Shown one piece after another: positions 1-44,648 of a stretch of 44,648 bases of DNA (positions are counted from its first letter, which is position 1; every line of letters starts with the position of its first letter). Source of the stretch: Octopus bimaculoides (taxonomy: Eukaryota). The DNA is taken from contig NC_068983.1 of assembly GCF_001194135.2 (NCBI RefSeq), forward strand, positions 131,908,170-131,952,817, in the 5' to 3' direction. A program made the translations under genes and the position numbers. The notes below the pieces were generated by a model. It had not been told where the DNA came from and made no database searches. It worked only from the letters and a program-made list of their open reading frames with translations.

Positions 1-357
1 AGGTATTTGTAGCTCTCCGCTGGTTCTAACTCTTTTATGACATTTTGCTGGTCAAGGTTCACATTAGATGTATTTGTCATTTTTCCTTTGATAAAGGTAG
101 CTTTTGCACATTTATCAAGGCCAAATTGCATCCTGATGTCATCACTGAATTGTTTAACAATCGCTAGTAGGCCTTTGAGTTGTTGGTCATTTTTTGCAAA
201 GAGCTTTAAATCATCCATGTAAATGAGATGATTTATATTTTTATCAAATATTTTATAACCATACTGTGCATCATTGAGCAATTTTGAGAGCGGTATTAGG
301 GCTAGACAGAAGAGGAGTGGTGATAGTGAGTCACCTTGGAAAATGCCACATATTGAC
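1..357 (-). mobile_element. R4/Dong-clade non-LTR retrotransposon, reverse transcriptase fragment (runs off the left edge)
   Basis: Manual minus-strand translation 350->3 gives 116 stop-free codons: CGIFQGDSLSPLLFCLALIPLSKLL...HLIYMDDLKLFAKN...MQFGLDKCAKA...ESYKY. GIFQGDSLSPLLF, YMDD and FGLDKC are typical of RLE-type (R4/Dong) RTs. Confidence 0.93.
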
Positions 358-360
358 AAC

Positions 361-660
361 ACAAGATCAAAGCTTGCTTAAAAACGCTACCAAGTTAACA
401 TTCTTCAAAATTGTTCTGACCCTAAATGCAGATTCTGCGATACATTTGACGAAACAATAGACTATCTCGTCTCGGGATGTTCTGTGACGACACCAAAGAA
501 GTACGATAATCGACATGATAGTTTAAGGCAGTATTTACAGTGGAAAATATGTAAACACTACAAAATCAGCACTCTTGCTTACTGGTATGAAGATCATCTT
601 GAGGTTGAAGGTAAGAATCTCACTATCCTGTGGGATTTTCCAGTCAATGTTGAATGTTGG
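361..660 (+). mobile_element. R4/Dong-clade relic: CCHC zinc-knuckle region and start of the restriction-like endonuclease
   Basis: Plus-strand translation QDQSL (frameshift) YQVNILQNCSDPKCRFCDTFDETIDYLVSGCSVTTPKKYDNRHDSLRQYLQWKICKHY...LTILWDF. It shows C-x2-C...C, RHD and LWDF motifs; similarity is lost after WDF. Confidence 0.85.
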
Positions 661-1180
661 ACTAAGAAGAAACGTACACATAAATTAGTAGAGAGGAATT
701 AAATGATGGCTATCAGTAAGTAGTACACTGAATATAAGACAATAAATTTGAGACTAGAGGTGTTTAGTCATGTTTCCATCCTCGAGAAACCTCTGTGCAC
801 ACAATGAGATTTCTGTTGAACAAGTAACACAGAAACGCTTCTTTCTATGAAAAATAAACTTATAATGTATCGTAGATGCAAATTGTAGTATAATTGATCA
901 TAAAAAATCGAGCCACCTGGGACTAAACAATTTTATTCGAAACCAAGAATCACTTGCCAATTAATTAGAATCTCCGAAGACGCAATAATTGAGAAAAAAG
1001 AATAAAACGTTAATTTTACAAATTCACTTTAAATCATTGATACTGGTTTGATTGCTTATCAGTGTTTTAATGTTGTTGTCTTTTTCTATTTTTTGCCACA
1101 TGATCTGAGGTTATTATAACATTTCCAACATTATGGTGTATAAAGCAGAATTGTAAGGAAGCAAATTATGTCTTTGTGCA

Positions 1181-1214
1181 AATAATAATAATAATAATAA
1201 TCATAATAATAATA
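1181..1214. repeat. (AAT)n microsatellite, left flank of the R4 fragment
   Basis: Direct reading; one AAT->CAT interruption. Confidence 0.95.
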
Positions 1215-1539
1215 GGAAATAGAGGTAACTAATACAAAGACCTGGAAATAGAGGTAACTCGAATGTGGAGTCTAAAAACAGAAACAATTCCTATTATAGT
1301 AAGTGCCTTAGGTATAATAAAAAAATATTCAGACAAATACATAACAAAAACACCAGGACTTACAAATATATATAACATACAGAAAATTGCACTACTGAGC
1401 ACAGCACACATCCTACGCAAAACACTTTCAATACAGTAACCATAAGAGCACCATAGCCAACCACAGCACATACCCAAGGCGCACAGAGCTGCGCTCGGTA
1501 GTGAAGTGAAAGCACGTTATAAAAATAAAACTACTGAAC

Positions 1540-1540
<1 letters not shown>
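1215..1540 (+). mobile_element. 5'-truncated R4/Dong-clade element 3' end (ORF C-terminus plus 3'UTR) inserted in (AAT)n
   Basis: 1233-1439 reads YKDLEIEVTRMWSLKTETIPIIVSALGIIKKYSDKYITKTPGLTNIYNIQKIALLSTAHILRKTLSIQ*, the typical R4 C-terminus. About 100 bp of 3'UTR follow, and (AAT)n lies on both sides. Confidence 0.9.

Positions 1541-1608
<68 letters not shown>
1540..1608. repeat. (AAT)n microsatellite / retrotransposon tail
   Basis: Perfect AAT run of about 23 units directly after the R4 3'UTR. Confidence 0.97.
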
Positions 1609-1609
<1 letters not shown>

Positions 1610-2690
1610 GCAGAAAACAAGGATTAAAAGTCTAACAAACCACAGGAGTGGAACAGTGGTAGCTTACATGATAAGAGACATAAAGATGGTTTGGAAGAAG
1701 ACAATAAAATGATAGTGAAACGAAAGATGCGCAAAAGGTAATCAATGACAGAATAAAGGCAAAGCTACAGGAGAACGATTGCAATATTACTTACAATCTT
1801 AAAACGGTTGACCGTTGGAATTTGAACCAAGAAACGAAAAATGTGAATGAAATTATGAAATACATCAGAACAAAAGAACATCACAGGAACAATGAATTTG
1901 ATCAAGGGAACAATGGGGGTGAGAAAAGAAGAGAACAGATCCATGGTAACAAAGAAGGATATAGGCGGGGTTAGATATGCTCTCGAAGGAGATTTCTGTG
2001 CTACACCAGAAAGAGAACGTGGGGCTTAGAAGCGAACAAAAATACAGGACAATGAACAGGAAATATTATATTGATAGAAAGAGCCTGAGGAAGTGAAACA
2101 GCGCCACGTTGCAAAGAAAACAAAGGTGGTAAGAAACGACCAAAGAATGCAGGATTAACAGCAGAATAGGTTATTCAGAGTGGATCAGAATAAATTCTAC
2201 AAAAAAATAAATGGAGAGTGTACAGATGAAAGTTGATACCTGATAACATTGAAAGTTGAAGGTTTGGAGTGACATCTGGAGCAAAGACAAGGAGCACAAG
2301 AAGAATGCTGAATGGTTGCCAGAACTGAAGCAAACAGCATTCTGTCCAAAACAGAATATTCAAGAAGGAAGGCTGAACGATAGATAGATACAACCCTCTT
2401 AAGTACGAAATAGGAGGGCTATGGAAAATGAAGAAGGTGAAGATAGTGCCAGTTATTGTTGGGTCCTTGGGTACAGTATCAGAAGGCATCAAAATAAATA
2501 TGAAGGAAATTGGAATATAGTATCCAGTTACAAAATGTTTGCTTCCTTGGCACGGCCTATATAATCAGAAAAGTATAAGATAGCTTAAAAGAAACGGATA
2601 GCATGGTACAGTAGGCACCAGGTAGTAAGCTCGCCACGCATGGAGGACCTCCAAGGGCTCCAACAAAGCCTATGATAAAAGGAATAATAA
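1610..2690 (+). mobile_element. Internally deleted, decayed R4/Dong-clade element (pre-RT region fused to the ORF C-terminus)
   Basis: 2159-2218 QQNRLFRVDQNKFYKKINGE and about 2265-2333 WSDIWSKDKEHKKNAEWLPELKQ (pre-RT linker). Within about 60 bp come LKYEIGGLWKMKKVKIVPVIVGSLGTVSEG...LQNVCFLGTAYIIRKV* (C-terminus), a 3'UTR and an AAT-rich tail. Confidence 0.8.
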
Positions 2691-2732
2691 TGCTTATATT
2701 AATAATAAGTAGAATTATAATGATAATATCTT

Positions 2733-2733
<1 letters not shown>

Positions 2734-2763
<30 letters not shown>

Positions 2764-2832
2764 AAGAAGAAGAAGAAGAAGAAAAAGAAGAAGAAGAAGA
2801 AGAAGAAGAAGAAGAAGAAGAAGAAGAAGAAG
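2734..2832. repeat. (AAG)n microsatellite
   Basis: About 33 units with one AAA interruption near 2783; source of the poly-R/L/S pseudo-ORFs. Confidence 0.97.
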
Positions 2833-4682
2833 ACGAGAGGGGACGTTTAACAGAGAAACATCGGGGTCGTTTAACTTGTGAGAGCGGTAAAACACTCTGA
2901 AATGTATCCAGAAACATTGGGAATAATGACAACACATGAAGCCAAAAATAACTGACAAAATGTTGGACTATACTCGGATATATCCGAGCATGTATTTCTC
3001 ATTGAAATTTATTTCTGTTTCCCAAATGAAATTATTTATTTTAATTGTATACCATATCCATTGCTCGCACAGCACATGTAAACACGCTCGCCACATTACG
3101 ATCCCATCAACACCAGATTATATACGTCCCAAAATACCTTGCACAAAACGATTAAGCAATACCAGTATTATTCAACCCAAGAATAATAATTGGGAAATAC
3201 GTACTTTAAACTTGTTACACAAAAAGTACGAAAAACTACGCGTGCAAACTATTTAATACCAGCAATGATCCGACTGGTACCCTACGAAAATGATAACCGT
3301 CAAAATAAAGGGCCGGACGTTATTCCTTATGCCCCGCAAATAAAATCAAAAAAGCATAAATGGACACGTGAAGTATATATTTCAATCCTACACGCTTATT
3401 GTACAGCTGTGCTCTAACAAAAGAACGAAAACAGAACAGCACATACATATAAAATCTGGATGTAAAATAACTTAGATAAAGACTTGGATACATCAATGAA
3501 CCCTAATAAACTAGCTAACATACGAAGATATAGTTTCAAAACCAAAAAATATCAGAAATAGAAACAGAACGCTTTAAAGGAAAAACACACCAGGAAAATG
3601 TAGATAGTAACCATCCAGCAATGCCCAGTAGTATCATAAAGCACTGGGGTTGTAAAACACGAAGACATTTCCAACAAAAGCGAAGTAAACAACGAAAGGC
3701 AACAAATCCAGACCGTAGGAATGTATAATGATGAGCAAAGTGCACCAAACCAGAAGACCACAGACAAAAATATGAAGAGGAGGGAATACGAAACAAATCT
3801 AAAACCTGGAAACAGTGAAGGTGAACCTAATGATTATGATACTCTAAATATGAGCATAGTAAAAGAACTGAAAGCCACAGATCTTAGTATGGACCACCGA
3901 TTTTACCTTCCAAAAATTGATATTATAACAACATCAATAATAAATTGTGACTTGTCGTCACAGAACTAATAGCCACAGAGGCAAATGTCAATGTGACAAG
4001 GTTAAATGATATAATATAAAAAAACAGTCACAAAAGAAGCTGGATACTCAGTCAAATCCATCCAAACAGGAGTATCACCACCTAAACAAACCCTGTAGAT
4101 AAATAATATCCAGAAAAAATAGAAAACAACAGAAAAGATCTGTCAAACCTTAACGAAACAAATAGACCATCAACACTACTAAGCAACAAGAAGAGAACAG
4201 AAATACTACGTAAATACAGAGAAAGGCATACATGATGTAGTAGAACATTTAAAGCGAGATATCCTTACCAAAGCACAAGTAATCCACTGGCATGAGAAAT
4301 GCCAACGTCTCTTTAAACAAAAGAAACAGTTCAACTCCAACCCCAAAAGATTGTAACACGAATCAATGCAGCACCAACAGCAGAAAGAATAGAAGAATTC
4401 TGGAAAGAAATATGGTCGGCGAAGGAATAACCTCAGAAATGGTCGATCAAAACAACGAACTCAGCACTTGAACAACTCTGAACCCCTATGACAACAAGAA
4501 AGGTCACCCAGGCACTGCAAAATCTAAGCAACAGGAAGTCACCCAGGTACGATATGATACCCAGCTTCTGGTAAAAAATATCTCAAAGGAATTCATAAAA
4601 AGCTGGTTGAGAAATTTAATGACATACTAGCAGAGCCAGAGACAATACTTGAATGGCTCAGGGAAGGGAAAACTCTTAATTC
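2833..4682 (+). mobile_element. 5' half of a decayed R4/Dong-clade element (putative 5'UTR, Myb-like N-terminus, start of RT), 3' part missing
   Basis: KHKWTREVYISILHAYC (from 3352), MNPNKLANIRRY (3496-3531), KQFNSNPKR and PTAERIEEFWKEIWS (about 4320-4417), then NLSNRKSPRYDMIPSFW...KLVEKFNDILAEPETILEWLRKGK, matching the RT N-terminal WKSPG.D.I..FW / WL..G.T.LIPK motifs. Many stops and frameshifts. The 5' boundary is inferred. Confidence 0.8.
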
Positions 4683-4854
4683 GTGTGTATACTACACGTC
4701 TGTACTCTAGAAAACTTTTACGCATGCGCAGGAATGTCGTCACTTCTCACCGAATGTATTTTGTCCCTGCGGCATTAGTTTTGGAAGGAAAAAATAAAAG
4801 TCAAATCGTTTATGAACGCACCCCGCACATTTTGGAACACCTGTTATATGTGAG

Positions 4855-4970
4855 TTTTATGCATGTGTTTGTGTATATATGTATGTATATATGTGTTTGC
4901 GTATGTATTTATTTATGTATGTATGTATGTTTGTATGTATGTAATGTATGTATGTATGTATGTATGAATT
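4855..4970. repeat. (TATG)n/(TG)n compound microsatellite
   Basis: Direct reading. Confidence 0.9.
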
Positions 4971-5607
4971 GCATGTGAAGTATGCATGTGTCTAAGTATG
5001 TGATGTAGGCATGATATAATTGTCGATACTATAATACCTGTCACCGTTTCCTATCAGTCATACATTCAACGGTATATTGACGCTTACTTAAAACGTACTG
5101 AGGGTTAAATAAATATAGTTATATCTATACATAAATACACAAACACACATATACAGAAATGTATACAACGTAATTTAACATAAGCCTTTCAATGCGATTC
5201 AGTGTGACATCGAGATTAAACGTCAATTGAAAGTCAGATACCCAATGCACAATATGTTCAATATATGGAGATGTAAATGGTATTAGATACAGAAAGATAG
5301 AAACATATTAAAGATGGAAAGAGTAGCACAGAGTTTGAGTAAGGGAATATAGAGGAGAGAGGGTCCTGCAAAAAATTGATGCATGTGTCTGAATGTATGT
5401 AAAATCATAAGCGAAAAAGACATAAACATGTGAGCCAGGATTTAACGATAGGTGTTATCAATCAGCGTCTTTCTGAGGCGACACACACGTGTAAGCCCGT
5501 AGATAATTATATATATTTTTTACATTATACACACATACACACAGACATACAAAAACACACGCTTATATATGTGTTATATATATACGTATGTGTAGTATAT
5601 TAATCTG

Positions 5608-5975
5608 AAGGCGTATGGCTCAGTGTTTAGAGTGTCGAGTTTACGATCGTGAGGTTGTGAGTTGGTTTTCCGGACCGAGCTGTGTGTCGTGTTGTGTTCT
5701 TGTGCAAGACACTTTATTTCACGTTGCTCAAATTCACTCCGCTGTAGGAAAAAATTTCGACATCATTGGCGCCAAGCTATATCGGCCTGGGCTTTTCCCT
5801 TTGATAACATCGGTGACTTGGATAGATGAAGCTGGTATGTATGGGCGACTGATGGTCTTCTATAAGAACAACCCTAGGTTATGCGCTCGCCAGTGAGGCG
5901 GCTTTCGCCCAAGCTTGTACCCCATAGGAGAACCTTAGGCGCACCCATGGTCATTCGCAACCATCGAAGTCGAGA
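5608..5975 (+). mobile_element. tRNA-derived SINE (family B)
   Basis: Head GGCGTATGGCTCAGTG (A-box-like), decayed B-box GAGTTGGTTTTCC, core TTGTGCAAGACACTTTATTTCACGTTGCTC shared with the copies at 14445 and 29150. Confidence 0.75.
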
Positions 5976-6044
5976 GTATAACTATATCATACACACACAC
6001 ACACACATATATAAATATGTGTTTGTGTGTGTGTGTGTGTGTGT

Positions 6045-6613
6045 NNNNNNNNNNNNNNNNNNNNNNNNNNNNNNNNNNNNNNNNNNNNNNNNNNNNNNNN
6101 NNNNNNNNNNNNNNNNNNNNNNNNNNNNNNNNNNNNNNNNNNNNNNNNNNNNNNNNNNNNNNNNNNNNNNNNNNNNNNNNNNNNNNNNNNNNNNNNNNNN
6201 NNNNNNNNNNNNNNNNNNNNNNNNNNNNNNNNNNNNNNNNNNNNNNNNNNNNNNNNNNNNNNNNNNNNNNNNNNNNNNNNNNNNNNNNNNNNNNNNNNNN
6301 NNNNNNNNNNNNNNNNNNNNNNNNNNNNNNNNNNNNNNNNNNNNNNNNNNNNNNNNNNNNNNNNNNNNNNNNNNNNNNNNNNNNNNNNNNNNNNNNNNNN
6401 NNNNNNNNNNNNNNNNNNNNNNNNNNNNNNNNNNNNNNNNNNNNNNNNNNNNNNNNNNNNNNNNNNNNNNNNNNNNNNNNNNNNNNNNNNNNNNNNNNNN
6501 NNNNNNNNNNNNNNNNNNNNNNNNNNNNNNNNNNNNNNNNNNNNNNNNNNNNNNNNNNNNNNNNNNNNNNNNNNNNNNNNNNNNNNNNNNNNNNNNNNNN
6601 NNNNNNNNNNNNN
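6045..6613. other. Assembly gap (N run) between (GT)n and (TA)n
   Basis: N characters. Other gaps: 8329-8338, 8842-9009, 13910-13919, 28180-29116, 32380-32389, 37344-37773, 38839-39491, 40215-40224, 40585-40676. Confidence 1.
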
Positions 6614-6665
<52 letters not shown>

Positions 6666-7424
6666 TTAGATATATACATGCATTTATATAAATGTATGTA
6701 TGTGTGATGTATATACATTCCTCGTGGGAACAGTTATATCATGATTATTAGAATTCTCTAATGCCAAATAATTTTGCTTCGTCATGCGCAGCAGAATGTG
6801 ATGGGAAATATATGGCCGGATGATAAAATTCTATGAGACTAACTTAATAATATATACTATCTCCTTCATATTTATACATGAAAAACGGCACACGTACATG
6901 CGCGTATACATGGACAATTGTGATGTGAAACAGATAGGCAGGACGAATAAGTATGAAAGAGACTGTCAGAATGATAATGTGAAAGTGATAATGAAATAGG
7001 AAGGTGACATGCACTGTCAAATAGCAAGGTGGTGAGAGATAAATAGTTTGGAAGATATACATACATACATACATACATACTTACATACATACATGCATAA
7101 AACCTTCCCGACGTTTATGATCTAAGTGTATCTGCAAGGTCTGGACATGCAACAATCTACATGACAATACATAAATGATATAGAACATAGAAATTTGCTC
7201 ATGCAATGTAAATACTGCATATATACAAAAAAAAAAAATAATAATAAATAAAGCAACCTTTTTGGTGTTGTTTAAATACCAATGAAGTTGTCTTGGATCT
7301 AGGTTAGAATCCGGCTCTTTCCCAATTGGAAAGATATCCTGAAATAAAACTGAAAAATAACATATATACCTACGTGCATGCAGGTGAATATACATGCCAA
7401 CAAACATACATAAAAGTGTGTGTG

Positions 7425-7426
7425 CT

Positions 7427-7466
<40 letters not shown>

Positions 7467-7501
7467 GGTGTGTGTGTGTGTTTGAGTGTGTCTGTGTGTC
7501 T

Positions 7502-7532
<31 letters not shown>

Positions 7533-7547
7533 CGTGCGTGTGTGTGT
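7425..7547. repeat. (TA)n-(TG)n microsatellite
   Basis: Direct reading. Confidence 0.95.
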
Positions 7548-7564
7548 ATTATCATTAAGTAAAC

Positions 7565-7596
7565 TGAGGCCACAGAATGGCAGGTTCGTTAATGTG
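7565..7596 (+). mobile_element. Isolated SINE family A head fragment
   Basis: TGAGGCCACAGAATGGCAGGTTCGTTAATGTG is nearly identical to 7896-7927, the head of the SINE downstream. Confidence 0.55.
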
Positions 7597-7895
7597 TTTA
7601 GAAAATATAAATAAATTCATTATGTGATGGATTATAATTATTTTATGTTATATATTTTATATCATGTATTGCTTAAAGTATATATACATGCATATGTGTG
7701 TGTATGTGTGTGTGTGTGTCTATAAGTCTATGTATAATTATATATATGCATGTCTGTATATATATGCATGACTTTATAATTTATGTATATAAATGTGTGC
7801 TAATATATATGCATGTGTCTCTGTGTATATCTATGCATGTATGTGTGTATGTATGTTTGTATGTATGTATGTACATATATTATTATATATTAAAA

Positions 7896-8100
7896 TGAGG
7901 CAACAGAATGGCAGGGTCGTTAGTGTGACGGGCGAAATGATTTGTGATATTTGGATGCAGCTAAGTTCTGAGTGCAAATTCTGTAGAGGTCGACTTCGAA
8001 TTTCACCCTTTAGGGGTCGATAAAGTAAGTTGATGCGATACACTTTACCCCCTCACCCAAAATCTCAGGCTTTTGTGCCTACAGACTAAAGGATTATAAC
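7896..8100 (+). mobile_element. Decayed tRNA-derived SINE (family A)
   Basis: GTTCTGAGTGCAAATTC...GAGGTCGAC...GGGGTCGATAAA core and CAAAATCTCAGGCTTTTGTGCCTA tail, homologous to the copies at 24684 and 42681. Confidence 0.8.
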
Positions 8101-8218
8101 GTTGGAAATTGATTAGTGATGATATATTAATCCACTAAATTATTGTCAGTAGGCTAACTTACACAAACATTTATTTAAATTGTATTAAAAGATAATTTTA
8201 TATTGGCTATAAGTATTT

Positions 8219-8292
8219 ATATACTTATTTCATATACTTATTTTATATACTTATTTATATACTTATTTATATACTTATTTATATAATTATTT
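8219..8292. repeat. 12-bp minisatellite (ATATACTTATTT) x6
   Basis: Six copies counted, with two single-base spacers and one substitution in the last copy. Confidence 0.92.
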
Positions 8293-8341
8293 CAATTAAA
8301 TAACCTATAAATTTTAATTGGAAGGAATNNNNNNNNNNATA

Positions 8342-8381
<40 letters not shown>

Positions 8382-10829
8382 TGTGCATGAAAGAAAAAAT
8401 AATTATACGTTAATTATTCATTTTCATTATTAACTCTATTTTTATATATTTAGGTAAATATACACTATCATATATATGATGTATCTAATGTGTACGTATC
8501 TATCTGCCTGTGTGTCTGTGCATATGTTTATGTGCGTCTGTGCATATGTATATATGTGTGTATGTGGGGGGTTGTGTCTATATGTACGCTTGTGTATGAG
8601 CGTATATGTCTATATATGTGTATGTGCATATGTGTGTGTGTGTGTGTGTGTGTATGTGTGGATCTATATATATATTTGAATTCACATACATGTTGCTTAA
8701 TGGATCGTGAATTAATTATGAAATATAAATTACCACATAAATTGACAAGAAATCAAATAAATTGATAGATACTTATAATTACTGTGCGTGTGTGTGCCTG
8801 TGTGTGTATGTATGTGAGTACGTATATATATATATATATATNNNNNNNNNNNNNNNNNNNNNNNNNNNNNNNNNNNNNNNNNNNNNNNNNNNNNNNNNNN
8901 NNNNNNNNNNNNNNNNNNNNNNNNNNNNNNNNNNNNNNNNNNNNNNNNNNNNNNNNNNNNNNNNNNNNNNNNNNNNNNNNNNNNNNNNNNNNNNNNNNNN
9001 NNNNNNNNNTATATATATGCATATATGGATAATGACAAGAACGCAATTTTCTTTGTAATCTTTAGCCATATTTATAACGTGATCCACATGTTTTTATATA
9101 ATTGAATTTTGAAGAAATTTTTTTATTGGAATCGTGCGATTAGTAAGTTTAAATTAGTATATTAATATGGATATTTATAATATTTCAGTGTATTACTGAA
9201 TAAATTTATTATTATAGTATATATTATATATAATTTTATTGTCTAGTATTAGATTAATATTTACAAATATTATAATTTATTATAAAACTATATTTGTATA
9301 TTCGTAGTTTAATTAATTTTATAAATTTGAAATTATATCATTTGTTATATCTTTCTCATACTGTACTGTGTTACTTATTCTTCCCCCTTCTCTCAGAACT
9401 GAATAACCTCTGATGCACTGAGTATTATATATGTAATAGAATGCTTTCAACTATGTATCTTTTTTCTCTCACACCAAAATATATTATTTATTTCCCCTCT
9501 CATTATCCTGACAACTTAGGAATTGCTAACACTCATACCCTTCAATATATATCCAATACATATCTTTTACCTGTTTATTTCTGCTCTCATCAGAATGCAT
9601 CTTTATACCATGCACAACGCTGGATCAGCTAGCATTCACTTTCATTTTCCCTCGGTATGGAGTACTGTAAAACAATTCCTTCCCTCTTCTTACCTTGCGG
9701 TACCTCTTAACCAATCTGTCTGATTTACCTAAAGAAAACCCGATCCAACTGGATTTAATTAGACCCTCTTACCATCCTGGACAGAATGAATCATATCGAA
9801 TATCATTGATGAGGAACATTCTCTCAAAGTCTAACCTATATTTATCCGATGTTGGAATATCCAGCTTATAGAGTCTTCATTGTATACAATGCTCCATTAG
9901 CTGAGATATCCTAGAAACAGCTGTTAGACACTGTTACCAGTTTGGACTATTTTTACCATTCGCTATGTAGCTAAATTTTCGGATTGAATTAAATAAAATC
10001 AAATATCTGTGTCCTGCCTTGACTAATTGTTTCCCTTTCCTCACTACTTTAAACTACATATACATATAAATAGAAAGAGAGAGAAAGAGAGAGAGAGAAA
10101 GAAAGAGAATGAGCGAGAGAAAGAGAGAGAAAAGGAAATAGAGAATGAGAGGGAGATAGAATGTTTGTGATTTGTTATAAAATTCATTTTATAAAATGAT
10201 CCTTTTAATACTAAACGACCAACTGTCTCGGCTGGAAAGCCTCCATCATATAAATTTTCCAAGTGAGCTGATCCAACCAACAATAAATTCTTTTCTGAGT
10301 CAGTAATATTTAGCTATCCTCAGTTTTCGCTACACATTCCTCGTCTAAATGAACTCTGATGTTTTCTCCCTTTTATACAAAAATTATGCTCACAATAGTC
10401 TCTCTATTTATAGTCCAATGCCAAGACCAAAACTCAATCTCACAGATAGTGTGATTGTGGAAATGAAATTTATACACAGTTCCCTTGAATTATTTATCAA
10501 ATCGATTTGTAACGTTCTTAAGAAAAGAGAATTGTTGGAGTTAGTTTTACCGATGTTAATATATACATTTGCATGAGTGGATTTATTTGGAATTTAACGT
10601 TTATTTACATGAGATCTAATTTACTTGTTCTTTTATAACTTTCCCTTATTCAACACTAGAGAGTGATGTTATCTCGCCTGACACAAAAACCACTCAACAA
10701 TGTATGATGTCTTCTCGCATATGAAATTGTTTTCTACTCAGAAATCACTCAATATTGCCATCTTTTATATACGCCACTGTATAATTATTTATTGAACAGT
10801 CTTTCATATATATTCAGTAACTCCCATCA

Positions 10830-11010
<181 letters not shown>

Positions 11011-11014
11011 TATA

Positions 11015-11205
11015 ATAGCTTCAAATTTTGGCCCATGAGCTGCTATTTCGAGGGATGGAGTAAGTCGACCACATCGACGCCTGTATTAAACTGGTTCTTA
11101 TTTTACCGACCTCGAAGTATGAAAGGCAAAGTCGACCTACGTGGAATTTGAACTCGGAACGTGAAGAAGAATTAGCGCTGAGGAATTTGATCACCGCCTT
11201 AACAA
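11015..11205 (-). mobile_element. SINE family A, decayed
   Basis: ATGAAAGGCAAAGTCGACCTACGTGGAATTTGAACTCGGAACG is the reverse complement of the family A core; the 3' tail points into the (TAA) tract. Confidence 0.82.
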
Positions 11206-12857
11206 TGATAGTGATAATTTTGGCACAATGCCAGCAAATTATTGACGGGAGATTGGTGGATCTCAACAACCCTTGTGCTCAACTGTTGCTTATTTCATCG
11301 CCTCCGATATTTCGAAAACCGAAGTCATCCTGGGCGTTGTTTGAACGCAGAATGTAAAAAGCCAGAAGAAATGTTGCGTTATCGATTCTGCCTTCTTATT
11401 GCCTTGGCTCCGTCTCATTCTTCGTGCTGTACAGCTGGTCGACCCGCTAGAAATAGCAATCAAAATAGTTACAAAGAACAGAATGGAACCTATTTGTTCC
11501 TCACTGTTAGATTGACAATAAGAGCAGCAATATGATATTTCTATGTGGTGAAAATCATTGCTGAAATCAGTACAGATTGGCATAGAATTGGTTTGAATTA
11601 ATTGAACATATTCTATGCTTTCATTATAAAAAATATCGATAAATTGAAAACTTCGAACTAACCTGTATATTATGATATTACATGACACGTAGAACATTCA
11701 TTTTTTTACACCCACCCCATCCTGTATAAACTTCCTTATGCGACAAAATCAGTAATTTATTATTTTACAAACTCATTGTGTATTAGATTGAGTTTTGCAG
11801 TATTTGTCTCTTGTTTTTATGTTTTTAATTAAAATACATTTCTTAAATAGATTTTCTATTTTACTACTTGCAATATTTTATTCACCGAATTAATTTCCAT
11901 TTAGTTATACAGAAACACTTGAATGTAATTGGCATTTAGTTCCTAGTCAACAAGCAATATTGCAAGAAACAGTGGCAAAGTCCCCTCAGAACTATCACGT
12001 TTATGTATGAAATATTCGTAAAAGAGTCAAATGGATGACCAAGTTACCGATGAGATGATATTTTCCTCTGACCAAATTCACTCTATATCTTATAGTGACA
12101 GCAGACCTGAACGTGTAAACATCCTTTCCAAAGTGCATTTCTTGGAAAGCAATATTTTATGATATATCGTCAGTTGGCATGGAGGTAAGTCCCCCTAACT
12201 CGATGTTGCTCAAGAGAAAACATCAAGAGCTGAAATAGCTTAACACCACTTTCGATGCAAGTATTCTTGCCAGAATAACCTGAAAAGCGTATCACGAGGT
12301 GTCACTATGGAATTCGTAAGAATTGTAGTAATCCATTTCACTGCAATATCATTGCTTTTATAACTAAGCAAATAGATATTGAACAGTCGATCGTCTCTTT
12401 CCAAACTATGTTAGTAATATTTTACCCCAAACTTATTCGTCTTTAACGTTTACAGTGCTTGTTATTTATGCTGTTGTTGCTTAACCCTTTGGTAAACCTC
12501 ATAAATTAGCGCAGAATCAAAAGTATTCCAGCTGTGACTAGTTTGTGCTTTCCTGTTGGAATGCATCAACACATTAACATAACCGAAATTGAGACTGCAG
12601 CATATTTGACTGCTATTTCCCTCTGGTCAAGTGATCATCTACAAAGCGTCTCCTATTGAGAAATCCCTAGTTGTAAGTTGTTGCATCATTAGATTTTAGC
12701 CTAAGGTCCATTAAGATTCTCAGCATGAATTTTAATAAATAGTAATCTTGGTTGGAATTTCAGATCTCCAGTCGACAAGATCAGAACATTAGGTAGTTTA
12801 TATATTCTATCCCATTACAGCGTATGATGGTAGAATAAATTAGATATAAAGAATATT

Positions 12858-12990
12858 CTTTTCTACTCTAGGTACAAGGCTCGAAATTTTTGGGGAGGGG
12901 GCCAGTCGATTAGATCGACCCCACTACTCAACTGGTACTTAATTTATCGACCCCAAAAGGATTAAAGGCAAAGTCAACCTCGGCGGATTT
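12858..12990 (-). mobile_element. 5'-truncated SINE family A with a 15-bp target-site duplication
   Basis: Core CTGGTACTTAATTTATCGACCCCAAAAGGATTAAAGGCAAAGTCAACCTCGGCGG; GATATAAAGAATATT occurs at 12843-12857 and 12991-13005. Confidence 0.9.
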
Positions 12991-13744
12991 GATATAAAGA
13001 ATATTAAATACATTTCTGGTCGCTATGAGTTATTTTCTGAGCAAACTCTGAATACTGATCCCTAGTTAACAATTGATCGGTTATTATGATTTACTAAAAA
13101 TACCAGCCAGATTTCCCTTAAACCAAAGATACCAAATTATAATGCAAGCATCCATAATTTATCTTTACACCTTCAACACCTCCAAACTTCAAATTGTAAG
13201 GATAATTTGTGGACAGGCTGTAGATTATATTGTTAGACTGAGATACGATAAAAAAATCCAGGTAGACTATTTCCGATCAAATATCTGCTCGATCAACTTT
13301 CACGTGGGCTAAAACACCATCATTTCACTAATGTAAACGTGAGGATGCAGCTTGAGTATTTTGATAGTCGGGTGATTAATAGATTTCCTTTGCACTCGGC
13401 TATGCAGACGGGTGTAGATTGAACCCAAAGTGCATCAAATTAGATAAATGGTTTCAACCGTAATTGCGGGCTGACAATTCTGTCTTGAGAACTTAAGCTG
13501 ACGTCTCTCTCCGGAAGCCACTCATATAATACAAACGGTGTTCGGGCTAAATTCGACATTTTGTGTCAAAAGAAATGAAAACAATATCTCGGTCAAAAAT
13601 AAAAGTAATCATAAAATATCAAAAAATGTCAACTAAATTGTAGCAGGGAGTTTACTTTAAAGCAGTTTGCTAACAGTAGCCGGCCTCAACTTCCACCCCG
13701 GCTTGTAGCCATTTCTTCCTCTGTACCTTTGAACACGTAGGTTA

Positions 13745-13870
13745 GTGTTATTTAATCAACGAGGAAATGAGGAGGGACGAAGGAAGCAGCGGTAGAGATT
13801 TGAACTTAGAACGAACAGTATCCGTCCATATACTACGAAAGTTTTAATCCAACGCTCGAAAGATTCTGCC
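13745..13870 (-). mobile_element. Highly decayed SINE family A fragment
   Basis: GAGATTTGAACTTAGAACG and AAGATTCTGCC resemble the family A reverse complement. Confidence 0.5.
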
Positions 13871-14444
13871 TACACAAATACAGTTCGTGCAATATCAATT
13901 CTATTTATTNNNNNNNNNNTATATATGTAATTATATTCATGTACGCTTGTGTATACACACACATATATATAGAAAGAGAGGGAAAGAGGGGTGGAGAGAG
14001 GGACGGGGAGATACATACATATACGTGTGTATGCATGTATGTATTCTTGCATATCTACCTTTGTTTCGCATACATCCAAACGCACAGACAAATTTTCAAA
14101 CGAAATCATTTGTCCGTATCAAGCACACAGTATGATATCGTTTTATTTGTTAATTTTTGCATGCATTACACAGAATATATAGACATTTGAAATATTAATG
14201 ACCATTAACACATCGTATGAGATTCTCGGATAACGACCTTGTTGTTGGGATTCGAAATGAGTATTGTTAAAAAAGGTGGAATTATAGCTGAAATATCAGT
14301 TATAAATCTATATTGTGCAAAACAGTTTATTACTACTATTTTTATGGTTAACATTTTAGAGATATGATATATACGATATAACAAAATCATTGTTTTGTTA
14401 TATCATATATTCTGAAAACGTTCTTTGTGTTTTCATTTTACCAA

Positions 14445-14600
14445 ATGGTTAAAGTGTCAGTCTCACAATCATAAAACCATGGGTCTATTTCTTGTTCTGA
14501 GTGGAGCATTATGGAATCCTTGAGCAAGAAACTTCATTTCATAACTCCAATAAGCAATACACCGAGCTTTATTTCCCGCACTCTCATTAGTTGCTATTAA
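14445..14600 (+). mobile_element. Decayed tRNA-derived SINE (family B-like)
   Basis: TGGTTAAAGTGTCAGTCTCACAATC head and CCTTGAGCAAGAAACTTCATTTCA core similar to the 5608 copy. Confidence 0.5.
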
Positions 14601-15899
14601 TTTCACTGTGATACGAATAACTAGGGATCTAAAACCATTAGCAAAACATTAATGAGTGAGAGCTATCATTTATTCTTTAGGTGTTTTGAGAAATTGCAAC
14701 ACAACATGCTTTCCTTGTTCGTCTCACATTGCAGTTTTTAAATCCCCCTGAGTTGGTTGTCCTACATATACCCGATAAAATAAAAATCGTTCAGGAATGT
14801 CAACCTGTCAATAGAATCTACCGACCAACATCCCACCAGATATCAAAGAAAGACAGTTACAATTAAGTTAATCATCCTACAAAGTATTAATAATTTTGTG
14901 CTCATTATGTCTATGATAAATATATGAAATATGATAACTGTAATGAATGACAAATTATTTTCATTATGTACATCTTTAATGATATATGAGGGCATAATTT
15001 CAGTAAATTTCTAAATGACACATATAAGTGTTAATGGCTATTTGTTAGTTTCTATCAATATTTTATTGCTATCAATTCCATGCCTCTATAATTTTGTTTC
15101 TTGGCGCGATCATGTTCTTATATCAACATTCCAAGCCAATGTTTTTAACAAAACTAAAACCGACTTTTCATACACACATTCACAATTATATTTAGTTTAT
15201 ATACTCCTCTTGTATTAATGTTATACACCATGACATATATGACCATTTTCACCCATTCTTTTCTATTATATGATTATCACTGAGATAAGAATACTATCAG
15301 ATAATTGTGTGTATACATCGCTGATGCATAATTGTGTCTATACATCGCTGTTTCGAATCTGTCAAGGCGAAGGATTAGCAAATTCTTCGTAGAATCCTCC
15401 GGATCTTTACACTATAAGTTCAAATTTCATCCAAGTTATCTTTGTCTCCCAATCTTATGAGTCGCAGGTTATCTTTGTCTCTCAACCTTCTGAGTCGATT
15501 AAATAAAGAAGCAAACACATAATGGGACTCTATTCAACAGCCCAATTCCTTGCTATGATTTCCTGTCCTTGTCTTTGAATTAGAAGTTATAATGTACTTA
15601 TTTCGAAATTTGCGGATTTTCTAGAATTATACCAATCTAAGATTAGAAATATTTTGCAATGCACGAGATTCCAGATAGAGTTGCAAATATTTTGTATACA
15701 AAGATATCCTTAGTTGCTACTGATTTGTCAAACGAGCACTTGAAAACATCTATTAATCTTTATTTAATCCTATACTGTGTAATAAGCATTCAATCAAACT
15801 TCTATAGTCCCTAAATGTCACATAGTTAACCATTAACAACATTTTATAGCATTTTGTGGATTGGGTTGAAAATTATTTTTATTGAATCTATTTAAGCAT

Positions 15900-16095
15900 T
15901 GCTTTCAAATTTTGACGCAACGCCAGCAACTTTGGAGGAGTGGGAGAGGTAATTACATCGACAACTTCCACAGATCCTGAAAGAATGAAAGAAAAAAATC
16001 GACCTCAGCAGAATTTAAACTCAGAGCGTAAAGACTGGCGAAGCGCCGCTAAGTATTTTGTCCAGTGTCTTAACGATTCTGTCAGCTCACCATTT
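15900..16095 (-). mobile_element. Decayed SINE family A
   Basis: TCGACCTCAGCAGAATTTAAACTCAGAGCGTAAAGACTGGCGAA...AACGATTCTGTCAGCTCACC is the reverse complement of the family A head and core. Confidence 0.75.
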
Positions 16096-18289
16096 TCATA
16101 TATTTAAATATTACAATACTTTCATTATGTAACAAAAGGAAGAACATTCAGAAATTACGAAGTGGTATCATATAAAGATTTTCTAATTAACGTTATATAA
16201 CCCAGGCTGTCACATTTATTTAGCTTAAAATATATTTACTCCAGTATAGGAGATGCATCTAATTCAATATTCTCATAGTTTAGTGATTTCCAGTAGTATA
16301 TTCAATAATAAATATCATTTAATATACAGAGGTCATTTAATTTACTCATTGCACTCTAATATACAAATTTATTACTGATTTACTTCGATGCACATTTCCA
16401 GCAACATCTTATATTTACTTGCACGTTTGTTTGTGGAACAATTGCAAATGAAGAATCTGATTTCAATGCAGAGGTCAGAACATTGCAGTCGGTTGCTGAA
16501 TATAATTTAAAGATTCAACAGCATTGGTGTTCTATGTTACCACCCAACCACTGCTGATCTAGTGATTTTTCTGTATTATACAAATTACCTTTGCATGCAG
16601 AAAATTAGCTTAGAGTTCGAAGGTATAGAAGACTATCGATATAAAAAAGTTTAAATTATAATTGAAATTAATAGCAGTTCAGCAGTGACATGTCAGTGAA
16701 AACCACGATCAAATTAAAAGCATAAAATCTAGAACGGAAGCTATTAAAATTAGTTACAATATGTGCATCAAATTTGAAATATTGGAATTTTTTTTTTTTT
16801 TTTGCAATTAGAATTGACATGATTTTAAATTCAAAATACAGGAAGCCTTAATTAAAATTCAATGTTGTCAGGTGAAGTACTCATAATTTTACTCGGCAAA
16901 CAGGCAAATACTGAATATTACAGGCACCATCATTAATAATCCACAATTATCAACATACAAAAATATGGAGCGATAAAATTATGTATATAAGTATACATTC
17001 ATTATTATTTCATTAGGAAATTCTCCAATGTCATATTCTCGCTGTCATTACTTCATATTCACACACGCATAAACGTTCGCTAGATGCACACGCATACACA
17101 GACCAGACACGCACAAACCAGTATACATATGCATTCATACACATAACATTCTTTCTCTCCCACAAGTTTACAAACACATACATCAAGAACACACACAATC
17201 TCACACATGCAAGCACACACCTACACCCATGTATGTAAACACACCAGACTAACAAACACTCGACCCCACATATTCGGGCATAAAATTTTCGCTACCAACT
17301 TTTCCAGTCATCACGTGTCAATTGAAGCCGTCTGCGTTTTCGACGACATCTGAAAATGCATTTGGAGCAGGCTACGCACCACTGGTGCTTGGCATTTCGC
17401 TTTCTCTTATCCTGTATTGGATCGTGCTTTTCCCTACTCTCGTTATCCCAAAATCCATTCCATTAAATGTGTGCAGCTGCAATCCAAAACCAACGTAGCT
17501 GAAACTGTTGGTGTTTACTAGTTGCCTATTGTTTTCTTCGACATAATGAAATTTTTTCTCTTCTTCCATAAGCCACTGTTCTATTAGTCTCCCTTCATGG
17601 TGTAGGACATTAAAGATGTAGATATAATTCAGAATATTCCACACCTTAGGGATGTTTATGCTCCCACCCGCATGATTCACAGGATTTACAGAGTTTGGGA
17701 TATTTATAACGTTCCATTTGTGTATTCTTTTCATACTCCCTTTCCTATGCACCTTCTGTTCCACGACAAGTACTAATAGTAAATTTAAACCTAATAATCT
17801 TAGGCTTACAAATATGGCCATCTCCTTCAAAAGCACCTGTACGTTCTAGTCTTCAGTTCAGTTTGCTTACACTTCCTCGATCTTTTCCCTCACCACATTG
17901 TATGAAACAACATTTGATGCCTTGCATATCATGTGCATTACATTGATAGGGGTTGATTATAGCTTTAGTACCTAAGCGTGGATATACAAGATTAGTTTAT
18001 GGTACCAAAATATGATTTACATTTTGTCAGAATAAGCCGTCACTATATACAACCTACAAACTGATGCAACCGATGTTGTCCTTTCAGTGCCAGCCATATA
18101 TAATTCAGTGAAGACAATTTTATACCTCTTAGATAAATGAACTCATGATACTTTACAACTCTTTAAAACAGGCAAGAGGGTGTAAGGTATCCTCAAACTG
18201 TAAACTTGGTGCAGATTCTTTAAAAAGGAGTTGATTCAGCTACAGACAAGCTAGATTGAGGTGCCAAGTTTAGAAATTATTAAACCTAC

Positions 18290-18515
18290 TGGGCGAGTAG
18301 GCCACAGAGGGATTTGAACTCAAGTATTCGAATGCAATAACACAAAGCATCTTAGATAACACTTAAGTATTCCACCAGTTTACAAACATCTGCACCATTC
18401 ATGAATTCACACAGGGATGCTAAAATATTACCTCATCCTCGTCTAGAATTTAAAACCCAGAGAAAATCCCGCATGCAATTTCGCTCGAAACTCTAACGCT
18501 TCTGCCAATTTGCTG
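18290..18515 (-). mobile_element. Two adjacent SINE family A head fragments
   Basis: GGGATTTGAACTCAAG (about 18309) and AGAATTTAAAACCCAGAG...CTAACGCTTCTGCCAA (18445-18510). Confidence 0.45.
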
Positions 18516-21020
18516 TATATAGCACTCCCGAAGAATCGGAACCATTTGTGATGCATTTTCCGCAACATATTCTGAGTTAGCTTCTATGTAGACTTGATTA
18601 CGTAGGTGACACCCTTTATAAGCCGACGATGGGGCATCTAATTCAATATCTTACTAGAATTACATGCGTAAACTATCCAAGGTAAACTATTTTGTCTTAA
18701 TAAATATTTTATGATGTAGGCTTGGACATACAACACTTGAAAGACAGGAATGGTCATGGCTGGAAATACTTTAGTAATGATTCCGATAAATCTGAATTGT
18801 CACGAAGATATATAATGACAATAGCGACGGTAACGGCAGCAGCAATAATGTTTCATAGCCTTACGTGAAATTGCTCCAGAGTCGATACAGTAAGTATCAA
18901 TCATGTATTACGTTCGATTATTCAATCAATTTTACATTTCCCCATAATTGTGTGTTTTTGCCAATACAAGGAATCAGTAAATTATATAAAACAACATTTG
19001 ATGAAGAGAAAAAAGCAAAAAACAACAAATCAACTTCTAAAATATTGATAATTTCTTTTATTTAGAAAATAAACAGCTATATCAGAACATTTTGCCTTTG
19101 GAAAAAGGCAGGCATACAATAGACGAGTTTTATAGATAAATACTTATTCAACATAATAATAGTCTATTAACTGTTTTCTCTTTATATTACAAAAAGTTCT
19201 TATGCAGTTTGAAATTTTATTCTTTGGTGACAATAACTATGTATCAGGTGTGGTCGGTAAAAAACAATGTATATTATAACATACTTGGTACAATACATAA
19301 ACACGAGCTCATAACGAGACTGCAAATGATTCCCTAAGGTTGAAAAACCGACTGAGTGACACGTTAAATAATCGACGCAGCCTCAGAGGCATCCGTATTT
19401 TGACCCGTGTATATCGGTCTGTGTTGAAAGTAACAGCCAAATTTCTATCAAATGATCACCTCTATTCTCTTACAATAGAAAAAAAATGAAACGTTCATAA
19501 ATGTACTTTTACTAACTTCTATACATTTAGAATAATCTCGAATACAATACCCTTTACTATTGAATTGTTCGATCGGTTTAAGTGAGACTGAACATCAATA
19601 ATAACGGTAAAAGTGTTTATTTAGTTTCTTATATTGAGAGATACAGTTTAAAATTATTCTGAAAATATAGGTGAGATTCGATCGACCGTCAGTGTTGCTA
19701 CTTTGAGGAAATAGTCAATAACTCCCACCTATTGATCGACAATCAGAGGTATCCTTGCTTGCGAATCTGTCAACGTCTCTCACATATCGATTAGAGTTTG
19801 TATAATGGGGACTGAGATATATAATGAAGGGAGCCAAAACAACGTTTAATAAATTAAAATTTAAATTTAACCAATAATAAACAGAAAAGACTTTAGCTTT
19901 AGCATCGAGTTAGCTAAAAAAGAAAATGGGGTAAGAGGGATAGAATTCTAAAATGCATATTAATGAAATACTGGATGTTAGTGCATGCATTATGGAGGTA
20001 GTCTCATCTTTGTGCATTCACAAACACTAATCAATATTCAGATGTAGGAAATGTCAACCCTGACATCCTTAACCAGATCAAATAACCAAAATTAATAGTC
20101 TTTCACTAAAGCGAAGGTACAATTTTAATAAACATATTTTCGTGTCACATCATTAAATATGATACTCTTCACTTAAACTGTGTTGTAAAAGGAGAAGTTA
20201 CCACCGTTTAATTCACCCCAGGTGTTCGTCTATTAAAATATTCATACAGCGAGAGAAATATTGGACGTTGCTTTCAAATGCTCGGTCTGTTTGGACTATA
20301 ATTATTTATATCTATATAAATACATCGCGGTTACACGGTTGTGAAGATTTATGTATACGGTAGTCATATACATGTGTGTGTGTGTATGTGTGTGTTAATC
20401 TTTTGCACCAATGAGTTGAATATGCATTGAACAATTTTTTCATCGTAAAAATGAATCGCTCTGTAAAATAATATAGCAACGATTAACATATGTATGCTTG
20501 AATCTGTCGAATGGTATTAAGAATAAATATGCAACTGATCTCTGTTCATAGTGTAAATAGTGATATTTTATTGGTTGACAGATATTAGCATTGATCCGAA
20601 AACATTTTATTCGATGAACTTATACGCAAAATTCACAAGCTCTTATTTACACACGATACATCGAGTTTGTTATGAACACATTTTCGTTGTAAAAAGTAGA
20701 AGTTGTTCGTCTGTGACTTATACAACATCGATTAGATTATTGGCGTTCGAGTCTGTTGGAAATAATTATGAATAAATGTCATCGTTTCAGACTTTGCTTT
20801 TTATAGTGCAAATAATAAATTATTATATATTAAATTTAGCCTATCGAAAATCACGGAGAATAAACCAACTGAGACTGGTTGAAACAGACTAGTATAATTT
20901 TACATTAAACATACTAAAAAATGTATTAAAACAATTCCCGTTTTTCTCCGAAATCCAGAATCCTACAACTTCACAAAGAGAAATTAAAGGATATTTTATC
21001 ATATATATATATATTTTACA

Positions 21021-21204
21021 GGCGCAGGCGTAGCTGTGTGGTAAGAAACTTGCTTAACCGCATTGTCCAGGGTTCAGTTCTGGGTTTAGTCCGACTGCGT
21101 GGCACCTTGGGCAAGTGACTTCTACTGTAGTCTCAGGCCAATCAAATCTTCTGGGTGGATTTGGTAGATGGTAGCTGAAAGAAACCCGTTGTGCGTATAA
21201 CATA

Positions 21205-21235
<31 letters not shown>

Positions 21236-21452
21236 TCAATTGTGTATATTTTTGTGTTTATCACCTCACCACTTGACATCCGGTGTTGTGTTAATGTCAC
21301 CGTAATGTAGCAGTTGAGCAATAAGAGGCCGATAGAATAAGTACTACGCTTAAGAAAAACATAAGTCCTAGGGGCGATTCCTTCAACGAGAAAAGAACAC
21401 TTAAGGCGTTGCCCCAGTATGGCTGCAGTCAAAACGACTGAAACAACAAACA
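21021..21452 (+). mobile_element. Near full-length tRNA-derived SINE (family C) with internal (TA)n
   Basis: GGCGCAGGCGTAGCTGTGTGGTAAG head, GGGTTCAGT B-box region, GCGTGGCACCTTGGGCAAGTG, a central (TA)n, and 3' GATAGAATAAGTAC...CCAGTATGGCTGCAGTCAAAACGACTGAAAC. Confidence 0.85.
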
Positions 21453-22499
21453 AATATTATAATACATTATATATGCTTTAAAAATTTACATAACACTGCA
21501 GCTTCATGTATTTTAATCGATTCCTGATGAGTCTCAGTTTGAAGTGAAACGTCAATACAAACTTCGAACTTTCTGTTTATCTTCAATCTCTGCCTTTAAA
21601 AAGAGACTAAATATATCATTATTAGACGTGCTATATAATTCTCGCTTATATATATTTTGCATGTAGTTCAGGAAGTTTGCATTATGAAACTACATCTTAA
21701 TTTTTGCAGTGTTGTGATGTTATTCTCTTCGTATTTCTTCTCCCTACTGAAAGCTTTGACGCTGCAAGTCACTATCTTTCTACTCTACTACTGACTTCCT
21801 TTATCGCTACCTATTTCTCATTCCATTCAGCTTTCTCTTTTTCACAAATTTAATACAATCTAAATTATCTTACTTCTCCTTCCCCTTTTTACTGCTTCAT
21901 ATTTTCCAGTTGCTTCACACCTCCCATTCTTTGCTGCATATTATTGCTTTAATATAATTTTCATACGCTATCATATGTTTTCTATCCTTTATGTCTCTCC
22001 TTTAATGCTTTCCTTTCTATTTTTAACAATAGTACCAATTTTTCCTTTCTGCTACCTTCAGTTTACATACGGTCTTCCCTAGAGTTTTAGGTTTCCATCT
22101 CTCTAACATCTACTCATTAGGATTTCTATATTTCTCATTCTTATATTGTTTGCTTAAGTTCTCATTGTACTATCCCCACGTTTGCATTTATAAACACCTT
22201 AATTTTAAGTTAAAATTGCATTTTTATTTAGGTAAATCTTATTTCAATTTTAAAAAATATATATAATTGCATTATTTAGTGTGTCGACTCACGCATAAAT
22301 GAAAAAGCCACATATTGGTTGTGTACCCAATTTATCTCGCACACATAAAATTTTACTTCCCGCTTAATTGATAATAATCAATTCATACTTCATGTTTCTG
22401 AAACTGACGTGTCGTACCAGCATAATTATCAGCATCAATGTAGACACATATGGTTGTGCCACTCATAAAATGGTCATTCTCTCTTGTGAATGATTTCGT

Positions 22500-23380
22500 A
22501 CAAAGTAAGTTTCTATCAATATCGTCTTGGAAAATACGTTCTGCTTTTACAAGATCCTCCACCGTTAAATGCATCTGGTCTCAAGATGTCATAAAAATAG
22601 CAAATTGGTACAGTACTCTCCATTGATGGTGCGGCCCTTTTGTAGATAGTGAATAAACACAACGTCTTTTGCATTGCAGATAACGGAACCTATCTCTTTC
22701 TTTGCTGTTGATCCGACCTTTGCCTTCTTTGGAGCAAGTGCAGAGAGATGTTTCCACTGTATGAATTATCTCTTTGTCTCTAGTTCAATTGATGACCCGA
22801 ACTCTCATCCCGGATTGGGAAATGTTCAAATAAACTAGCTGGATCTGCTCCAGACAATACCAGATTTTCCCATGATTTGATCAGCCCCATGCACTTTTGA
22901 TCAGGTGTCAGATAATCTAGCACCTGCCGAGTAGAAATCTTTATCATGCTAAGTTCATTTAACAGAATATTCTCAAGTCAATTTCCGTTTATCCATCACC
23001 ATGTTGCGAATACGATTAATGATTTCCTCGGTGGTGACTGTTGCAGAACGCCCAGACCTTTCCTCATCTTTAAGTCTCTCCCATCCCTCAAATATTCAGT
23101 TGTCACTTTTGCACTGTTAATAAAGATGGAGCGTCATCTCTATTATAGCAACAATGTCAGAACGGGGCTAAAGTCTTATTCTTCAGGAACTTGTTAACAT
23201 CATGATGAAAATTTTGTCCATTTTCAAGAGAAATTGCTACTGATTATTTTAATGTTTTCTTTGAATAGTCAGATGCCAGTTTACTTGAAGAAAATTCGGT
23301 TATTAATAGAAGGGTTGAAATTAATACATGCAATATTTCACAACTCTATTTTATAGAACTTTCAGCCTACTCTTGAATAA
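22500..23380 (-). mobile_element. Decayed mariner-type (Tc1/mariner) DNA transposon, 5' TIR plus transposase remnant
   Basis: Minus strand from ATG at 23221: MDKI...DAPSLLTVQK...KDEERSGRSATVTTEEIINRIRNMVMDKRKLT (HTH region), then LETKR*FIQWKH...APKKAKV...VFIHYLQKGRTINGEYC. TIR-like TATTCAAGAGTAGGCTGAAAGTTC lies at 23356-23379. Multiple stops; no 3' TIR found. Confidence 0.88.
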
Positions 23381-24683
23381 GTATTATTCATTAAATTCTA
23401 CATATCTAAGAAGAACGCAGTTATCAAGAGAAGTGTAGAAATAAAAAAAATGTGTGAAAAATGTAAAAAATAATAGTAATAAAACAAGCAAAGTAATAGA
23501 TAAAATAAAACTTCCGGTATATCTGCATACAGAGGCGTATAAACACAAACGTGCTACAGTGGTGTATATATTTTTGTGTGTACATGTATACATACATACA
23601 TACATACATACATACACACATACATACATATGAATCACTGCATAGTTATAATTCGATTAAAATATATATGTCATTGTATGTAAAGAAAAAACATAATTGA
23701 TGAAATATGCATACACGTATATATTCCCTTTTTGCTTTCGCAGTGACTATCATCAATTAAGCGAATCCAATATTTATGACTAAGTGAATGTTTAAACAAA
23801 AATTTCGCTACTTTGCTGAGAAATGAAATATCCCTATGTAACATTGCATTAGAATTAGAATGACGTCTCAGAAATACACAGTTGGTTGAACAATTGTGAT
23901 GAGAGTAGATACAGTCCTAACGTAGGACGAGTTTTCTGAACCGTTTCATAATACGATTGCATATTGGAGATATATAAGAGACAAATGAACAAAAAGTGTT
24001 CTCCAGAAGAATAAATCTGTTCCATGTACAGATATTGTTGATTCATTTTCTCATTAAAATTAGGCATTAGTGATATACTTTGTGAGTCGTTTACCAATTA
24101 TCTTAAATTCTGTTGGTTAATGACAAAATTTAAAAGATTAGTTAAAATCTTGGAAAATCTGTGACTATTTAGATTATATAGCTAAATCGTCATTGATATG
24201 GATATGATAGACGATGTCATTTAAAATTAATCTAAATTAGATTGTGACATAAGGTAATGGACAGGCCGGTTCTTCTCAAATGTATGCTTTTTCAAGTTCA
24301 ACGGGTTTCAAATAAGTACTAACAATTGAAGGTGATTGCGAAGACAAAGAACTACCTGTTTTTTTAAAAACAATTTTAACAGTATGAACATCGGATAAAA
24401 CATGTTATTGACATAAAAATTTTGTACCTCAGCTAATTACTGTTGAGAACTGCATGATCCATGTTTCATTTTAATTAGAGATTTAAAACGCATACTTAAA
24501 TTTCATTATTTAAAAAACTGGGAAACGTCGGGTTATTCAGGTATAACCTGCGTAGTCTAAGTTTCATGTTAGAGATCTAAAATGTATTTTAAAATTTCAT
24601 TATCTTCTTTAACCTGGGCAATGCCGGGCATCAATGTATCAGGCCTTGTGTCTAGAGTAGAGAAGAATAGTGCTTTCAAATAA

Positions 24684-24903
24684 GACGGCTAGCTGACGGA
24701 AACGTTAGCAAGCCGGGCGAAATACTTCACGGTTTTCGTCTGTCTTTACGTTCTAAGTTCAAATTCCGCCGAGGCCGACTTTTCCTTTCATCCTTTCAGG
24801 GTCGGTAAGTTAAGTACCATTTGCGTATTGGGATTGATCTAATCGACTGGCCTCCTCCCCCAAAATTTTCGGCCTTGTGCTTAGAGAAGAAAGGATTACT
24901 ATT
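24684..24903 (+). mobile_element. SINE family A, near full length
   Basis: GACGGCTAGCTGACGGAAACGTTAGC head; GTTCTAAGTTCAAATTCCGCCGAGGCCGACTTTTCCTTTCATCC core; CCCCAAAATTTTCGGCCTTGTGCTTAGAGAAGAAAG tail. An orphan tail copy lies just upstream at about 24637-24670. Confidence 0.9.
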
Positions 24904-26499
24904 ATTCATAGTTATGATACGGGTGTTGTGTGTTAATTTATTGTTTTCCTTTTATCTGTTAATCCTTTCCCATTTTCTTAATTTTTAACCGTTTATTTCT
25001 TTACTTTTATTTCTTGCACACTTATTCCATTTATTATTGAGTTTATAACCATACCAATAACACATTGAGAACTTTCTCTAACCTGGACCATTTACGCTGT
25101 GTGGACTATGTATTTTCTCCCATTCTGTCATAATTGAATGTGCTGAAAGATGCTAATTGCAAGCTAACTTTTTTATCTCTTCATTTATTTCATCTCAATG
25201 TATTCCTTCTATCTAATGGGTTAACCCATACTGTCCATATTTACCAAAGCTAACTTGGATTACGATGTAACATTTCTAACTTCCAATCATTTTATGGTTG
25301 CGTTGTTTTCTGTTATCGCTTTTAACCTACTATCTTTCTGATACACTTCCCTTCAAACAACAATAAACGTCCCATCAGGAGATGTAGTAAACAACCTAGA
25401 ATTAAAGATCTAAGCTGACCAAAACACTTTCCAGATGATATATGACATGGACAGACAACAATAATATTTTGAGAGTGGCAACCTAATTACAAACACTAAG
25501 ACCACCAAAATTTATTACTGTTCCCGCGATCGTTTCTAGTTTTCATCCCTCTCTCTTCTTCCTATTACGTATCTCCCCTCCTCTATTTATTCCTCTTTCC
25601 ATTTGTTCTTCTTTTCCTGTTTACCTTTTCTTTTCCTCTTTCTCTTTCTTACATTTATATTAAAATTCTTGCCTACTTTTACTCACTTCCTATACTTATA
25701 TCATTCATTTATCGTTATTCAACTTTGTTTTCACCTAACTTGTGATTGGAAACGACGACTCTGACGAAGATAGCATTAGTTTTTTAAGGTCATTCTGCTT
25801 TTCTCAGCCGATCAATGGATAACATTAGTATACAAATCGATGAACGGGCCTATAAAGCCTATCAGAAGCCAGTTGTATGTTGAATTTGCAAGAATAAAGA
25901 ACATGTAAAGGTTTTTTAAAATTTATATTGCCTTGTATTTCAATCTGTGTAAAAAAAAAACTAGTTTAAATGCAAATGCAACCATAGATTTACAATGGCG
26001 GGGAAACTATAACCTCGGATCCTATCATAAGCATATCCAAAATTCTATAATATTCTAAAAAATATTGTTAGTCTGGAGAATTTGTATTACAGAGAGATTA
26101 TGAAGTACTCTGCTCGGATTGATAAGCCTTCATTAATAACTATATATATATTATATCGATGGTACAAAGCAATTGAGTTGATAGAAATTTCGTGCTTTAA
26201 GATTGTCTTTATATCATTTTCAAAAAGGTAGAGTTTTGTGACGCTTTAAAGTCTGGAAGATTAATCAGAAGGTGTGAGGAATATATCCTCTAATCAGAAC
26301 CCTGGTCCGAACGAATGCTTGGTAGCGAATGATCTCGTCTAACAATAACAATGAAGCCAGGTGGTGGTGTTTAACCGCTCCGTCGTTTAAGTCTGCTATC
26401 GAAGTAGGCCACAGTAGTATTTAGACCTTCAACGGAATTCTTACTTCGCCAATTCACTGTCCAGAATTGGTACCTTTCGAACCCCCCACCCACCCAAGT

Positions 26500-27000
26500 A
26501 CTAGCCACTCTGTAAATAACGCTCGAAATGTAATCGTCAATGAGATTTAATTTTGGTGTGTTTGGAGTCTACCAATATTACATGATTGGAAAGAATGTTT
26601 GACATTGATTCTTGGGTTATGGAGCCCCACTGCGTACTTCAGATATTGAATTCTTATCAATTGTCTCCAGAATCTCAATGTATTCAATAGTATTAATTCT
26701 AAGACTCTGTGGAAAATGTGAGATGTCACTTCTAAAACAATTTCCGTTTGTTGGAAACTTACTGTGCATCACCTGTGGACATCAGAAAGATCTACGCATA
26801 ATCATTTCTAATCTCTCCTCTTAGACTTTCGGTCTAAAGTGAAGATATTCTCGTCATAAGATACTAAGGCATGCCTTGTTCATGACGGTATTTCAACTTT
26901 TTCACTAACCACTTGGAATTGACTAACGGATCTGCTGTGTCTTTACCGATATGAATGCACCAATCTGTATTGAATGTTTACTTGCACCGCAATTCTGATA
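26500..27000 (-). mobile_element. Decayed Tc1/mariner transposase, maT (DD37D)-like
   Basis: Minus strand: YDENIFTLDRKSKRR (about 26859->26815; first catalytic D region), MHSKFP (26769->26752), HFPQSLRINTIEYIEILET, and TPNTPKLNLIDDYISSV (26568->26518; cf. WPPNSPDLNPLDY). Internal deletions prevent counting the D-D spacing. Confidence 0.78.
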
Positions 27001-27147
27001 GTTCATTCCGTCTCTTGAAGATCTTCGCCGTTTGCTCTCACTGATTTTCCGGAATTAAAAATCGACAATATTTTAAACCTATTCGATGCATTGTGGTATT
27101 CTTATAATGTTCGAACATTTAGAATGTCTTTTTTCTCTTTCTTGCAG

Positions 27148-27372
27148 TTGTAACATACCAGTCAGCGTCTTCCTGTTCAATTTGATGTTCACTTCAAGTA
27201 CATAAGATCATAAAACATTTAGAAAGTTGTCAATGTCTAAATCGCTGGAACACACATATGGCAGCAAGTACTGCTTGTCTCTTCATGGCTTGCATTACAA
27301 TTTTATTTGCATTATGGGATCTGAAAGAAATCAAAGTCCTTTAAATGGTTCGGAGAGAGCAATATTCTGATG
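27148..27372 (+). other. Candidate spliced exon (225 bp), gene unknown
   Basis: Strong acceptor TCTTTTTTCTCTTTCTTGCAG (27127-27147) and donor G|GTGAGT (27373-27378). All three frames contain stops, so it is not an internal coding exon. No transcript evidence is available. Confidence 0.35.
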
Positions 27373-29149
27373 GTGAGTGCCTCTAATGTTACTCGCATCC
27401 TGTATATTAAATCCTCGTCAGTAACGTAATTTATAGAATGATTAATTAATTTGTAAATATAGCAAAGTTAATACAAGTGTAACACCGAGGTGAAATTGAG
27501 ATTAAATTAGAATTCAGTATGATATGATGATAATTAACGTTGACACTTTTATTCGTAGTTTAGTATAATATACGAGTGCAAGAATGACCTTAAAAGTAAT
27601 TTGTTTGCATTTACTTTCTTGTTTCTTGTGTCGCTCTCATAATTCTTCATTCTATTCATAACACCGAAACACACACACAAACAGACGTATATGCACACAA
27701 TTAATCATGCGGTACACGTGAAATTTATACTTAAAGAAAGTGTTAAAGACTAATAAATATATGTTTCTGCTTGTATATTAAGGGGAAATGCATGGGAAAT
27801 GGCTATTCCTAAAGAATAGATAAACGAACAACAGAAAATAATTCATTCAGTTCACCAGCACACAATTATAAAATAAAGTTTTGTGGTACTAAATGGCACA
27901 CAGAAAAATAGTTCCTGACATAAAATTGAGTATTTAAGTTGGAGAAAAAGCAAATAAAACTATTAGTAATTTTTGATGACTCTCATAGAAAAAGAAGATA
28001 TAACGCAAAACATTAAGGATTAATCACTCCTAATTAATCGCCAACTTAATCTTTATTTTGCAAGCAAGCGACAGTTACGCTATGTATATACCATACTGGA
28101 CCTCATGAGCAAAGTATTGGCTATTGGAGTCTGCTTTTATCATTCGAATAACCTTATATGTATATATATATATATATATNNNNNNNNNNNNNNNNNNNNN
28201 NNNNNNNNNNNNNNNNNNNNNNNNNNNNNNNNNNNNNNNNNNNNNNNNNNNNNNNNNNNNNNNNNNNNNNNNNNNNNNNNNNNNNNNNNNNNNNNNNNNN
28301 NNNNNNNNNNNNNNNNNNNNNNNNNNNNNNNNNNNNNNNNNNNNNNNNNNNNNNNNNNNNNNNNNNNNNNNNNNNNNNNNNNNNNNNNNNNNNNNNNNNN
28401 NNNNNNNNNNNNNNNNNNNNNNNNNNNNNNNNNNNNNNNNNNNNNNNNNNNNNNNNNNNNNNNNNNNNNNNNNNNNNNNNNNNNNNNNNNNNNNNNNNNN
28501 NNNNNNNNNNNNNNNNNNNNNNNNNNNNNNNNNNNNNNNNNNNNNNNNNNNNNNNNNNNNNNNNNNNNNNNNNNNNNNNNNNNNNNNNNNNNNNNNNNNN
28601 NNNNNNNNNNNNNNNNNNNNNNNNNNNNNNNNNNNNNNNNNNNNNNNNNNNNNNNNNNNNNNNNNNNNNNNNNNNNNNNNNNNNNNNNNNNNNNNNNNNN
28701 NNNNNNNNNNNNNNNNNNNNNNNNNNNNNNNNNNNNNNNNNNNNNNNNNNNNNNNNNNNNNNNNNNNNNNNNNNNNNNNNNNNNNNNNNNNNNNNNNNNN
28801 NNNNNNNNNNNNNNNNNNNNNNNNNNNNNNNNNNNNNNNNNNNNNNNNNNNNNNNNNNNNNNNNNNNNNNNNNNNNNNNNNNNNNNNNNNNNNNNNNNNN
28901 NNNNNNNNNNNNNNNNNNNNNNNNNNNNNNNNNNNNNNNNNNNNNNNNNNNNNNNNNNNNNNNNNNNNNNNNNNNNNNNNNNNNNNNNNNNNNNNNNNNN
29001 NNNNNNNNNNNNNNNNNNNNNNNNNNNNNNNNNNNNNNNNNNNNNNNNNNNNNNNNNNNNNNNNNNNNNNNNNNNNNNNNNNNNNNNNNNNNNNNNNNNN
29101 NNNNNNNNNNNNNNNNATATATATATATAGCTAGTAGGTTTTACATTGT

Positions 29150-29350
29150 GGAGGCGCGTGGCTCAGTGGTCACTGATTTCGATTTGTTTATGCGTTGTTT
29201 ATGCGTTGAGCCAACACTTCATTGCACATTGCTCCAGTTCACTCACCTGATGAAAATGGATATGTTCTACGAAGGACTGGCGTCCCGCCCACAGCAGAAA
29301 AATAAATGCATCACGGTACTCAGAAAACCAGATCTATGAGAGTATATTGC
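29150..29350 (+). mobile_element. tRNA-derived SINE (family B) with internal deletion and an 11-bp tandem duplication
   Basis: GGAGGCGCGTGGCTCAGTGGT A-box head; TTGTTTATGCG x2 (29184-29205); CATTGCTCCAGTTCACTCA core. Confidence 0.75.
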
Positions 29351-31769
29351 CCTGGAGGGATTTTTATCCTATATTTATACATCATACTTTATATAACAAA
29401 TAGCATGATTAATTATGTCTTTGTAGGCATGCAGAATGCTAGTTAGAGAACAGCTCTAGGTAGGATGGGTTCGATTTCTCTTTCAACCATGTTATTTATA
29501 TAAGGCAAATAAGTTTGCTTCAACATTATATTAATCAGTGGGACTCTCTCCACTCAAAGCCATTTAAAAATATCAGCTAAATATCTTTATTTTTTCCTTA
29601 TCAGCAATTTTTGATTAAAAATAATTTCGTGTCAAACAAAATTTCTGCAACCTGAAAACAGATGTTTCTATGTTCTGAATATTTCTAGGATTCATAAACC
29701 TGTTATTACTCTCTTAAAAAAAAAAACTATTGATAACTGAGATTCATTCCATCTTCAATGAAAAATTTTATCTATTCAATTATGAATTTTATTTTATCGA
29801 TACACAGTAAAGAATGTTTGAAACATGTAGGAAAATCATTCCTTAGGTGAATTTTCATCATGGAGTAGAAAATATTTGAAGAATTGTTTTTTTTGCAGAT
29901 TGCTACAAACAACCGAGGAAATAATATAGAAATTCGTGCATCAATTCAAACAAAAGAGGACTGATATAAATAATTTCAAATTAATTGTCCTCAAATGATT
30001 ATTGATGAAAATTTCATTGCAATTAAAGGTAATTAGTATTTTCATGCAAAGATTTGTTTTAAAATTGTTATATCAAAGACAAATTATTTTCGAAAGAATG
30101 CAGTTCACAGTCGTAATATTTTAAAGACATTCTTCACTTTACAAAATGTAATTAAGTTTACGCTATGAACTGCTTTAAATATTTCGTAGACAATATCCGG
30201 AAATTATCACATGAACCTTCAGACACAAATACATTTAAATTTAATTAATATCTACCTGTTATTAAACTTAAAAAAAAAAAACTAGAAGTAAATATGTAAA
30301 ATATATAACCAAATTTATCAGGTAATAATCAGTGACGACAAATATTCTATAAAAGATTCATCTGATGAGACATAAGAACTAAAGATGATAACAGATTTCA
30401 AATTTCTAAATTTTTACGGAAACCTGCCGGGTTCATTTTCGTACAAAGAGTTCATTCCTCGTGCCAACAAAGATAGTAAACAGGCTGCCACTTCTGCTAA
30501 AGAGAGCAGTCTATTATACCCCAAAACACTCTGCCGTCTTAAAACAAGGAAATACATATTGGGCAATATACTCATATATATAAAAAATATAATGGTCACT
30601 GTTTCAATGTTTCCTTTTTATCATATGTTTGATCTCATCTGACACATGGGTATGGAAGAATAAAAGCCTTAATACGTTAACAGATCATTTCTTTTGCTTG
30701 TGCTAAAATGTAAAATGTAGGATCGTCGTCATGATGTTACGAATGAACACACACATAAACATACAAAAGATTACGCACATGCATATGTATGCACGAACAC
30801 TCAGTACATGCACACATACAAACGAACACACACACTCACACACACACATACACGTATCACATTCAATGAAGTCAATATTAAAAAGAAAAATTCAAAATCA
30901 ATTTACAATATCGGGTTTATTGTAAAAAGAACGACTAATGTAAATATTTTGTTGATATGGCCCTCGGTAAAATTTAGACAATTTAAAGTTTATTGCTCAG
31001 CGATATATTCTGCAAATTCCAACTTTTTCCGATTATCCTGAGTCTTCTTTCAGCTGTGCTTTATTTCAGCTGCTTCACACGACCTTCTCTTTGAAGTTTC
31101 AGTAACAGAGATATACCACTGTGCTCGGTGATCTTGACTGTCAGAAACACAGAGTGGATTCAGTTTCTTGTTAAGCGCAATTTCATTTCCTTTCACTCCG
31201 GCCATTTTCGAATGCTGTCGTTTCATATTCTTTGCTTCCGACTTAGCGATGAAAATACAAATACATAGAAATACATGACCTGCAGAATTAATTGAACATT
31301 TGCTAAGATGCATATATTTTACTCTTTATTGCATTCTGACGGTAACGTTCGAAACTGCACTGGTGCGAGGCTCCATAGGCTACATTTCCTTAGACAACAG
31401 CACTGGTATGGATAAGGGAGGTTTATATATATATACGATGTCTAGTTTTCTACAGAAGCATAAAAAAGTAAATATTGTTAAGCCTGCACTTTGAATCTAA
31501 ATTTTGTACACATGATGTCTCAAATTATCAGTATGTTCTGGCACATACCACCATCTATCTCTCCCTTCCTTTACTCTACCATCTCATTTATACTCTGGTC
31601 ACCGCTCCCTGTGAATACGTCCTGGTACTTCGGCAACATCTCTCTCCTACTCTCTCTTGCACGCTTGCTGTCGTCCATTCTCTCTCATTCTTTTGCTCTT
31701 CTCTCTGTCTGGGTAACCATGCAGCCCCTATACAGCAGCACACTTGTGTCTGTCCTCATTCTTGATCAC

Positions 31770-31843
31770 TCTCTCTCCCTTTCTCTCTCTCCATCTTTCT
31801 CTCTCTCTCTTTCTCTCTCTCTCACTCTCTCTCTCTCTCTCTG
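31770..31843. repeat. (CT)n microsatellite
   Basis: Direct reading. Confidence 0.92.
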
Positions 31844-31869
31844 ACCGGGTAACTATGTACATTCTCTAC

Positions 31870-32287
31870 ATCAAAACCCCTGACTCTGTCTCTCTGTGAC
31901 ACTGAAACCTTTCATCATCTGCCACAGGATCACCTCCAACATTGCCCTCTCCCCTCTCAAAGAATCTTTGTCTTGCAAGTTACGTGATGATCCTGTCAGT
32001 ACTGGTGCCATGTAACAAGCATCCAGTGCATGCTGTAGAGTTTTTGGCGCTTGGAAGGGCATCCAGTTGTACAATCCGAACCAAGAACTGACCTCACCTC
32101 TGCTCGTGACACATAAGAAACTCTCAGTGCACTCTGCGGGGTAGTCGGTGTTGGGATGTGCACCCTGCAGTAAAAACCATGCCAAAACAGACACAGAGGT
32201 CTAGTGCAGTCTTCTGTCTGGCCAGCTCCTCTCATTGCGTCTAACTCATCCTGCATGAAAAGCGGACGTTAAACGATAATGATGATG

Positions 32288-32290
<3 letters not shown>
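31870..32290 (+). mobile_element. RTE-type non-LTR / non-autonomous element 3' end with internal duplication
   Basis: Ends CATGAAAAGCGGACGTTAAACGATAATGATGATGAT, a (GAT)n-type tail. Two diverged copies of the CAGTGCA...TTGGAAGGGCATCCAG module. Family assignment comes from recalled RTE-type 3' ends. Confidence 0.55.
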
Positions 32291-32327
<37 letters not shown>

Positions 32328-32439
32328 CATAGAGAGAGAGAAGAAGAGAAAGGGAGGGATAGATTGATAGATAAATAGANNNNNNNNNNCATATATATAC
32401 ATAGAGAGAGAGAAGAAGAGAAAGGGAGGGATAGATTGA

Positions 32440-32559
32440 TAGATAAATAGATAGATAGATAGATAGGTAGATAGATAGATAGATAGATAGATAGATCATA
32501 CGTAAGATAAATATATGTACATAAACATATGTATAACACATATATATATATGCATATGA

Positions 32560-32599
<40 letters not shown>

Positions 32600-32600
32600 G
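32440..32600. repeat. (GATA)n, (TA)n and (TG)n microsatellites
   Basis: Direct reading. Confidence 0.9.
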
Positions 32601-34419
32601 GGTGTGAGTATGTGCACCTTCGTGTGTGTTTGACGAATACCATGGCTCATCGATGATTAATCAGTTGCCCCATTGGACGCCACGGGATGGGATCAAATTT
32701 GTTAACACAGATGTGTTCCTCGATATATGAAAATCGTAATGGATATTTTGAAGTATAACTGCATGCGCTTCCGTCTTGCCGGATTTATTTCAGAATGCAT
32801 ATGTATATATGTAAGTGGTTACGCGTATGTATCATCGGAGATGTATGTGTGCATTTCTGGATCGGGGAATGTGTTGGCCGTAGATATCCGCATGTCTGAT
32901 GGGATATATGAATGTGAGTTAAAAATCCCTCTTTTAACTATATTTATCCGACCTATTTGGAGATGATTCTCCTGCTCTTCCTCTATGGGTGCTCATTATT
33001 TTAAAGATATGCCGTAACGACATTTGAACTGAGATTAGTTCCCCAAAAAATTATACGTCCAACATAATGCAGTATTTGACGTAGATCGTTTCTAAATGTT
33101 GCTAATAAAACCAACTAGCGTATCCCACTTGGGTGGCAGGGCTAAGTTTTATCATTAAATATATCCAAAGAGATAAATGGAATACAGTGAAATTGATTCT
33201 GAATGAGAACAATATATTTTCAAAATTTTTATCAGCTAATATATTGCTGTTAGATGTCGATGCCTCTTGTTTAGTGGATGCTTTTATGTTTCTTGTGTAT
33301 ATATGTATTTACTCAATATGCATGTATGGATATAAATTTGTGCCTTGGTGAGTGTATGAGTGTGGAATCTAGTGCATATGCCCGCCTAATGGTGGATATA
33401 CCTTTTTATTAATAGCTGATTCGAATGTACTCATAAAAGGAAATTAGCACATAAAGCACAATCATGAAAGGTTTTGATACATTGGCTTTACAATAAAACA
33501 TTTTAGGTTGGCGTATATTGGTAAACTTTCATGTTTATGATTTTCTTATGGGCATTCGAAGCGTAAATGTAATGAACTTATTTCAGCAGAAAATCGAAAC
33601 TGCATCTCCACAATACTGTCATATATTTTTCTTCTTTGTAGAACTGGCCAATAATATTTCTACCTTCAATATTTTAGGAATAAATCAAATAATGCATTCC
33701 CTTTCGAAAGATCATTATCTGCTTCGGTAAAGTGGTTACTTGGGAATTTGGACAGTATTGTGGTCTCAGGTGGTCATAAGAAATATTGTACTCGCTATAG
33801 TGGAACGCATATCCATGAAAGAAAACTGATGGAAATGGATTTGTTTTCGATATTTTATATTCATATTTGCTTCTGATCATTGGTTGATCAATAGGCCGGA
33901 TTAAGCGAATGCTATGACAAATACCAAACTGATGTTCGTGGATGATTTTATTGTACAACAAATTATTTGTTCCGTTACCTTTGATTACTTCCGCTTCATG
34001 CATATTTTATTTGATTATCAAAGTCTTTAGAGTATTTCTACCTGTCATTCTCCGAGGTTTTATTGTCTTATATATCTGACAATTAGGAACTTCAAAATGT
34101 ATTAGTCAAAATTATTGCGACCTTTGAAGTTTAGCGAGCCACTTACTTCATCCGTTGATAAAATTACATATTTATTTCTTTTATCTTTCTAATAGAACTA
34201 CTGTGGATACATGTTGTTATCGGACACATATCAACACAGACAATATCTATATATACATTTATTAACTGTAGGTTAGTAGAATTAATTAAGATCTTTCTTA
34301 GATGTATCAGATGAGATATTTCCCGATTGGCATAGTTACATGTACACATTCATAATAATATTCATATGTTGAGACATTCACTCTATTTTATTGATGCCAA
34401 TAGTACACAGACACAAACA

Positions 34420-34475
34420 GACACACACACACACATGTACACATATATATGCTTATATATATATATATACATACA

Positions 34476-34523
<48 letters not shown>

Positions 34524-34525
34524 CA
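34420..34525. repeat. (CA)n-(TA)n-(TACA)n compound microsatellite
   Basis: Direct reading. Confidence 0.9.
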
Positions 34526-37500
34526 CGCTACAGTAAAAAAATAAATTACATATTGGTTGACATATAAACTGCTCAGATTGTACTTATTGTTTCTGTCAAT
34601 ATAATTTCCGATGACGAATATTCAAATCAGTGTATCTTAAATTTTATCATAACAACTATCTACTTTGGAAGGAAGGAAGGCATATATAAAGGATATAAGC
34701 GACGGAGATTATAAAAACTGGGCCCATTGAAAACAGTTTTAATGAACTAAGTTACTAACTAGCTGATAAATAAGCCATTTGATTTTGCTAATCATATTTA
34801 AATTTAATTTCAAATATAATTTATATTTAATTCAATTTTAATATCATTTTATAGTACTCGTTTCAACAAACTCTGAGTTGTAGTTCTCACTTTTCATTTG
34901 TTTGATGGGATCTAACATCACGGATATATATTTTGATGTACATCTATCTACTCTGTCCAACATCCTGTTTGAGTTTCTAGTTGAATAAATACCAATCAAC
35001 AAAGGCATATGATATGCTTATTATTTGTGTTATTATCTGTAGGAACAATCATTTAGTCATACTGATTGTGAGTCTCTGGTTGTTTGGCTTTTAGTTAAGG
35101 AAGAATATTTATACAAGGATGACACTGCTAATTTCCATTCAGTTGATATTTATTCAGTATTTTTAAAGACTAAGGAAAAAGTAACGACACAGATAAAAGA
35201 GCTTCAAATGGCAAAATGAGCATACTCAATATGTTTTAAACAGGAAAATCAAGGTTAATCAACCAATTATTGAAGTCAAAGACCATTTGGATAGGAAATA
35301 TCTTGTAATCGAAGTATGAATACAAGCAGAATTAATGCACCTGAACAAGAAACAAATTATAGATATGTCTTAAAATAAAAATAACGAGAATGCTGGGGTG
35401 CAAAACATATAACTCATTTAATATTTTGCGCATTAGAAATGATTAAAGTTTGTTAAGAAACTTCCATAGCCAAAACACTATGCTATGCGCAAAATCCTGG
35501 ATATATCACTACTAGTTGGTCTGAATATATTACGTTCAGCACGTCTGATATAATAAATCCTTCAAAATAAAAACAATACATTGTACATACCCTACGTTTA
35601 CAGAACTGAAATAGGTGTGCAGTGAAAGTGAAGAATATAATTAACACCATCGAAAACAATAAACATGTTAAATGCATATGCAAAACATGAGCAACTTTCA
35701 TTAACTATCATGCTAGCATAAGACCGGAAGAAATACAGCTTATATTTACTGAAACAGTTTATAAAGAAGATAGGGAACAGACATAAGTTCATAGAAAATC
35801 ACAAGAAGTACCTGGAGCAATATAACCAATTAACTTGATTCAGTATATTACTGCTATTCCTTGGTTCATTTGGAAAAGCTAAAAAAAATAAAGATAATAA
35901 AGGAAAATCATTCACGGGAGTCTTCAGAACAGCATGGAAAAAACTACATACCGAAATTGCATAACATCCGAAATCGGAGAAATTGGAGATGGTTTGTGTA
36001 GGCAATAACTAGAAGAAGAGTTTAGAGTACAGCTTGTTAAGTTCACTCGTAGTGATAAGTGATGAATTTAACTTTTCAGAACAAGATCCCTCGTTTGAGG
36101 GAGAGAAAGCAATTGTGAGAAGACAGTGAGATAGGGAGGGAAAGGTTGGGAAATAGAGAGAGAGCAGTGAATTACTGGTGCTGTCTCTTAGGCTCACGCA
36201 ATGAGGCATTCAATTCTAAATTCAATTCTTGTATCATCCTTTATCTCACTTTTGTGGCATCTTATCTATACTCATAGACATGAATGCTTCGATTATGCCC
36301 GCATAAGAAATGCTAAAGAAAGGAAGAAATAGTATGTTTAACACGAGTACCTCGCTCTCATCAAAAGCATAACATTATCTCGATGTTTGCGTAACAGCAG
36401 ACAACCGAAGACTAGATTCTAAAGAAAACAGTTTTAGTTTCCTGTATTAAATCAGTTATTTTGTTGTTTACAAGTTATAATAGATCATTAATCTAATCAA
36501 ATGGAATTAATGCTAAATATTATCTGCAGACACCTTCAGGAAAATGGTTAAATAATACGGAATTATAATATTGGCAATTTTATTTCTTTTATAATATATT
36601 CTAAGTATTCTGCCTTTAAATTCGGGAAACGTGAAGAACTGGTTTATATGAAAAAAAAAACAAACCTAATTCAGGAAAAAAATAATTGAGAAATAGATAA
36701 GAATTAGAATGTATTTTGGTGAAATGGCATAAATATTATATTAGACAATATATACCCTGCAGTTACAACAGTTCTCTTTAAACAAATATCAGGCGGTTAT
36801 GTAGTTAGGCAGCCTTTAGACACCATTATTTTCTTATTTCATTTACGTAGGTTTGTGTCGGAAGATATTTCGTTACGTCTATAAATAGTAGTGTTTGTGT
36901 TAATGTGAGCTCCTATTTAAGATATGCTATATGTTGTAATATACGGAACTTCTGAGTGTTAATGTCGTCAAAAACTGGCAATTTTGTATAAAATTAATAT
37001 GATTAGTCTGTTGTGTCTGAGGAGAATCATTTTCTTTTTGTACCTTATAATCTAACACACACTCACCTGTAAATTTTCCACTTATTTTTATTTTCCTAAA
37101 CATTTCGTTGCGTCTTGCAAACTTTTCAAGAGTCAACACCATTGAAAAGGTTGCAATACACGCGCATGCGTACATGTATACATACTTATCTACATACATG
37201 CAAACATATTTACACACACACACATATACATATATAGCCGAAAATATGCATATGTATGCATGAACGCATGCGCGTGTATTTATCTATGCACATTCACATG
37301 CCTACACATATGCACAGCATATATATATATATATATATATATANNNNNNNNNNNNNNNNNNNNNNNNNNNNNNNNNNNNNNNNNNNNNNNNNNNNNNNNN
37401 NNNNNNNNNNNNNNNNNNNNNNNNNNNNNNNNNNNNNNNNNNNNNNNNNNNNNNNNNNNNNNNNNNNNNNNNNNNNNNNNNNNNNNNNNNNNNNNNNNNN

Positions 37501-38050
37501 NNNNNNNNNNNNNNNNNNNNNNNNNNNNNNNNNNNNNNNNNNNNNNNNNNNNNNNNNNNNNNNNNNNNNNNNNNNNNNNNNNNNNNNNNNNNNNNNNNNN
37601 NNNNNNNNNNNNNNNNNNNNNNNNNNNNNNNNNNNNNNNNNNNNNNNNNNNNNNNNNNNNNNNNNNNNNNNNNNNNNNNNNNNNNNNNNNNNNNNNNNNN
37701 NNNNNNNNNNNNNNNNNNNNNNNNNNNNNNNNNNNNNNNNNNNNNNNNNNNNNNNNNNNNNNNNNNNNNNNNNTATATATATGCTTTTAGTGAAATGTTA
37801 GAATCCTCATCTCTTTGCGTTACAATCACGGTTCTTTTACCTTATCTCCTGTGGTTATTTATTGCCTCACACTGTATTTATTCATTTCTCACTCTCAAAT
37901 GTTATCCATTGCTGACGAACATCTCTTAATGAAACTTAGCTTGCACCTTCTCTTAATAATCCTGTGGACAAGCATTTAATTGTAATACACCTTTTTATAA
38001 TACATCTCTTATTTAATTCATATTTATTACACAATAAATTTGGATATAAT

Positions 38051-38330
38051 ATGAAGCAGCATATTACCACAGGTGCTTGGTAGACTTCATTCATCGCTTA
38101 GTTTAAAAACAACACGTGGCAATTTCCACTCCATTTTGTCTCTTCACCTTAGATGAGATATTTTAATCCATATTTAAGTTGTTACATAATATGAAGTAGT
38201 ATATTACAATAGCTGTGTAATAGACTTCATTCATAACCGCTCGGTTTAAAAATTATATATTGCAATTTAGAACGTTTATTTGCATTCTGTTACTTCACCA
38301 AGTTTGAGATCTTTGGTCTAATTTAGTGTT
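38051..38330. repeat. Diverged tandem duplication, about 140-bp period
   Basis: ATGAAG(C/T)AG(C/T)ATATTAC at 38051/38191, TAGACTTCATTCAT at 38081/38221, plus further colinear blocks (GTTTAAAAA, GCAATTT, CTTCACC, GAGAT). Confidence 0.85.
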
Positions 38331-38793
38331 TATTCCTTTTTTGTCCGACTAGTGTAGGATGATTTGTAAAAAGGTCAGAAACGTTATCTATTCACTCTAA
38401 CGAAGCAATTAAGTATGAATTAAAAAGTTAGCTAAGTGGATTTAAAGGATTGTAACTTTCTAAGAATATATAGTTTTCTTTACCATTTCTCATTACCTCA
38501 CTTCACGCTATTTTTAACCTTGAAATAAATATAACGCTGACAGCACTGTACGAACAATAGTAATTAAAATTTGCTGAAATAAAGAAAAAGCTTATCTTCT
38601 ATCATCGAAAGCCGGCATATTAAATTTTACATTTTAAGCCGATGTATTGGAAAACGAGTAGAGTTTGGTATTAAATGCCTTCAGTTAATAATTTACGTCC
38701 AGTTACGTTCAAATTCTACCGCTATTATTTTAGCATCACATAATTCTGATGTCAATAACGTAATTATCGTTCAATACTTGGATCAATTTAGTG

Positions 38794-38838
<45 letters not shown>

Positions 38839-39515
38839 NNNNNNNNNNNNNNNNNNNNNNNNNNNNNNNNNNNNNNNNNNNNNNNNNNNNNNNNNNNNNN
38901 NNNNNNNNNNNNNNNNNNNNNNNNNNNNNNNNNNNNNNNNNNNNNNNNNNNNNNNNNNNNNNNNNNNNNNNNNNNNNNNNNNNNNNNNNNNNNNNNNNNN
39001 NNNNNNNNNNNNNNNNNNNNNNNNNNNNNNNNNNNNNNNNNNNNNNNNNNNNNNNNNNNNNNNNNNNNNNNNNNNNNNNNNNNNNNNNNNNNNNNNNNNN
39101 NNNNNNNNNNNNNNNNNNNNNNNNNNNNNNNNNNNNNNNNNNNNNNNNNNNNNNNNNNNNNNNNNNNNNNNNNNNNNNNNNNNNNNNNNNNNNNNNNNNN
39201 NNNNNNNNNNNNNNNNNNNNNNNNNNNNNNNNNNNNNNNNNNNNNNNNNNNNNNNNNNNNNNNNNNNNNNNNNNNNNNNNNNNNNNNNNNNNNNNNNNNN
39301 NNNNNNNNNNNNNNNNNNNNNNNNNNNNNNNNNNNNNNNNNNNNNNNNNNNNNNNNNNNNNNNNNNNNNNNNNNNNNNNNNNNNNNNNNNNNNNNNNNNN
39401 NNNNNNNNNNNNNNNNNNNNNNNNNNNNNNNNNNNNNNNNNNNNNNNNNNNNNNNNNNNNNNNNNNNNNNNNNNNNNNNNNNNNNNNNNNNTATATATAT
39501 ATATATATATATATA

Positions 39516-39666
39516 TTAGTAGTTCTTTGACTGCTATTTCTAAATTTTCAGTATGTTGGTGAAGCAATCTCATGCTGATCCCTATATACTTATAATTATA
39601 AATGTTTTTACCAATAAAGGGCTTTTTTTGCATACGGAACTACTTGGCAAAAGTGTTGATTATTAA
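39516..39666 (+). repeat. 151-bp direct repeat, copy 1
   Basis: Aligns without indels to 40064-40214 with 8 substitutions. Confidence 0.95.
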
Positions 39667-39907
39667 TTTTATTAACTAATTGGCAATTCCCTGCCTTATA
39701 TCTGTATTTATATTGATGGTCTTCTATTGGATGGTTAAAATGCAGTCTTTTTTTGCGGGACTATTTGTGGCGCACATGGGGTAATTCTTGAGGAGAGATG
39801 CGGAACTCACTGGTCGATAAATTTGTGAATGCATTTTCTAATGTGATTTTGATGTCGCATGGTCAAATACACATGAGTATATGTGCATTTTCAGGTTTAT
39901 TTTGTAC

Positions 39908-39966
39908 ATCATGCTGATGAGTGGAAAAGAATATTATATTCTTAATCACGAAACGTCGTACATGAT
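39908..39966 (+). ncRNA. Type I hammerhead ribozyme motif (minimal helix III, Penelope/retrozyme type)
   Basis: Helix I AUCAUG (39908-13) pairs with CAUGAU (39961-66). CUGAUGA at 39914-20. Helix II GUGG/UCAC, a 2x2 AA/AA loop, then AAGAAUA/UAUUCUU. GAAA at 39950-53. Helix III A-C-[GUC]-G-U. Cleavage triplet GUA, predicted cut 3' of A39960. All core nucleotides are present. Confidence 0.88.
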
Positions 39967-40063
39967 TAACTAAAGGCAAGTTTGTTTTTATTTTCTGTTC
40001 TGTTTTTGTTCTATGTGTGCCGTAAATATCGCCATCCGTTAGAGAAAAAATTGTAGTTTAGAA

Positions 40064-40214
40064 TTAGTAGTTCTTTGACTGGTATTTCTAAATTTTCAGT
40101 ATGTTGGTGAAGCAATCTCATGCTGATCCCTATATATTTATAATTATAAATATTTTTACCGATAAAGGTCTTTTTTTGCATACTGAACTACTTGGCAAAA
40201 TTGTTAATTATTAA
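40064..40214 (+). repeat. 151-bp direct repeat, copy 2 (ends at a gap)
   Basis: Matches 39516-39666; period 548 bp; cut off by the 10-N gap at 40215. Confidence 0.95.
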
Positions 40215-40224
40215 NNNNNNNNNN

Positions 40225-40283
<59 letters not shown>

Positions 40284-40676
40284 TATACATACATATATAT
40301 ATACATATATGTATAAATACCTACATATATATATACATATGTAACTGTACTCATACATATACATGGTGCGATGGTTAAATTGCCGCCCTATTATATTTTT
40401 TATTTCGCACATGCACCTTGCTTTATTTTATTTTGTCAACTACACAGTATGGTAGGGTCAGTGACTGTAAATATATCACCTGCTCTGACCAGTAATCTTC
40501 ATGCTTGCAGCAAATGTGAACTACTTTGCAAATCGTTAGTATTCGATTTAAGCATTACAACTGACAAAGAAAGAGTACGCTTTCNNNNNNNNNNNNNNNN
40601 NNNNNNNNNNNNNNNNNNNNNNNNNNNNNNNNNNNNNNNNNNNNNNNNNNNNNNNNNNNNNNNNNNNNNNNNNNNN

Positions 40677-40755
40677 GGGGGGCTAAACATAGAGGGAACA
40701 CACAAGGGCAGACAAAGGGATTAAGTTGATTACATCAACCCCCGTACATAACTGA
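40677..40755 (-). mobile_element. SINE family A 3' part, alternative tail
   Basis: Reverse complement reads CAGTTATGTACGGGGGTTGATGTAATCAACTTAATCCCTTTGTCTGCCCTTGTGTGTTCCCTCTATGTTTAGCCCC. Confidence 0.7.
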
Positions 40756-41344
40756 GAATTGTTTCAATATTTCATCAGTTCTCCGAAGCATCAGCGCCAC
40801 CTAAAACCGAGGTATCGCTTTTGTAGAATCATAGTCCCATGTTGGGCTCTAATGGATGAACAATTTGAGTCTAAGCATGTGTTCGATGTGTCTATATTTC
40901 TGAAAGATATTCACGTGAGAAAATATTATGATTACAGACCTTAATTTTTTCCATCCTCATTGTGAATATCAAGCGTACATATTAATTGTTTAAGCGGAAA
41001 CACAGTTAATGTAGTAATCTGTGCTGAGTAAGATTTCTAATACCCATCGTTGCTGCAATCGAAACCAAGAACAATAATAGTGACTTTGTTCTCATTCCGC
41101 AATAAGACATAGTTTAAAAGTTTATTGAAGGAAGTGAGGAATAGGATTTACTGGATCCACTTTACAGTGAAATTAGGATATCCATTAAAATTTCGAAATA
41201 ATGATTTTTGAGGAACTGTTGCCTTCGATTAGGTTCTTTTCTTTTTCTCTTTGTCCAGACAGGTTACATATATTCCTTAGTGTCATGACCTTTCATCTGC
41301 AAATTTACATCAGATCAAATCAGTGTATGATGATGTTGGCTTAT

Positions 41345-41925
41345 TTTGTGTGTGTTTCTGTGTATTTGTGTTAGCATGTGTATGTGTGCATGTATCTGCT
41401 TTAATGTATGCAAGATTCTTGTATATGTAACAGTGAATGTGTGCTTGTGCATATATTCTTTGGCATGTTTATCAATAATTTTCATGAGTGTTTATCTGTG
41501 TATACACTTATACTGTCTGTGTGTGTGTTCTTTCTGTTTACCTTTCTGTGTGTGTGTGTGTGTGTATCTGTGGGAGATGCTCGTATGCATCTTTGTCCTG
41601 TTGTGTATCGCGTTGCGTGTGCTTGCGATTTCGCTTCCATTTAATGTATCTGCGTGTGTTTGCTTTTTTGGTTGTTTTGCATTCTTTCTCTGTGTTTGCA
41701 TAAATTTGTGTACGTATGGTTGAGTTTTGTGTATCTGTATGTATGCTTATGTGCTTGTGTGTGGCCTTGCTTCCATACGAAGGCGTTTCTGTCTATCTCT
41801 CTCTTTCTCTCTCTCTCTCCCTCTTTCTCTCCTACCTTTCTCACTTTTTCTCTCCCCTTCGCCGCCCTCCCTCTCTCTCTTTCTGTTCGTGCAGGTGATT
41901 TTGTGTAGTGGTTTGTGTTATATAT
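41345..41925. repeat. Degenerate (TG)n-rich then (CT)n-rich low-complexity tract
   Basis: Direct reading; source of the many C/V/L/S-rich pseudo-ORFs. Confidence 0.85.
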
Positions 41926-42470
41926 ATGATGATATCTGATTAAAACGCAATGGAAACATCAGACCTTTTACATGGCTTTAGGATGTATGGCTGCTTAAAC
42001 GTGCCAAATGATCACGACAATGCACACAATGTTTTATAGACATTAAAAACACCCGCTAAAATACTGTCTTAATGGAAATCGTATCGTTACTCAGAGTTAA
42101 AACGTGACTTGACTTATTATCTCATCTCTTGTTATTTTATTTTTATATACTGTCTGTATTGCTTATGAAATATTTTCTTAAAAGCAGTAGTTAACCTTCA
42201 GAAATATTCTGCTGTTATTACAACCGGGTATTTACAAACGGCGAATATGCACAATAATAAAAACGATAGAGAATATTTACTCATGTTAAAAGCAACAAAC
42301 CAACAGTTAGTGCAAAATATTTCCATGACGGTTTTAAGATATGATGAAAACAATATATTTGGTAAAATTTTACGTTTTTGTTTTGCTTTAAACGTTATAT
42401 CTTTTTCTCACAAATTACTATAGATTCGTGCAGCATAATGGTGGTTGCGCTTTTTCATTCGTTCTCATAA

Positions 42471-42650
42471 CATTCGTTTCTACTCTAAGCACAAGGCCCG
42501 ACATTTTGAGAGAAAAGACCAGTCGATTAGATCGACTCCAATACGCCACTGGTACTTAATTCACTGACCCAGAAAAGATGAAAGGCAAAGTTGACCTCAG
42601 CGGGAATTTGAACTCAGAATGTGCTAACGTTTCTGCCAACTCGCCTCTTT
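42471..42650 (-). mobile_element. SINE family A with internal deletion and a 14-bp target-site duplication
   Basis: Core GATGAAAGGCAAAGTTGACCTCAGCGGGAATTTGAACTCAGAA; ATTCGTTCTCATAA occurs at 42457-42470 and 42651-42664. Confidence 0.9.
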
Positions 42651-42680
42651 ATTCGTTCTCATAATATTAAATGCCTGCCT

Positions 42681-42910
42681 AAAGGTGGTAAACTGTGAAA
42701 ATCGTTAGATCGTAGCAAAAACAGCTTGTCCGTATTTTTCTGCTTTTTTGTTTTTTTTTAAGGTCTGAGTTCAAATTCCTCCGAGGTCGACTTTGCCTTT
42801 CATCTTTTCGGAGTCCATCAAATAATTACTTACTGAGCACTTGGATCGGTGTATTTGATTAATCTTCTCCTGCCAAATTTGCGGCTTTGTGCCAAAGTTT
42901 GAAACCAGTT
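42681..42910 (+). mobile_element. SINE family A, opposite orientation to its neighbour
   Basis: TCTGAGTTCAAATTCCTCCGAGGTCGACTTTGCCTTTCATC core and GCCAAATTTGCGGCTTTGTGCCAAAGTTTGAAACC tail. Confidence 0.85.
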
Positions 42911-42924
42911 TTATATGCCTAAAG

Positions 42925-43020
42925 ATGTTCAAATCGTGTTGCGGTGAACTTCGTCTTTCATCTCAAGATCGATAAGTTATAGTGAATGTTAAGTTCTGTA
43001 GTCGATATAACCCACTACAC
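42925..43020 (+). mobile_element. Decayed SINE family A core fragment
   Basis: GTTCAAATCGTGTTGCGGTGAACTTCGTCTTTCATC...GATCGATAAG. Confidence 0.5.
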
Positions 43021-44648
43021 AGTTCAAAATATCTAATCTAATCACTTTGTTACTTTGAGGCTGCATCTCTTTGTAATTTGATGCTAGTAAGAAAATAACT
43101 ACTTCGAAATGCATGAACCCATTAATTCACAGAAGGACGCTCCGAACAAAACATAGTGTGGTTAGATCCTTTTTGTTTACATCAAGAATAATTCTCCATG
43201 ACAAACTACATTGAATAGCTTTTTTCATGCGGGTTGATGTATCTCTCAAAAGTTTTTCAACTAGTATCAATGTTGTATCTATCTATTTATCTATTTATCT
43301 ATCTCTATCTGCCTTTCTATCTCCCCCTCTCTCTCTCTCTGTATATATATGTTTGTGTGTGTGAGTGTGTGTATGTGTGCGCGTATGTATGCAAAGAAAC
43401 ACCTGCATTGCTGTATGATATCTACATTTTCTAATACATCTCCTTTTATACTTGACTCTTACTTGACAATCAACAGAAACACACATATATGTATACACAT
43501 ATGTAAATACATATAAATACATATATATTCCTATAAGTAGAAGTATATATGTTGTAAAATACAAGTACATAAGAAAGCAAAGCTGATATACATACAAGGT
43601 AAAAGTCTACTACTGACAAACACTTATTTGGGGATGATTAGGCTCAAATATGAATCTCTGCTTGTTTGAGATATACATATACCTAAACATATACATATAC
43701 CTAAGCAGTAAATGTGCCATCAAAAATCATGATATTTTCTATAGGATCATATACAATCTTATTTGTAGCGTTGGCTTTGGGCAATACTCTGCTCTATTTG
43801 AGGAAAGAACAATGCTTGATGTGGAGATGTTGTGAAAGAAAAAATAAACATCGAGGAATTGCCATAGTGTTTAGAGGAATCAGGAAATGAGGGGTAGGTG
43901 TAAGTGTAGAATGGGAAAATATAGGTTAAAGAAAAACCAATCAATGTGAATGTGGTGAATAGAATTATATTACAATAATATTGTATTCTGCTCTCTTTGA
44001 TAAGTAAACAGCCTCGTTTACATAGTGAAATGGTGCTTACTGAATTATAGAGGTAGTAAGGCTGCTGATTGTGTTTCAATGTCGTAGAAAATATTTGTTG
44101 CTGTGTTTACATTTTACAACATAATTCACGTCCGGTGCTCAAATATATAAGAGGGAATTAATTTTGTACTACAGTGTATGAGCTTCTTTACATCTGAGCA
44201 GAATTCATGATTCTTGTTTCCATTTGAACATGGTTTTTAATTGTGAACTTTTCTACACATAAGCTGACACACGCGTGTTTATGTCTACAAACTTTCTACA
44301 CATAAGCAGACACACGCGCGCGGGTGTACATAGAGGCACATACGTTTGTATATACATTTATATACATATGTATATTTCTCTGTGTGTGTAAGTGTATTCC
44401 ATTGTTTTTGTTTTTTGTTGGTCTTTTATAAATAACTCAGAAAAACACTTTCTAAAAGAAATTTTGAAAAGCTATACTTTTATGTATTCGAGTTACTCTT
44501 GGTTATAGATATATATGGTCATAAAGTTCCCATTCGTTTCAGGACTACTATTTCCCAGTGCAATCTTAGACTCAAAAACCAAGCCAACTTTCTAACCGGT
44601 TCTTGTCTTAACTGAGATTATACTACGCAAATACATAAAAGTATATAT

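What the first reader, a model, noticed from the sequence alone, without database searches (positions are those of the whole stretch)
39516..40214. Retrozyme-like architecture: 548-bp non-coding unit with one hammerhead, 151-bp terminal direct repeats, between (TA)n tracts
39516-39666 and 40064-40214 are 94.7% identical (8 substitutions, no indels), giving at least 1.28 copies of a 548-bp unit with the ribozyme once per unit. (TA)n lies on both sides, and the right side is across a 10-N gap that may hide more units. Greater-than-unit-length, protein-free, hammerhead-bearing repeats are the signature of metazoan non-LTR retrozymes and of non-autonomous Penelope-like elements. In those systems multimeric transcripts self-cleave into monomers that can circularise and be reverse-transcribed by a partner RT. 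A cephalopod family of this size targeting TA microsatellites could be undescribed; I cannot check the literature or databases here.
Basis: partly seen in the sequence, partly recalled or inferred. Interest (0 to 1): 0.85.

Follow-up and report, generated by a model that had tools for sequence, protein, structure and literature searches.

The report
Hammerhead-ribozyme retroelement copy in octopus-like DNA
A 548-base non-coding repeat carrying one self-cleaving hammerhead ribozyme motif sits next to a TA microsatellite as slightly more than one copy, which fits an already known kind of animal mobile element (retrozymes and Penelope-like elements), so it is probably a new example and not a new kind.

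Summary
39515-39666 and 40063-40214 are 152-nt direct repeats with 8 substitutions and a 548-bp period. The unit has stop codons in all six frames. One complete type I hammerhead lies at 39908-39966 (+), with cleavage after A39960.

My descriptor expects 0.003 such motifs per random window. The Rfam score is only 20.2 bits against a threshold of 34, because helix II is long.

New here: the ribozyme sits in a 267-nt RNA domain (39762-40028) closed by an unbroken 23-bp helix with 7 G·U pairs. It folds far better than shuffles (z = -5.2) on the ribozyme strand only. Helix III is palindromic, so cleavage should need two ribozyme copies.

No reverse transcriptase or endonuclease remnant lies within about 4 kb on either side, and there is no second copy in the window.

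The best reading is an old, more-than-unit-length insertion of a hammerhead-bearing non-coding retroelement of the retrozyme/Penelope kind. A 5'-truncated Penelope-like tail with a partial tandem copy is not excluded.

Unit size and TA targeting both fall within published ranges. Copy number, array size and RNA circles could not be tested, because no cephalopod genome was reachable. This is a new member of a known kind, of modest interest.

The parts
39492..39516 (.). (TA)12 tract directly abutting the left edge of the repeat, on the same contig. Probable target microsatellite.
   Evidence: Read directly. TA tracts listed.
39515..40062 (+). One complete 548-bp non-coding unit
   Evidence: Period 548 from the repeat spacing. 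Stops in all six frames. GC 0.328.
39515..39666 (+). Direct repeat, copy 1 (start of the first unit)
   Evidence: 152 nt, 94.7% identical to 40063-40214.
40063..40214 (+). Direct repeat, copy 2 (start of a second unit, cut off by the contig end at a 10-N gap)
   Evidence: The head-to-tail junction at 40062/40063 carries no TA tract.
39762..40028 (+). Structured RNA domain that contains the ribozyme. It consists of a closing helix, a stem extension, a long hairpin and the hammerhead arm.
   Evidence: MFE -82.1 kcal/mol, identical to the centroid, z = -5.18, 0 of 200 shuffles as stable. The minus strand gives -42.3, z = -1.8.
39762..39784 (+). 5' arm of the 23-bp closing helix
   Evidence: Pairs without interruption with 40006-40028. 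7 G·U pairs, mean pair probability 0.96.
40006..40028 (+). 3' arm of the 23-bp closing helix
   Evidence: By my estimate, about 3e-4 chance of such a run in a 548-nt sequence of this composition.
39816..39901 (+). Long imperfect hairpin (10+8+5+6 bp) just upstream of the ribozyme
   Evidence: Pair probabilities 0.96-0.98. Also present in the fold.
39908..39966 (+). Type I hammerhead motif. Helix I is 6 bp (39908-13/39961-66). Core is CUGAUGA. Helix II is 4 bp, a 2x2 internal loop, 7 bp and a triloop (39921-39949). GAAA follows. Helix III is ACG-U-CGU (39953-39959). H17 is A39960.
   Evidence: RF00163 at 20.2 bits, E = 0.0063 on 101 nt. Only descriptor hit in the window, 0.003 expected. Folds.
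39960..39961 (+). Predicted self-cleavage site (after GUA)
   Evidence: Position of H17 in the Rfam alignment. Not tested biochemically.
40215..40224 (.). 10-N gap of unknown true size. 10 N recurs four times in the window and may be a placeholder. It may hide the rest of the second unit or further units.
   Evidence: Gap list.
40225..40364 (.). (AT)26 running into a degenerate TA/CA microsatellite on the next contig. It is linked to the unit by scaffolding only.

Best explanation
This is an old insertion, slightly longer than one unit, of a non-coding retroelement that carries a hammerhead ribozyme. It belongs to the animal non-LTR retrozyme kind, meaning a non-autonomous relative of Penelope-like elements (PLEs), and it landed in a (TA)n microsatellite of an octopus-like genome.

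Proposed mechanism:
1. The + strand is transcribed from arrays or from read-through.
2. The ribozyme has a weak, palindromic helix III. It therefore becomes active when two copies pair as a double hammerhead, and it cuts after A39960.
3. This releases 548-nt monomers with 5'-OH and 2',3'-cyclic phosphate ends.
4. A host RNA ligase closes them into compact, highly paired circles.
5. A PLE reverse transcriptase with its GIY-YIG endonuclease nicks a TA repeat and copies more than one turn of the template, which leaves a partial tandem.

Shown here: the sequence anatomy only, namely the repeat, the motif, the strand-specific structure, the lack of coding capacity and the TA junction. Inferred from the literature: every biochemical step.

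The two repeat copies differ by 5.3%, with no sign of compensating changes. This particular copy is therefore probably old (very roughly 5-10 million years) and decaying.
For: The repeat and period are exact.

The hammerhead has a complete core, G10.1-C11.1 and a GUA cleavage triplet. It is the only descriptor hit in the window, against 0.003 expected.

The double-hammerhead fold scores -26.7 kcal/mol, against 2 x -7.3 for the monomeric active-like fold. This fits dimer-type animal ribozymes.

As a circle, the whole unit folds at -146 kcal/mol against -113 +/- 6 for shuffles (z = -5.5). Sixteen control segments of the same window give z between -1.9 and +1.7, and the opposite strand gives z = -1.8.

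The 267-nt ribozyme domain is closed by a 23-bp helix with 7 G·U pairs. That helix can only form in + strand RNA.

There is no ORF in the unit and no RT or GIY-YIG remnant in 4.2 kb upstream or 4.4 kb downstream.

The left edge abuts (TA)12 on the same contig.

Literature: retrozymes are low-GC, non-coding, tandem, carry a type I hammerhead and are highly self-paired. Their unit sizes run from 51 to 972 bp and they are related to PLE pseudo-LTRs. PLEs show a bias toward TA microsatellites. PLEs are abundant in octopus genomes.
Against: Only one ribozyme and 1.28 units are assembled, so the defining tandem of two or more ribozymes is not seen.

There is no other copy in 41.7 kb, and no relative was found in any collection I could reach. 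Those collections hardly cover cephalopods, so this negative is weak.

The Rfam score is below threshold.

The long helix II is more typical of the minimal hammerheads found in autonomous PLEs.

Most of the structural signal comes from the 267-nt domain around the ribozyme. It does not need a circular or tandem context, so it fits a PLE tail equally well.

The right-hand boundary is lost in a gap.

Substitutions between the two copies break 3 of the 4 predicted pairs they hit.
Confidence: 0.45

Rival explanations
1. This is the 3' tail of an autonomous Penelope-like element, not a separate non-autonomous family. A copy 5'-truncated to its last 548 bp (39667-40214) is preceded by a still shorter copy holding the last ~150 bp (39517-39666). 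This is the usual PLE partial tandem (pseudo-LTR), inserted in (TA)n. On this reading, 548 bp is only the truncation length of this one insertion. The hammerhead is the ordinary PLE ribozyme, about 250 nt from the element's 3' end.
For: PLE insertions are typically heavily 5'-truncated and arranged as a truncated copy followed by a longer copy. They carry hammerheads near their 3' ends and favour microsatellites, including (TA)n. Most dispersed single hammerheads in animal genomes were attributed to truncated PLEs. The long helix II and palindromic helix III resemble PLE variants. Only 1.28 units and one ribozyme are present. The structural signal is local to the ribozyme domain. Octopus genomes hold many Penelope copies.
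Against: The 548 bp contain no coding remnant at only about 5% decay. This would require a tail of at least 548 bp with no ORF. The bulged nucleotide between A9 and G10.1 and the short 4-5 bp helix I, both typical of minimal PLE hammerheads, are absent. The reading assumes that the element ends exactly at the contig end, 40214, which is unknown.
Confidence: 0.3
2. This is a local tandem duplication or a small satellite of ordinary non-coding DNA. By chance it contains a hammerhead-like string, and it has no RNA-level function or mobility.
For: The Rfam score is below the gathering threshold, and its E-value scaled to the whole window is about 3. There is only one locus.
Against: The motif sits inside a strand-specific structured domain, with z = -5.2 on the + strand and -1.8 on the - strand. 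It also lies within the only long direct repeat of the window. These two features are independent of the descriptor. All core positions, the G10.1-C11.1 pair, the GUA triplet and the palindromic helix III match the animal consensus. The head-to-tail junction carries no microsatellite, which argues against unequal exchange between TA tracts.
Confidence: 0.1
3. The greater-than-unit length is an assembly artefact. The 723-bp contig would be a chimeric path through a repeat, or two haplotypes or paralogous copies joined. It may also be misplaced in the scaffold, in which case neither the partial tandem nor the right TA flank is real.
For: The contig is a short island between a 653-N gap and a 10-N gap in a draft assembly whose gaps cluster at microsatellites. 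The second copy ends exactly at the contig end. PLE-type tandem and inverted insertions are known to upset short-read assemblies.
Against: The junction 40062/40063 lies inside one contig, so reads or k-mers joining unit end to unit start must exist. The two copies differ at 8 sites spread over 152 nt. This fits two real paralogous stretches better than one stretch read twice. This rival would not remove the ribozyme or the structured domain.
Confidence: 0.1

Closest known systems
Metazoan non-LTR retrozymes (Cervera and de la Peña 2020, PMC7229834; review PMC7761336; Li, Clavereau and Pollet 2026 preprint, 10.64898/2026.07.22.740005)
   Same: Non-coding, low-GC unit with one type I hammerhead. 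Head-to-tail arrangement. Weak helix III that favours cleavage as a dimer. Predicted compact, highly self-paired RNA. Unit length within the reported range of 51-972 bp. Host genome rich in PLEs.
   Different: Only 1.28 units and one ribozyme are assembled. Helix II is much longer than the canonical 4 bp. No conserved loop 1-loop 2 contacts could be recognised. Copy number and circular RNA are unknown. No cephalopod example is described in the papers I could search.
Pseudo-LTRs and 3' tails of Penelope-like elements with minimal hammerheads (Cervera and de la Peña 2014, PMC4209133; Craig et al. 2021, PMC8557442)
   Same: Partial tandem (more than one unit). Hammerhead with a long helix II and a palindromic helix III. 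Insertion next to a (TA)n microsatellite. Trouble for short-read assembly.
   Different: No RT/GIY-YIG ORF or remnant in the unit or within about 4 kb. No bulged base after A9. Helix I is 6 bp, not 4-5. Naiads, the clade for which (TA)n targeting is documented, lack canonical hammerheads.
Newt satellite 2 and Schistosoma Sm-alpha hammerhead repeats (classical animal type I hammerheads; from my own knowledge and as cited in PMC4209133 and PMC7229834)
   Same: Type I ribozyme in a short non-coding repeat. The core and the GU...AC start of helix II match the RF00163 consensus. Dimer-dependent helix III.
   Different: Those are high-copy arrays of about 330 bp with a short helix II. Here a single locus with a 548-bp unit is seen.

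Membership tests
Hammerhead ribozyme, type I (Rfam RF00163) | Conserved core C3-U4-G5-A6-N7-G8-A9, G12-A13-A14, A15.1-U16.1, H17 not G | tested here: met
   CUGAUGA at 39914-39920, GAAA at 39950-39953, U39959, A39960.
Hammerhead ribozyme, type I (Rfam RF00163) | Three helices around the core, with helix I open | tested here: met
   Helix I is 6 bp. Helix II is 4+7 bp. Helix III is only 2 bp as a hairpin, or 3+3 bp in a dimer.
Hammerhead ribozyme, type I (Rfam RF00163) | Score at or above the curated gathering threshold (34 bits) | tested here: not met
   20.2 bits. Found only when 101 nt are searched. The loss is due to a 25-nt insertion in helix II.
Hammerhead ribozyme, type I (Rfam RF00163) | Self-cleavage at the predicted site | not testable with these tools
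   Needs in vitro transcription of monomeric and dimeric constructs.
Metazoan non-LTR retrozyme | Head-to-tail tandem with a ribozyme in each unit (at least two ribozymes) | tested here: inconclusive
   A head-to-tail junction is present, but only 1.28 units and one ribozyme are assembled. The second ribozyme would fall beyond the 10-N gap.
Metazoan non-LTR retrozyme | No coding capacity, no LTR/PBS/PPT, GC below 45% | tested here: met
   Stops in all frames. GC 0.328.
Metazoan non-LTR retrozyme | RNA predicted to be compact and highly self-paired | tested here: met
   z = -5.5 for the circular unit and -5.2 for the ribozyme domain. Controls lie near 0.
Metazoan non-LTR retrozyme | Multi-copy family dispersed in the genome | not testable with these tools
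   No cephalopod genome was available. There is no second copy in the window. Indirect searches were empty.
Metazoan non-LTR retrozyme | Expressed as linear and circular monomer RNA | not testable with these tools
   Needs RNA data.
Autonomous Penelope-like element | ORF with reverse transcriptase and GIY-YIG endonuclease | tested here: not met
   No Pfam hit in six-frame translations of 34600-38838 and 40225-44648. No ORF in the unit. The gaps of 653, 10 and 92 N are too small as stated.
Autonomous Penelope-like element | Partial tandem forming a pseudo-LTR, with a hammerhead near the 3' end | tested here: inconclusive
   A partial tandem is present. The true 3' end is lost in the gap.
Minimal PLE hammerhead (Cervera and de la Peña 2014) | Extra unpaired base between A9 and G10.1, helix I of 4-5 bp, helix II of 6-8 bp, palindromic 15.2-16.2 | tested here: inconclusive
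   The extra base is absent and helix I is 6 bp (not met). The long helix II and the palindromic ACGUCGU are met.

The most novel reading that the evidence does not exclude
The unit is the founding example of an undescribed cephalopod retrozyme family. Such a family would produce unusually large (548-nt) circular RNAs folded around a G·U-rich 23-bp helix. Its insertions into (TA)n tracts would carry the target preference of a PLE endonuclease. That would give direct genomic evidence for which autonomous element mobilises animal retrozymes.
Probability: 0.3. Interest if true: 0.45.

Novelty: new member of a known kind. Interest (0 to 1): 0.3.

Why it matters
Suppose the unit proves to be a multi-copy family with fixed ends. 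It would then extend hammerhead retrozymes to cephalopods, where I found none described. Its TA-microsatellite junctions would offer a simple genomic test of the proposal that Penelope-like elements mobilise animal retrozymes. If the family were expressed, it would also flag a possible source of structured circular RNA in octopus tissues. If instead it is a truncated Penelope tail, it is routine repeat annotation. In both cases the element class, the ribozyme type, the unit size range and the target bias are already in the literature.

Tried and rejected
1. Other copies in the window. blastn at word sizes 7-11 with relaxed scoring found only the self-match and TA tracts.

2. A diverged copy on the next contig (40365-40584). 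Two short matches first looked collinear in a tandem frame. The best local score of 16 lies within the range for control segments (11-18) and was reached by 2% of shuffles. I rejected it as chance.

3. Relatives through spurious ORFs. A 56-aa ORF, and then a concatenation of all stop-free six-frame segments of the unit, were searched against 5.8 billion predicted proteins. Neither gave a hit. The power is weak, because short ORFs in eukaryotic non-coding DNA are rarely called.

4. Two exact-pattern scans of JGI metagenome contigs with the ribozyme and its flanks found nothing.

5. RT/GIY-YIG remnants in the flanks: none found.

6. Compensatory changes between the two repeat copies: none found. 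Three of the 4 substitutions in predicted pairs break the pair.

7. A second, degenerate ribozyme. The 10-mer TCATGCTGAT occurs at 39570-39579 and 40118-40127 as well as at the 5' side of the ribozyme (39909-39918). No GAAA or helix context follows it, and a shared 10-mer in 700 nt is not unusual.

8. The miRNA-like Rfam hits at 40222-40371 are artefacts of the TA/CA microsatellite.

9. No tRNA-like head was found.

10. The free cofold of two ribozyme copies gave only an extended duplex and was not informative. My first hand-written dimer structure was topologically wrong, and I redid it.

Full report
**1. What is in the sequence**

The stretch 39492-40214 is a 723-bp contig. It lies between a 653-N gap on the left and a 10-N gap on the right.

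It opens with (TA)12, and non-repetitive sequence starts at about 39517. The segments 39515-39666 and 40063-40214 are direct repeats of 152 nt. They have 8 substitutions, no indels, 94.7% identity and a start-to-start distance of 548. This gives one full 548-bp unit plus the first 152 nt of a second, or 1.28 units. The second copy stops exactly at the contig end.

The head-to-tail junction (…GTAGTTTAGAA|TTAGTAGTTC…) lies inside the contig and carries no microsatellite.

The unit has stop codons in all six frames. The longest ORF is 56 aa. GC content is 33%.

This is the only long direct repeat in the window apart from a SINE-like family. No other copy of the unit, even a diverged one, is present in the 41.7 kb of determined sequence.

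**2. The ribozyme**

A complete type I hammerhead can be drawn at 39908-39966 on the + strand:
- Helix I: AUCAUG/CAUGAU, 6 bp.
- Core: CUGAUGA.
- Helix II: GUGG/UCAC, then a 2x2 internal loop, then AAGAAUA/UAUUCUU capped by UUA.
- GAAA.
- Helix III: ACG-U-CGU.
- H17: A39960, so cleavage falls after the GUA triplet, between 39960 and 39961.

Rfam's Hammerhead_1 model aligns every conserved position. It scores only 20.2 bits against a gathering score of 34, because it pays for a 25-nt insertion in helix II. It reports the match only when 101 nt are searched, with E = 0.0063. The match is absent from the whole-window scan and from the 1.1-kb scan. Scaled to the whole window, that E-value would be about 3.

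I therefore wrote an independent relaxed descriptor. It requires helix I of at least 5 bp, CUGANGA, helix II of at least 3 bp and up to 45 nt in total, GAAA, an A15.1-U16.1 pair plus at least one more pair, and H17 not G. It finds this site and no other on either strand. In 300 first-order Markov random windows it found one hit in total, or 0.003 per window. The motif is therefore unlikely to arise by chance within one window. A reader who scans many windows would still meet chance examples now and then.

As a hairpin, helix III has 2 bp with a 3-nt loop. The Rfam alignment gives 3 bp with a 1-nt loop, which cannot form. The sequence ACGUCGU is palindromic around its central U.

The monomeric active-like fold is worth only -7.3 kcal/mol, and an inactive fold at -14.4 is preferred. 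In a double hammerhead, helices I and III form between two copies. That fold scores -26.7 kcal/mol.

This is the behaviour described for most animal type I hammerheads. A weak helix III with a small palindromic loop blocks cleavage in monomers and allows it in tandem transcripts.

**3. A strand-specific RNA structure around the ribozyme (new here)**

I folded the 548-nt unit as a circle from cleavage site to cleavage site. It gives -146.0 kcal/mol, against -113.2 +/- 6.0 for 60 dinucleotide-preserving shuffles (z = -5.5). Sixteen 548-nt control segments from the same window give z between -1.9 and +1.7. The reverse complement of the unit gives -83.5 kcal/mol, z = -1.8.

Most of the signal comes from a 267-nt domain, 39762-40028. 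Its components are:
- An uninterrupted 23-bp closing helix, 39762-39784 with 40006-40028. Seven of its pairs are G·U, and the mean pair probability is 0.96.
- A short stem extension.
- A 29-bp imperfect hairpin at 39816-39901.
- The hammerhead as the third arm.

With the standard tool the domain folds at -82.1 kcal/mol. The MFE structure equals the centroid, z = -5.18, and 0 of 200 shuffles fold as well. Its opposite strand gives -42.3, z = -1.8. The rest of the unit is only mildly structured, with z = -2.2.

G·U pairs exist only in the + strand RNA. The structure therefore points to selection on an RNA of the same polarity as the ribozyme. This evidence is independent of the hammerhead descriptor.

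The caveat is that the domain is local. It does not need a circular or tandem context, so it supports "a structured ribozyme-bearing RNA" and not specifically "a circle".

**4. Surroundings**

Six-frame translations of 34600-38838 and 40225-44648 have no Pfam match to reverse transcriptase, GIY-YIG or anything else at E <= 1. The single exception is an irrelevant hit at E = 0.3. No long ORF lies nearby.

The stated gap sizes of 653, 10 and 92 N are too small for a PLE ORF. The recurring 10-N gaps may be placeholders for an unknown size.

The (TA)n argument needs care:
- The left tract is physically joined to the unit, and the repeat begins immediately at its end.
- The right tract is on another contig.
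- The window holds 15 TA tracts of 12 bp or more, and 7 of them abut N gaps. TA at contig ends is therefore common in this assembly.
- The sequence beyond the right tract (40365-40584) is not related to the unit. Its best local alignment is at background level.

On the source organism, a 45-mer that I recalled from the abundant octopus SINE matches the window twice with 3 or fewer mismatches, against 0 expected. Five copies of that repeat occur in the window. An octopus origin is therefore plausible, but it rests on my memory of that SINE.

**5. What it most likely is**

The anatomy fits the animal non-LTR retrozyme/PLE complex. The anatomy is a non-coding, low-GC unit with one dimer-type type I hammerhead, a compact strand-specific RNA fold, a head-to-tail junction, more than one unit in length, and a TA microsatellite at the edge.

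The literature describes the following:
- Retrozymes are short tandem repeats with type I hammerheads. They are transcribed, self-cleaved and ligated into highly paired circles, and probably copied by PLE enzymes.
- Their consensus lengths range from 51 to 972 bp, many copies are monomers, and they are close relatives of PLE pseudo-LTRs.
- PLE insertions are typically 5'-truncated partial tandems. They are biased toward microsatellites, including (TA)n for Naiads, and a similar bias was proposed for Neptune.
- Penelope elements are abundant in octopus genomes.

I therefore commit to an old retrozyme-type insertion (confidence 0.45). The closest rival, at 0.3, is a 5'-truncated PLE tail preceded by a shorter truncated copy. 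On that reading, 548 bp is merely the truncation length of this insertion.

- Against the rival: the 548 bp hold no coding remnant, the extra base after A9 is absent, and helix I is 6 bp.
- For the rival: helix II is long, only one ribozyme is present, and the structure is local.

Together, these two PLE-related readings take about 0.75. A chance motif in a local duplication and an assembly artefact at the tandem junction take about 0.1 each. The artefact reading would not remove the ribozyme or the structured domain.

The two repeat copies differ by 5.3%, a Jukes-Cantor distance of about 0.055. The calibration quoted for O. vulgaris repeats equates JC 0.09 with about 25 My. If the copies were identical at insertion, this gives very roughly 5-10 My.

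Three of the four substitutions that fall in predicted pairs break them. This copy is therefore probably decaying. The intact ribozyme is not evidence of selection at this level of divergence.

**6. Novelty and limits**

I found no paper in the library that links retrozymes or hammerheads with cephalopods, beyond a passing mention of cephalopod Naiads. A cephalopod family may well be undescribed. Even so, the class of element, the ribozyme type, the unit size and the target bias are all known. The right label is a new member of a known kind.

The decisive test is a genome-wide search for copies, their ends and their neighbours. I could not run it, because none of the reachable collections holds cephalopod genomes. 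Indirect attempts through predicted proteins and metagenome contigs were empty.

I set interest at 0.3.

Noticed in passing
window 11052-11167, 12852-12992, 24733-24898, 42469-42623, 42745-42892: Five copies, in both orientations and 72-83% identical, of a ~150-bp interspersed repeat. A 45-mer I recalled from the abundant octopus SINE matches two of them with 3 or fewer mismatches. This suggests an octopus origin for the window.
   Followed up: partly
window gaps at 6045, 8329, 8842, 13910, 28180, 32380, 37344, 38839, 40215, 40585: The window has ten N gaps, four of them exactly 10 N. Seven of the 15 TA tracts of 12 bp or more abut a gap, so contig breaks in this assembly cluster at TA microsatellites. 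Any 'flanked by (TA)n' argument across a gap is weakened by this.
   Followed up: yes
window 40222-40371: Rfam E-value hits to mir-297, mir-1277, mir-568 and similar models (36 bits or less, against thresholds of 75-100) fall on the TA/CA microsatellite. They are low-complexity artefacts.
   Followed up: yes
window 10830-11017; also 2734-2833 and 1540-1609: A compound trinucleotide microsatellite, (TTC)25(TAC)26(TAA)14, with perfect blocks, plus (AAG)33 and (AAT)23. The trinucleotide arrays are unusually long and pure.
   Followed up: no
window 39570-39579, 40118-40127 and 39909-39918: The 10-mer TCATGCTGAT occurs in both repeat copies and again at the 5' side of the hammerhead (helix I plus the start of the core). 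It could be a relic of a second ribozyme or a chance match. No GAAA or helix context follows it.
   Followed up: partly
window 38046-38125 vs 38186-38268; 7486-7596 vs 7815-7927: Two further short local direct repeats (about 75% identity, 80-113 nt) of unknown nature.
   Followed up: no

What the first reader, a model, noticed from the sequence alone, without database searches (positions are those of the whole stretch)
39908..39966. Complete type I hammerhead ribozyme hidden in non-coding DNA
The sequence AUCAUG CUGAUGA GUGG AA AAGAAUA UUA UAUUCUU AA UCAC GAAA C GUC G U A CAUGAU satisfies the whole hammerhead consensus. It has C3-U4-G5-A6-N7-G8-A9, G10.1-C11.1, G12-A13-A14, A15.1-U16.1, H17=A (GUA triplet) and a perfect 6-bp helix I. 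Helix II is unusually long, with a 2x2 A-rich internal loop that could dock with a weak bulged extension of helix I (39901-07 with 39967-74). The predicted self-cleavage is 3' of A39960. No ORF or annotation explains it, and it is the only intact one among the CUGANGA hits I checked on both strands.
Basis: partly seen in the sequence, partly recalled or inferred. Interest (0 to 1): 0.9.

Follow-up and report, generated by a model that had tools for sequence, protein, structure and literature searches.

The report
Octopus hammerhead ribozyme in retrozyme-like repeat
The flagged 59 bases are a genuine-looking self-cleaving hammerhead RNA motif of the type common in invertebrate mobile repeats, sitting in a short, highly foldable repeat in an octopus genome; it is a new example of a known kind, and its activity is untested.

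Summary
The motif is at 39908-39966 (+) exactly as described. It has the full hammerhead core, a perfect 6-bp helix I, a 4-bp helix II base extended by an AA/AA internal loop and a perfect 7-bp hairpin, and a minimal helix III (ACG-U-CGU).

It is the only such site in the window. A strict descriptor expects about 2e-5 per window by chance, and about one per 2-Gb genome. Rfam Hammerhead_1 aligns to it end to end but scores 20.2 bits, below the gathering score of 34.

Features outside the descriptor argue against chance:
- GUAC-AUC..G, shared with the N79 ribozyme and the Rfam consensus.
- The canonical 6-bp/4-bp geometry.
- A mussel-like helix III.

The window is octopus DNA. The motif lies on a 723-bp contig between assembly gaps and (TA)n tracts. 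That contig holds 1.28 copies of a 548-bp, 32% GC unit. As a circular + strand RNA the unit folds far better than shuffles (z -4.7 to -5.7, 36 G·U pairs). The opposite strand does not.

Best reading: a non-LTR retrozyme-like element whose hammerhead probably needs a tandem or dimeric context. No second hammerhead, paralogue or covariation could be obtained, and catalysis is untested.

The parts
39908..39966 (+). Type I hammerhead motif. The predicted cleavage is between A39960 and C39961.
   Evidence: Read directly. It is the only descriptor hit. Rfam RF00163 matches it full length at 20.2 bits.
39904..39907 (+). GUAC, the 5' side of the internal loop (loop 1) just beyond the 6-bp helix I
   Evidence: The same four bases sit at the same place in the N79 hammerhead (GGTAC ATCCAG CTGATGAG). 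They are also present in metagenomic type I hammerheads L001-L003, but those were selected with GTAC in the pattern.
39914..39920 (+). Catalytic core strand C3 U4 G5 A6 U7 G8 A9
39921..39949 (+). Helix II. It has a 4-bp base (GUGG/UCAC), a 2x2 AA/AA internal loop (39925-26 / 39944-45), a perfect 7-bp distal stem (39927-33 / 39937-43) and a UUA loop.
   Evidence: The probability of a perfect 7-bp hairpin in a random 21-mer of local composition is 0.0013.
39950..39960 (+). G12 A13 A14, then helix III A-C-(GUC)-G-U, which reads as the near-palindrome ACG-U-CGU, then A17
   Evidence: Rfam aligns it to the consensus ACG[2]CGU. A self-duplex of two copies is predicted at -6.7 kcal/mol.
39515..39666 (+). 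Direct repeat copy 1 (start of unit 1), immediately after (TA)13
   Evidence: 94.7% identical over 152 bp to 40063-40214
40063..40214 (+). Direct repeat copy 2 (start of unit 2). It is cut off by a 10-N assembly gap.
   Evidence: The similarity runs to the last base before the gap.
39515..40062 (+). One 548-bp repeat unit (32% GC) that contains the hammerhead
   Evidence: Folded as a circular RNA, the + strand has an MFE of -146 kcal/mol, z = -4.7 (this version) or -5.7 (the version using copy 2), with 36 G.U pairs. The minus strand gives z -1.4 / -2.5. Fourteen control segments give z -1.1 to +1.7.
39762..39784 (+). 5' arm of a 23-bp long-range helix, pairing with 40006-40028 (7 G.U pairs)
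40006..40028 (+). 3' arm of the 23-bp long-range helix
39492..39516 (.). (TA)13 flanking the element on the left. It is preceded by the 653-N gap at 38839-39491.
40225..40361 (.). (AT)n-rich microsatellite flanking the element on the right. It is preceded by the 10-N gap at 40215-40224.

Best explanation
This is a hammerhead ribozyme of the canonical metazoan type I kind, carried by a non-coding, AT-rich, about 548-nt repeat unit in an octopus genome. The element resembles the non-LTR 'retrozymes' of invertebrates.

Proposed mechanism:
1. The + strand is transcribed by read-through. This is inferred; no promoter was found.
2. The hammerhead cuts between A39960 and C39961. Its monomeric helix III is only 2 bp, and ACG-U-CGU is a near-palindrome, so efficient cleavage most likely needs two hammerheads from tandem units to form a shared, longer helix III (the 'double hammerhead').
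3. Two cuts would release a 548-nt monomer. A host ligase could circularise it into a very stable, highly base-paired RNA.
4. More-than-unit-length reverse transcription of such a circle by a retrotransposon enzyme supplied in trans, followed by insertion into a (TA)n tract, would give the 1.28-unit, terminally redundant copy seen here.

Shown here: the motif, its rarity by chance, its resemblance to known type I hammerheads beyond the core, the partial tandem, and the strand-specific fold.

Inferred: transcription, cleavage, circularisation, mobilisation, and whether this particular copy is still active.
For: - The core and helices are intact and unique in the window. The chance expectation is about 2e-5 per window.
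- Rfam Hammerhead_1 aligns end to end at exactly these coordinates. The candidate matches the consensus at non-core positions too: AU at both ends of helix I, U10.2-A11.2, and ACG/CGU in helix III. The two middle pairs of helix I are changed on both sides, C-G to A-U and A-U to U-A.
- GUAC-AUC..G-CUGAUGAGU is identical to the N79 ribozyme.
- Its geometry is that described for canonical metazoan type I hammerheads: helix I 6 bp, helix II 4 bp before the loops, and helix III 1-2 bp with a small palindromic loop. These act as dimers and sit in low-GC tandem repeats (PMC4209133; PMC7229834; PMC7761336).
- The mussel retrozyme hammerhead has helix III ACGCGCGU. An axolotl retrozyme cleaves after GUA.
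- The hammerhead fold is less stable than the predicted MFE by 6.6 kcal/mol. This gap is no worse than for a natural weak-helix-III hammerhead, 9.8 kcal/mol.
- The dimeric helix III is predicted at -6.7 kcal/mol.
- The context is a 548-bp period with 152-bp terminal redundancy at 94.7% identity, running into a gap, and (TA)n on both sides.
- The unit has 32% GC and no ORF with homologues.
- Folded as a circle, the + strand gives z -4.7 to -5.7, against -1.4 to -2.5 for the minus strand and -1.1 to +1.7 for 14 controls. The 36 G.U pairs work only on the hammerhead strand.
- The window is octopus DNA. The best hit of its LINE RT fragment is Octopus vulgaris at 87%.
Against: - The Rfam score (20.2) is below the gathering score (34). 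There was no hit in the standard whole-window scan.
- Only one hammerhead is assembled, so release of a monomer cannot be shown. The second copy, if any, lies in the 10-N gap.
- Loop 2 is replaced by an internal loop plus a 17-nt hairpin. This is not the canonical 4-6-nt loop and may weaken or abolish the tertiary contact.
- Helix III has a central U.U in the dimer and is weaker than in the comparators.
- The predicted MFE pairs core bases 39915-19 with 39954-58, an inactive fold.
- The 548-nt unit is larger than the usual 150-450 nt.
- No paralogue or orthologue was found: 0 hits in the metagenome, GTDB and viral scans, 0 for ORF-based searches, and 0 hammerheads or unit matches in 82 kb of related DNA fetched via the RT hits (one locus confirmed as Octopus vulgaris). 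No octopus genome could be searched at the DNA level, so there is no covariation evidence.
- The two repeat copies differ by 5%, so this copy is old and may be a fossil.
Confidence: 0.65

Rival explanations
1. It is a remnant or non-autonomous derivative of a Penelope-like element (PLE). On this reading the hammerhead is the kind carried in PLE pseudo-LTRs, and the partial tandem and (TA)n flanks are the signature of PLE integration.
For: - PLEs carry type I hammerheads with very short palindromic helix III and enlarged helix II. They act as dimers and occur mostly as dispersed single motifs from truncated copies (PMC4209133).
- PLEs form partial tandems (pseudo-LTRs), break short-read assemblies and favour microsatellite targets such as (TA)n (PMC8557442).
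- This matches the (TA)n-DR-X-DR-gap-(TA)n layout.
Against: - The hallmarks of PLE minimal hammerheads are missing. There is no extra nucleotide between A9 and G10.1. Helix I is 6 bp with a loop 1, not 4-5 bp. Helix II is 4 bp plus a loop plus a stem, not one 6-8 bp stem.
- No PLE reverse transcriptase or GIY-YIG ORF was seen. The only RT is an RVT_1 LINE fragment 39 kb away.
- The hammerhead lies outside the duplicated segment as assembled.
- PLEs are proposed to mobilise retrozymes, so the integration signature does not discriminate between the two readings.
Confidence: 0.15
2. It is a dead relic: the sequence descends from a real hammerhead element, but this copy no longer cleaves. The loop 2 insertion, the one-base-short helix III and the solitary state would make it a molecular fossil with no present function.
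For: - The two repeat copies differ by 5.3%, which implies age.
- Loop 2 carries a 17-nt hairpin in place of the usual 6-nt loop, and helix III lacks one base relative to the Rfam and mussel ACG-NN-CGU.
- The inactive alternative pairing is favoured.
- No second hammerhead is assembled, and no paralogues were found.
Against: - All 15 core positions and every base pair of helices I and II are intact.
- The helix II extension is a perfect 7-bp stem (p about 0.001 by chance), which looks built rather than decayed.
- The whole unit keeps an exceptional, strand-specific fold.
Confidence: 0.15
3. It is a chance match to the hammerhead consensus in AT-rich non-coding DNA.
For: - The Rfam score is below the curated threshold.
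- A strict descriptor is expected about once per 2-Gb genome by chance (extrapolated).
- No homologues were found.
Against: - The expectation in this window is about 2e-5.
- There is extra identity to known hammerheads outside the descriptor (GUAC-AUC, GU/AC, ACG/CGU).
- The extension of helix II is perfect.
- The location is in a partial tandem whose hammerhead strand alone folds exceptionally well.
Confidence: 0.05

Closest known systems
Metazoan non-LTR retrozymes with canonical type I hammerheads (coral, mussel, axolotl; Cervera & de la Pena 2020, PMC7229834)
   Same: - A type I hammerhead with a 6-bp helix I, a 4-bp helix II base and a very short near-palindromic helix III.
- A low-GC, non-coding repeat unit in head-to-tail arrangement.
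- A highly self-paired predicted circular RNA.
- No LTR, PBS or PPT.
- The mussel hammerhead shares GAGU...ACGAAACG..CGU.
   Different: - The unit is 548 nt, against the usual 150-450.
- Only 1.28 units and one hammerhead are assembled.
- Loop 2 is an AA/AA internal loop capped by a 7-bp hairpin, not a 4-6-nt loop.
- Helix III is ACG-U-CGU (odd length, with U.U in the dimer).
- The predicted fold is more stable relative to shuffles than the coral and mussel examples (z -5 against -1 to -3).
- Expression and copy number are unknown.
Schistosoma-type hammerhead (N79 ribozyme; Rfam RF00163 Hammerhead_1)
   Same: - GUAC loop-1 strand, AUC..G / C..GAU helix I, CUGAUGAGU, and ACGAAACG...CGU.
- That N79 derives from the Schistosoma mansoni hammerhead is from my own knowledge, not from a tool.
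   Different: - The two middle helix I pairs differ, both changes compensatory.
- Loop 2 is 21 nt, against 6 nt (CAAAUA).
- The cleavage triplet is GUA, not GUC.
- The score is 20.2 bits, below the gathering score of 34.
Minimal hammerheads of Penelope-like elements (Cervera & de la Pena 2014, PMC4209133)
   Same: - Type I, with an enlarged helix II and a palindromic or minimal helix III.
- A presumed dimer mechanism.
- Association with partial tandems and microsatellite targets.
   Different: - There is no bulged nucleotide between A9 and G10.1.
- Helix I is the full 6 bp and has a loop 1.
- No PLE ORF is nearby.
Newt satellite 2 and avocado sunblotch viroid hammerheads (double-hammerhead mechanism, Forster et al. 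1988, cited in PMC6155905)
   Same: - A monomeric helix III too weak to be stable.
- Two tandem copies can form one extended helix III.
   Different: Dimer cleavage is demonstrated for those RNAs. Here it is only predicted (-6.7 kcal/mol, with a central U.U mismatch).

Membership tests
Hammerhead ribozyme, type I (Rfam RF00163) | Conserved core C3-U4-G5-A6-N7-G8-A9, G12-A13-A14, A15.1-U16.1, H17 | tested here: met
   All positions are present at 39914-20, 39950-53 and 39959-60.
Hammerhead ribozyme, type I (Rfam RF00163) | Three helices around the core, with helix I open and helices II and III closed | tested here: met
   Helix I is 6 Watson-Crick bp and helix II is 4+7 bp. Helix III is only 2 bp plus a 3-nt loop, which is marginal.
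Hammerhead ribozyme, type I (Rfam RF00163) | Score at or above the curated gathering score (34 bits) | tested here: not met
   The score is 20.2 bits, with a full-length alignment to model positions 1-45. Most of the loss comes from the 25-nt insertion against 10 in helix II and from A17.
Hammerhead ribozyme, type I (Rfam RF00163) | Compensatory changes in the helices among homologues | tested here: inconclusive
   No homologue could be retrieved. The only support is two double changes in helix I relative to the Rfam consensus.
Hammerhead ribozyme, type I (Rfam RF00163) | Site-specific self-cleavage giving 2',3'-cyclic phosphate and 5'-OH ends | not testable with these tools
   This needs in vitro transcription or RNA end mapping.
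Canonical metazoan type I hammerhead / non-LTR retrozyme | Helix I of 6 bp and helix II of 4 bp, each followed by loops that interact | tested here: inconclusive
   The 6-bp and 4-bp spacing is met, and loop 1 has GUAC as in N79. Loop 2, however, is an AA/AA internal loop plus a hairpin, and the tertiary contact cannot be assessed.
Canonical metazoan type I hammerhead / non-LTR retrozyme | Helix III of 1-2 bp with a small palindromic loop (dimer-capable) | tested here: met
   It is A-U and C-G plus a GUC loop. ACG-U-CGU self-pairs as 3+3 bp with a central U.U, at -6.7 kcal/mol.
Canonical metazoan type I hammerhead / non-LTR retrozyme | Head-to-tail tandem repeats (dimers to multimers), each unit with a hammerhead | tested here: inconclusive
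   The period is 548 bp, with 1.28 units and one hammerhead. Unit 2 is cut by a 10-N gap, and a 653-N gap lies upstream.
Canonical metazoan type I hammerhead / non-LTR retrozyme | Low GC (<45-50%), non-coding, no LTR/PBS/PPT | tested here: met
   GC is 0.32. ORFs are 56 aa or shorter and have no homologue. There is no Pol III B box.
Canonical metazoan type I hammerhead / non-LTR retrozyme | The monomer is predicted to form a stable, highly self-paired circular RNA | tested here: met
   z is -4.7 / -5.7 with 68% of bases paired, on the + strand only. Controls give -1.1 to +1.7, and known coral and mussel retrozymes give -1 to -3.
Canonical metazoan type I hammerhead / non-LTR retrozyme | Multi-copy family in the genome, expressed as linear and circular RNA | not testable with these tools
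   No octopus genome or transcriptome can be searched at the DNA level here. There were 0 copies in 82 kb of sampled related DNA.
Penelope-like element minimal hammerhead | Unpaired nucleotide between A9 and G10.1 | tested here: not met
   A39920 is followed directly by G39921, which pairs with C39949.
Penelope-like element minimal hammerhead | Short helix I (4-5 bp) without a defined loop 1, and a continuous helix II of 6-8 bp | tested here: not met
   Helix I is 6 bp plus a GUAC loop. Helix II is 4 bp, then an internal loop, then 7 bp.
Penelope-like element minimal hammerhead | Located in the pseudo-LTR of an element encoding RT plus GIY-YIG endonuclease | tested here: not met
   No such ORF is in the window. 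The only RT is an RVT_1 LINE fragment at 3-377.

The most novel reading that the evidence does not exclude
The octopus element may represent a distinct structural subclass of type I hammerhead. In it, the loop 2 partner of the tertiary contact would be an A-rich internal loop inside an extended helix II, rather than a terminal loop. It would be carried by an unusually large (548-nt) and unusually stable circular RNA. The many G.U pairs on one strand could record selection, or A-to-G editing, acting on the RNA itself. That would point to an RNA-level life cycle in a cephalopod, an animal group for which I found no report of retrozymes.
Probability: 0.15. Interest if true: 0.55.

Novelty: new member of a known kind. 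Interest (0 to 1): 0.35.

Why it matters
If confirmed, it would add cephalopods to the animals that carry hammerhead-bearing retrozyme-like repeats. It would also give a natural example of a type I hammerhead with an extended, internally looped helix II, which is useful for understanding how much the loop-loop contact can vary.

The strand-specific, G.U-rich fold of the unit is a clean computational sign that the RNA, not the DNA, was the selected form.

It does not open a new class. Type I hammerheads in invertebrate tandem repeats and retroelements have been known since 1987 and were surveyed widely in 2010-2020.

Tried and rejected
- **Rfam, whole window, gathering threshold:** nothing. At E<=10 on 701 nt, only microsatellite-driven miRNA look-alikes at 40225-40300 appeared. 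I rejected these as low-complexity artefacts.
- **Other copies in the window:** BLAST of 39600-40250 against the window gave only the 152-bp direct repeat and (TA)n. The relaxed descriptor gave no second hammerhead.
- **Exact-pattern scans for this variant** (CTGATGAGTGG..TCACGAAACGNCGT): 0 in metagenome contigs and 0 in GTDB genomes. A looser GTAC...CTGATGAGT...ACGAAAC pattern gave 4 metagenome loci, three of them canonical type I hammerheads used as comparators. It gave 0 viral loci and 3 bacterial MAG loci that I did not examine.
- **ORF-based routes to paralogues:**
  - Exact look-up of the 30-aa ORF over the hammerhead and of a 154-aa ORF: not on record.
  - Homology search with the 56-aa ORF of the direct repeat: no candidate.
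  - I left the third protein search and the representative-library search unused, because the remaining ORFs are 39 aa or shorter and the repeat ORF had already failed.
- **Sampling related DNA** around LINE RT hits (Octopus vulgaris chromosome plus two ENA assemblies, 82 kb): no hammerhead and no match to the unit. The sample is too small to be informative.
- **SINE-like Pol III origin,** as proposed for Schistosoma Sm-alpha: no tRNA, no B box, and only 2-mismatch A-box look-alikes. Rejected.
- **Cave-cricket pDo500 satellite** (about 500-bp unit with a hammerhead): I read the paper and found no specific similarity. Dropped.
- **Plant-type LTR retrozyme:** rejected, because the hammerhead is not inside the repeated segment and is type I, not type III.
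- **Pfam scan of ten ORFs:** only RVT_1 at the window start.

Full report
**1. The observation**

Numbered in the hammerhead convention:
- Helix I, 5' strand: AUCAUG (39908-13).
- Core: C3-A9 = CUGAUGA (39914-20).
- Helix II: G10.1-C11.1, U-A, G-C, G.U (39921-24 with 39946-49). It continues with an AA/AA internal loop (39925-26, 39944-45), a perfect 7-bp stem (39927-33 with 39937-43) and a UUA loop.
- G12 A13 A14 at 39950-52.
- Helix III: A15.1-U16.1 and C-G closing a GUC loop (39953-59).
- A17 at 39960.
- Helix I, 3' strand: CAUGAU (39961-66).

A descriptor I wrote finds this site and nothing else on either strand, even with relaxed helix lengths. The other six CUGANGA...GAAA matches in the window lack the helices.

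**2. Is it more than chance?**

I searched 30 Mb of second-order Markov sequence modelled on the window. The strict descriptor never matched. The version without helix I matched 19 times.

With about 4e-4 for six Watson-Crick pairs at this composition, that gives roughly 2e-5 expected per window and about one per 2-Gb genome. This arithmetic is mine.

Rfam gives no hit at curated thresholds. In a sensitive search of 86 nt, Hammerhead_1 (RF00163) aligns over its whole length to exactly 39908-39966, at 20.2 bits against a gathering score of 34. Rescaled by me to one family and the whole window, the E-value is about 7e-4. Rescaled to a whole octopus genome it would not be significant.

So the consensus match alone is strong for this window but not proof at genome scale.

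**3. Features the descriptor did not ask for**

- **Match to the Rfam consensus at non-core positions.** The Rfam alignment shows the candidate agreeing with the family consensus at AU at the outer end of helix I, G2.1-C1.1, U10.2-A11.2, and ACG...CGU in helix III. The two middle pairs of helix I are changed on both sides.
- **Match to N79.** The N79 ribozyme is printed in a protocol paper as GCAG GTAC ATCCAG CTGATGAGTCC CAAATA GGACGAAAC...GTC CTGGAT TCCA CTGC. From my own knowledge, it derives from the Schistosoma mansoni hammerhead. The candidate reads UUUU GUAC AUCAUG CUGAUGAGUGG [...] UCACGAAACGUCGUA CAUGAU UAAC UAAA. It therefore shares the GUAC on the 5' side of loop 1 and the AUC..G of helix I.
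- **Canonical geometry.** The literature defines canonical metazoan type I hammerheads by a 6-bp helix I and a 4-bp helix II whose loops interact, and a helix III of 1-2 bp with a 2-4-nt palindromic loop (PMC4209133). The candidate has exactly 6 bp and 4 bp before its two internal loops.
- **Mollusc-like helix III.** The mussel retrozyme hammerhead has helix III ACGCGCGU, and an axolotl retrozyme cleaves after GUA. The candidate's ACG-U-CGU and GUA are close relatives of these.
- **A built-looking extension.** The 7-bp extension of helix II is perfect. Such a hairpin has probability 0.0013 in a random 21-mer of local composition.

Together these make a chance origin very unlikely. I put it at about 5%.

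**4. Where the window comes from**

The window is full of microsatellites and has ten runs of N. It has no tRNA and no long real ORF.

A reverse-transcriptase fragment at 3-377 (-) matches Pfam RVT_1. Its best database hit, at 87% identity, is a predicted protein of Octopus vulgaris. The window is therefore a draft octopus scaffold. The exact species was not determined.

**5. The context of the motif**

The motif sits on a 723-bp contig (39492-40214) between a 653-N gap and a 10-N gap. The layout is:
- (TA)13
- a 152-bp segment (39515-39666)
- 396 bp containing the hammerhead
- the same 152-bp segment again (40063-40214, 94.7% identical), which runs right up to the gap
- after the gap, 137 bp of (AT)n-rich repeat

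This is 1.28 copies of a 548-bp unit, embedded in a TA microsatellite. Whether more units exist is hidden by the gaps. Only one hammerhead is assembled.

**6. The unit as an RNA**

Folded as a 548-nt circle, the + strand has a minimum free energy of -146.6 kcal/mol, against -110.9 +/- 6.3 for dinucleotide shuffles. That is z = -5.7, and z = -4.7 for the version using repeat copy 1.

Comparisons:
- Fourteen other 548-nt pieces of the window give z between -1.1 and +1.7.
- The opposite strand reaches only -83.5 to -87 kcal/mol (z -1.4 and -2.5).
- The + strand fold uses 36 G.U pairs. The minus strand uses 4-7.
- The longest helix, 39762-84 with 40006-28, has 23 pairs, of which 7 are G.U.

G.U pairs become A.C mismatches on the other strand. 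The structure is therefore a property of the RNA of the + strand, which is also the hammerhead strand.

Two experimentally characterised retrozymes from the literature, coral and mussel, give z of -1 to -3 by the same method.

**7. Can it cleave?**

For a monomer, the hammerhead secondary structure is 6.6 kcal/mol less stable than the predicted optimum. In that optimum, U4-G8 pair with 39954-58.

The comparators behave as follows:
- A natural canonical hammerhead with an equally weak helix III (metagenomic L001) shows a larger gap, 9.8 kcal/mol.
- The engineered N79, with its long helix III, folds correctly.

Two copies of ACGUCGU can form a 3+3-bp intermolecular helix III with a central U.U, at -6.7 kcal/mol. 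The corresponding figures are -8.9 for a newt-like ACGCGU and -12.5 for L001.

This is the pattern described for newt, axolotl and many other metazoan type I hammerheads. They cleave poorly alone and well as tandem dimers.

I therefore expect weak or no monomer activity, and activity in tandem transcripts if a second copy exists. The replacement of loop 2 by an internal loop plus a hairpin may weaken the tertiary contact. I cannot evaluate that here.

**8. Interpretation**

The best-supported reading is a non-LTR retrozyme-like element. In this model a non-coding, low-GC repeat is transcribed and cut by its type I hammerhead. The released monomer is circularised by a host ligase, and a retrotransposon enzyme supplied in trans copies it back into DNA. 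Rolling reverse transcription of the circle gives more-than-unit-length insertions (model in PMC4209133, PMC7229834 and PMC7761336).

The 1.28-unit copy with terminal redundancy fits that model. So does its position inside (TA)n, a microsatellite type reported as a preferred target of some Penelope-like elements, which are the proposed mobilisers.

The main rival is a direct Penelope-like remnant. It is less likely because the hammerhead lacks the hallmarks of the PLE minimal variant: the bulged base after A9, the short helix I without a loop, and the continuous 6-8-bp helix II. No PLE ORF is present either.

A separate question is whether this copy is still active or a fossil. The 5% divergence between the two repeat copies shows that it is not young.

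**9. What could not be done**

None of the DNA-searchable collections holds octopus genomes. As a result:
- Exact-pattern scans found nothing.
- ORF-based routes found nothing.
- 82 kb of related DNA (one O. vulgaris locus plus unidentified ENA assemblies) contains no hammerhead and no copy of the unit.

Copy number, conservation and covariation therefore remain untested.

**10. Verdict**

It is a new member of a known kind, with two unusual traits: the extended, internally looped helix II, and the very stable 548-nt unit. Interest is moderate to low for a specialist, at 0.35.

Noticed in passing
window 3-377 (-) and 382-699 (+): There is a LINE-type reverse-transcriptase fragment (Pfam RVT_1, YMDD motif). 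Its best hit is a predicted protein of Octopus vulgaris at 87% identity, which identifies the window as octopus DNA. Next to it, on the opposite strand, is a Cys-rich ORF (CRFC...SGC) with no Pfam hit.
   Followed up: partly
window 6045-6613, 8329-38, 8842-9009, 13910-19, 28180-29116, 32380-89, 37344-37773, 38839-39491, 40215-24, 40585-40676: There are ten runs of N (assembly gaps), most of them bordered by (TA)n, (TG)n or (CT)n microsatellites. The long 'ORFs' listed across them are artefacts of N being translated as X.
   Followed up: yes
window 39515-40062 (+): The predicted fold of the repeat unit uses 36 G.U pairs on the + strand, against 4-7 on the minus strand. The + strand is U- and G-rich (A 27, C 13.5, G 19, U 40%). 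This may reflect selection on the RNA, or A-to-G changes fixed through an RNA intermediate (octopuses edit RNA heavily). I did not test it.
   Followed up: partly
window 40225-40300: Sub-threshold Rfam matches to mir-297, mir-1277, mir-3149 and RUF21 (32 bits or less, against gathering scores of 60-100) fall entirely in the (TA)n/(TACA)n microsatellite. They are low-complexity artefacts.
   Followed up: yes
window 21524-21549 (+): CTGATGAGTCTCAGTTTGAAGTGAAA carries both hammerhead boxes at the right spacing but has no helix II pairing and no helix I or III. The descriptor does not recover it.
   Followed up: yes
window 10830-11017: There is a compound perfect trinucleotide microsatellite, (TTC)25 (TAC)26 (TAA)14. 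There are also (AAG)33 at 2734-2833 and (AAT)23 at 1540-1609. The density of simple repeats is unusually high throughout the window.
   Followed up: no
L009, L010, L011 (ENA assemblies ERZ25067570 and ERZ25878469): Long contigs (up to 9.5 Mb), labelled as ENA assemblies, carry LINE RT copies 70-80% identical to the one in the window. ORF-level gene calls go down to 32 aa. These look like animal (probably mollusc) genomic DNA. No hammerhead and no copy of the 548-bp unit occurs in the 62 kb read from them.
   Followed up: partly
L001-L003 (metagenome contigs OFHQ01030653.1, OFHR01017301.1, OFES01012310.1): Three near-identical canonical type I hammerheads were found: GUAC ACAGUG CUGAUGA GUCU-CAACAA-GGAC GAAAC AGCU GUC UACUGU. 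Their helix III is 2 bp with a palindromic loop. I used them as natural comparators. Their host organism is unknown.
   Followed up: partly
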